Positions 1 through 44,465 of a DNA stretch of 44,465 nt are shown piece after piece; position 1 is the stretch's first letter, and each line of letters starts with the position of its first letter. The translations under genes were made by a program, and so were the position numbers. Origin of the DNA: Bacteroidales bacterium. Lineage in GTDB: Bacteria > Bacteroidota > Bacteroidia > Bacteroidales > UBA12077. The stretch covers positions 1-44,465 of the forward strand of contig JANQHR010000055.1 of the NCBI GenBank assembly GCA_028282585.1. The letters are read 5' to 3'. Under the pieces are notes generated by a model. The model was given only the letters and a program-made list of their open reading frames with translations, did not search any database and was not told the DNA's origin.

Positions 1-38
1 TTATGTGTTTTCGGCACTTTTCGGGGTTTTGTTTTATC

Positions 39-46
39 TAAAGATA
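39..46 (-). promoter_or_regulatory. Candidate Bacteroidota sigma70 -7 box (TATCTTTA variant) for a transcript running off the left edge
   Basis: taaagata at 39-46 is TATCTTTA on the minus strand, a one-base variant of TAnnTTTG. The target gene is outside the window. Confidence 0.4.
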
Positions 47-96
47 CAAATAATTACTTGATATTCAAAATGTTATTTACTTAAGAATGTGCCTAA

Positions 97-3000
97 TTAC
101 CAACCACCACCGCTTATTATAAATCCTGTAGAATAATCAACATTGTCTAACTGAAATGGCATAGCAATATACGGTTCAAGAATTGCATAACCAAACAAAT
201 TAATACGTAAAGAAGCTCCCAGGCTGTAAATTGGAGTGTAATAATTTGGATTTGGATTCCAATGGAACCTCACATCACTTGATTCTAACCAAGGAAATCT
301 ATCTTTTGTCCAGGAAATTCCTGCATCAAAAAACAAAACAATATCAGAAAATAAATATCCCGATTTAAACAATGAAAACCTTTCAATTCCTGTAAAAGGA
401 AATCTTAATTCCGAATTAAAAACGATAATCTTACTTCCTGCAATATTATTAATATCCAGATAGTTTTTTGGACTTGACTCTTTGGATTTATTAAAAGCAT
501 TAAAATTATATCCCCTTATCAAATATTCATTTCCAAGGAATAAAGCGTATAAATCATTTGCATCTTTCCCATAACGCCCATAGTGCATGGTTCTAAACGC
601 AAGACTAAAAGGTTTTAAAAAGAAATATCTACGTATATCAAATGATAAGCTCGTTATGTCGTATTCATCGAACATTTGTCCAACCTGAAATCGGTATCTA
701 TATCCCATCATAGGTGATGTAATTCCAAAACTTGAATTATCTCCAACAAATGCAATATAAGCACTACCAACATTAAACGGGTCCGGAACATCTTTTACTT
801 TAGCCTTGGTCTGGCCCACATAATATCCATTATCATAATAATACGTTATACTATCTATTCTATAACTATACCTTGAATATGACATACCTCCTTCAAATCT
901 TAGCTTTGTTGATAAAGGATATTGAGAGAAAAGAGATAAATTTTGTTCAAATATTCTTATTAGATCATAATTTGTGTACTGTAGGTCATTCAACGTATCA
1001 ACCCCCAAAGAATAGGTCATTCCCCTGTATGGAAAATGTGAAAATGAACTACCCCATGTAATTCTTTTCTTTGAATTTATATATGCCAACTGTCCTCCAA
1101 AATCGTAAACCTCACCATTGATATTTAACATGGTATAAATTTGATGATGTTTTAACATATCACTAAATAACATACTTACCCCTCCTGAGGCAAATGTACC
1201 GTAAGTGCTTTGCGCCACTCCAAAACCAGTTGATCCAATATATTCAAGTTCAAATTTTGGATCATAGTCCTGAATCTTAAATGAGTCTTCGGGCCATGAT
1301 TTAGCGTAACTCAAATTATGATCTACAATATTTACAAGTCTTTTTTTACCTGGAGGTAAATATTCTGCATTCAAGTTTACCACATAAGGATCAACGGGAA
1401 TCTGCAGAAAGTCATCAGGATCAGCTTTAAAAATTTCATAGTTATCATTTCTGTATAAAGTATACGCTACTTCTCCAGTTTGGCTAGAAACACTATACGC
1501 AGGAGCCAAATCCGTGATTCCGCTTATTCCTGTAGCAAATTTGGTAAGCTTAAATATTTCTCCACTGTGAAGATGATATCTATATAAGTTTCTAAATCCA
1601 TCAGCATTTGAAAGAAAATACAAGGATGAATCTGTTGGAGAATATTGTGGACTAAAAATGTTGGCGCCAGGAAATAGATCATATACCAAAACTTGTTTAG
1701 TTTCTAGTTTTAAAACACATAGTCGGTAATTTCCGAAAATTTGTTTTTCGAGATTTGAATCCGGACCCCGTTCTGAAATGAATGCTATTTCAGATCCGTC
1801 CATTGACCACGAAGGTTGTAAATCGGAATATAAATCATCGGTTAATTGTTCAACTTTTCCAGATTCCAAATGATACAGATAAAGATCACTTTTACCTCTG
1901 TCTAAACCGTTAAATACGATAGTTTTTCCATCGGGCGACCATTCCGGATTTATAAGTCCATCAACACCTTCTATGTTAATCTCTCTGGTTGATTTTACCT
2001 TATTTTTCTCAAGGTTTACGATTAAAAACTTATTAGTTCCTTTGGTGAAGGTTGTCATAATGTATTTTGTGCCATCGGGCGACCAGGAACCTGCTTCTTC
2101 TATGTAATTAAAATCATCTATGTGTGATTTACGCAATGATGAAGTTAATTTAGAAATTATTTCTCCCGTATGGGCATTAGCTAATAAAAGATCAATATTA
2201 ATTACATCTTTATTCGAGAGAAAAGTAATGTAATTACCATCAGGACTTAATACAGGCGAAAGGTTTATTTCACCTCCACTTTCTGTATTAAACATGTCAA
2301 TACCAACCGGTGCAATTGTATCTGTTAAATACTGCTTATAATGTTCTTTAGTTGAATTTGCCCATAATACAGATAAACTGTCAGAATCAACACCAAGCAT
2401 ACTTTTAAAAGCATAATCAAAACCATAGCGTAAAGACGTATAAAATAGTGGTTGCATTATATTATCACCCCACACTCCGGTTACATAAGCCCAAAAGGCG
2501 TGTCCGTATCTATACGGGAAATACTCGCCCATCTTTCTGGTCATATCTTTTATAGTCGGAATATCATCGGTAATAACTGCATCCCTCATCCACATCGCAG
2601 TTCTATTATCGGATGATCCTACGGATAAGAATTCTGCCATACCTTCAATCATCCATAGAGGTGTATTTGCCAGTGAAGAAAATGAAAGACTATCATCTTC
2701 TCTAACTAAATTAAATTGAAATACGTGTACCATTTCATGACCAAGAACATGGTCGGTTTCCTTATTTGCTACCATAACGGGAATTACCACACGGCTTCTT
2801 AATCCTTCTGTTACACCACCTGTTCCAACACCAATTATTCCTGAAATAACTGTGGTTTGTTTAAAATCACCTGTATTATTATATAATATAATCGGACTAT
2901 TTTCCAAAGAATCAGCAAACATAGCAAAATGCCTTAGGTACCACCTTTCCGATAATTGCCCCAAATTTAAAAGTACTGTGTCGTTTTTGAGATAGTTATG

Positions 3001-3132
3001 AATTTCGAAATGAGGAGTATTAAAAACTTCAAAATCAAAATGGTCATACATTACCTTGTTTTGGCCAAATTGAGAATAACTTTTTATCGAAACACTAATA
3101 AAAAGAATAGTTAAGATGATTATTCTCTTCAT
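97..3132 (-). CDS. Outer-membrane protein: signal peptide + zincin (peptidase MA-like) domain + TolB/PD40 beta-propeller + Omp85/BamA-type beta-barrel
   Basis: N-terminal signal peptide. HEMVH (2725-2739) followed by WMIEGMAE (gluzincin third ligand). Repeated PxWSPDG/PxxSP propeller motifs. C-terminal LIRGY lid-loop motif, GSKIIVFNSELRFP and terminal Trp. No POTRA domains evident. Confidence 0.85.
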   Translation of the reverse strand: MKRIIILTILFISVSIKSYSQFGQNKVMYDHFDFEVFNTPHFEIHNYLKNDTVLLNLGQLSERWYLRHFAMFADSLENSPIILYNNTGDFKQTTVISGIIGVGTGGVTEGLRSRVVIPVMVANKETDHVLGHEMVHVFQFNLVREDDSLSFSSLANTPLWMIEGMAEFLSVGSSDNRTAMWMRDAVITDDIPTIKDMTRKMGEYFPYRYGHAFWAYVTGVWGDNIMQPLFYTSLRYGFDYAFKSMLGVDSDSLSVLWANSTKEHYKQYLTDTIAPVGIDMFNTESGGEINLSPVLSPDGNYITFLSNKDVINIDLLLANAHTGEIISKLTSSLRKSHIDDFNYIEEAGSWSPDGTKYIMTTFTKGTNKFLIVNLEKNKVKSTREINIEGVDGLINPEWSPDGKTIVFNGLDRGKSDLYLYHLESGKVEQLTDDLYSDLQPSWSMDGSEIAFISERGPDSNLEKQIFGNYRLCVLKLETKQVLVYDLFPGANIFSPQYSPTDSSLYFLSNADGFRNLYRYHLHSGEIFKLTKFATGISGITDLAPAYSVSSQTGEVAYTLYRNDNYEIFKADPDDFLQIPVDPYVVNLNAEYLPPGKKRLVNIVDHNLSYAKSWPEDSFKIQDYDPKFELEYIGSTGFGVAQSTYGTFASGGVSMLFSDMLKHHQIYTMLNINGEVYDFGGQLAYINSKKRITWGSSFSHFPYRGMTYSLGVDTLNDLQYTNYDLIRIFEQNLSLFSQYPLSTKLRFEGGMSYSRYSYRIDSITYYYDNGYYVGQTKAKVKDVPDPFNVGSAYIAFVGDNSSFGITSPMMGYRYRFQVGQMFDEYDITSLSFDIRRYFFLKPFSLAFRTMHYGRYGKDANDLYALFLGNEYLIRGYNFNAFNKSKESSPKNYLDINNIAGSKIIVFNSELRFPFTGIERFSLFKSGYLFSDIVLFFDAGISWTKDRFPWLESSDVRFHWNPNPNYYTPIYSLGASLRINLFGYAILEPYIAMPFQLDNVDYSTGFIISGGGW

Positions 3133-3662
3133 AACGGTAAAAGTATAAAAAGATGCATTAAAACACCATCAAATATCATACAAATTAATAACGAAATAAT
3201 TACTAAATAAGTTTTTTGACACTTTTTTATTTTTATTAGATTGCAAAACGTATGTTAACATTGAAATCCAAATTTGTCTAAGTTGCTTTAATTTTAGTTG
3301 TTACATTGAACTTATGTGACAAGGGAAGGATTACCTTTTTCTCTTTGCAAGATGATATTGATTGTTGAACAGAATTTCACAGAAAGATTCAAGAATTGCA
3401 AAAAGAATTTCCGATTTAAACCTTTCTTAATAGCTTGAAGCATATTTGTAAATAGACTTCAACTAAGAGAATAGCTAATCAGTATAGCTTTTTTTGAAAG
3501 GCCGATGGCTAAATAAACAGTCAAATCTGAGAAACAGGTTAGAGAATATTAATGAGCTTTGAAAAAGTATAGATTCTCCTAACGGTGAAGAGTACACATA
3601 TCGTTATGAAGATTTAAAATAGTTTGCCATAAAAAATAAAGGAGTGATTTTAATTCCATAAA

Positions 3663-4136
3663 TTATAATTTAAGTTGGTTTGAGTTTTCGTAGCCCTTAT
3701 CGATTAATAAATTATTCTTTTTTGAAGCTTCAACAGCAAGTTGATCGCACCTTTCATTTTCCGGAATGTTAGCATGGCCCTTAACCCAATGAAATTTTAC
3801 TTGATGCTTTCTATAGATTTTTAAAAAACGAATCCAAAGGTCCGGATTTTTTTTCTTTTTAAACTGAATTCTTTCCCAATCGAATACCCAACCTTTTTCA
3901 ACCGCATCAGCAACATATTTTGAATCTGTGTAAATTTCGACCATACTGTTTGCAAGTTTTAGTTTTTCTAGAGCAACGATTACTGCTAAAAGCTCCATTC
4001 GGTTATTTGTAGTATTTCTGAAACCCGCCGAAAGTTCTTTTCGGTATTTTCCCGATTTTAAAACAATCCCGTATCCACCAGGACCTGGATTTCCACGAGC
4101 AGCCCCGTCTGTATAAATAATAATATTTGCTGACAT
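3663..4136 (-). CDS. rnhA: Ribonuclease HI
   Basis: YTDGAARGNPGPGG, TTNNRMEL, YTDSKY, WVKGHA, NERCD motifs. Confidence 0.97.
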   Translation of the reverse strand: MSANIIIYTDGAARGNPGPGGYGIVLKSGKYRKELSAGFRNTTNNRMELLAVIVALEKLKLANSMVEIYTDSKYVADAVEKGWVFDWERIQFKKKKNPDLWIRFLKIYRKHQVKFHWVKGHANIPENERCDQLAVEASKKNNLLIDKGYENSNQLKL

Positions 4137-4179
4137 AAATTTATATTTCGGATTTAAAGATAAGCATTCAAAACAGTAT

Positions 4180-4212
4180 AAAAAAAGTAGGTTCAGAACA
4201 TTCTGAACCTAC
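4180..4212 (-). terminator. Intrinsic terminator after dpp7
   Basis: Inverted repeat gtaggttcagaa (4187-4198) / ttctgaacctac (4201-4212). The A-run at 4180-4186 gives the U tail on the minus strand. Confidence 0.85.
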
Positions 4213-4236
4213 CTAAGAAAATATCTACAATAATAA

Positions 4237-6381
4237 TTATTCTATAATTGTCATTTCTTCGATTAAGTGAGTTGCACCTGCAAATTTGTCGATAATGAAT
4301 AAAGTATACCTAACATCAACATTAATACAACGCTGTAGTTCGTTTTCAAAAACAATATCTCCACTCATTGCTTCCCAATTTCCGTCGAAAGCGGTTCCAA
4401 TTAGTTCACCTTTACCATTAATTACAGGACTACCTGAATTACCTCCGGTAATATCATTTGTCGTAAGGAATCCTACTGGCATTTCTCCCGTTTCCATAGC
4501 ATACCTGCCATAATCTTTATTGTTATAAAGTTCCTTAAGTTTTTCCGGAACAACAAATTCCCAATTGTTAGGATCTTCTTTTTCCATAACGCCTTTAAGT
4601 GTAGTTACATAGTTATAATGAACGGCATCTCTTGGATAATAATCTAAAACCGATCCATAGCTTAATCTCATAGTGAAGTTTGCATCAGGATACATTGGTT
4701 TACCTTCGTTTTTTTCTAAAATACCTGCTATATAAAGCCTATGTCCTTTATCAAAATCAGCATCTATTGCATCTAATTTATCGCTAAGTTCATCAAATTT
4801 CATATTTATAGATTTTGCAGCAATAAAAGCAGGATCATTTTCAAGTTTTTCTTTTGAAGGATTTTTTAAAAAGTCATACAACTTATCTTTATCAGCAAAT
4901 AGTGAGATTGCAAATACATCATCTACATACTTTTTATAATCATTGTTATATTTACTTTCAATTGTATTATAAATATCAGGATAAAATTCAGCATCAATTT
5001 TCTTGGCATATGTTTTAAACATCGCCGGAACTACTTTTTTATCAAGAGGAGCATGATAGTCTTTATAAAATTTCTCTGCTGTTTCCTTAAAATTGTCAAT
5101 TTCATTTTGTAATTCTTTTTCGTCGGAATCAAATGCACTAACTAAACTTTTAGCTTTATATGCAATTTCAAAAATTTCCATTGATCTTTTCATTGATTCG
5201 CTAATATATTGCCTTGCATTTTTAATATCAGCTCTTTCATTTACGGCTTTATTAATTAGGTTTAATGCTTCACCATATTTTTTGGTAAGTTTTTTGTCGC
5301 TGTTTACCCAATCAGTAAACTCTTTTTCTTTTACCTGTTTCTTTTCAAATATTTTAAGTCGTTTTAAAGCTTTATTCATACCGATAGAGTTCTTCCAGTA
5401 GTTTGTTGATCTGGAGTATTTTGAAGCATATTTAATACGAACCGCATCATCTTTAAGCATATCTTCCAATAAAATTTCCTGGCGAATTCCGCGAACATAT
5501 ATTCTATTCTTATTTGTAATATTGATTAATTCCTCAATTTCCATAGCAGTCATGTAACGGTTTGTACCTCCAGGATAACCTAATGTCATTGCAAAATCCC
5601 CTTTTTCAATTCCTTTGAGAGAAATTGGTAAATGGTGCTTTGGTTTGTAAGGAACATTATCGGTAGCATAATCTGCAGGTTTATTATCTTTTCCTGCATA
5701 AACACGGAATAAAGCAAAGTCTCCGGTATGGCGAGGCCACATCCAGTTATCAGTATCTGCACCAAATTTACCGATTGATGATGGCGGTGCACCTACCATT
5801 CTAACGTCTGTAAATTTTTCATATACTAACAAGTAGTATTTATTTCCTCCATAAAAATTCTGTACTCTAGCAGAATAATGAGTGTTTTCTGTCGCTTTAT
5901 CGGCAATAACTTTACCTTCTTTTTTTGCTGCTTTCTGACGTTCTGGTTCAGTCATTTTTTTATTAAAAACCTTGTTTATTTGTTCGGTAACATCCTCGAT
6001 GCGAACCAGAAAAGTTACCGATAAACCTGGAGTTGGAATTTCTTCTTCCTTCGACATTGCCCAAAAACCATCTTTTAAATAATCTTTTTCAGGAGTACTA
6101 TGCTTTTGAATTGCCCCATATCCACAGTGATGATTTGTAAGAATAAGTCCTTTGTCTGAAATAATTTCTCCTGTACAACCGCGGCCAAAAATTACGATTG
6201 CATCTTTTAAGCTTGTTTGATTTATACTATAAATTTCTTCAGCAGATAACTCACAACCCATTTGTTGCATTTTTTCAATGTTTAATTGCTGAATAAGTGG
6301 TAACAACCACATTCCCTCGTCTGCCTTTGCTGTTATATTGAGAAGCAGTACAATTGTTAAAAAAGTTAATAATCTTTTCAT
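4237..6381 (-). CDS. dpp7: S46 family dipeptidyl-peptidase, DPP7 type
   Basis: Signal peptide then ADEGMWL. TNHHC (His), DTDNWMWPRHTGDF (Asp), DITGGNSGSP (Ser). FDGNWEAMSGD has Gly at the S1-determining position (DPP7) rather than the Arg of DPP11. Confidence 0.92.
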   Translation of the reverse strand: MKRLLTFLTIVLLLNITAKADEGMWLLPLIQQLNIEKMQQMGCELSAEEIYSINQTSLKDAIVIFGRGCTGEIISDKGLILTNHHCGYGAIQKHSTPEKDYLKDGFWAMSKEEEIPTPGLSVTFLVRIEDVTEQINKVFNKKMTEPERQKAAKKEGKVIADKATENTHYSARVQNFYGGNKYYLLVYEKFTDVRMVGAPPSSIGKFGADTDNWMWPRHTGDFALFRVYAGKDNKPADYATDNVPYKPKHHLPISLKGIEKGDFAMTLGYPGGTNRYMTAMEIEELINITNKNRIYVRGIRQEILLEDMLKDDAVRIKYASKYSRSTNYWKNSIGMNKALKRLKIFEKKQVKEKEFTDWVNSDKKLTKKYGEALNLINKAVNERADIKNARQYISESMKRSMEIFEIAYKAKSLVSAFDSDEKELQNEIDNFKETAEKFYKDYHAPLDKKVVPAMFKTYAKKIDAEFYPDIYNTIESKYNNDYKKYVDDVFAISLFADKDKLYDFLKNPSKEKLENDPAFIAAKSINMKFDELSDKLDAIDADFDKGHRLYIAGILEKNEGKPMYPDANFTMRLSYGSVLDYYPRDAVHYNYVTTLKGVMEKEDPNNWEFVVPEKLKELYNNKDYGRYAMETGEMPVGFLTTNDITGGNSGSPVINGKGELIGTAFDGNWEAMSGDIVFENELQRCINVDVRYTLFIIDKFAGATHLIEEMTIIE

Positions 6382-6482
6382 TTTGTATCGATTTTAAAAA
6401 TTGTTCGAATAAAGTAAAAAATATTAGATGTAATTAATGGATACAAGTTTAATATAAATCTTAAAATGATTGATTTTTAATA

Positions 6483-6490
6483 TACCTTTG
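6483..6490 (+). promoter_or_regulatory. Bacteroidota sigma70 -7 box for rlmN
   Basis: TACCTTTG matches TAnnTTTG, about 40 nt upstream of the ATG. Confidence 0.7.
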
Positions 6491-6532
6491 TCCGTATAAT
6501 TTTGTTCAAAATACTTGATGATTCAATAAGAT

Positions 6533-7579
6533 ATGTCAGATCAAAAACAAAATATTTTAATACTTTCTTTAAAAGAGATAAAAGAGTTTTTAGCTGAAAA
6601 AGGAGAAAAAGCGTTCAGGGCGAAGCAGATTTATGAATGGTTGTGGAAAAAGCCAGTTAAAAGTTTCGATGAAATGACAAATATCTCAAAAGATTTAAGA
6701 ACATTATTAAAAGAAAGCTTTACGATACAGTCAGTTCAAGTGCATGATTTGCAGACAAGTTCAGATAAAACAATAAAGTTAGTTTTTAGACTTTTTGATG
6801 GTGCACTGGTTGAAGGTGTATTAATACCAACTGAAAACAGAGCAACAGCTTGCATATCATCACAGGTAGGATGCAATCTGGGATGTGAATTTTGTGCAAC
6901 AGGAAAACTGGGATTAAGAAGAAACTTGAATATCGGTGAGATTTATCATCAGGTTGTTGAAATTATGAAATTAGCACATCAGAAATATAATCTGTCGCTT
7001 ACCAATATCGTATTAATGGGTATGGGAGAACCACTTTTAAACTATGAAAATGTAAAAAAAGCAATGGAAATGGTTTCTTCTGATGATGGTCTTTCCATGT
7101 CTCCTCAGCGAATTACATTATCAACTGTAGGTATACCACGAATGATCAGGAAATTAGCTGATGATGAGGTAAAATTTCATTTGGCAGTATCTCTGCATTC
7201 AGCAAATGACAAAAAAAGAAACGAATTTATGCCTGTAAATAGAAGAAATTCTCTTAATGATTTACGAGATGCTTTAGTATATTTTAATCAGAAAACTGGT
7301 CAACGAATTACTTTTGAATATCTTTTAATGGATGGAATCAATGATTCATTAAAGGATGCAAAGGAATTTGCTGAGTATTGTAAAAGTTTTCCTGTCAAAA
7401 TTAATATTATAGAGTACAATTCTACGCGAGATAAAAGATTTCAGAGATCAAAAGGAGAATCCTTTAATGAATTTGTTACATTTTTAAAAAGTCGAAATTT
7501 AGTTGTTAATGTTCGTCGTAGTCGCGGTCAGGATATTGATGCAGCTTGTGGACAGTTGGCTGGGGAAAAGAAAAAATAG
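6533..7579 (+). CDS. rlmN: 23S rRNA/tRNA m2A radical-SAM methyltransferase RlmN
   Basis: CISSQVGCNLGCEFC, MGMGEP, SLHS and DIDAACGQL motifs. Confidence 0.96.
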   Translation: MSDQKQNILILSLKEIKEFLAEKGEKAFRAKQIYEWLWKKPVKSFDEMTNISKDLRTLLKESFTIQSVQVHDLQTSSDKTIKLVFRLFDGALVEGVLIPTENRATACISSQVGCNLGCEFCATGKLGLRRNLNIGEIYHQVVEIMKLAHQKYNLSLTNIVLMGMGEPLLNYENVKKAMEMVSSDDGLSMSPQRITLSTVGIPRMIRKLADDEVKFHLAVSLHSANDKKRNEFMPVNRRNSLNDLRDALVYFNQKTGQRITFEYLLMDGINDSLKDAKEFAEYCKSFPVKINIIEYNSTRDKRFQRSKGESFNEFVTFLKSRNLVVNVRRSRGQDIDAACGQLAGEKKK

Positions 7580-7759
7580 AACTTGCTCATATCCAATTTC
7601 AAATTATAATTATAAAATTTAATAGATATTAAAATTATTTTTGATAGGTATGGAAAAAGTTTTTAATACGTATTAAAATGCAAAAAAACAGTGTAATTTG
7701 AAAAGAAAAGTACTTATTGGTATAAGCTCTATTCTTATTTTCTTTGCTAGATAAATTAC

Positions 7760-8374
7760 TCAGAATTTTAAGGACAGTTGTTCATCAAGCAGCCTGAAAG
7801 AGATTCGGTGAAACGGTGTTATGCCAAATTCCTTTATGGCCTGTCGATGTTGCTTGGTTGGATATCCTTTGTTATCTTTCCAGTTATATTCAGGGTATTT
7901 AAAATGAAGATCATTCATAATATCATCACGGTATGTTTTAGCTAGAATAGAAGCTGCTGCAATGGAATAATATTTGGAATCTCCTTTAATAATAGTTTTG
8001 TGCGGGATATCCTTATAATTGAAAAACTTATTACCGTCAATTATAATATGTTCAGGAGTTTTTTTCAATGAATCGAGAGCCTTATGCATTCCTAATATAG
8101 AAGCTTTCAATATGTTAATTTCATCTATTTCATTGTTATCTATAATTCCAACAGCATATGTTATGGCAGATTCCTCTATTTCTTTCCTTAGCTCGTACCT
8201 TTTCTTTTCGCTAATTTGTTTTGAGTCATTTAAAACCTGGTGAGTAAAATCTGCTGGAAGAATAACTGCAGCTGCAACAACGGGCCCTGCCAAACAACCT
8301 CGGCCTGCTTCATCACAACCGGCTTCTATTATTCCATCTTGATAAAAACTTAATAGACCTTCCTGATTATTCAT
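7760..8374 (-). CDS. rnhB: Ribonuclease HII (start corrected to ATG at 8374)
   Basis: [46 protein letters not shown]. The ATG overlaps the upstream stop (ATGAATAA). Confidence 0.96.
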
Positions 8375-9494
8375 ATAAAACCTTTTCAATGGATTCCCAG
8401 AATTTTTCAGCTGTTTTATCCCAACTGAACTTTTTGCATTGAACTTTACCTTTCTCAATTAGTAGCGTTCTCAAATCAGATTCTTGATAAATTCTGATCA
8501 TTGCGTCAGAAATTGATTCTATAACTAAAGGATCAACCAATAGTGCAGCTTCACCGGCAACTTCAGGCATCGAGGTAACATTAGAAGTTATTACGGTTGT
8601 TTCACAATTCATAGCTTCAATTATTGGAATGCCAAATCCTTCAAAATAAGGAACAAAAGTTAATGCATATGCCGACCCATATATTTTACATAGTTCTTCA
8701 GGATTCATCCTGCCAACAAATACAACATCTTCCTTATGTTTCATATTAGAAAAAACGTTTTTTATGTTTTTGGTTTTAAACATTTTTTCTCCGACAATTA
8801 TCAATTTGAAATTACTCTTGGTTTTTTCTTTGAATATATCGAATGCAGAAAGTAAGTTGGCAACGTTCTTTCGAGGACTTAAAGCTCCAACAAATAAAAA
8901 ATAATCTTTTCCATGTGAATATTTTTTTTTGGTAATTGATTTTTCATTTTCTGATGATGGTTTATAAATTTTTTTCGAACCATTATAAACTACATCGATA
9001 TTTTCTAGATTTATTGCAAATTGTTCAGAAATATCGCTTTTAGAAAAATCAGAAACAGTTACAATACGTTTGGCTTTTTTAGCAAATCTGGGAAAGAAAT
9101 ACTGGTAGTAATTTCTTATAACAAAAGGAAAATCTTTGGGGTTATGCATAAAGTTTATATCATGCATAACAGGAATTGATTTGGTTTCTGTTGAGAGCGA
9201 TAAATATCCGTCAGGTGAAATAAAAATGTCTGCATTTACTTGCTTTAGTATTTTGCTTATTGATTTCTCAAACCAATAATAAAACAAAACAGGATGTCGA
9301 GCCTGTGGTCCTATAATTATTGGTTTTACATTATCAGAGAAAATGAATTCTTTATTGTAAGGGCGGTCAAAAATAAAAAAGAATTTATGCTCCGGATGAT
9401 TTTGAGTAATACGTTTCATGGTTTCATAAGTAAACCATCCAATTCCTTCAAGTTTATCTTTAAGAAGTACCCGGGTGTTAACAGCAATATTCAA
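8367..9494 (-). CDS. Glycosyltransferase family 4 (GT-B)
   Basis: [27 protein letters not shown] (EX7E), [11 protein letters not shown] start. Confidence 0.92.
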
Positions 9495-9520
9495 GAAGCA
9501 GTAGATTTAATGTATTATCC

Positions 9521-9539
9521 TATCTTTGTAACAAAGATG
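9521..9539. promoter_or_regulatory. Face-to-face -7 boxes forming a palindrome between divergent GT4 and FkbM genes
   Basis: TATCTTTG (+, 9521-9528) and CATCTTTG (-, 9539-9532). atctttgt-a-acaaagat is a perfect inverted repeat at 9522-9538. Confidence 0.55.
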
Positions 9540-9546
9540 CTAAAAA

Positions 9547-10281
9547 TTGAAGAACTTTTTTAAATACATACTTCAAAAAACACTCGGGTTAAATCTTTAC
9601 CTGTATCTGTTCGCAAGGTTTGTAATACTAAAACTGCCTTATAATATACAAGAAAAGGACTTTTTAAAATTTATTGATTTAATTAAGGATGGAGATCATG
9701 TTTTGGATATCGGGGCAAATATTGGAGTAATGACTTATTATTTTTCAAAAAAACTTCCAAATTCAGCAATTCATTCTTTTGAGCCGATTCCGGAAAATTT
9801 AAACGTTTTATTAAGGGTAAAACAAAAGTTAAGACTATTAAATGTAAAAGTTCATTCATATGCCGTTGGTGAAAAAACCGGGATAATAGAGATGATAATG
9901 CCCGAAAAAAACAAGGTTTATTTTCATGGGTTGAGTCATGTAAAGAGTAATTCAGAATGTAAAGGAAAGATAAAAAGTGCTGAAGTTAAAAGGTTGGATG
10001 ATATTAAAGAGCTTACTAATGTAAAGGTAAGTGCAATAAAAATTGATGTTGAGGAATATGAGTATAATGTATTGGTTGGTGCCGAAGAACTGATAAAAAA
10101 GAATAGGCCAGTTATTTATTGTGAACTCTGGGATTCGGAGAATAGAAGTAAAAGTATGAAGTTTATTAAAAACCTGGATTATAAAATTTATATATATAAC
10201 AACAATAAAATAATTGAGTATAAAGATCAAAAAGGATTTCAGAACTTTTTCTTTATTCCGTTTGAAAATCATATGGATTAG
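9547..10281 (+). CDS. FkbM family SAM-dependent methyltransferase
   Basis: VLDIGANIG, HSFEPIP, AIKIDVEEYEYNVLVGA, RPVIYCE. TTG start. Confidence 0.9.
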   Translation: MKNFFKYILQKTLGLNLYLYLFARFVILKLPYNIQEKDFLKFIDLIKDGDHVLDIGANIGVMTYYFSKKLPNSAIHSFEPIPENLNVLLRVKQKLRLLNVKVHSYAVGEKTGIIEMIMPEKNKVYFHGLSHVKSNSECKGKIKSAEVKRLDDIKELTNVKVSAIKIDVEEYEYNVLVGAEELIKKNRPVIYCELWDSENRSKSMKFIKNLDYKIYIYNNNKIIEYKDQKGFQNFFFIPFENHMD

Positions 10282-10349
10282 GTTATAAATCAATTGATTT
10301 TCTTGCTAGATTTGTTGTTACTGTTCGGATAATATGATAATAAAATAGA

Positions 10350-11684
10350 TTGGCCACATTACGTAAATATTTCATTCGCGATTTACATTTGAAAGAACTC
10401 TTTAAGGGAAGTTCAATTGCGTTGGCATTTAAATTCTTCTCGGTAATTCTAGGGTATGTATTTTTTTACGTTTTAGCTAAAAAATATGGCGCAACCGGAT
10501 TAGGTATTTTCAACACTTGCTTTACTATCTTAATATTAACTTCAGTTATTGCTAAAATCGGGTTAGATACAGCTCTTGTAAAGTACATTGCCGAATTTGT
10601 TGCTACAAACAGAAAGAATCATGTAAGCACACTTTACTTTATTTCATTTTCATTAATTATTATCTCCGGGACAATTACCGGAGCAATCATTTATTTCTTT
10701 TCAAATCAACTAAGCAAGTTATTTTTTGAAAGTATTGAATACTCGAATTTGTTTAAAATTATTGGATATACCATTGTTCCTTTTGCTATAACACAATTAA
10801 ATGCAGAATATTTTAGGGGTTTTAAAAGAATTACCGCTTATTCGAGTTTACAAAACGGGACCATATATCTGATCATTTTAATACTCATTTTATTTTTATC
10901 TCATCCAACTCAACCGGTTGAAAATGTAATTTACCTTTTGTTATTTACATCAACATTTTTAATGTTGGCGAGTTCTTTTTTTGTATTTAAGAAAAACCTG
11001 AAACTGCTTTCTTTTAGAGAGAAAAATGGTTTTGGAATAGGTAAAAGAAAACTAATTTCAGTTTCAATTCCAATGCTATTTTCAAATTCTCTTTTCTTGG
11101 TTATGAACTGGACAGATACTTTAATGTTAAGTGGTTTTCATGGAGAAGATGCCGTTGGGATTTATAATATTGCTTTAAAAATTGCTTCATTAAATACTAT
11201 TGCTTTGATTGCAATAAATAGTATTGCTTCCCCCAAATTCTCAGAGATTTATTCATCCGAAGGAAATAGAAGATTTCGCAGGATTGTGCAACAGACAACA
11301 TTATTAACTTGCTTGATTTCTTTACCCATATTTGTAGTAATTTTGTTATTCCCGGAAAATGTATTAAGAATATTTGGTCAGGAATTCGCTATAGGTAAAT
11401 CGGCTCTAATAATTTTATCAATTGGACAGCTTGTAAGTGCATTTTCAGGTTCAACCATGATTGTCTTAAATATGACAGGAAGAGAAAAAGCAGGACGCAA
11501 TATATTAACAGTAACAGTAGTCTTAAATATTATTATAAATTACTTGTTAATTCCCCGCTATGGAATTCTGGGAGCTGCAATTGCTACTATGTCATCAACT
11601 ATTTTCTGGAATTTAATATCTGTGATTTATATTTATAAGTCTTTTGGATTTTTTACATTTCCGTTTAATAGAAATAAAATATGA
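10350..11684 (+). CDS. Wzx-like oligosaccharide flippase (MOP superfamily)
   Basis: About 12 hydrophobic segments. WTDTLML, AVGIYNIA, LIPRYGILGAAIAT. TTG start. Confidence 0.88.
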   Translation: MATLRKYFIRDLHLKELFKGSSIALAFKFFSVILGYVFFYVLAKKYGATGLGIFNTCFTILILTSVIAKIGLDTALVKYIAEFVATNRKNHVSTLYFISFSLIIISGTITGAIIYFFSNQLSKLFFESIEYSNLFKIIGYTIVPFAITQLNAEYFRGFKRITAYSSLQNGTIYLIILILILFLSHPTQPVENVIYLLLFTSTFLMLASSFFVFKKNLKLLSFREKNGFGIGKRKLISVSIPMLFSNSLFLVMNWTDTLMLSGFHGEDAVGIYNIALKIASLNTIALIAINSIASPKFSEIYSSEGNRRFRRIVQQTTLLTCLISLPIFVVILLFPENVLRIFGQEFAIGKSALIILSIGQLVSAFSGSTMIVLNMTGREKAGRNILTVTVVLNIIINYLLIPRYGILGAAIATMSSTIFWNLISVIYIYKSFGFFTFPFNRNKI

Positions 11685-12628
11685 AAGTAAAACTGGATTT
11701 TTTTATTGTTGGCGCAGCAAAATCAGGCACCACTTCCTTGTATGAATATCTAAAACAAAATCAGGATATTTATTTTAGCCCGATAAAAGAACCTAATTAC
11801 TTTTCAGATGATATAGATGTTTCTAAATTTTCTAAGACGTACCGAAGAAATACATTTTTAGATGTCGAACGATATTTTGAGAAAAGCATATTCCATAACG
11901 TTCCGCTTACATTTATAAGGAATAAGGATTATTATGAACAACTTTTTTTAAGAGGGCAGAATTATAAAGTTAGAGGAGAAGCGTCTACTTCGTATTTGTA
12001 TAGTAAGACTGCTGCTAAGAATATTTATAATTTTAATCCGGATTCAAAAATCATTGCGATATTAAGAAATCCAATGGAACGGGCTTTTTCTCATTATCAA
12101 ATGGCTGTTAGGTATGGACATACTAAACTGGATTTTAAAAATGCCATTACGGAAGATAATAGGCAAGTTAATAAAGGATGGGGTATTTCAGAGTTATTTA
12201 TTGAGTTAGGATTATATTTTGAGCAGTTAGTAAGATATTTCAAGGTTTTTCCAAAAGAGCAAATTAGAATTTTCCTTTTTGATGATTTAAAATCTGATCC
12301 TCAAAAGTTTGTTAACGAGTGTTGTAAGTTTATAGATATTTCGGAATTTGAATTAGCTAATAAATATGCTCATAATGTTAAAGAAGCACCAAGAAACATT
12401 GAATTAAATCATTTCCTTACTAAAACTGGAATAAAAAGTTTAGTAAGGAAGGTTTTGCCAAAATCTGCTAGAAATGAATTAAGTAAAAGTTTTTATAAGG
12501 AATCAAAAGTGAGATTAAATAGAGAGGATTTTAATTTTCTTTTGGATTTCTTTAAGGAAGATATAGAAAAAACAGCCAGCTTGTTAAATTTAGATTTAAG
12601 TTACTGGCTGAATTATGATAAGCTATAA
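11681..12628 (+). CDS. PAPS-dependent sulfotransferase
   Basis: 5'-PSB loop IVGAAKSGTTSL, KEPNYF, GEASTSY, and 3'-PB motif ILRNPMERAFSHY. Overlaps the flippase stop by 4 bp. Confidence 0.9.
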   Translation: MKVKLDFFIVGAAKSGTTSLYEYLKQNQDIYFSPIKEPNYFSDDIDVSKFSKTYRRNTFLDVERYFEKSIFHNVPLTFIRNKDYYEQLFLRGQNYKVRGEASTSYLYSKTAAKNIYNFNPDSKIIAILRNPMERAFSHYQMAVRYGHTKLDFKNAITEDNRQVNKGWGISELFIELGLYFEQLVRYFKVFPKEQIRIFLFDDLKSDPQKFVNECCKFIDISEFELANKYAHNVKEAPRNIELNHFLTKTGIKSLVRKVLPKSARNELSKSFYKESKVRLNREDFNFLLDFFKEDIEKTASLLNLDLSYWLNYDKL

Positions 12629-12636
12629 CTTTCTCT

Positions 12637-13974
12637 TTAATGGAAATTCTTCAAAACCGTATTAATTTCTTCTAGTTTTTTATTAAGAATTTCCTGATTA
12701 TCTGCCTCGGCTAATAACCTTAAATAAGGTTCTGTATTTGAAGGTCGAACATTAAACCACCAATTTTTAAATTCTAAACGATATCCGTCAAAATCAAGAA
12801 TTTCCATTGGTTCTTCTTCTGCTACAAAATAATCCTTTAATGCTTCCATAGCTTCTTTCTTTTGTTCTATTTTATAGTTGATTTCACCTGAGTTAGCATA
12901 TTTGCCAATTTCTGAAATTGACTCTGATAAAGGCTTTCCTTCTTTTTTAAATTTCGAAACCAGATTTAGTACAATTAATGAAGCCAAAATTCCGGAATCA
13001 GAATAAAAGAAATCGCGGAAATAATAATGTCCTGCTAATTCACCTCCGTAAATACCTTTTATCTCTCTTAATTTTGGTGTGGCATAAGCTCTTCCCACTC
13101 TCCAGGTATGCATTTTACCACCTAACTGCTCAACATATTCTTTTACCGCTTTAGAAGTTCTTATGTCTTCTAATACAGCTCCTTTTTCTTTTTCAAGAAA
13201 GTAATTTGCCATAAATCCGATCATTAGATCAGGAGAAATAAACTGGCCCTTCTCATCAACAAACATTACACGGTCTGCATCACCATCGAAAATAATGCCT
13301 ATATCACACTTTTCTTCTAAAACTGTTTTTTTAAGGTCCGCTACATTACTTTCAATTAATGGATTTGGTTCATGATTTGGAAAACTTCCATCCATTTCTT
13401 CATACAGGTAGGTCGGTTTTTTACCCAATAATTTTTTGATTAATAATCCGGCCATTCCATTTGAGCAGTCAATAGCCATTTTAATGTTGGAGTAATCCTG
13501 AACGTAAGACTTAAGAAATTCTAAATACTCATCTTTAACTTTGTAATCAACAATTTTACCTTTCTTTTCTGCAATAAAAATCTCACGATTTTGGATCATA
13601 TCAAGCAATTTATTTAATCCGGTGTCGAATCCAACAGGAATAGCATTTGCTTTTGATATTTTCATTCCATTATATTCGCGTGAATTATGAGAAGCAGTAA
13701 TTTGAACCGATGCTGCAAATTTATGTTTCGCAGTTGTATAATATACCATTGGTGTTGTAGCTAAACCAATATTATATACATTGGCCCCACTATCAATAAT
13801 TCCCTGGGCCAGATGTTCAAAGATCTCATCTGATGAAACACGAGCATCTCTTCCAACTAAAACATTATCAGCTTGTAAAAGTTCTGGTAAAAAGTACCCA
13901 ATTTTATAAGCATCTTCCTTATTAAAATCTTCGTTGTAAATACCTCTAATGTCGTATGCTTTAAAAGCTTTCAT
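12637..13974 (-). CDS. Phosphomannomutase/phosphoglucomutase
   Basis: FKAYDIRG, GRDAR, ITASHN (phosphoserine), FDGDADR metal loop, GELAGHY, RPSNTEP. Confidence 0.93.
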   Translation of the reverse strand: MKAFKAYDIRGIYNEDFNKEDAYKIGYFLPELLQADNVLVGRDARVSSDEIFEHLAQGIIDSGANVYNIGLATTPMVYYTTAKHKFAASVQITASHNSREYNGMKISKANAIPVGFDTGLNKLLDMIQNREIFIAEKKGKIVDYKVKDEYLEFLKSYVQDYSNIKMAIDCSNGMAGLLIKKLLGKKPTYLYEEMDGSFPNHEPNPLIESNVADLKKTVLEEKCDIGIIFDGDADRVMFVDEKGQFISPDLMIGFMANYFLEKEKGAVLEDIRTSKAVKEYVEQLGGKMHTWRVGRAYATPKLREIKGIYGGELAGHYYFRDFFYSDSGILASLIVLNLVSKFKKEGKPLSESISEIGKYANSGEINYKIEQKKEAMEALKDYFVAEEEPMEILDFDGYRLEFKNWWFNVRPSNTEPYLRLLAEADNQEILNKKLEEINTVLKNFH

Positions 13975-14011
13975 ATCGCATAAAATTTGTAAATCAGAAT
14001 AAAACAGATAG

Positions 14012-14041
14012 AAAAGAAGTCAGATTTAAACTGACTTCTTT
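14012..14041 (-). terminator. Intrinsic terminator after the divergent PGK-family gene
   Basis: Stem aaagaagtcag (14013-14023) / ctgacttcttt (14031-14041) with a 7-nt loop. Confidence 0.75.
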
Positions 14042-14076
14042 AAGAAAATTTGTATCTACAAAAATGCGATTTTTTT

Positions 14077-15363
14077 TTATTTTGTTAAAGCTTTTACCGG
14101 CTCAATTCCCAAGGTAGTTCCTTCTTGAATTGCTTTTAAAACGGCACCACCACCGGTAAAAATGTAATATTTAGGACTATCCAGCGCCACAATATATAAT
14201 CCGGGTAATAATCTTTTAAGTTCTTGCATGGTATCTCCACCTCCATATAATTTTACCGCCTCAACATTTTCATCAATTAATTCATCGAGAGCAATTGTAC
14301 CTTCATTAAAGTGCGGAGTAAATCCCATAACAGCATTCACAAAAATGGTTCTTGCAGATGAAAATATATCATGAATTTTTTCCTCGTAAAATGATTCTTT
14401 AGCTACATCAAGCACATAATTTAATTTAGTTCCGGGCTTTAATTCATGAATATTATGAACTCTATATTTACCCTCGAATTTTCCATTTAAAGTATCTGAC
14501 TCAACAATAAAAGGAAGTTCGACTAATTTGCCCGGATATTGCTCACTAAATTTTACAAATTCTTTGGCGTGTGCTAAATCATCCTCAGATATACCTTTAA
14601 TTTCAATTCCATATTTTGCGTATAGATATGCGTTATAAATAACACCACCCAGAACCAAATAGTCTGCTTTTTTTATCAGAGCATAAAGAGAATCAATTTT
14701 TGTGTCAAATTTTGATCCGGCAACAACTGCAATGAATGGAGATTGCGGGCTATAAATTCGTTCAAGATTCTCAATTTCTTTTTGCATTAAAAATCCGGCG
14801 TACGATGGCAAATATTTATTAACGCCTACTGTTGAAGCATGTGGCTGCCATGATCCGAAAGCATCGTTAACAAAAATATCAGCTAAACCTGCTAACTGAT
14901 TTGCAAACCGGTCCTGATCACCACCTTTAGACTCTTCTCCTTGAAACCAACGAGTATTTGGTAAATAAATTCCATCAATTTTTCCTTCTTTTAATTCCCG
15001 GATGGAGTGATTTATTGATGTTTCAATTCCTATATATCCTTTATTTTCATGAGGATAAAAATCAGGAATTTTCATGTTGATGTGAAGCTTGTTTCGCAGG
15101 TATTCAACAATTGGTTCAACAGATGTGTCTTTACCAATTTTTATATCGCCTGTTTTTTTATCCTTAGGTCTTCCTACATGTGTCATTAAAATAATTTTTC
15201 CACCCTTGGCATTGATATGGTATAAAGTACCAATGGTTGCATCTATTCTATAAGGATCATGAATTACTCCTTTTTTAACCACATTGTGATCAACACGAAC
15301 CAAAACAACTTTACCATTTAAGTCTGCATCCTGGATGGATGGAATGTTATATTTATCGAGCAT
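14077..15363 (-). CDS. Divergent phosphoglycerate kinase family protein (428 aa, start corrected to ATG at 15363)
   Basis: RVDHNV, THVGRPK, PNTRWF, VNDAFG, AGSKFDTK, GGGDT and TGGGA identify the PGK fold. GTAHR is replaced by GSWQP and WNGPMGVFE by VNAVMGFTP. GGAGG lies just upstream of the ATG. Confidence 0.85.
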   Translation of the reverse strand: MLDKYNIPSIQDADLNGKVVLVRVDHNVVKKGVIHDPYRIDATIGTLYHINAKGGKIILMTHVGRPKDKKTGDIKIGKDTSVEPIVEYLRNKLHINMKIPDFYPHENKGYIGIETSINHSIRELKEGKIDGIYLPNTRWFQGEESKGGDQDRFANQLAGLADIFVNDAFGSWQPHASTVGVNKYLPSYAGFLMQKEIENLERIYSPQSPFIAVVAGSKFDTKIDSLYALIKKADYLVLGGVIYNAYLYAKYGIEIKGISEDDLAHAKEFVKFSEQYPGKLVELPFIVESDTLNGKFEGKYRVHNIHELKPGTKLNYVLDVAKESFYEEKIHDIFSSARTIFVNAVMGFTPHFNEGTIALDELIDENVEAVKLYGGGDTMQELKRLLPGLYIVALDSPKYYIFTGGGAVLKAIQEGTTLGIEPVKALTK

Positions 15364-15464
15364 AAAACCTCCGTTTTTTTTAATTAAATAAAGTTCTGAA
15401 AGGAAACACAAGTTACTTCAAAAATGTTTTTTTATCAATTAAAAATTACAGACAATAAATTTAT

Positions 15465-15504
15465 AAAAAGAAAAAACAGGTTCATAAAAAACCATGAACC
15501 TGTT
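15465..15504 (-). terminator. Intrinsic terminator after the tandem PGK gene
   Basis: Stem aacaggttcat (15475-15485) / atgaacctgtt (15494-15504). The A-rich run to the left gives the U tail on the minus strand. Confidence 0.8.
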
Positions 15505-15529
15505 GATTAAAACGTTTGTGATAAATATT

Positions 15530-17914
15530 TTAGATTTCTTCATTAATCGCTTTTAATGCAGGTAATTCTTTTCCTTCGATATACTCCAGCAGAGCTCCTC
15601 CGGCTGTTGAAATGTAACTTATTTTATGTGCTAAACTAAATTTGTTCACAGCTGAAATTGAATCACCTCCTCCAATTAAAGAAAATGCACCTTTATCTGT
15701 TGCCCTTGTAACTGACATTGCTATTTTTAAAGTTCCCATAGAGAAATTCGACATTTCAAATACTCCGATAGGGCCATTCCACAATATGGTTGCAGAATTT
15801 TCAATTACCTCACAAAATTGGTTTGCCGATTTTATACCAATATCCAGTCCCATCCAACCATCCTTGATGTTCTGAATTTCACTGTGTTCTATATTTGCTT
15901 CATTCTTGAATTCATCCGCAATAATACAGTCAGATGGTAAATATAAATTTATTCCTTTCTCTTTGGCTTTATCCAGAATTTCTTTAGCCACATCCAGGTA
16001 ATCATCTTCAACTAACGAATTTCCAATTTTCCCGCCCATAGCTTTCGCAAAAGTAAAAGCAATACCTCCGGCAATAATCAAATTATCAACTTTTTCTATT
16101 AGCGCTAAAATGATATGGATTTTAGTAGAAACTTTGGAGCCACCAAGAATGGCTGTAAAAGGTTTTTTAGCTCTTTTAACCACTTTATTAATATTATTTA
16201 TTTCACTTTCTACCAGGTAACCAAACATTTTATCTTCAGGGAAAAATTTAGCTAAGGTATATGTTGAGGCATGAGCTCTATGTGCTGTTCCAAAGGCATT
16301 AAAAACATATACATCGCCCAACTCCGACAATTGTTTTGCAAATTTTTCGTCGGCATTTGTTTCTTCTTTATGGAATCTTAAATTTTCAAGTAGCAAGCAT
16401 TCTCCTGGTTTTAAAACAGTTGCTGCAATCATTGCTTCCTCGCCTATACAATCTCCAATAAATTTAACTTTGCCATCTAAAGCTTTGTTTAGAAACGGAT
16501 GAATATGTTTTAACGAATATTTTTCATCTATTTTACCTTTTGGCCGTCCGAGGTGTGTTAAAAATATAATGGATCCTCCCTCAGCTAGTATTTTTCGGGC
16601 AGTAGGTAACGCAGTAACAATTCTTGTTGTATCTGTGATTTCAAGGTTTTCGTCTAATGGAACATTAAAATCAACTCGCATTAGAACTTTCTTTCCCTCA
16701 AAATCATATCTGTCGATAGTTAGTCCTTGTTTAACAGCTTTTATACTTGGTAATTCTTTTCCTTCTAAATATTCTAATAATGCACCACCTGCAGTTGAGA
16801 TATAACTTATTTTATGAGCAAGACTATATTTGTTTACAGCAGCAATGGAATCTCCCCCACCAATTAAAGAAAAAGCGCCTTTATCTGTAGCTCTGGCAAC
16901 TGACATAGCTACTTTTAATGTACCCATTGCAAAACTTGGCATTTCAAAAACACCTATAGGACCATTCCAAAGTATTTTCTTTGAATTTTCTATTACTTCA
17001 GCAAACCGATTTGCTGATTTTATACCAATATCCAATCCCATCCAATCTTCAGGGATTTCCATTATATCACAATGATCAATGTTTGCTTCATTTTTAAATT
17101 CGTCAGCAATAACGCAGTCCGTAGGTAAATATAGTTTTACTCTATTTTTTTCTGCTTGTTTAATAATATGTCTGGCAAAGTTCAAAAAATCATCTTCAAT
17201 TAAAGAGTTTCCAATATTACCTCCCATAGCCTTGGCAAAGGTAAATCCGATCCCACCGGCAATAATCAGATTATCAACTTTTTCTATAAGGGATTCAATA
17301 ATGTGAATTTTACTTGAAACTTTTGATCCGCCTAAAATGGCAGTAAAAGGATGTATAGGTTGGTGTAGTATCTTATCTATGTTGTTTATTTCACTTTCTA
17401 CTAAATAACCAAACATACATTTCCCAGGAAAATGTTTTGCTATTGTATAGGTTGAGGCATGAGCTCTATGAGCCGTTCCAAAAGCATTATTAACGTAAAC
17501 ATCGCCAAGGTTTGCTAGTTTCTTCGCAAAGCCTTCATTGGCATCTGTTTCTTCTTTGTAAAATCTTAAATTTTCTAATAAAAGAATTTCTCCCGGCCTT
17601 AAGTTTTTTGCTAATTCTTGTGTTTCCTTTCCAATACAATCTGATGCAAACTTGACTTCTCTGTTTAGAACTTTATTTAAGTGAGGAAGAATAGTTTTTA
17701 ACGACATTTTTTCATTGAACTTTCCTTTGGGTCTTCCTAAGTGAGTTAACAAAATAATTGATCCACCTTCAGCAATAATTTTTTGGATTGTAGGAATAGC
17801 AGTTATTATTCTCGTATCATCGGTAATTTCAAGATTTTCGTTAAGAGGAACATTGAAATCAACACGCATTAATACTTTTTTTCCGGCAAAATTGTAGTTG
17901 TCGATAGAATACAT
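15530..17914 (-). CDS. pgk: Tandem phosphoglycerate kinase (two full PGK domains in one 794-aa ORF, ATG at 17914)
   Basis: All PGK motifs occur twice: RVDFNVP, THLGRPKG, LLENLRF, AFGTAHRAHAS, GGSKVS, GLDIG, WNGPIGVFE, GGGDS, LEYxEGKELP. Confidence 0.95.
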   Translation of the reverse strand: MYSIDNYNFAGKKVLMRVDFNVPLNENLEITDDTRIITAIPTIQKIIAEGGSIILLTHLGRPKGKFNEKMSLKTILPHLNKVLNREVKFASDCIGKETQELAKNLRPGEILLLENLRFYKEETDANEGFAKKLANLGDVYVNNAFGTAHRAHASTYTIAKHFPGKCMFGYLVESEINNIDKILHQPIHPFTAILGGSKVSSKIHIIESLIEKVDNLIIAGGIGFTFAKAMGGNIGNSLIEDDFLNFARHIIKQAEKNRVKLYLPTDCVIADEFKNEANIDHCDIMEIPEDWMGLDIGIKSANRFAEVIENSKKILWNGPIGVFEMPSFAMGTLKVAMSVARATDKGAFSLIGGGDSIAAVNKYSLAHKISYISTAGGALLEYLEGKELPSIKAVKQGLTIDRYDFEGKKVLMRVDFNVPLDENLEITDTTRIVTALPTARKILAEGGSIIFLTHLGRPKGKIDEKYSLKHIHPFLNKALDGKVKFIGDCIGEEAMIAATVLKPGECLLLENLRFHKEETNADEKFAKQLSELGDVYVFNAFGTAHRAHASTYTLAKFFPEDKMFGYLVESEINNINKVVKRAKKPFTAILGGSKVSTKIHIILALIEKVDNLIIAGGIAFTFAKAMGGKIGNSLVEDDYLDVAKEILDKAKEKGINLYLPSDCIIADEFKNEANIEHSEIQNIKDGWMGLDIGIKSANQFCEVIENSATILWNGPIGVFEMSNFSMGTLKIAMSVTRATDKGAFSLIGGGDSISAVNKFSLAHKISYISTAGGALLEYIEGKELPALKAINEEI
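15539..17914 (-). repeat. Diverged intragenic tandem duplication, period 1188 bp (396 codons)
   Basis: Homologous positions 17847/16659 and 16749/15561 are both exactly 1188 bp apart. The protein halves align without gaps. Confidence 0.95.
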
Positions 17915-17941
17915 TTTCAAGCACTTTTTTTGATGATGTGT

Positions 17942-17949
17942 TAAAGATA
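17942..17949 (-). promoter_or_regulatory. Candidate -7 box (TATCTTTA) for the tandem pgk
   Basis: taaagata at 17942-17949, about 30 nt upstream of the ATG. One-base variant of TAnnTTTG. Confidence 0.5.
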
Positions 17950-18096
17950 GAAATATATTTTTATTTAGTTTTTAAATTTGAGTGAGCTACATATTAACGA
18001 TTATATCCGAGAAATGATTTAAATGTTGTTCTTATATTCTTTATGCTTATTTTTACAAATTATCCTTCGGAAAGAAAACAAATAACAAGTTATTTT

Positions 18097-19224
18097 ATGC
18101 AGTTTAAGGAAGTTATTGGACACCAAAATATTAAAGATAAACTAATAAAAACCATCAAAGAAAACAGAGTTAGTCATGCTCAACTTTTTTTGGGTTCGGA
18201 GGGCTCTGGAAATTTATCATTGGCCATTGCTTACGCTCAATATTTATCTTGTGAGAATAAGCAAGAAAATGATTCATGTGGGGTATGTTCTTCTTGTGTA
18301 AAATATCAGAAATTAGTACATCCTGATTTGCATTTTGTATTTCCGGTTTCTACTTCTAAGGCTGTTTCTAAGGACCCAATTAGTGATGATTATATCAATC
18401 AGTGGCGGGAAACAATAATTGAAAACCCTTATATAAACCAAAATAAATGGTATCAGGTTATTGATGTTGAGAATAAACAAGGGATTATAAGCAAGAACGA
18501 AAGCTATGAGATTTTAAAAAAATTAAATCTTAAAACGTTTGAATCTGAGTACAAAATAATGATTATTTGGTTACCTGAAAAAATGAATGCTTTTGCTGCA
18601 AATAAACTTTTAAAATTAATTGAGGAACCACCGGCAAAAACATTATTTCTATTAGTTTCTGAAAATTCCGAACAAATCATATCAACAATTCTTTCGAGAA
18701 CTCAATTAGTTAAAATACCTAAGATTGATAATGAAAGCATGCGAAATGCACTTTCCGACAGAAGCGGATTATCTCCGGGAAAAGCTAATGATATTGTTCA
18801 CCTGGCTAATGGTAACTATTATCAAGCTCTTAATTTAATTGATGCTTCGGAAGATGATAACTTTAACTTTGAGCAATTTTCAAAATTGATGAGACTTTCA
18901 TACCAACGAAAAGTTATTGAAATAATTGAATGGGTAGATGAGATAGCCAGGATCGGGCGTGAAAAGCAAAAAACCTTATTAGCTTATTCAATTAGATTGA
19001 TTCGCGAAAACTTTATGTTGAATATGCAAAAAAAAGAAATTGTTTATTTAACACAAATGGAAATGGAATTTTCCGAGAAATTTTCACAGTTTATAAGTTC
19101 GGAGAATGTAGGTCAAATATATGAGTCATTTAATCGCGCATATGCTGATATAGAAATGAATGCTTATAATAAAATTGTTTTTCTTGATTTAGGATTAAAA
19201 ATTATAAAATTGATAAGAAAGTAA
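18097..19224 (+). CDS. holB: DNA polymerase III delta' subunit (start corrected to MQFKEVIG)
   Basis: SHAQLFLG, zinc module C...CGVCSSC, HPDLH, ANKLLKLIEEPP, TILSRTQ. Confidence 0.92.
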   Translation: MQFKEVIGHQNIKDKLIKTIKENRVSHAQLFLGSEGSGNLSLAIAYAQYLSCENKQENDSCGVCSSCVKYQKLVHPDLHFVFPVSTSKAVSKDPISDDYINQWRETIIENPYINQNKWYQVIDVENKQGIISKNESYEILKKLNLKTFESEYKIMIIWLPEKMNAFAANKLLKLIEEPPAKTLFLLVSENSEQIISTILSRTQLVKIPKIDNESMRNALSDRSGLSPGKANDIVHLANGNYYQALNLIDASEDDNFNFEQFSKLMRLSYQRKVIEIIEWVDEIARIGREKQKTLLAYSIRLIRENFMLNMQKKEIVYLTQMEMEFSEKFSQFISSENVGQIYESFNRAYADIEMNAYNKIVFLDLGLKIIKLIRK

Positions 19225-19231
19225 TTTTCAT

Positions 19232-19239
19232 TACTTTTG
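19232..19239 (+). promoter_or_regulatory. -7 box for ricT-gldH-trmB-atl
   Basis: TACTTTTG matches TAnnTTTG. Confidence 0.6.
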
Positions 19240-19308
19240 CATACCAATATCGTTACATTTTAACGATATTTATAGGAGAAAGATTTTGTAGCGAATAAGA
19301 TTGAAGTT

Positions 19309-20469
19309 ATGGATAGTATTGAAAAAGAAAAATCAGGGAATAAACCCGAAACAAATATATCTTCTTGTAATGGTTGTTTAAGATCGGAAAAATGCAGTAA
19401 ACTGGATACGTTCGATTGGTTAAATGATGTTCCAGGTTCCACACAAAATTTCGATATAGTCGAAGTTAGATTTAAAAATACAAGAAAAGATTTTTACTTA
19501 AATGCAAATTCATTGCGTTTAAACAAGGGCGATATTGTCGCCGTTGAGGCTTCTCCAGGTCATGATATCGGTATAGTTTCTCTTACAGGGGAAATAGTGC
19601 ATTTTCAAATGAAAAAGCATGGAATTAATTCAACTGAACAGGAATTTAAGAAAGTATATCGAAAAGCAAAACCTGCCGATTTGGATAAATGGCATGAAGC
19701 TACTTCATTGGAAGATCAGACAATGCTTAAAACAAGAATTATTGCATCTGATTTAAATCTTGATATGAAAATTGGCGATGTTGAATATCAGGGAGATAAA
19801 ACTAAAGCAATATTTTATTATATAGCGGATGAACGAGTTGATTTCCGTGAGTTGATTAAAATTTTAGCTGAAAAATTCAAGATTAGAATTGAAATGCGTC
19901 AAATTGGCGCAAGGCAGGAGGCTGGAAGAATTGGAGGAATTGGTTCATGCGGACGAGAGCTTTGCTGTTCAACATGGATAACAAATTTCGTTTCTGTAAC
20001 AACTAATGCTGCCAGGTATCAGGAAATATCTCTAAATCCTCAAAAACTAGCAGGTCAATGTGGGAAGTTAAAATGTTGCTTAAATTATGAATTGGATTGT
20101 TACATCGATGCACAAAAAGATTTTCCTTCGAAGGATATTATTTTAGAAACAAAAAGTGGACAGGCTCATCATACAAAAACAGATATTTTCCGTGGGATTA
20201 TGTGGTATACATTTGATCCGATTAATATGGTGAATTTTGTTCCAGTTCCGGTGGAAAGGGTTCGAAAAATTATCGAATTAAATAAAAAAGGGAAAAAAGT
20301 TGATGTTTTAATTGATACTTCGATTACAAAAGTTGAAGGACCTCTGGAGTTTAAGAACGAAGTAGGGCAAGAGAGTCTAACTCGCTTTGAGGAGAGTAAG
20401 CCTAAAAGAAAAAAGAAAAAAAATCTAAAACGTAAAAAAACAAGAAATGACAAGAAACCTAATACATAG
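19309..20469 (+). CDS. ricT: PSP1 domain / RicT (YaaT) family Fe-S protein
   Basis: RVDFRELIK, RIEMRQIGARQEA, GSCGRELCC, LAGQCGKLKCCLNYE. Lies downstream of holB, as is common for this family. Confidence 0.9.
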   Translation: MDSIEKEKSGNKPETNISSCNGCLRSEKCSKLDTFDWLNDVPGSTQNFDIVEVRFKNTRKDFYLNANSLRLNKGDIVAVEASPGHDIGIVSLTGEIVHFQMKKHGINSTEQEFKKVYRKAKPADLDKWHEATSLEDQTMLKTRIIASDLNLDMKIGDVEYQGDKTKAIFYYIADERVDFRELIKILAEKFKIRIEMRQIGARQEAGRIGGIGSCGRELCCSTWITNFVSVTTNAARYQEISLNPQKLAGQCGKLKCCLNYELDCYIDAQKDFPSKDIILETKSGQAHHTKTDIFRGIMWYTFDPINMVNFVPVPVERVRKIIELNKKGKKVDVLIDTSITKVEGPLEFKNEVGQESLTRFEESKPKRKKKKNLKRKKTRNDKKPNT

Positions 20470-20929
20470 AAATCTTTTCATTTTATTTATATTGCTTTTA
20501 TCTACTGCCTGCGATCCCAACCGGGTTTATGAAAGTAATGTTGAAATTAACGAATACTCCTGGCACAAAGATTCTGTTATTAAATTTGAAGTAGATATTC
20601 AGGATACCATAAATCCGCATAACATTTATCTTAATGTTCGAAATACATCACGTTACAAAATGCAAAACCTATTTCTTTTTATAAATACTACAGCACCTTC
20701 CGGTTTTGCACTTCGTGATACTTTTGAATGTTATCTAGCCGATGAAAGAGGTAGATGGACAGGTAGTGGATGGGGAGATATATATGATAATCAATTTATT
20801 TATAAAAAGAATGTTCGATTTCCTGTTTCGGGAGTTTATACATTTGAGTATATCCAGGCTATGCGAACCGATAAATTAGAATATATTTCTGATATAGGAC
20901 TTAGAATAGAGAAAGTTGAAATTCAATAA
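20447..20929 (+). CDS. gldH: Gliding motility lipoprotein GldH
   Basis: Lipobox LSTAC, NLFLF, DTFECYLADERGRWTGSG, QAMR, DIGLRIE. Confidence 0.88.
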   Translation: MTRNLIHRNLFILFILLLSTACDPNRVYESNVEINEYSWHKDSVIKFEVDIQDTINPHNIYLNVRNTSRYKMQNLFLFINTTAPSGFALRDTFECYLADERGRWTGSGWGDIYDNQFIYKKNVRFPVSGVYTFEYIQAMRTDKLEYISDIGLRIEKVEIQ

Positions 20930-20949
20930 GTTTATATAATCAACTAAAA

Positions 20950-21645
20950 GTGGGAAAGAAAAAATTGCAAAGGTTTGCCGAAATGGAAACCTTTAATCAT
21001 GTTATACAGCCATCATTTGATGAGGTGTTTAAAAAGGATTACCAACTAAAAGGAAAGTGGTGTAAAGATTTTTTTAAAAATGAAAATCCTCTTATATTGG
21101 AGTTGGGTTGTGGTAAAGGAGAATATACCGTCGGTTTAGCAAAACAAAATCAGGAAATTAATTTTATCGGGATTGATATTAAAGGAGCGCGAATGTGGAG
21201 AGGTGCTAAAACAGCTGATACAGATGAAATACAAAATGTTGGATTTTTGCGAACTCGAGTTGATTTAATTAATTCGTTTTTTGCCGATGAGGAAGTTTCT
21301 GAAATATGGATAACTTTTCCTGATCCTCAACCTAAAAAATATTATAAGCGGCTTACTTCAACCCGGTTTTTGGGATATTATCAAAAATTAATAGCAAATG
21401 ATGGATATGTAAATCTTAAAACTGATAATGTTGATTTATACGCATATACAAAAGAACTTGCGGAGTTAAATGATCTTAAGATAGCAATATTTACAGATGA
21501 TTTATATAGCTCAGGTTTAGTAGATGATATTTTATCGATAAAAACTTTTTATGAACAACAGTTTCTAGATCAAGGAAAACCAATTCATTATATAAAATTC
21601 AAACTTGAAAAAAACTTTAATCTTGAAGAACCAGAAGAGAAATAG
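20950..21645 (+). CDS. trmB: tRNA (guanine-N7)-methyltransferase
   Basis: LELGCGKGEY, GIDIKGAR, ITFPDPQ, LKTD, TFYEQQF. GTG start. Confidence 0.94.
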   Translation: MGKKKLQRFAEMETFNHVIQPSFDEVFKKDYQLKGKWCKDFFKNENPLILELGCGKGEYTVGLAKQNQEINFIGIDIKGARMWRGAKTADTDEIQNVGFLRTRVDLINSFFADEEVSEIWITFPDPQPKKYYKRLTSTRFLGYYQKLIANDGYVNLKTDNVDLYAYTKELAELNDLKIAIFTDDLYSSGLVDDILSIKTFYEQQFLDQGKPIHYIKFKLEKNFNLEEPEEK

Positions 21646-21967
21646 TAGTTTTTTTAATCAGGTTTATGAGGTTGCAAAACTAATTCCCTTTGGTCGTGTA
21701 ACCAGTTATGGAGCAATTGCTAAGTATTTGGGAACTGCACAATCGGCAAGAGTAGTTGGTTGGGCTATGAATGACGCGCATATTTCCAAAGAATTTATAC
21801 CGGCGCATCGTGTTGTAAACAGAAATGGAGTTTTAACGGGTAAACATCATTTTGGAAATTCAAATACAATGAAACAACTCTTGGAAAATGAGGGTATTAT
21901 AGTTGAAGATGATCAAATCGTAGATTTTGAAAAGCACTTCTGGGATCCATCTAAAGAATTGCTATAA
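21605..21967 (+). CDS. Alkyltransferase-like (ATL/MGMT-family) DNA-binding protein; start uncertain (TTG at 21605 or later)
   Basis: IPFGRVTSYGAIA, ARVVGWAM, PAHRVVN. The catalytic Cys of PCHR is replaced by Ala. Confidence 0.88.
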   Translation: MKKTLILKNQKRNSSFFNQVYEVAKLIPFGRVTSYGAIAKYLGTAQSARVVGWAMNDAHISKEFIPAHRVVNRNGVLTGKHHFGNSNTMKQLLENEGIIVEDDQIVDFEKHFWDPSKELL

Positions 21968-22029
21968 ATAATAACGTGGTTTATATCTTATAACATTTAA
22001 AACTTTCAAATCAACTAAATATAAATTAT

Positions 22030-22037
22030 TATCTTTG
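22030..22037 (+). promoter_or_regulatory. -7 box for mrp-nifU
   Basis: TATCTTTG, about 40 nt upstream of the ATG. Confidence 0.72.
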
Positions 22038-22076
22038 TCACGTTAATTTAAATTAAATAAAAATAAGAATAAAGAA

Positions 22077-23192
22077 ATGTCTTATTCCAATAAACAAATA
22101 TTAGATGCTCTTAGAAATGTAAAACATCCTGAAACCGGGCAGGATATTGTTTCGATGGGAATGGTTGATGATATTTGGATTGAAGGAAATAAAGCAGGAT
22201 TTACTTTAAGTTTTAAAAAACCTACTGATCCATTTATAAATTCAATGCAAAAAGTTTGTATTCAGGTATTAGAGCAGCAGTTGGGAAAAGATTTTAACTT
22301 CAATGGTAATATTAAAGTTAAAACTCCCGAATTAAAGCCTAAAGAACAGAACCAAAACGCAGAATCTTTAAAAGGTGTAAAAAATATCGTTGCTATAGCT
22401 TCTGGTAAAGGTGGAGTGGGAAAATCCACTATAGCGACTAACCTGGCTATCTCATTAGCAAAAACCGGAGCAAAAGTTGGATTAATTGATGCAGATATCT
22501 ACGGACCATCTATACCAAAAATGTTTAATGTGGAAGGTCAGCGTCCATTAGTTAGAAAAGTAGGAGAAATTGATATGATTACCCCTGTTGAAAACTATGG
22601 AGTAAAGATCTTATCTATAGGGTTTTTTATAAATCCGGAAGATGCTCTGGTTTGGCGAGGTGCTATGGCAACAAGTGCACTGAAACAATTAATTCATCAA
22701 GCAGAATGGGGTGAACTTGATTATTTAGTAATTGATTTACCACCAGGCACAAGTGACATTCATTTAACCTTGGTACAGGAAACCTCAGTTACAGGAGCAG
22801 TTATTGTAAGTACACCACAAGAAGTGGCACTGGCAGACGCAATAAAAGGTATAAAAATGTTTACAGGCAAAGACATTAAGGTTCCTGTTCTGGGATTAAT
22901 TGAGAATATGTCTTGGTTTACGCCTGAAGAATTGCCAGAAAATAAATATCATATTTTTGGCAAGGACGGATGTAAAAACCTTGCAGAAAAAGAAAATATT
23001 CCTTTACTTGGTCAGATTCCTATTGTGCAAAGTATTAGAGAAGGAGGCGATTACGGCAACCCTGCATCATTAAATGAAGGATCAATTGTAGGGAAAGCAT
23101 TTAAGGAATTATCAAAAGCCGTTATTAAAGCGGTTGAACAGAGAAATATAAAACTTGAACCAACAAAAAGAGTAGAAATTAAGACAAGATAA
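22077..23192 (+). CDS. mrp: Mrp/ApbC/NBP35 iron-sulfur carrier ATPase
   Basis: N-terminal DUF59-like domain, SGKGGVGKST, DADIYGPS, DLPPGTSD, ENMS. Confidence 0.94.
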   Translation: MSYSNKQILDALRNVKHPETGQDIVSMGMVDDIWIEGNKAGFTLSFKKPTDPFINSMQKVCIQVLEQQLGKDFNFNGNIKVKTPELKPKEQNQNAESLKGVKNIVAIASGKGGVGKSTIATNLAISLAKTGAKVGLIDADIYGPSIPKMFNVEGQRPLVRKVGEIDMITPVENYGVKILSIGFFINPEDALVWRGAMATSALKQLIHQAEWGELDYLVIDLPPGTSDIHLTLVQETSVTGAVIVSTPQEVALADAIKGIKMFTGKDIKVPVLGLIENMSWFTPEELPENKYHIFGKDGCKNLAEKENIPLLGQIPIVQSIREGGDYGNPASLNEGSIVGKAFKELSKAVIKAVEQRNIKLEPTKRVEIKTR

Positions 23193-23209
23193 ATTTAAAT
23201 ATTAATAAA

Positions 23210-23455
23210 ATGGACGAAACTAAGAGACAAGACCTTGAAAAAAGAGTTAATGAAACAATTGATATGGTAAGACCATATTTAGTTGCAGACGGTGGTGATA
23301 TTAAATTTGTAGAACTTACAGATGATATGGTTGTTAAAGTGCAGTTGCTTGGAGCATGCGGAGCATGCCCTTATAGCGTTCAAACATTAAAAAATGGTGT
23401 TGAGCAAGCTGTTAAAAAGCAAATACCCGAAATTAAAGAAGTTGTTTCTGCTTAA
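23210..23455 (+). CDS. NifU/Nfu-type Fe-S scaffold domain protein
   Basis: VRPYLVADGGDI, GACGACPYS, TLKNGVE. Confidence 0.92.
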   Translation: MDETKRQDLEKRVNETIDMVRPYLVADGGDIKFVELTDDMVVKVQLLGACGACPYSVQTLKNGVEQAVKKQIPEIKEVVSA

Positions 23456-23477
23456 ATTATTCGATCAAAAAAGTTAG

Positions 23478-23512
23478 AAAATGGATGTTGATATCAACAT
23501 CCATTTTTGTTT
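23478..23512 (+). terminator. Intrinsic terminator after nifU
   Basis: Perfect 30-bp palindrome aaaatggatgttgat/atcaacatccatttt (23478-23507) followed by a T-rich tail. Confidence 0.85.
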
Positions 23513-23639
23513 ATGTCATTTTCAATTTATTTACTAGTTTTATAGATTCTTTTCTTAAAAAATATTTTTGATTTTATATAATATTTTAAAGATTTTAAGG
23601 TTAAAATTAATTGAGTTACAATAGTTAAAAAATCAACGG

Positions 23640-26336
23640 GTGTATAAAGCTTTAAAGATTTCCGGATTTATTATTTTTACTATCTTATTGTTTTCTGGAT
23701 GTTCTACTAAAAAGAATACTGGCGTTACAAGATTTTACCATAGTTTAACTACTAAATATAATATTCTGTTTAATGGTTCTGAAAGTTATAAAGCTGGCTT
23801 ATATAAGTATAATCAAGCTTATGTAGATGATTATTCACAAGTTTTACCAGTTTTTACATATGGAGATGAACAAATTGCTGCGACAATAAAGCCAGAAATG
23901 GATAGGGCTATTGAGAAATCAACAAAATCAATCAAACTACACTCGATAACAAAAAAGCCAGACAAAAAAGGTAATATGTCTGATAAAGACAAAGCTTTTT
24001 ACAGTAAAAATGAATATAATATTTTCATTGATGATTCTTACTTGTTAATGGGGAAGGCCTTTTTCCATCAGGCTGATTATTCAAGTGCTATTCGTATTTT
24101 CGAGTTTATAATTAAGCAATATGATGAGGAAGAAACAAAATATATGGCTTATAATTGGTTGGTAAGATCAAATGTTGAAATCAAGGATTTGCGCGAAGCA
24201 CAAGAATTAATAGATATTTTAACAACTGATATTGATTATCCGGAAAAGTTATATTACCAACTCAACTTAACAATTGCAGATTTTTATCTAAAACAGCAAA
24301 AATATGCAGAAGCTGAACCTTATGTTGAAGAAGCATTGTTGCAGGTAAAAAGAAAAAAAGATAAAATAAGATTAACATTTATTCAGGCGCAGTTAAAAGA
24401 ACAAATGGACGATCATCAAGAGGCATCAGAATTGTATGAAGCTGTGATCAAGATGAATCCAACTTATGAAATGGCATTTAATGCAAAAATTAAAAGAGCG
24501 ACTTTGCATTCCGGCGGATCATCAAAATCAATTAAGGCTGAGTTATTGGATATGCTGAAAGATGATAAAAATATAGAATATCAAGACCAGATTTATTTTG
24601 CGCTTGGTGAACTTGAGATGAAAAGCAATAATGTAAATCAAGCTATTGAATATTATCAATTATCTACGGCTAAAACTATCATAACTACCAATCAAACCGG
24701 ATTAACATATTTAGCACTTGCAAATATATTTTTTGATAGAACTGAATATCTTGAATCGCAGGCATATTTTGATAGTGCAGTAATTTCATTAGACCCTGAA
24801 TTTCCTGGTTATATGGAACTTTCAAGAAAGAACCAATATTTATCGAAGCTGGTAAAGAATTTAAGAGAGGTTGATTTTCAAGATAGTGTGCAGATGGTAG
24901 CTAAAATGAATGAAGTAGATAGAAATCAGTTTATTCAAAAAATAATTCAGGATTTAGGAAGAAAGGAAGCGGAAGAAGCTCAAAGGCAAAGACAGAGAGA
25001 ACTAGCCGAATTAAATCAACTAGGAGGTTCAAGTACTCGCCCCATATTATCTCAAAACCAAAGCGGTAAATGGTACTTTTATAATCCATCTGCAAAAAGT
25101 TTTGGTCAACCAGAGTTCAGGCGACGCTGGGGTAAAAGAAAACTTGAAGATAATTGGAGAAGAAGAAATAAGCAGATAGCTGGTTTCGAGCAAATTACCG
25201 AGGACGAATTTACCGATGAAGTTATTGATAATAAGGTTGGATTAGATAAAAAATCACCTGAGTATTATTTGGTTGATCTTCCTTTAACTGATTCAGCTAT
25301 GGAAGCATCTCACTTAAAAATACAAATTGCGCTATTCAACGCCGGAGAGGTATATAGGAATGATCTGAAAGATTATCCAATGGCCATAAATTCATATAAG
25401 GAACTTATTAAAAGATACCCGGAAAGTGAGTATAAAATATCTGCCTACTACAGATTGTATAAAGTTTATTTAGTTCAAAATAATTTGTCGCAAGCAGATG
25501 TTTATAAAAATATGATTATTCGTAATTACCCTGATTCAAAATATGCTAAGGTATTAGTTGATCCTAACTTTTTTAAACAGTTTGAAGCAGAAGAGAACGA
25601 GAAGAAAGAATACTATACAAATACTTTGGTGTTATACAGACAGAAAAGGTATTCTGAAGTTATTAGCAGATGTAATTTGGGGCTAAATAAATATCCGGAA
25701 ACTGATTATGTGCCTAAGTATAGGTATTTAAGAGCTCTTGCAATGGGTGAGCTTTATGGAGTTACTGTTTTAAAGGCTGAACTTGAAAAAGTAGTCGGAG
25801 AATTTAAGAATGATCCTGTATCAAAATCATCTGAAGATTTATTAGCATTTATTAAGGAGAATGAGTTAAAAAGTTTGAAAGATATCGAGATTGTTCAAAA
25901 AGATTCTGCAAAAGCAGAGAAGATTGGTGATGTAATTGCTCAGAAAACAATTGAAGAGATTGAGAAAATTTATCAATATAATCCGGAATCAAGACATTAC
26001 TTAGCGATAATTGTATCAAAGCAAGCAGATCTTAATCAATTGAAATTCAATGTTATTAATTTTAATTTGGATTTTTATATTCAAAAGAGTTACGATATTG
26101 AAAATAAGGAGTTCAATGAGTTCTTTACGGTATTAAGCATTAAAGATTTTAAAAACTCCGAAGAGGGGAAAGAATATTATAATAAATTCAAAGCAGAAGA
26201 AGAACGTATATTTACTGATGTAAAAACTGAGGAATACCAGTTTTTTATAATTTCAGAATCTAATTTTAGAAATCTAACCGAAGAAAAAACGGTTCGGGAC
26301 TATCTTTTATTTTATAACAGTAACTATCAGGAATAA
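23640..26336 (+). CDS. porW: T9SS TPR lipoprotein PorW/SprE
   Basis: Lipobox FSGC followed by STKKNT..RFYHSLTTKYNILFNG. TPR repeats. WYFYN...FRRRWGKRKLEDNWRR signature. GTG start. Confidence 0.88.
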   Translation: MYKALKISGFIIFTILLFSGCSTKKNTGVTRFYHSLTTKYNILFNGSESYKAGLYKYNQAYVDDYSQVLPVFTYGDEQIAATIKPEMDRAIEKSTKSIKLHSITKKPDKKGNMSDKDKAFYSKNEYNIFIDDSYLLMGKAFFHQADYSSAIRIFEFIIKQYDEEETKYMAYNWLVRSNVEIKDLREAQELIDILTTDIDYPEKLYYQLNLTIADFYLKQQKYAEAEPYVEEALLQVKRKKDKIRLTFIQAQLKEQMDDHQEASELYEAVIKMNPTYEMAFNAKIKRATLHSGGSSKSIKAELLDMLKDDKNIEYQDQIYFALGELEMKSNNVNQAIEYYQLSTAKTIITTNQTGLTYLALANIFFDRTEYLESQAYFDSAVISLDPEFPGYMELSRKNQYLSKLVKNLREVDFQDSVQMVAKMNEVDRNQFIQKIIQDLGRKEAEEAQRQRQRELAELNQLGGSSTRPILSQNQSGKWYFYNPSAKSFGQPEFRRRWGKRKLEDNWRRRNKQIAGFEQITEDEFTDEVIDNKVGLDKKSPEYYLVDLPLTDSAMEASHLKIQIALFNAGEVYRNDLKDYPMAINSYKELIKRYPESEYKISAYYRLYKVYLVQNNLSQADVYKNMIIRNYPDSKYAKVLVDPNFFKQFEAEENEKKEYYTNTLVLYRQKRYSEVISRCNLGLNKYPETDYVPKYRYLRALAMGELYGVTVLKAELEKVVGEFKNDPVSKSSEDLLAFIKENELKSLKDIEIVQKDSAKAEKIGDVIAQKTIEEIEKIYQYNPESRHYLAIIVSKQADLNQLKFNVINFNLDFYIQKSYDIENKEFNEFFTVLSIKDFKNSEEGKEYYNKFKAEEERIFTDVKTEEYQFFIISESNFRNLTEEKTVRDYLLFYNSNYQE

Positions 26337-26380
26337 TTATTGTAGCGACAATAATTGTTAAACTTTAATTGGTATAATAT

Positions 26381-27934
26381 ATGAGAAAAGTAAGCATATT
26401 ATGGACTGATGATGAAATTGATTTGCTAAGACCACACATCTTATTCCTTGAAGAAAAAGGATTTAAACTTTCTACAGCAAGTAATGGCGATGATGCCATC
26501 GAAATGGTTAAAAAGAATGATTATGACCTGGTTTTTCTTGATGAGAATATGCCTGGTTTAAGTGGATTACAAACATTGACATACATAAAAGAAATTAAAC
26601 CGGATATTCCTGTAATAATGATAACCAAAAGCGAAGAAGAGAATATCATGGATGAAGCGATTGGTTCAAAAATAGCAGATTATTTAATTAAACCTGTAAA
26701 TCCCAAACAAATATTATTAAGTATTAAAAAGAATTTTGATACCAAAAGATTAGTTTCTGAAAAGACATTATCAGATTATCAATCTCAATTTGGACAAATT
26801 GGATTAAAGATCTCTGATGCCAGTTCATTTAGTGAATGGGTAGAGTTATATAAAAAATTAGTTTACTGGGAATTGGAACTTGAGCAAAATGAGGAAACAG
26901 GAATGAATGAGGTTTTTCAGATGCAAAAATCAGATGCTAATAAAGATTTTGCAAAATTCATTAAGAAAAATTATCAGTCCTGGTTTGACGGTACAAATGA
27001 AAAGCCTTTACTATCACCAAATCTTTTTAAAGAGCGAATATTCCCAATGGTTGATAAAGGTGAAAAGGTTTTTGTTTTATTAATTGATAATTTTCGTTAT
27101 GATCAGTGGAAGTTAATCCAACCATTGATTAGTGAGTACTTTACTGTGGAGAATGAAGAACTATATTGCAGTATTTTACCAACAGCTACTCAATATTCCC
27201 GTAATGCTATATTTGCAGGCTTAATGCCTTTTGAGATAAATAAGTTACATCCTGAATATTGGCTGCATGACGAAGACGAGGGAGGGAAGAATATGAAGGA
27301 AGAAGAACTTTTCCAAACACAGTTAAATCGTTTTGGTAAGAAGTATAAATATTTTTATGAAAAAATCAGTCAGTTAAAAATCGGAGAAAAGTTGGTTGAG
27401 AATATCAAAGATCTTTTGAATAATCAATTAAATATATTAGTTTATAATTATATAGATATGCTCTCGCATGCAAGGACAGAAATTGAAATGATTCGGGAAC
27501 TTGCAAATGATGAACCAGCTTATCGGTCAGTAACCCTTTCGTGGTTTAAACATTCTCCTCTTTTTGCTTTAATTAAAGAATTGCAGCAACATCGTGTTAA
27601 AATTATTATAACAACCGATCACGGAACCATTCGCGTTAAGAATCCGGTAAAAGTTGTCGGTGATAAGAATACTTCTACAAATCTACGCTATAAGAATGGC
27701 CGAAACCTAAATTATAACCCTAAGGAAGTATTTGAGATTCGGGAGCCAGAGAAAGTGCATTTGCCAAAATCAAATATTAGTACTAGTTATATTTTCGCTA
27801 TAAACGATGATTTTTTGGCCTATCCAAATAATTTCAATTATTATGTTAGTTATTATAGAGATACTTTTCAACATGGTGGAGTTTCACTCGAAGAAATGAT
27901 CATTCCTTTTATAAAATTAAAACCTAATAAATAA
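26381..27934 (+). CDS. porX: T9SS response regulator PorX (receiver + PglZ domain)
   Basis: ILWTDDE, FLDENMPG, ITKSEEE, IDNFRYDQW, LPTATQYSRN, TTDHG, FQHGGVSLEEM. Followed by tsaE. Confidence 0.95.
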   Translation: MRKVSILWTDDEIDLLRPHILFLEEKGFKLSTASNGDDAIEMVKKNDYDLVFLDENMPGLSGLQTLTYIKEIKPDIPVIMITKSEEENIMDEAIGSKIADYLIKPVNPKQILLSIKKNFDTKRLVSEKTLSDYQSQFGQIGLKISDASSFSEWVELYKKLVYWELELEQNEETGMNEVFQMQKSDANKDFAKFIKKNYQSWFDGTNEKPLLSPNLFKERIFPMVDKGEKVFVLLIDNFRYDQWKLIQPLISEYFTVENEELYCSILPTATQYSRNAIFAGLMPFEINKLHPEYWLHDEDEGGKNMKEEELFQTQLNRFGKKYKYFYEKISQLKIGEKLVENIKDLLNNQLNILVYNYIDMLSHARTEIEMIRELANDEPAYRSVTLSWFKHSPLFALIKELQQHRVKIIITTDHGTIRVKNPVKVVGDKNTSTNLRYKNGRNLNYNPKEVFEIREPEKVHLPKSNISTSYIFAINDDFLAYPNNFNYYVSYYRDTFQHGGVSLEEMIIPFIKLKPNK

Positions 27935-27954
27935 AAAATCGTTAAATTGCATAT

Positions 27955-28371
27955 ATGGAATCATTGGTTTTAAAGTCATTATCGGATTTGAATATCATAG
28001 CAGAGAAATTTCTGAGGTTAATGAAAGACCGGAAAATTTTTGCTTTTTTTGGTCCAATGGGCGTTGGTAAAACAACTTTTATAAAAGCATTATGCAATGA
28101 ATTAGGTGTGGTTGAAATAGTTACAAGTCCAACTTTTGCTTTAGTGAATCAATACCAAACAAATAATGGCGATGAAATATATCATTTTGATTTTTACCGA
28201 ATAGAAAAAATTGAAGAAGTTTACGATTTTGGATATGAAGATTATTTCTTTTCTGGTAATTACTGTTTTATTGAATGGCCGGATAAAATTGCAGAAATAC
28301 TTCCCGAAAATGTAGTTTTTGTGCAGATGGTTGAAAATGAAGATGGCTCAAGAACTATAAACATTCGTTAA
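27955..28371 (+). CDS. tsaE: tRNA threonylcarbamoyladenosine biosynthesis ATPase TsaE
   Basis: GPMGVGKTT, VTSPTF, HFDFYR, IEWP. Confidence 0.95.
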   Translation: MESLVLKSLSDLNIIAEKFLRLMKDRKIFAFFGPMGVGKTTFIKALCNELGVVEIVTSPTFALVNQYQTNNGDEIYHFDFYRIEKIEEVYDFGYEDYFFSGNYCFIEWPDKIAEILPENVVFVQMVENEDGSRTINIR

Positions 28372-28478
28372 ATTTTAAGTAGCGTCAAAAAGAACGTTTA
28401 AAAATACTTGAAAATACCAACTATTTGTTTTATTTTGGGAGTTCTCTTTTTGTTATTATTCCCAAACCATAGTAAATT

Positions 28479-29699
28479 ATGTCGGATAAAAAGGAAAAGT
28501 CAGGGTACACATTTGGTAATGCGGGATTCTTACCACAGGAAGAAATGCTCGAAATCGGAAAGAAAAAGCAAAAACTTGTTATTGGAATTCCAAAAGAAAA
28601 TAGAAAATATGAAAGCCGTGTTGGTTTAACCCCTGAAGCTGTTGAAGTTCTTGTTAATAATGGTCACGAAATAATTCTTGAAAAAGGAGCTGGTGAAGCT
28701 GCAAATTATGTTGATACAAACTATAGCGAGAATGGGGCCCAAATAGTTGATAATAAGGAAGAAGTTTATCAATGTGATGTTGTTTTAAAAATTGCCCCAC
28801 CAACCATCGAGGAAATAGATTTATTCAAAAATAATCAGGTATTACTATCATCGCTTCATTTTCCTTCTCAAAATGAGGGTTACATACGGAAATTGATGCA
28901 AAAAAAAGTAACAGCAATTTCATTCGAAGGATTAAAAGACGCTGACAATTGTTATCCAATTGTTCGTTCAATGAGTGAAATAGCAGGTACTACATCAGTT
29001 TTAATAGCTTCCGAATATTTAAGTAATGTAAATGATGGAAAAGGTGTGTTGCTGGGCGGTGTTAGTGGAATAACTCCGACTGAAGTAATTATATTGGGAG
29101 CTGGAACTGCAGCAGAATATGCCGCCAGGGCAGCAATTGGATTAGGAGCATTTATAAAAGTATTTGACTTTTCTGTAACTAAGTTAAAGCGTTTACAAAC
29201 CAGTCTTTCAAGTAGATTATTTACCTCAGTATTTCATCCCCGGGTAATGAAAAAACATCTTAAATCGGCTGATGTGGTTATTGGAGCAATGAACCTAGGT
29301 AAAACAGGCCCGCAATTTTTAATTACAGAAGAAATGGTTAAGGAAATGAAAAAGGGTGCTGTAGTTATTGATTTGAGCATTGATCAGGGAGGATGTATTG
29401 AAACATCAGAATGTAGAAGTCATTCAAATCCGGTTTATACAAAGTTTGGTGTAATTCATTATTGTGTTCCAAATATTGCCTCGCGTGTTGCAAGAACTGC
29501 ATCCATTGCTTTAAGTAATATTTTCAATCCATTATTATTAAAAATTGCAGATGCCGGAGGTGTACAGAAACAACTTAAGGATGATATTGGTTTACGGCAT
29601 GGAGTGTATATCTATAATGGAATTTTAACAAATTCCAGAATAGGAAATTATTTTGGAATTCCAGCTAAAGATATTGATTTATTGATGGCTGCGTTCTAA
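28479..29699 (+). CDS. Alanine dehydrogenase/PNT-family protein (Bacteroidota variant)
   Basis: IGIPKE, ESRVGLTP, MSEIAG, GVLLGGVSG, IDQGGCIETS, HYCVPNI. The KVKEP motif appears as KIAPP. Confidence 0.85.
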   Translation: MSDKKEKSGYTFGNAGFLPQEEMLEIGKKKQKLVIGIPKENRKYESRVGLTPEAVEVLVNNGHEIILEKGAGEAANYVDTNYSENGAQIVDNKEEVYQCDVVLKIAPPTIEEIDLFKNNQVLLSSLHFPSQNEGYIRKLMQKKVTAISFEGLKDADNCYPIVRSMSEIAGTTSVLIASEYLSNVNDGKGVLLGGVSGITPTEVIILGAGTAAEYAARAAIGLGAFIKVFDFSVTKLKRLQTSLSSRLFTSVFHPRVMKKHLKSADVVIGAMNLGKTGPQFLITEEMVKEMKKGAVVIDLSIDQGGCIETSECRSHSNPVYTKFGVIHYCVPNIASRVARTASIALSNIFNPLLLKIADAGGVQKQLKDDIGLRHGVYIYNGILTNSRIGNYFGIPAKDIDLLMAAF

Positions 29700-29709
29700 A
29701 ATTATTCTT

Positions 29710-30420
29710 ATGTTTAGAACCATTTTATTCTTTATTTATTTTTGGCTCTTTTTGATTTTATCCCTTTTTATTTATGGATTTTATAAGTTATTAGGATTTA
29801 TTTTACCAAAGGCTAATAATAAGATTTTACTTGTTCTTGTTCAATGGTGGGCAAGAAACATATTAAGAATTGGTGGAATAAAGTTAAATTTGTCAGGATC
29901 AGAAAATATTCCAAAAAATAGCCGTGTTTGTTTTGTCAGTAACCATCAAAGCAATTATGATATTGGAATTTTAATATCAGCAATTCCTATGATTATAGGC
30001 TTTATTGCTAAAGTTGAGCTAAAGAAATATTTACCTTTGCGGGTTTGGATGGAGGAAATAAATTGCCTTTTCATTAATCGTAAAAAACCGAAACTATCCA
30101 TAAAGAATGTAGAAGAAAGAATACAAGCCATTAAAGAGGGGAAGACTCTTTTGATTTTTCCGGAAGGTACTAGAAGTAAAGGTTATAATATGCAGAGTTT
30201 TAAAACCGGAAGTTTAAGATTATTGGTTGAAAATAATATTGAAATAGTACCTATCACAATAAAAAATTCTTTTTTAAGATATGAGAAAGAAAAACGAATT
30301 AAACCAGGGAAAATTGATATAATAATACATCCATCAATAAATCCACTAGAATATGATAATAAGGATTTAGTGTTGTATAAAATCTGTGAAACTATTAAAA
30401 GCGGATTACCTGATTTTTAG
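29710..30420 (+). CDS. 1-acyl-sn-glycerol-3-phosphate (lysophospholipid) acyltransferase, PlsC family
   Basis: N-terminal TM segment, NHQSNYD (HX4D), FIAKVEL, FPEGTRS. Confidence 0.9.
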   Translation: MFRTILFFIYFWLFLILSLFIYGFYKLLGFILPKANNKILLVLVQWWARNILRIGGIKLNLSGSENIPKNSRVCFVSNHQSNYDIGILISAIPMIIGFIAKVELKKYLPLRVWMEEINCLFINRKKPKLSIKNVEERIQAIKEGKTLLIFPEGTRSKGYNMQSFKTGSLRLLVENNIEIVPITIKNSFLRYEKEKRIKPGKIDIIIHPSINPLEYDNKDLVLYKICETIKSGLPDF

Positions 30421-33400
30421 AAAAAAGCTCTTAGTTGAATACTTCCTGTGTGAACAGATTTTAAATTTTCGGATGCTCGTCCGTTATATAAAATATTCAT
30501 TTCTAAATATCCTGCAAGTTTTCTTTGAAACGCAATACTCCATGTTGCATTATTTCCTGGTTTTAATCCCTGCATCATTTCATATGCAATTGAAGTATTC
30601 GTATCCGAATTATAATAAATATTTAGATAATTCGCTTGAACTAATAAGTTCCCTTTTTTAGCTATGGAATGATTAATTTCTGTTCCTATATCATGCGTTA
30701 TATTTTTCTCAGATGCCAGTTTGTTGGCTTTATCCGAGTAAGTATAGTTTAGTTCTATCCTTGTTTTAAATCCAGGTTGGTATTGAACTTTAATTTCATT
30801 ACTAAAGTTGTTTATTTTATAATTTTTAGTACTAAAAAATTCAGATTCATAGAACTTATTACCCATCTCAGAATAATTTTGAAACATAAAATCAGAAATA
30901 AATTTCCATCTGATCTTGATTCCATGAATCATTTTATTTCTTTGATCAAATCCATTGGATAAAAGAATCTTGTTCTGATTTTTTTGATAAATATAATCTA
31001 CCCCTAATTTTGAATTGGTTCGATTAAATGAAAAGGTATTTCTAAAACTCTGATTATAATTTATTAAGGTACTATCAGAAGGCAAAGCATAAAATGGATT
31101 TAAGCTATGCTCTAAAACCTCATCAATAGACTTTTGATTTATTTGGTAAGCGAAGCTATTTGAAAATCGTGAAATAGTTTTTTTTATGCCATTTTTTGAC
31201 CTCCAAATAGCTTCTGGTCTTAAATTCAATATCTGGCTAAATTCGTTCTTGTAAGTTTTTATAAACTCATTTCCAGGTGTATAAATTCTGATATAGTTAG
31301 CTTGATCCTGAAATTGAGCAATCTCAAATTCATCCAGTTCTGCGACACCATTTTCATTATAATCTTCCCAATAGTAAACTCCTTGACCTGTTGAAACCTT
31401 TAGATATGAATATTCTCTTTTAGGCTCAAGCCCTGATCCGGCTTCATAAAAGGTAGAAGATGTAATTGCACCTTTAAATACTCTAAATGTATAATCTATT
31501 CTTCCTGTCAATGTATTTTCTTCTTGCTGCCGGATGATATTAGTATCTAAAACTTCTAGCCTGCGATAGTTTACAATAGTTCTTAATATACTATTTGGAT
31601 TCTTTAATAAACTAAATCCGGCTTGAAAGTCTTCGGCTTTTGTAGAATTTCTGAGTTTATTTTGGGAAGGAAGAAAATCATTGCGAAGTTTATAACTTAA
31701 AGAATATTTATTAACAGTCGAATCAGAATTTTCGATATAGAATCGATAGGATGAAAAATTAAAACTATTATTTAATAAGCTATCGGTTTGCGTGTTTTTC
31801 CATTCATTGCGCTCCATTTCATTTTCAATTCCAAATTTAATTATCGAAACCGTTTTTGATAAGTCAGCTAAATATCTTAAGAACTGAGTTTTACTTTCAT
31901 CTGAATCGGTATTTAATAAGCTGGAATTGAATTTAAAATTAAAACCGAATCTTCGGATTGATGTATTAAGTTGATGTCGGTATCCCAAATATTCAGATTT
32001 ACTAGTCAATAAACTAAAATTGTAATTGCTATATAAGAATGCCTTTCGGTTGTAGTTTAAAGCTATTGATGCAGAATTTTCGTCTCCAATTAATGGAATA
32101 TTCAGATTCCAATCTCTTTCAAACTCGACTGTTCTGAATCTTTCAATTTCTGTAAAGTGCTTATTGATAAACTGATATTGGGCGGATGCTTTTAATTGGT
32201 TAATTGCTGTATCTGCACTTAATAGACTTTTTTGAATTCTAAAATTAAGGGCATAACCGATATTGTCATTTGCATCTTTTGATGAAAAAGTATTAATATC
32301 GTAATTACTTAATGCTAGTTCAAAACTTGTTTTTGTGCTTTTATTAATTCTAATATTACCTCCAAAATTTACTAATTGTTGTTTTTTTGGAGCAATCAAT
32401 AAACGTACAGGTTCATAATCTCCTTGCGGAATTCCTGAAGCCGGAGCAATCCATTCAAAAACTTTACCATTGGCAGAATTCTGAATTTGAACATAATTAC
32501 CTTTATTGCTTCCAACATAACTAAATCCTACTTGATATACCGCTTTATCCGGATTAATTGAATATTGATAAATTTCAAAACTAGTACCATTATTAATAGT
32601 ATCAATTTTTGCATATAAAACGTAATCATTTCTAAATTCAACGCTATCCGCATTAGCAACAAACGCATTGTTTATACTATCGCCCGATTCAGAAAGCAAC
32701 TGTTTTTGTTCTTGGGTTAAATCCTGGTTAACGGGTTGATTTTTACTATCCTGTTCAGAATAAACATTTAACCAGAAATTACCACTTTTACTTTCAAATT
32801 CATTTGAAGTGTAAATAATAAAACGGGCATAACTTCTTTCCGAATATTCGAATTCAACAGATATACGTGAATCTTTCGTTATTGGTCTATTGGCTGTAAA
32901 AGTAATTTCTCCTGTGTTATAATCAATTACATAATCGTATTCTTTTCCTCTTTTTTGTAATTTTCCATTAATATAGATTTTCTCGGATCCTGCAAGTACG
33001 ATAATGAATTGTTCGTTTTCGCAACCTGTGAGTTTATATGGCCCCTGATTTCCTTCTTGTCCTTGAAACGTTTTTCGGCAATATTTACCTTTACTAACAG
33101 CTCCACCTATTGTTGTTTCAAACTGATTAAGCTCATTTTTTTTACTTTTAACTTTTGTATTTAGCAACCCGCCTTGTGCTTTTTTATTTATGTTCATGAA
33201 CAGACCCCTGGGTTTATATATTTCAAAGTCACCTGCAATAAGTTTGGTTTTATCATTATACAACTGTATAAACACTTTATCAAAGTCTTGAATTTGCTGC
33301 GAGTTTCCATCAGGTTGAATGGGGATATTTTCATCGGAAATGGCGGCCAAAAGATACATTTCATTGCTTATTTTACCAGATATTTGAAGGTTTAAATTGG

Positions 33401-33872
33401 AATTAATTACCGCATCCTGATTATTCCCAACTGTAATACCTCTTAAAATACTACCTTGTTTATCTAGCTGATTATCTGTAAAAAAAGTACTGCGAGAAAT
33501 TCCTTGAAAGTTATTAGCTTTAGTTATCATAGGACCTACTATAACTGTTTGTTCTTTTTTCCTATAGTAAAGCGGTTCTGAAAAGTTAATTGGGAACACC
33601 CGGTATTTAATTTGAACTTTAGAATATTTATCAATATAAGGTCCTGATGTTATTAAAATTGCATTCGGATAATCTATATAATAGGTAGAATCAGGGATAG
33701 CAGAATTTTTATCATCAAGTATTATTTCAGAATTAGGTACAATACTTAATGAATCAAGTTTAATAGTATCACTAATTATGAATAAGGTTTTTGTGCGAAA
33801 ATTGGACAATTCCTGAGAATTCGCAATAAAAAAGGTAAGAGTATATAATATTAAAAGAGTTATCTTCCGCAA
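30417..33872 (-). CDS. Uncharacterised large outer-membrane beta-barrel protein (1151 aa)
   Basis: Signal peptide, many alternating amphipathic beta-strands, C-terminal beta-signal GSIQLRAFF. TTG start. Confidence 0.75.
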   Translation of the reverse strand: MRKITLLILYTLTFFIANSQELSNFRTKTLFIISDTIKLDSLSIVPNSEIILDDKNSAIPDSTYYIDYPNAILITSGPYIDKYSKVQIKYRVFPINFSEPLYYRKKEQTVIVGPMITKANNFQGISRSTFFTDNQLDKQGSILRGITVGNNQDAVINSNLNLQISGKISNEMYLLAAISDENIPIQPDGNSQQIQDFDKVFIQLYNDKTKLIAGDFEIYKPRGLFMNINKKAQGGLLNTKVKSKKNELNQFETTIGGAVSKGKYCRKTFQGQEGNQGPYKLTGCENEQFIIVLAGSEKIYINGKLQKRGKEYDYVIDYNTGEITFTANRPITKDSRISVEFEYSERSYARFIIYTSNEFESKSGNFWLNVYSEQDSKNQPVNQDLTQEQKQLLSESGDSINNAFVANADSVEFRNDYVLYAKIDTINNGTSFEIYQYSINPDKAVYQVGFSYVGSNKGNYVQIQNSANGKVFEWIAPASGIPQGDYEPVRLLIAPKKQQLVNFGGNIRINKSTKTSFELALSNYDINTFSSKDANDNIGYALNFRIQKSLLSADTAINQLKASAQYQFINKHFTEIERFRTVEFERDWNLNIPLIGDENSASIALNYNRKAFLYSNYNFSLLTSKSEYLGYRHQLNTSIRRFGFNFKFNSSLLNTDSDESKTQFLRYLADLSKTVSIIKFGIENEMERNEWKNTQTDSLLNNSFNFSSYRFYIENSDSTVNKYSLSYKLRNDFLPSQNKLRNSTKAEDFQAGFSLLKNPNSILRTIVNYRRLEVLDTNIIRQQEENTLTGRIDYTFRVFKGAITSSTFYEAGSGLEPKREYSYLKVSTGQGVYYWEDYNENGVAELDEFEIAQFQDQANYIRIYTPGNEFIKTYKNEFSQILNLRPEAIWRSKNGIKKTISRFSNSFAYQINQKSIDEVLEHSLNPFYALPSDSTLINYNQSFRNTFSFNRTNSKLGVDYIYQKNQNKILLSNGFDQRNKMIHGIKIRWKFISDFMFQNYSEMGNKFYESEFFSTKNYKINNFSNEIKVQYQPGFKTRIELNYTYSDKANKLASEKNITHDIGTEINHSIAKKGNLLVQANYLNIYYNSDTNTSIAYEMMQGLKPGNNATWSIAFQRKLAGYLEMNILYNGRASENLKSVHTGSIQLRAFF

Positions 33873-33946
33873 AACAAGAATATTATACTTTAATTATAGG
33901 CAATTAAAGAACGGAAAATTTTTGGAAATGTTGAACTATCATCTAT

Positions 33947-33983
33947 AAAAAACAAGAAAGGCCTTCTTGGGATGAAGACCTTT
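33947..33983 (-). terminator. Intrinsic terminator with no CDS upstream on its strand
   Basis: Minus strand reads AAAGGUCUUC-AUCCCAA-GAAGGCCUUU-CUUGUUUUUU. The internal G-U pair forms only on the minus strand. Confidence 0.7.
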
Positions 33984-34025
33984 GGGTTTAAATTTTAGGG
34001 TTAGGGTATCAAGAAATCCATATCG
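33947..34025 (-). ncRNA. Candidate small RNA of about 80 nt with four CCC motifs
   Basis: -7-like box TATTTTTA (34038-34031), a C-rich body and an intrinsic terminator. No meaningful ORF. Confidence 0.4.
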
Positions 34026-34214
34026 ATGGCTAAAAATATAAAAAATCTTTAAAAAACAATAAAAATCATGACAATTATTAGCTTTTTGTTAAAAATATAT
34101 CAAAAAAAGATTATTTTGGTTTTTATCTTATTTGTTAAACTGTCATAAAATCAAGCAAATAGCATAAATCAAGAATTAATCTAAAAAAAACGTAAAAAAA
34201 CAATTAAAGACCAT

Positions 34215-34222
34215 TAAATTTG
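34215..34222 (+). promoter_or_regulatory. -7 box for waaA
   Basis: TAAATTTG overlaps the ORF-track TTG start, which favours the ATG at 34247. Confidence 0.6.
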
Positions 34223-34246
34223 TTGCGGCAATTCAAAAAGTATTTT

Positions 34247-35479
34247 ATGACCATTTTATATTTACTCGGCATTCGAATTTTTCATATATTGGTTATTATA
34301 ATATCACCATTTAATCAAAAGGCCAAGCTATGGTTAAATGGAAGAAAAAAAATATTTAGAAAATTAAATGATCAAATAAGTAAAAATGAGAAAGTCGTAT
34401 GGTTTCACTGTGCTTCATTAGGAGAATTTGAACAAGGAAGGCCTGTGATTGAAGCATTTAAAGAGAAATATTCAGACTATAAGATATTACTAACATTTTA
34501 TTCTCCATCCGGGTATGAAATCAGAAAAGATTATGAATTTGCTGATTATATCTGTTATTTACCAATTGATACACCTTCTAATGCTAAGAAGTTTGTAAAG
34601 ATTGTTAACCCTAAAATGGTATTTTTTATAAAATATGAGTTTTGGTATTTCTTTTTAAGAGAAATAAATAAAAAGAACATACCACTGTATTTAGTTTCTG
34701 GTATATTCCGGAAGAATCAGAGATTTTTTAAGAAAGGAGCAGTTAAATCAAGGAAAATGCTTACCTGGTTTACTCATTTTTTTGTTCAAAATGAGGAATC
34801 AAAAAGATTACTTCAATCAATAAGAATTGAACCTGTTACCATTACAGGAGATACAAGATTTGATCGCGTTTATACTATTACCCAAAAAGCAAAAGATTTG
34901 CCTTTGGTTGAGAAATTTTCGAGCAATAATAAAGTATTGGTAGCAGGAAGTACATGGAAACCAGATGAGGATCTATTGATTAGGTACTATAATGAAAATA
35001 GTAAAGATTTAAAGCTTGTTATAGCACCACACGAGATTCATAAAGAAAATATTGAAAGAATTATAAATTCAGTAAAGAATAAAAAAGTTGTTAAATATTC
35101 AGAAGCAACACTTGATAATATAAAAAATGCAAGCGTTTTAATTATTGATGGTATAGGGTTTCTTTCATCCGTATATCGTTATGGAACAATTGCTTATATT
35201 GGAGGAGGCTTTGGTAAAGGCATACATAATATATTGGAAGCTGCTACATTTGGTTTACCAATATTGTTTGGTCCAAATCATTTAAAATTTAAAGAAGCTC
35301 TAGAATTAAAAAAGCAAGAAGGAGCAATTTCAATTTCTAATTATTCCGAATTAGAAGCAAGTCTTAACAATTTCTTAATTAATGAGAAACAGGCTTTTAA
35401 ATCTGGCGGGATTTGTTCCAATTATGTTAAGGAAAATACAGGTGCTACCAAAAGAATTCTCAATTTAATTTACTTTTAA
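34247..35479 (+). CDS. waaA: 3-deoxy-D-manno-octulosonic acid (Kdo) transferase
   Basis: WFHCASLGEFEQG, LTFYSPSGY, YLPID, KYEFW, GDTRFD, AGSTW, HNILEAA. Confidence 0.95.
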   Translation: MTILYLLGIRIFHILVIIISPFNQKAKLWLNGRKKIFRKLNDQISKNEKVVWFHCASLGEFEQGRPVIEAFKEKYSDYKILLTFYSPSGYEIRKDYEFADYICYLPIDTPSNAKKFVKIVNPKMVFFIKYEFWYFFLREINKKNIPLYLVSGIFRKNQRFFKKGAVKSRKMLTWFTHFFVQNEESKRLLQSIRIEPVTITGDTRFDRVYTITQKAKDLPLVEKFSSNNKVLVAGSTWKPDEDLLIRYYNENSKDLKLVIAPHEIHKENIERIINSVKNKKVVKYSEATLDNIKNASVLIIDGIGFLSSVYRYGTIAYIGGGFGKGIHNILEAATFGLPILFGPNHLKFKEALELKKQEGAISISNYSELEASLNNFLINEKQAFKSGGICSNYVKENTGATKRILNLIYF

Positions 35480-35606
35480 TTGTTGGTGATTTATATCAAC
35501 TTTTTATTTTGGCGTTTTTTTAATTTTTAAATTGCCAGCCTAAACATTAATTAATTGAATTATAGCATAAGAAAATATGCTTTAATGATCACGTTATGTA
35601 GTAAAT

Positions 35607-37619
35607 ATGCATTTCTTAAAAAGAAGAAGTTTTAGAATATTATACATACTGTTATCTGTTTTAGTTTTCACAGGATTTACAGATAAAGACCTACCTTTAG
35701 AAAAGGAAGATAAGAAAAAATTAGAAAAAGCGCTTAAACTTAATCAAGAAGCGCAAGAGATTAATGATAAGGCAAATGCCGTATATTCTGAACTGGCCCA
35801 ATTCGACAAGTCTGATGAAAGTAATTTTAAGAAAATAGATAAGCTGGAAAAAGAAGCTATAGACCTTCAATTAAAAGCTTTGAATTTGCAGGGAGAAGCA
35901 AACTGGTTAGAAAGGAGTATTTATAAAAAAGTCATACCAATACTGAAATCAGAGTTTTCAAAAAATAATAGTGTTCCGATTGAATTTAAGTTACTTGAAG
36001 AAAGGATTGAAGAGCTGATCTTAAAAGCTGAAAACTTTAGAAATGAGGTGGAAAAGCTTGGGAAAGATGAATTGTATTCAAGATTTTCAAAATTATCAGA
36101 AGCACAAAAATTAGAGAAAGAAAGTATTGTAAATCAAAAAGAACTGATTAATTATTACTTGGGTAAAAAAACAATTGATTTAAAAAATCAAAATATTGGA
36201 AGTCAATACGAAAAAGAAGTTAGGATAAATGATGATCTTTTAAGGGCTTATTTGAATTATGTAAATTCACAAGATACTCTTGTAAGCGTTGATGTTTTTC
36301 GAAATGTAATGTATTCAGATCAGTTTTCAGTATCCAGTTTTCGTGATGCATGGTACGATTACTTATATACAGAAGTGGTTTATACCGATCGTTCAGATTC
36401 GTTAGAAATAAGTATAATTGCTGAAACTGATCCGGAAATTACAGAAAAAGAAACAGATCAACATGAAGAAACAGAAAAGGAAGATATATTAAGAGGAGCA
36501 ATATACAAAGTTCAAATTGCTGCTAATAGTAGCCCATTGTCGCAACACCATTTAAAGAAGGTATATGATGGTAATAAAAAAGTGCAAATGGTTAGTGAAG
36601 ATGGATGGTATAAATATTCTATAGGCGATTTTAATTCTTATGAAGAAGCTGAGGAATTTAAGCGATCGTTAAAGATTACCGATGCTTTTGTTGTTGCTTA
36701 TACGGATAATAAAAAGGTGGATATGTTGGTATCAAATAAGGATAGCCAGTCATCAAAAAAGCCAACCACAGATTCTGGCATTAAGGGATTAATATTTAAA
36801 GTTCAGATTGCGGCTAGTAAAAATAAATTATCAGATGCTTATTTAAAAGAGATTTATGAAGGAAACGAAACAATTGGTATGTTAACCGAAGATAATTGGT
36901 ATAAATATTCTCTGGGTAACTTTAATAAATATGATCAAGCATTAGACTTAAAAAATCAAATAAATATTCATGGTGCATTTATAGTAGCATATCAAAACGG
37001 AGTAAAGGTTCCACTGCATTTAGCTAAAAAAGGAGTGGTTTCAACAAAGACACCGGAACAGATTGTTTTCAAGGTACAAATTGCAGCAGATATAAAACCT
37101 TTAAGTTCTGAAAAACTTCATAATATTTATTCAGGTTACGAAAAAATTATAATGTTTAATGAAGATGGTTGGTTTAAGTATTCAATTGGAGAATTTAAAA
37201 CTTTTAATGAAGCAAATAATCTAAGAAAAGCTTGCAACGTTGATGGGGCATTTGTGATAGCCTTCAGAGGAAATGAAAAAATGAATGTATTAGAAGCAAA
37301 GAGAATGACAAGATGTAAAGATCCTATTTTTAATACAGATTGGTTAAGCGAAAATACAGAGCTTGTGTTCAAAGTGCAAATAGCAGCAAGCCTTAAAGTG
37401 TTAAATGAAGATCAAATAAAGAATATTTGTTGCATTGAAAAAGATGTTTATGTTACAAAAGAAGATGAATGGTATAGGTACTCAATTGGTAGTTTTGAAT
37501 TATACAACGATGCTGTTCGTTTAAAAGAAATATCAAATGTTAATGGAGCATTTATTGTAGCTTATCAAAATGGTGGAAAAATAAGATTAAAAGAAGCAAT
37601 TAATATATCAAATAAATAA
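35607..37619 (+). CDS. Exported protein with N-terminal helical/coiled-coil region and four C-terminal SPOR-like repeats
   Basis: Signal/TM segment and E/K-rich helical region. Four copies of (F/Y)KVQIAA...WY(K/R)YS(I/L)GxF...AF(I/V)VAY start near 36501, 36792, 37065 and 37365. Confidence 0.78.
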   Translation: MHFLKRRSFRILYILLSVLVFTGFTDKDLPLEKEDKKKLEKALKLNQEAQEINDKANAVYSELAQFDKSDESNFKKIDKLEKEAIDLQLKALNLQGEANWLERSIYKKVIPILKSEFSKNNSVPIEFKLLEERIEELILKAENFRNEVEKLGKDELYSRFSKLSEAQKLEKESIVNQKELINYYLGKKTIDLKNQNIGSQYEKEVRINDDLLRAYLNYVNSQDTLVSVDVFRNVMYSDQFSVSSFRDAWYDYLYTEVVYTDRSDSLEISIIAETDPEITEKETDQHEETEKEDILRGAIYKVQIAANSSPLSQHHLKKVYDGNKKVQMVSEDGWYKYSIGDFNSYEEAEEFKRSLKITDAFVVAYTDNKKVDMLVSNKDSQSSKKPTTDSGIKGLIFKVQIAASKNKLSDAYLKEIYEGNETIGMLTEDNWYKYSLGNFNKYDQALDLKNQINIHGAFIVAYQNGVKVPLHLAKKGVVSTKTPEQIVFKVQIAADIKPLSSEKLHNIYSGYEKIIMFNEDGWFKYSIGEFKTFNEANNLRKACNVDGAFVIAFRGNEKMNVLEAKRMTRCKDPIFNTDWLSENTELVFKVQIAASLKVLNEDQIKNICCIEKDVYVTKEDEWYRYSIGSFELYNDAVRLKEISNVNGAFIVAYQNGGKIRLKEAINISNK

Positions 37620-37640
37620 TAATGACAAAACGATATAATC

Positions 37641-38417
37641 ATGAAAACAAAAGCTTTTTATACCCTTAAGTTTATAGCAAAATTACTTGTGATAATTTCA
37701 CTTTTTTCTTCGTGCGTTTCACAAAAGAAAGTGCAGTTACTTCAAGAAAAATCTGTTGAGAATATTTCTTCAGGATTTATAAATAGTAGAAAAACAGCAT
37801 ATAATTTACAGCCTGGTGACCAACTTTATATTAAAGTTCATAGCGTTGATCAAAAAACAAGCAGGTTGTTTCAAACTGATTTCCCAAATCCTATGACTGC
37901 TACTTATCAAGAGTTGAACAGTTATAGAGTTGAGGAAGATGGATATATTAACTTTTCTTTTATTGATAAGGTATATGTGAAAGGTATGACAGTTAAAGAG
38001 GTAAATGACCTTTTGCAAAAAACTGTAAATGAATACTTTAAAGAAGCCACGGTTGTAGTGCAACTAATAAATTGGAGGGTGTCTGTATTAGGAGAAGTCC
38101 AAAATCCGGGAACCTTTATCATTAAAAACAAACAAATTAATGTTCTTCAAGCAATTGCTCAAGCAGGAGGAACTGAGAATTTTAGTAATTTAAAAAAGGT
38201 AAAATTGGTAAGACAGACTTTAGAAGGGTCAGAAATGCATTATCTTGATTTAACGGACAATGGAGTTTTACAATCAGATTATTTTTATTTAATGCCTAAT
38301 GATGTTATTTACGTAGAGCCCTTAAATAGTAAGTCTTTTGCATTTGATAATTTTCCATATAGTTTAATTTTATCAACAATATCTACAGCAGCAATTATTG
38401 TAGCATTATTTCAATAG
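37641..38417 (+). CDS. wza: Polysaccharide export lipoprotein (Wza/OPX family)
   Basis: Lipobox FSSC, YNLQPGDQL, PES motif, SLBB domain VSVLGEVQNPG...LQAIAQAGG, YLMPNDVIYVEP, C-terminal helix. Confidence 0.9.
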   Translation: MKTKAFYTLKFIAKLLVIISLFSSCVSQKKVQLLQEKSVENISSGFINSRKTAYNLQPGDQLYIKVHSVDQKTSRLFQTDFPNPMTATYQELNSYRVEEDGYINFSFIDKVYVKGMTVKEVNDLLQKTVNEYFKEATVVVQLINWRVSVLGEVQNPGTFIIKNKQINVLQAIAQAGGTENFSNLKKVKLVRQTLEGSEMHYLDLTDNGVLQSDYFYLMPNDVIYVEPLNSKSFAFDNFPYSLILSTISTAAIIVALFQ

Positions 38418-38456
38418 TAATTAATTTAACGGGGTATAAACTTTTATTTAAAAGAA

Positions 38457-40820
38457 GTGGATAAAAATAAATTTCCACATATTGAAGAAGAACCGATAAA
38501 TTGGAGATCTTACATTTTTAAAGTTCTAAGATTTTGGTATGTATTTCCAATTACGGTTTTAATTAGTGTGATTATATGTTTTTTTGTTATTAAAACGAAA
38601 ACACCTGTTTATAGGGTTGGATCAAAAATCCTTGTTGAAAATGAACAGTCTTTAATGGATCCAAATGTTATTTTGCAAAATACTACAAATCCATTTTCAA
38701 TAGGTGATTATAAAATTAGAAATGAAATAGAAATACTTAGTTCATATGAACTTACGAAAAGAACAGTTTCTCAATTAGACTTTTTCGTATCTTATTATAT
38801 TAAAGGCAAATACAGGGATGTAGAGCTTTATGGAGAAATTCCTTTTGTGGTTTGGTATGATTCGCTGCATGTTCAACCTGTAGGTATAGATTTTTTTATA
38901 GAAAAAATTAATGAAAATAAATATCGTCTTTGGTCTGAAGGAGAAAATGTTAATTTTTATTTATACGAAAATGATACATATAGTTTTATTAAACCTGAAT
39001 TTAAATTTGATAGCATTATTTCCAACCAAGAATTGATATCAAATGATCTGTTGAGGCTTAGAATTAATGATTATAATATAAAAAAAGGTGAAATTTATAA
39101 ATTCAGATTAAAGCCTTTAAGATCAGTCATTGCTGAATTTAATAGGATAAAAGTCGAAAACATAAAATATTCTTCTGTAATTAAGCTTGAATATGAAGGT
39201 CATCAAATTAAAAAATCGATAGATTACTTAAATAAGTTTATCGAAGTTTATTTAAACAGGGGTGTTGAAAAGAAAAATCTTGTTGCAATTAATACAATCA
39301 AATTTATTGATAGTCAGATTTATGATATAGCTGATTCCTTAAAAAGTGCAGAAAAGAAGTTGCAAAGATATAGATCAACGCAAAAAGTAATGAATATTGA
39401 CTTTCAGGCACAAAAGACTTATGAAAGTTTGGAGAATCTTCAAAATCAAAAAGCGGAGTTAATTTTAAAACAAAAGTATTACAGGTATTTACAAGAATAT
39501 TTAACAAAGAATGAAGATATTCAGGAGTTAATTGCTCCATCATCAATGGGAGTAAACGACCCTCTTTTAAATAATTTAATTATTGAACTTACGAGACTTT
39601 ATGCAGAAAAGGTTGATGTAATGTTGAACACCAAAAAGGACAATCCATATTTGGAAAGTGTTAACGCAAAAATAAATAATCAAAAAAATACTTTAGAAGA
39701 GAACGTAATAAACTCAATTGATAGAACCAGGTTATCATTAATAGATATTGATGAACGAATTGAAAAACTTACCTTAGAAGTACAATCATTGCCAGAAACG
39801 CAAAGAAGACTACTTAATTACGAGAGAGAATTTCAACTACACGATGCTTTATATACTTTCTTATTAAGGAAGAAATCAGAAATGCAGATAGCTAAGGCTT
39901 CAAACTTTCCCGAAAACGAAATAATTGATTATCCAAAACTTCTACAAAATTCTCCCACATCTCCAAATAGTAAAGTAATTTATCTTATGGGACTATTACT
40001 AGGATTTGGAATTCCTATATTAATAATTTTATTGTTTGATTATTTTAATGATAAGATAGTAGACCTAAATGAAGTAGAGAAAATTATTGATTTTCCAATA
40101 ATTGGTAATATTATTCATAGTAAAGAGAGCAATCCGTTTGTTGTTCATAATTTTCCAAATTCTGTTATTGCAGAATCATTTCGTTCATTAAGAACTAATT
40201 TTCAATATGTATTGGGGGATAACAATTGCCCTATTATTATGATAACGTCTACAATGATGGAAGAAGGAAAAAGTTTTGTTTCTGTTAATTTGGCTTCAAG
40301 TTTTGCTTTATACAACAAAAAAGTATTATTACTAAGCTTTGACCTTAGAAGGCCTACTGTTTCAAAATTGTTTGGATTTGACAAAAATGAAGGCTTAAGT
40401 AATTATTTAAGTGGTAGCTGTGAATTAAAAGACGTAATATTGGATACAAACATTCCTAATTTATCCATAATAACAACTGGGCCTATACCGCCAAACCCTT
40501 CGGAACTAATAGCTTCTGAAAGAACAAACGAAATGTTTGAACTTCTAAAAAAAGAGTTTGACTATATAATAATAGATACTCCTCCTATTGGTATTGTTTC
40601 AGATGCCTTATTATTAGAAAGGTATGTTGATAAAAGCATTTTTATAATTCGTCATAAATATTCTCGAAAAAGGATGATATCCCATTTATTTTCGAGTTTA
40701 GAAAAGAAAGAAGTTAATAATATTAATCTGGTTATTAACGATATAAATATGAAGCGGATAGATTATAATTATAATTATGGCTATGGTTACGGTTACGGTT
40801 ATGAGTATAAAACTAAGTAG
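38457..40820 (+). CDS. wzc: Polysaccharide co-polymerase / BY tyrosine autokinase (Wzc type)
   Basis: Two TM segments flank a coiled-coil periplasmic domain. AESFRSLRTN, Walker A variant STMMEEGKS, DLRRP, IIDTPP, C-terminal Tyr cluster YNYNYGYGYGYGYEY. GTG start. Confidence 0.93.
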   Translation: MDKNKFPHIEEEPINWRSYIFKVLRFWYVFPITVLISVIICFFVIKTKTPVYRVGSKILVENEQSLMDPNVILQNTTNPFSIGDYKIRNEIEILSSYELTKRTVSQLDFFVSYYIKGKYRDVELYGEIPFVVWYDSLHVQPVGIDFFIEKINENKYRLWSEGENVNFYLYENDTYSFIKPEFKFDSIISNQELISNDLLRLRINDYNIKKGEIYKFRLKPLRSVIAEFNRIKVENIKYSSVIKLEYEGHQIKKSIDYLNKFIEVYLNRGVEKKNLVAINTIKFIDSQIYDIADSLKSAEKKLQRYRSTQKVMNIDFQAQKTYESLENLQNQKAELILKQKYYRYLQEYLTKNEDIQELIAPSSMGVNDPLLNNLIIELTRLYAEKVDVMLNTKKDNPYLESVNAKINNQKNTLEENVINSIDRTRLSLIDIDERIEKLTLEVQSLPETQRRLLNYEREFQLHDALYTFLLRKKSEMQIAKASNFPENEIIDYPKLLQNSPTSPNSKVIYLMGLLLGFGIPILIILLFDYFNDKIVDLNEVEKIIDFPIIGNIIHSKESNPFVVHNFPNSVIAESFRSLRTNFQYVLGDNNCPIIMITSTMMEEGKSFVSVNLASSFALYNKKVLLLSFDLRRPTVSKLFGFDKNEGLSNYLSGSCELKDVILDTNIPNLSIITTGPIPPNPSELIASERTNEMFELLKKEFDYIIIDTPPIGIVSDALLLERYVDKSIFIIRHKYSRKRMISHLFSSLEKKEVNNINLVINDINMKRIDYNYNYGYGYGYGYEYKTK

Positions 40821-41006
40821 TGAATCTTTTCAATTAACCTAAAAAAGAAGTTTCAAATTCATATCAGAAGTTATTAACAATTAGTGAATTGTTTCTAATC
40901 CTTATCTTTACTTTCCCTATTAATGGTGGTGTGTATCAAGTGTTTAAACGTTAAAAAATGTTGATATGTTAAAATGTAATATTTAACTATAACTTAATAT
41001 TTTCAA

Positions 41007-41038
41007 TATATTTGATGTTCCAATAAAATCTAGTTTTG
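41007..41038 (+). promoter_or_regulatory. Two candidate -7 boxes for the TonB-dependent receptor
   Basis: TATATTTG (41007-41014) and TAGTTTTG (41031-41038). Confidence 0.5.
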
Positions 41039-41093
41039 TAGTCTTGTAATTTTTAATAAAAATTAATATAAACCCAAACCTTAAAACAATTCT

Positions 41094-44000
41094 ATGATGA
41101 AAATTTTTAGAAGTAAATTTATTATCATGGCTTTAACAGTAGTATTATTTTCTAACTATGCTTATTCGCAAAGTTCTACTACTTCAGCTATGAATGGTAA
41201 AGTAACAGATCCGAATGGAGAAGTCCTTCCGGGCGCAAATGTAATTGCAGTTCATCAGCCAACTGGTGCTGAATATGCAAGTATTACAAATGTTAATGGA
41301 TATTATAACATCCAGAACATGAGTGTTGGAGGTCCTTACACCATAACAATTTCTTTTGTTGGGTATGAGGCTTTCGTTAAAAATGAAGTGTATTTGAACT
41401 TAGGCCAAACTTTTCGTTTAGATGCAACTTTAAGTGAAACAGCAATTGATTTGGAGGAAGTTGTTGTAACAGGACGTAGAGTTCAAGATTTCAGGGTAAT
41501 CGATGGTAACAGAACCGGTGCTGAAACAGTAATTGGCAGAGACCAGTTAGAGTATTTGCCAAGTATTAACAGAGATTTAACTGATTTTACCAGACTTACC
41601 CCACAAGCTAGTATTAATGATGATGGAGCAATTTCTATTGCAGGTATCAATAACAGGTATAATTCAATTTCTATTGATGGTGCTGTAAACAATGATGTTT
41701 TCGGACTATCACCAACTGGAACTAATGGCGGTCAAACAGGTGGTACTCCATTTAGTATGGATGTAATTGAACAATTCCAGGTTGTTTTAGCACCTTATGA
41801 TATTCGTTTTAGCGGTTTTGCAGGGGCGGGTATTAACGCTGTAACCAGAAGTGGTACAAACAGAATCGAAGGTTCTGCATATTATTATTTAAGAAATGAA
41901 TCATTGGCAGGAAAAACTCCCACTAATGTGAGCGAAGATAACCGTGAGAAATTACCTGACTTCAAATCTGAAACTTATGGTTTTAGAGTAGGTGGTCCTA
42001 TTATTAAAAATAAATTATTCTATTTTGCTAGTGTTGAATTACAAAGAGATGTAACTCCTCAACCATTCGATTTTGATAACTATGATGGAGACGCAACTCA
42101 AGCTGACCTGAACAATCTAGTTAATTTCTTACAATCAAATTATAACTATAATCCAGGCGGATATTTAAACAATGATAAAGAACTTGATAGTGATAAATTA
42201 TTCTTTCGTTTAGACTGGAATATTAATTCTACTCACAAGTTAATGCTTCGCCATAGCTATACAAATAACGAAGCTATTAATGCAGACCCTTCTAGTAATG
42301 ATAAGATAGAATTTTTAAATAACTCAGAGTTTTTTCCAAGTGTAACTAACTCAACTGCTTTAGAGTTAAAGAGTAACTGGGGAAATAAATCTAATAATTT
42401 AATTATTGGTTATACGAGCGTTCGTGATGACCGTGACCCATTAGGTGATAATTTCCCATTTGTTGATATACGAGATGGAGATGGAGAAATTGAATTCGGA
42501 TCAGAGCCATATTCTACTGCCAATCAGTTAGATCAGGATGTGTTTACTTTTACTGATAATTTTACTATTAATACAGGAATACATACCATAACAATTGGTA
42601 CAAGCAATGAATATAGTTCTACCTACAATTTATTTATGAGGAAGAATTTTGGAGAATATGATTATAGTAGTTTAGATGATTTCATAAACAATAACCCTGC
42701 ATATTCTTATGAAAGAGGTTATTCTTTGCTTCCCGGAGATATTACCGGTGATGGAGCGGAAGCAGCTGCGGAATTTAGAATGTTACAATTAGGATTATAC
42801 GCTCAAGATGAGATACAATTAAGGGATAACTTAAAGGTTACAGTTGGAATACGTTTTGATATGCCGATGTTTTTAGACGAACCTGAGGAAGATATTAATT
42901 TTAATACGGTAACTGCTCCTCTAATTGAGGCTGCTGGATACGATTTGGAAGGTGCACAAGCAGGGCAAATGCCAAAATCTCAAATATTGGTTTCTCCTCG
43001 TTTAGGATTTAACTGGGACGTTTTAAATGACCAAACTTTGCAAGTGCGTGGAGGCGTTGGTATTTTTACCAGCCGTTTACCATTGGTATGGCCAGGCGGG
43101 TCATTTACAAACAGCGGTGTATCAATAGGAGGCGTTTATCATAGAAGCGAATGGGGAGATCCTATTTTTTTCGAACCAGATTGGCAAGACCAATATGAAG
43201 CAGCTGATTTTGGTGGCACTGATGCTCCGTATGGAGGACAAGTCGATTTATTTGCTGAAGATTTTAAATTCCCACAAATGTTCAGAGCTAATTTAGCAGT
43301 TGATAAGGAATTGCCTTGGGGAATGATTGGTACGTTAGAAGGTATTTATACAAAAACAATTAATAATGTTCTTTATTATAATGTAAATCAAGATCCTACA
43401 TTTCAAAGTATGACAGGTGGTCCAGATAATAGACCAATATTTACAGGAGACCGTATTGATTCTGATTATACCAGAGTTATATTAGGAACAAATACAAATG
43501 AAGGTTATACTTATAATGTTACTGCTCAAGTTCAGAAACCATTCGATAATGGTTTAACAGCAAGCTTAGCATATACTTATGGCCGCGCAAAAGCTATTAA
43601 TGATGGTACTTCTTCTCAAAACTCTTCACAATGGAGGTATATGGAGCAAGTTAATGGATTAAATGACCTTGATTTATCTTATTCTGATTTTGATATGAAA
43701 AGCAGAATTACCGGATATGTAAGCTATTCTAGAGAATATTTGAAGCACCTAAAAACAACAATTAGCATTTTCTATAATGGACAATCAGGATCGCCATTCT
43801 CGTATATTTATAATGATTGGAGAGATATAAATGGAGATGGTGAAACGTATAATAGTTTAATTTATGTACCTGAATTTGAAAGTGATATTAATTTAGTTGA
43901 TATTGGAAGCCCAGGTGATGATGATTATGTTTCGGCAGCTCAACAATGGGAAGATCTACAAGAATTCATCAATAATGATGATTATTTAAAAGACCGCAAA

Positions 44001-44348
44001 GGTAATTATGCGGAAAGAAATGCAGCTAGGGCACCATTTGAGCACATCTTCGATTTAAAATTTGCTCAGGATGTATTTACCGATATCGGAGGGCGTCAGA
44101 ATAAAATTACTTTAACTCTTGATATTTTCAATTTCACGAATTTATTAAATAAAGACTGGGGGCGTAGGTATTATGTAACTTATGGAACAGTTTCTTTAAT
44201 TAGTTTTGAAGGATTTGAAGCAGACGGAACTACTCCAACATTTACATTTGATAGACCGGAAGACGATATAGATATCTATTCAGCTGATGATTCAGGAATC
44301 AGAAGTTCAAGGTGGCAAATGCGTTTTGGTATAAGGTATACTTTCTAA
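41094..44348 (+). CDS. TonB-dependent receptor, Oar-like, with N-terminal carboxypeptidase-regulatory-like domain
   Basis: Signal peptide, GKVTDPNGEVLPGANV, LEEVVVTG TonB-box region, plug IDGAVNNDVFGL...INAVTRSGTN, SPRLGFNWD, terminal GIRYTF. Confidence 0.92.
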   Translation: MMKIFRSKFIIMALTVVLFSNYAYSQSSTTSAMNGKVTDPNGEVLPGANVIAVHQPTGAEYASITNVNGYYNIQNMSVGGPYTITISFVGYEAFVKNEVYLNLGQTFRLDATLSETAIDLEEVVVTGRRVQDFRVIDGNRTGAETVIGRDQLEYLPSINRDLTDFTRLTPQASINDDGAISIAGINNRYNSISIDGAVNNDVFGLSPTGTNGGQTGGTPFSMDVIEQFQVVLAPYDIRFSGFAGAGINAVTRSGTNRIEGSAYYYLRNESLAGKTPTNVSEDNREKLPDFKSETYGFRVGGPIIKNKLFYFASVELQRDVTPQPFDFDNYDGDATQADLNNLVNFLQSNYNYNPGGYLNNDKELDSDKLFFRLDWNINSTHKLMLRHSYTNNEAINADPSSNDKIEFLNNSEFFPSVTNSTALELKSNWGNKSNNLIIGYTSVRDDRDPLGDNFPFVDIRDGDGEIEFGSEPYSTANQLDQDVFTFTDNFTINTGIHTITIGTSNEYSSTYNLFMRKNFGEYDYSSLDDFINNNPAYSYERGYSLLPGDITGDGAEAAAEFRMLQLGLYAQDEIQLRDNLKVTVGIRFDMPMFLDEPEEDINFNTVTAPLIEAAGYDLEGAQAGQMPKSQILVSPRLGFNWDVLNDQTLQVRGGVGIFTSRLPLVWPGGSFTNSGVSIGGVYHRSEWGDPIFFEPDWQDQYEAADFGGTDAPYGGQVDLFAEDFKFPQMFRANLAVDKELPWGMIGTLEGIYTKTINNVLYYNVNQDPTFQSMTGGPDNRPIFTGDRIDSDYTRVILGTNTNEGYTYNVTAQVQKPFDNGLTASLAYTYGRAKAINDGTSSQNSSQWRYMEQVNGLNDLDLSYSDFDMKSRITGYVSYSREYLKHLKTTISIFYNGQSGSPFSYIYNDWRDINGDGETYNSLIYVPEFESDINLVDIGSPGDDDYVSAAQQWEDLQEFINNDDYLKDRKGNYAERNAARAPFEHIFDLKFAQDVFTDIGGRQNKITLTLDIFNFTNLLNKDWGRRYYVTYGTVSLISFEGFEADGTTPTFTFDRPEDDIDIYSADDSGIRSSRWQMRFGIRYTF

Positions 44349-44369
44349 CTCTCTATATTTTAAATTAAG

Positions 44370-44407
44370 AGGCTGTCCAAAAAGTAAAAGGACAGCCTTT
44401 TAATTTT
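44370..44407 (+). terminator. Intrinsic terminator after the receptor gene (possibly bidirectional)
   Basis: aggctgtcc (44370-44378) / ggacagcct (44390-44398) followed by a T-rich tail. Confidence 0.85.
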
Positions 44408-44456
44408 GTTGTCCCCTTAAAATTTACGATCTTAAGGGTGAACATGACAACAAGAT

Positions 44457-44464
44457 CAAAGATA
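44457..44464 (-). promoter_or_regulatory. Consensus -7 box pointing into the intergenic hairpin
   Basis: caaagata is TATCTTTG on the minus strand. Any -33 element would lie outside the window. Confidence 0.55.
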
Positions 44465-44465
44465 C

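Follow-up and report, generated by a model that had tools for sequence, protein, structure and literature searches.

Tandem fusion of two complete phosphoglycerate kinase units in a single Bacteroidales gene

A gene encoding two complete units of the glycolytic enzyme phosphoglycerate kinase (PGK), arranged head to tail in one uninterrupted chain, is present in a Bacteroidales genome. This tandem form is real, and a group of marine Bacteroidota has conserved it. The window, i.e., the whole 44,465-nt stretch of DNA that was analyzed, is contig JANQHR010000055.1 of assembly GCA_028282585.1. The fused gene can probably be explained by tandem duplication and in-frame fusion of a housekeeping pgk at holB, giving one chain with two complete PGKs. 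According to this explanation, the pgk gene beside holB would have been duplicated in tandem, after which an in-frame fusion of the copies would have removed the stop codon and spacer between them as well as the start codon of the second copy. The resulting 794-aa polypeptide would possess two catalytic centers in a fixed 1:1 stoichiometry, with each unit having its own 3-phosphoglycerate site in the N-domain, nucleotide site in the C-domain, and hinge. Such a fusion would have been born within a single group of families belonging to the window's order, always accompanied by a third PGK (PGK3), and its later fates would differ by lineage: retention of the intact form (as in the window), loss of the unit 2 catalytic Lys, loss of the unit 1 N-domain, or loss of the whole gene, leaving PGK3 alone.

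Architecture, genomic context, and occurrence

The relevant features of the window are as follows:

15530..17914, minus strand, fused pgk-pgk gene, 794 aa, stop codon at 15530-15532 (ORF analysis, Pfam, and profile search)
16727..17914, minus strand, PGK unit 1, residues 1-396 (PF00162 positions 1-379, 510.5 bits)
15539..16726, minus strand, PGK unit 2, residues 397-792 (PF00162 positions 1-379, 491 bits)
15475..15504, minus strand, terminator-like hairpin with a T run behind its 13-bp stem, 26 nt past the fused-gene stop
14077..15363, minus strand, PGK3, third and divergent PGK paralog, 428 aa from ATG 15363
14013..14041, minus strand, terminator-like hairpin after PGK3 (consensus scan)
12637..13974, minus strand, phosphoglucomutase/phosphomannomutase-family gene, next after PGK3
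18043..19224, plus strand, holB (DNA polymerase III delta'), divergent neighbor of the fused gene

Instead of the usual PGK architecture of one unit of ~400 aa, the 794-aa chain consists of two units, and Pfam assigns it to PF00162 (E 7e-300) in two full-length stretches, each covering all 379 profile positions (cut-off, 27 bits) within a single open frame devoid of stops. An alternative TTG start at 17920, two codons 5' of the ATG at 17914, would extend the ORF to 15530..17920 (796 aa). Direct repeats within the gene are spaced exactly 1188 nt apart, and a gap-free alignment of the two units reveals 293/396 identical residues (74.0%; 103 differences) and 863/1188 identical nucleotides (72.6%). 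The junction reads ...ELPSIKAVKQ/GLTIDRYDFEGKK (the slash marking the unit boundary), with no linker; the first residue of unit 2 is Gly rather than Met, and unit 2 is followed by EI and then the stop codon. These results reproduce what had been proposed in a sequence-only reading, namely one uninterrupted 794-aa ORF with two full PGK units, a gap-free period of exactly 1188 bp, about 103 differences in 396 positions (about 74% identity), and a junction lacking both a linker and a unit 2 Met. The account given there of architecture, age, and selection has stood, while the minus-strand orientation, PGK3, the half-decayed lineages, and the commonness of the form in metagenomes were omitted from it. 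Weak matches to PF06962 and MnmM were rejected as chance hits, with no stretch passing and the MnmM score falling far below the cut-off.

The profile search detected just three PGK-family matches in the genome of the window: units 1 and 2 and PGK3, which lies directly downstream of the fused gene and is 31% identical to unit 1. The hairpin downstream of the fused gene suggests that the latter forms its own transcription unit, the terminator calls being based on a consensus scan alone that returned four sites against 2.9 expected. A phosphoglucomutase/phosphomannomutase-family gene follows PGK3 in all four loci of the window's family that were read, and holB is the divergent neighbor of the fused gene in this family as well as in families f35, f94, and f97. 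A single pgk with holB in its flank was found in 11 of 78 other Bacteroidota loci, and this adjacency marks the ancestral position of pgk.

All 120 matches listed for the fused query, the lowest at 64% identity, are full-length or nearly so relative to it. They derive from many assemblies, and 109 are 789-800 aa long. Two PF00162 matches within one open frame of ~800 aa are present in 41 of the 56 genomes of the window's family. When taxonomy was mapped more broadly, a junction-spanning 100-aa peptide was matched over its full length in 19 of the 401 genomes sampled from the window's order, representing seven family codes, whereas none of 400 other genomes of the phylum yielded the fused form of ~794 aa. 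The 396-aa period is kept in eight of the nine lineages read at the DNA level. A homolog, P0041, belongs to a Bacteroidota protein cluster of 67 members whose representative is 820 aa long. In a genome-contig search with the fused alignment, the chosen patterns were common to all PGKs and single PGKs dominated the output; the fused form was represented only by L020 and a contig-end fragment, L021. The tandem form is common in metagenome data, though frequently annotated as a 400-aa PGK.

Evolutionary history of the two halves

Phylogenetic analysis placed all 42 halves in one clade (SH-aLRT 93) that excludes the single PGKs sampled from 12 other families, and the clade of halves including the complete unit of the family f91 variant received an SH-aLRT of 99. 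Within this clade, the N halves of a lineage are sister to its own C halves in five lineages (SH-aLRT 95-100), resembling the pattern of concerted evolution. We infer a single origin of the fusion followed by homogenization of the halves.

The same branching order could instead have resulted from repeated duplication and fusion, whereby the tandem form would have arisen several times in these families; this alternative, which concerns the history only, is considered rather unlikely. In addition to the within-lineage sister groups, grouping all N halves in one clade was disfavored by the AU test (p-AU 0.036, delta lnL 134; this clade had been defined with the tree already at hand), and quartet site patterns between families favor likeness of each half to its own partner (e.g., 29 vs. 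5 vs. 2 sites). Moreover, no alignment column separates all N halves from all C halves at >=70% across 109 proteins, and the occurrence of a separate PGK-PGK fusion in Holophagaceae (described below) demonstrates that linker-less fusion can recur. Repeated origin, however, would require at least six identical events, while all halves fall into one clade distinct from the single PGKs of the 12 other families, and eight of nine lineages share one period and one junction length. Certain deep pairs even have more orthologous than paralogous sites (L103-P0117, 19:12:5; L020-P0117, 18:6:9). Changes of the N/C label number 6-7 in the N-domain tree vs. 10-11 in the C-domain tree, a difference that also counts against repeated origin and suggests a mosaic history.

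No recent gene-conversion tracts between halves were detected, the longest identical runs being <=34 nt and third-position identity being 0.43-0.53. Whether orthologous and paralogous sites cluster spatially was examined with a runs test, which was at best marginal, with a p value of 0.05 for one pair and no significance for 11 others.

Function and fate of the two units

The synonymous divergence between halves is saturated (dS 1.3-2.5), which, together with the shortness of identical runs, agrees with the proposal that the duplication is old. The dN/dS ratio is 0.10-0.17 between halves, and the orthologous halves of the window and the genome G008 yielded values of 0.038 for unit 1 and 0.029 for unit 2, all of these figures being rough because dS is saturated. 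With neither half near 1, these ratios indicate that both units are under strong purifying selection, as had been suspected from the sequence.

An alignment of 62 fused proteins revealed invariant columns at D19, N21, R35, H58, R61, R117, R150, K198, K202, E324, and G352-D355 of unit 1 and at D415, N417, R431, H454, R457, R513, R546, K598, N713, E720, and G749-D751 of unit 2. The D, N, R, H, R, R, R set, which we take to be the N-domain basic patch that binds 3-phosphoglycerate, is kept in both units along with the GGSK lysine and GGGD, consistent with the earlier reading. In the window protein, DNRHRRRKKNEGGGD is read in both halves, the lysines of GGSKxxxK are present (K198/K202 and K594/K598), the nucleotide-site residues are in place (N317, E324, and GGGD352-355 in unit 1; N713, E720, and GGGD748-751 in unit 2), and all 15 catalytic positions checked are intact. 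Placed by motif, K198/K594, K202/K598, and R35/R431 presumably correspond to K215, K219, and R38 of human PGK, respectively. According to the accessible part of one study, these three human residues contact the transferring phosphoryl group (PMC5594045). On the strength of these residues, both units in the genome of the window are most likely active enzymes.

A different possibility is that the window protein has one weak or catalytically silent unit, unit 2 being the most likely candidate, which would serve as a regulatory, stabilizing, or binding module, much as one half of a duplicated and fused sugar kinase, mammalian hexokinase I, took on a regulatory role. Unit 2 has evolved slightly faster than unit 1, with N-N identity exceeding C-C identity in 4309 of 5886 pairs and a lower Pfam score for unit 2 (491 vs. 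510.5 bits). Relatives that lack the catalytic Lys of unit 2 still conserve this unit (C-C identity, 0.832), and family f91 has retained a degenerate part of unit 1. Nevertheless, we regard a silent unit as unlikely, as K594 is kept in the window protein, whose catalytic positions are complete, and in 101 of 109 relatives; dN/dS is no higher for unit 2 than for unit 1; and among the 46 closest relatives just 10 positions are fixed differently between the halves, none of them catalytic, so that the sequences bear no sign of specialization.

Decay of one unit or of the whole gene in relatives speaks against the main explanation. Gln occupies the position of the unit 2 catalytic Lys (K594) in 8 of 109 fused proteins, five of which also have SGGD for GGGD, and unit 1 has GGDK together with Asn-to-Asp changes in 2 of 109. 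In family f91, the N-domain of unit 1 is gone, and this unit has been reduced to a degenerate C-domain with GGDK and DGDD motifs. Complete loss has occurred as well: PGK3 is the only PGK in 11 of the 56 genomes of the window's family (78-99% complete), and in G052 the fused gene is missing at the syntenic site. Not every lineage requires a second catalytic site, and the fused clade documents how duplicated halves evolve when they remain intact, become half-dead (Lys to Gln), are truncated, or disappear.

An alternative in which the units are made separately, through internal initiation near the junction or proteolytic cleavage, and ordinary monomeric PGKs rather than the 794-aa chain function in the cell appears very unlikely. 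Such a scheme draws on NCBI-sourced records, which often call only unit 2: 13 of 23 short matches examined have their start within residues 391-412 of the fused frame, and P0414 corresponds to residues 402-804 of the 804-aa L105 open frame with its first residue read as Met. However, the frame is open across the junction and the 396-aa period is maintained in all 109 aligned proteins as well as in eight of the nine lineages read, no unit 2 Met occurs before residue 412 (inside the first beta-strand), and the stop codon that would have to end a separately made unit 1 is absent. A simpler reading of the short calls is probably that start codons were chosen with the protein family as a guide. The last alternative, an assembly or binning artefact in which two pgk copies were collapsed or chimerically joined, is suggested by the metagenome-type assembly of the window and its detection in one sequencing run only (the probable source run, no RNA run being listed), but is for practical purposes refuted by recurrence of the same open frame in many independent assemblies, including the one-contig 4.6-Mb genome G008, and by the 27% of bases at which the halves differ, which makes a mix-up of units 1 and 2 impossible. 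In addition, a 25,066-nt Logan contig (depth 13.9) from the probable source run crosses the junction and covers 15400-18050 with 0 differences, providing weak independent support because the same reads were assembled with another program.

Fold, possible coupling, and comparison with known systems

PGK is a textbook monomeric, hinge-bending, non-cooperative enzyme whose C-terminal helix packs on the N-domain. In an AF2 model of the fused protein, each unit is well folded (mean pLDDT 89.6), while the mutual arrangement of the units is without a confident prediction because the pTM is only 0.57. Given this packing of the C-terminal helix and the lack of an added linker, the two N-domains would be expected to lie side by side. 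In the sequence-only reading, N-domains joined back-to-back were suggested as a means that could couple the hinge motions or permit cooperativity or directional specialization. A further proposal, which we put forward tentatively and consider quite unlikely, is that the units are not independent and form a fixed pseudo-symmetric pair of N-domains, such that hinge closure or substrate binding in one influences the other. If this were true, the C-terminal helix of unit 1 might pack on the N-domain of unit 2, cooperativity would exist in a textbook non-cooperative enzyme, and the need for matched halves would explain the phylogeny that resembles concerted evolution. If both units simply work independently, the fusion would amount to no more than a neat example of gene dosage being fixed. 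A natural covalent PGK tandem offers a ready system for asking whether two hinge-bending units can couple.

The tandem form has apparently not been described so far: a literature search revealed no description of a PGK-PGK tandem and a PDB sequence search returned no two-unit match, in keeping with the earlier statement that no characterized example was known. Canonical monomeric bacterial PGKs (7zy7_A, 1php_A, and 1vpe_A being the best PDB entries) match at full length with E values of 3e-116 to 4e-113, whereas the 46 matching PDB sequences are all <=511 aa. One PDB entry, 1fw8, which we take to be a circularly permuted yeast PGK, aligns across the natural junction (query 69-461 vs. chain residues 3-414), and hence a direct link from the C-terminus to the N-terminus fits the PGK fold. 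In 1fw8, however, one unit was engineered so that its C- and N-termini are linked to each other, whereas the fused protein joins the C-terminus of one unit to the N-terminus of another. The 100-kDa mammalian hexokinases are also duplicated and fused; some forms have two active halves, whereas in others one half is regulatory. They may be viewed as a working analogy, i.e., tandem duplication of a hinge-bending kinase, although they belong to another fold family and another domain of life.

The PGK-TIM fusion of Thermotoga (NF010569, PRK13962) is similar in that PGK is part of a covalent fusion, and is a tetramer according to the portion of the source available (PMC7729029). The fused protein scores above the NF010569 cut-off (1003.9 vs. 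883 bits), so automatic mis-naming as PGK/TIM may occur. Identity as a bifunctional PGK/TIM was rejected: Pfam finds PGK only and no TIM family, and the match, which occurs twice, is confined to positions 5-392 of 645 of the model. Consequently, the architecture in public data is either hidden, with NCBI-sourced records often giving only unit 2 as a PGK of ~400 aa, or at risk of a wrong name. Large multi-domain PGK paralogs, some of them predicted to be inactive, are described for Kinetoplastea in the accessible text of PMC7729029, and these "dead" PGK-like proteins parallel the decayed halves among relatives of the fused gene. As far as the same portion of that source extends, none of the additional domains of the kinetoplastid proteins is another PGK (PMC7729029). 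The kinetoplastid proteins are also eukaryotic and of unrelated origin.

An architectural counterpart is the metagenome-derived Holophagaceae protein P0124 (797 aa), a linker-less head-to-tail PGK-PGK with the junction ...LPGVTALTV/LPFRTLRDL and a period of 397 aa, whose halves are 72.5% identical to each other. It is most closely related to single PGKs named Holophaga, which share 82% identity with half 2 and 71% with half 1, and identity to the window halves is just 42-43%, indicating that this fusion was an independent event. A PGK tandem conserved across several bacterial families has thus been invented at least twice.

Architecture, integrity and constraint of the tandem enzyme

The two phosphoglycerate kinase (PGK) units share a single minus-strand frame, and a divergent third paralog (PGK3) lies immediately downstream:

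15530..17920, minus strand: uninterrupted ORF of the fused PGK-PGK gene, 794 aa from the ATG at 17914
14077-15363, minus strand: PGK3, 428 aa, 31% identical to unit 1

A repeat search detected direct repeats spaced exactly 1188 nt, and cutting the fused product at this period yields two 396-aa units that align without gaps, with 293/396 residues (74.0%) and 863/1188 bases (72.6%) identical. Unit 1 ends in ELPSIKAVKQ and is directly followed by GLTIDRYDFEGKK, with two residues after unit 2. Pfam matched the product to PF00162 in two stretches (E 7e-300), each of which covered profile positions 1-379 of 379 in the genome search, within one open frame free of stops. The sequence-only reading had described this double PGK and counted its differences exactly, while omitting the minus strand and the third PGK-family ORF.

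With 27% of their bases different, the halves are too divergent for an assembly collapse of two pgk copies to be credible. The proposed read-level check of the junction produced a Logan contig, from the probable source run, that spans the gene with 0 differences and, being built from the same reads, adds little weight. The fused gene is also carried by G008, a relative assembled as a single 4.6-Mb contig. In the homologous-protein search, all 120 proteins among the matches listed cover most or all of the query, at identities down to 64%; 109 of these 120 are 789-800 aa long, and their sources are named as Marinilabiliales, Bacteroidales or Bacteroidota MAGs.

Across an alignment of 62 fused proteins, neither half varies in the D/N/R/H/R/R/R set, the second Lys, the nucleotide-site Glu or GGD. 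The catalytic Lys of GGSK never varies in unit 1 and shows at least 90% conservation in unit 2. Both halves of the window protein read DNRHRRRKKNEGGGD at 15 catalytic positions, in agreement with the earlier claim that each unit keeps the substrate-binding D/N/R/H/R/R/R residues, the GGSK Lys and the GGGD motif. Human K215, K219 and R38 presumably correspond to residues of the fused protein, the mapping having been made by motif. In human PGK all three act at the phosphoryl group being transferred, according to excerpts of PMC5594045. The dN/dS comparison suggested at the outset gave NG86 values between halves of 0.10-0.17 (eight lineages), far from 1, and values between the window and G008 of 0.038 for unit 1 and 0.029 for unit 2; with dS saturated throughout (1.3 to above 3), these values are rough, and at the sequence level they show strong constraint. 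Unit 1 is slightly more conserved: in 4309 of 5886 pairs the N halves are more alike than the C halves. Among the 46 closest relatives, ten positions carry fixed differences between halves (Y2L, S3T, Q44R, L55F, N142F, I182V, P288K, K313T, L383I and Q396E), none of them catalytic, so that there is no sequence sign of directional or substrate specialisation. The fused protein is a real, conserved tandem PGK, most likely with two active sites.

Structure prediction, also proposed earlier, succeeded for the units and not for their mutual arrangement. AlphaFold2 on the same alignment reached a best mean pLDDT of 89.6 (five models, 79.9 to 89.6), and each unit is predicted to fold PGK-like; the relative placement is not predicted confidently (pTM 0.57), and confidence dips at the junction (mean of 68 over residues 391-400). 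A sequence search of solved structures returned no chain with two PGK units. Chain 1fw8_A, which we take to be a circularly permuted yeast PGK, aligns contiguously over the natural junction (query 69-461), so that a direct C-to-N link is compatible with the PGK fold. The two units may be coupled.

Taxonomic range, third paralog and genomic setting

The suggested mapping of double-PF00162 proteins was carried out at several taxonomic depths. A tally of PF00162 matches in the 56 genomes (four genera) of the window's own family found two matches in one open frame of about 790-840 aa in 41, PGK3 alone in 11, contig-end fragments in two (G011 and G071) and no match in two: G046 (57% completeness) and G016 (97%), a 6.8-Mb, near-complete genome of the window's genus. 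When a 100-aa peptide with the junction at its centre (window 16577-16876, minus strand) was searched, 19 of 401 genomes drawn evenly from the order (families f1, f26, f35, f43, f83, f94 and f97) matched it over its full length, within open frames of about 800 aa, and 0 of 400 other genomes sampled from the phylum matched it at E <= 1e-24. Single PGK frames were present in sixteen other families of the order in the first sample, twelve of them complete (397-434 aa) and four cut at contig ends. Among 1.84 billion cluster representatives scanned without a profile, the only bacterial full-length double-PGK representatives returned were P0121, from the window's clade, and P0124, a Holophagaceae protein.

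The window's genome contains no PGK-family match beyond the two of the fused gene and PGK3. The latter keeps most catalytic residues, with a Gln aligned to R150 and the nucleotide-site Glu absent. Its relatives (77-96% identical) include records named Bacteroidales as well as Desulfobacterales and Desulfobulbaceae (about 81%) and an Altiarchaeales bin (79%), which suggests a very conserved subfamily that moved between phyla. Eleven fairly complete genomes have PGK3 and no other PGK-family gene, so it is probably a working PGK. Of the 401 genomes of the order, 62 carry it, including all 19 with the fusion and the three genomes of family f91, which has a shortened tandem form; as related genomes are not independent, this co-occurrence may simply mark one clade.

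The divergent neighbour of the fused gene is holB in the window, in two same-genus relatives and in families f35, f94 and f97. Because 11 of 78 other Bacteroidota loci (one named Draconibacterium) likewise have a holB homologue next to their single pgk, the fusion occupies the ancestral pgk position, pointing to a tandem duplication of pgk in situ, beside holB, that would have given rise to it. A terminator-like hairpin follows the fused gene's stop codon in a consensus scan. The remaining window is ordinary chromosome, with RNase H, rlmN, RNase HII, gldH, trmB, tsaE and kdtA-type genes. It also holds a 1151-aa ORF (30417-33872, minus strand) matching no Pfam family at E <= 1e-5, and a response-regulator receiver domain fused to a PglZ domain (26381-27934, plus strand), presumably resembling the PorX-type regulator of Bacteroidota.

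History and decay of the halves

A quick IQ-TREE analysis covered 42 halves, the complete f91 unit and 12 single PGKs. Every half falls into a single clade (SH-aLRT 93), which with the f91 unit added has a support of 99 and is separate from the singles (99). Within it, each of five lineages has its own N and C halves as sister groups (support 95-100), rather than all N halves opposing all C halves. Constraining the N halves to one group lowers the log-likelihood by 134 units at a p-AU of 0.036, which is optimistic because the constrained group was chosen after the first tree had been seen. Quartet site patterns carry orthologous signal within the family (25:8:1) and own-partner signal between most families (e.g., 5:29:2), with more orthologous sites in a few deep pairs (19:12:5 and 18:6:9). 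N/C labels change 6-7 times in the N-domain tree and 10-11 times in the C-domain tree. No recent conversion tracts were found between halves, and the alignment of 109 proteins has no column that tells N halves from C halves. Our reading is that a single fusion would have been followed by old episodes of half homogenisation; that the fusion instead originated repeatedly seems unlikely, though well short of negligible, with the sister pairing of halves on one side and the common clade and deep orthologous pairs on the other.

Several forms depart from the intact tandem. The unit 2 catalytic Lys is replaced by Gln in 8 of 109 fused proteins, five of which read SGGD instead of GGGD as well. Unit 2 of the eight has nonetheless stayed well conserved; this sub-clade (P0060, P0063-P0065, P0067 and P0070-P0072) may represent a natural half-dead tandem enzyme. 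In two of the 109, unit 1 shows GGDK together with an Asn-to-Asp change. In the f91 form (638-650 aa; genomes G145, G273 and G379), what remains of unit 1 is a degenerate C-domain (GGDK, DGDD), and a complete PGK comes after it; the form looks like a tandem PGK with a decayed first unit:

L100:1462-3378, minus strand (G145): f91 variant, 638 aa, with a short spacer between the degenerate C-domain and the complete PGK

The window's family includes eleven genomes from which the fused gene is wholly absent. In G052 the next genes after holB, beyond a gap of about 620 nt, are PGK3 and a mutase gene, and in G020 three unrelated ORFs occupy the place of the fused gene. At the level of sequence, the eight Lys-to-Gln proteins, the two GGDK proteins, the f91 form and the eleven losses argue against a need for two sites.

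Other multi-PGK proteins, annotation and known fusions

The halves of P0124 (797 aa) are 72.5% identical to each other and only 42-43% identical to the window's halves, and are likewise joined without a linker. The sequences closest to it are single PGKs whose records bear the names Holophaga or Holophagaceae (loci L110 and L112-L115). This distance and affinity indicate that P0124 is an independent fusion and that the architecture arose at least twice. The scan of cluster representatives also returned two mollusc gene models with 2-4 PGK stretches per protein, P0126 (Bulinus truncatus, 1031 aa) and P0130 (Aplysia californica, 1918 aa). These may be tandem genes merged into one model, or genuine proteins with several PGKs.

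Many NCBI-sourced 'phosphoglycerate kinase' records of 383-404 aa on long contigs start inside the fused frame, as do 13 of 23 short records checked. P0414, for example, is exactly residues 402-804 of an open 804-aa frame:

L105:5548-7959, plus strand: open frame of about 800 aa with only the second unit annotated (P0414)

The sequence-only reading knew of no characterised PGK-PGK tandem, and none was described in the paper library searched or in the consulted parts of a 2020 PGK review (PMC7729029), so the tandem is apparently uncharacterised. Those parts of the review treat the Thermotoga PGK-TIM fusion and the large kinetoplastid PGKs. The window protein scores above the cut-off of the PGK/TIM equivalog (NCBIfam), yet it has no TIM domain; given this and the internal-start records, the tandem architecture is present in public data, mostly hidden or at risk of being named as a different fusion.
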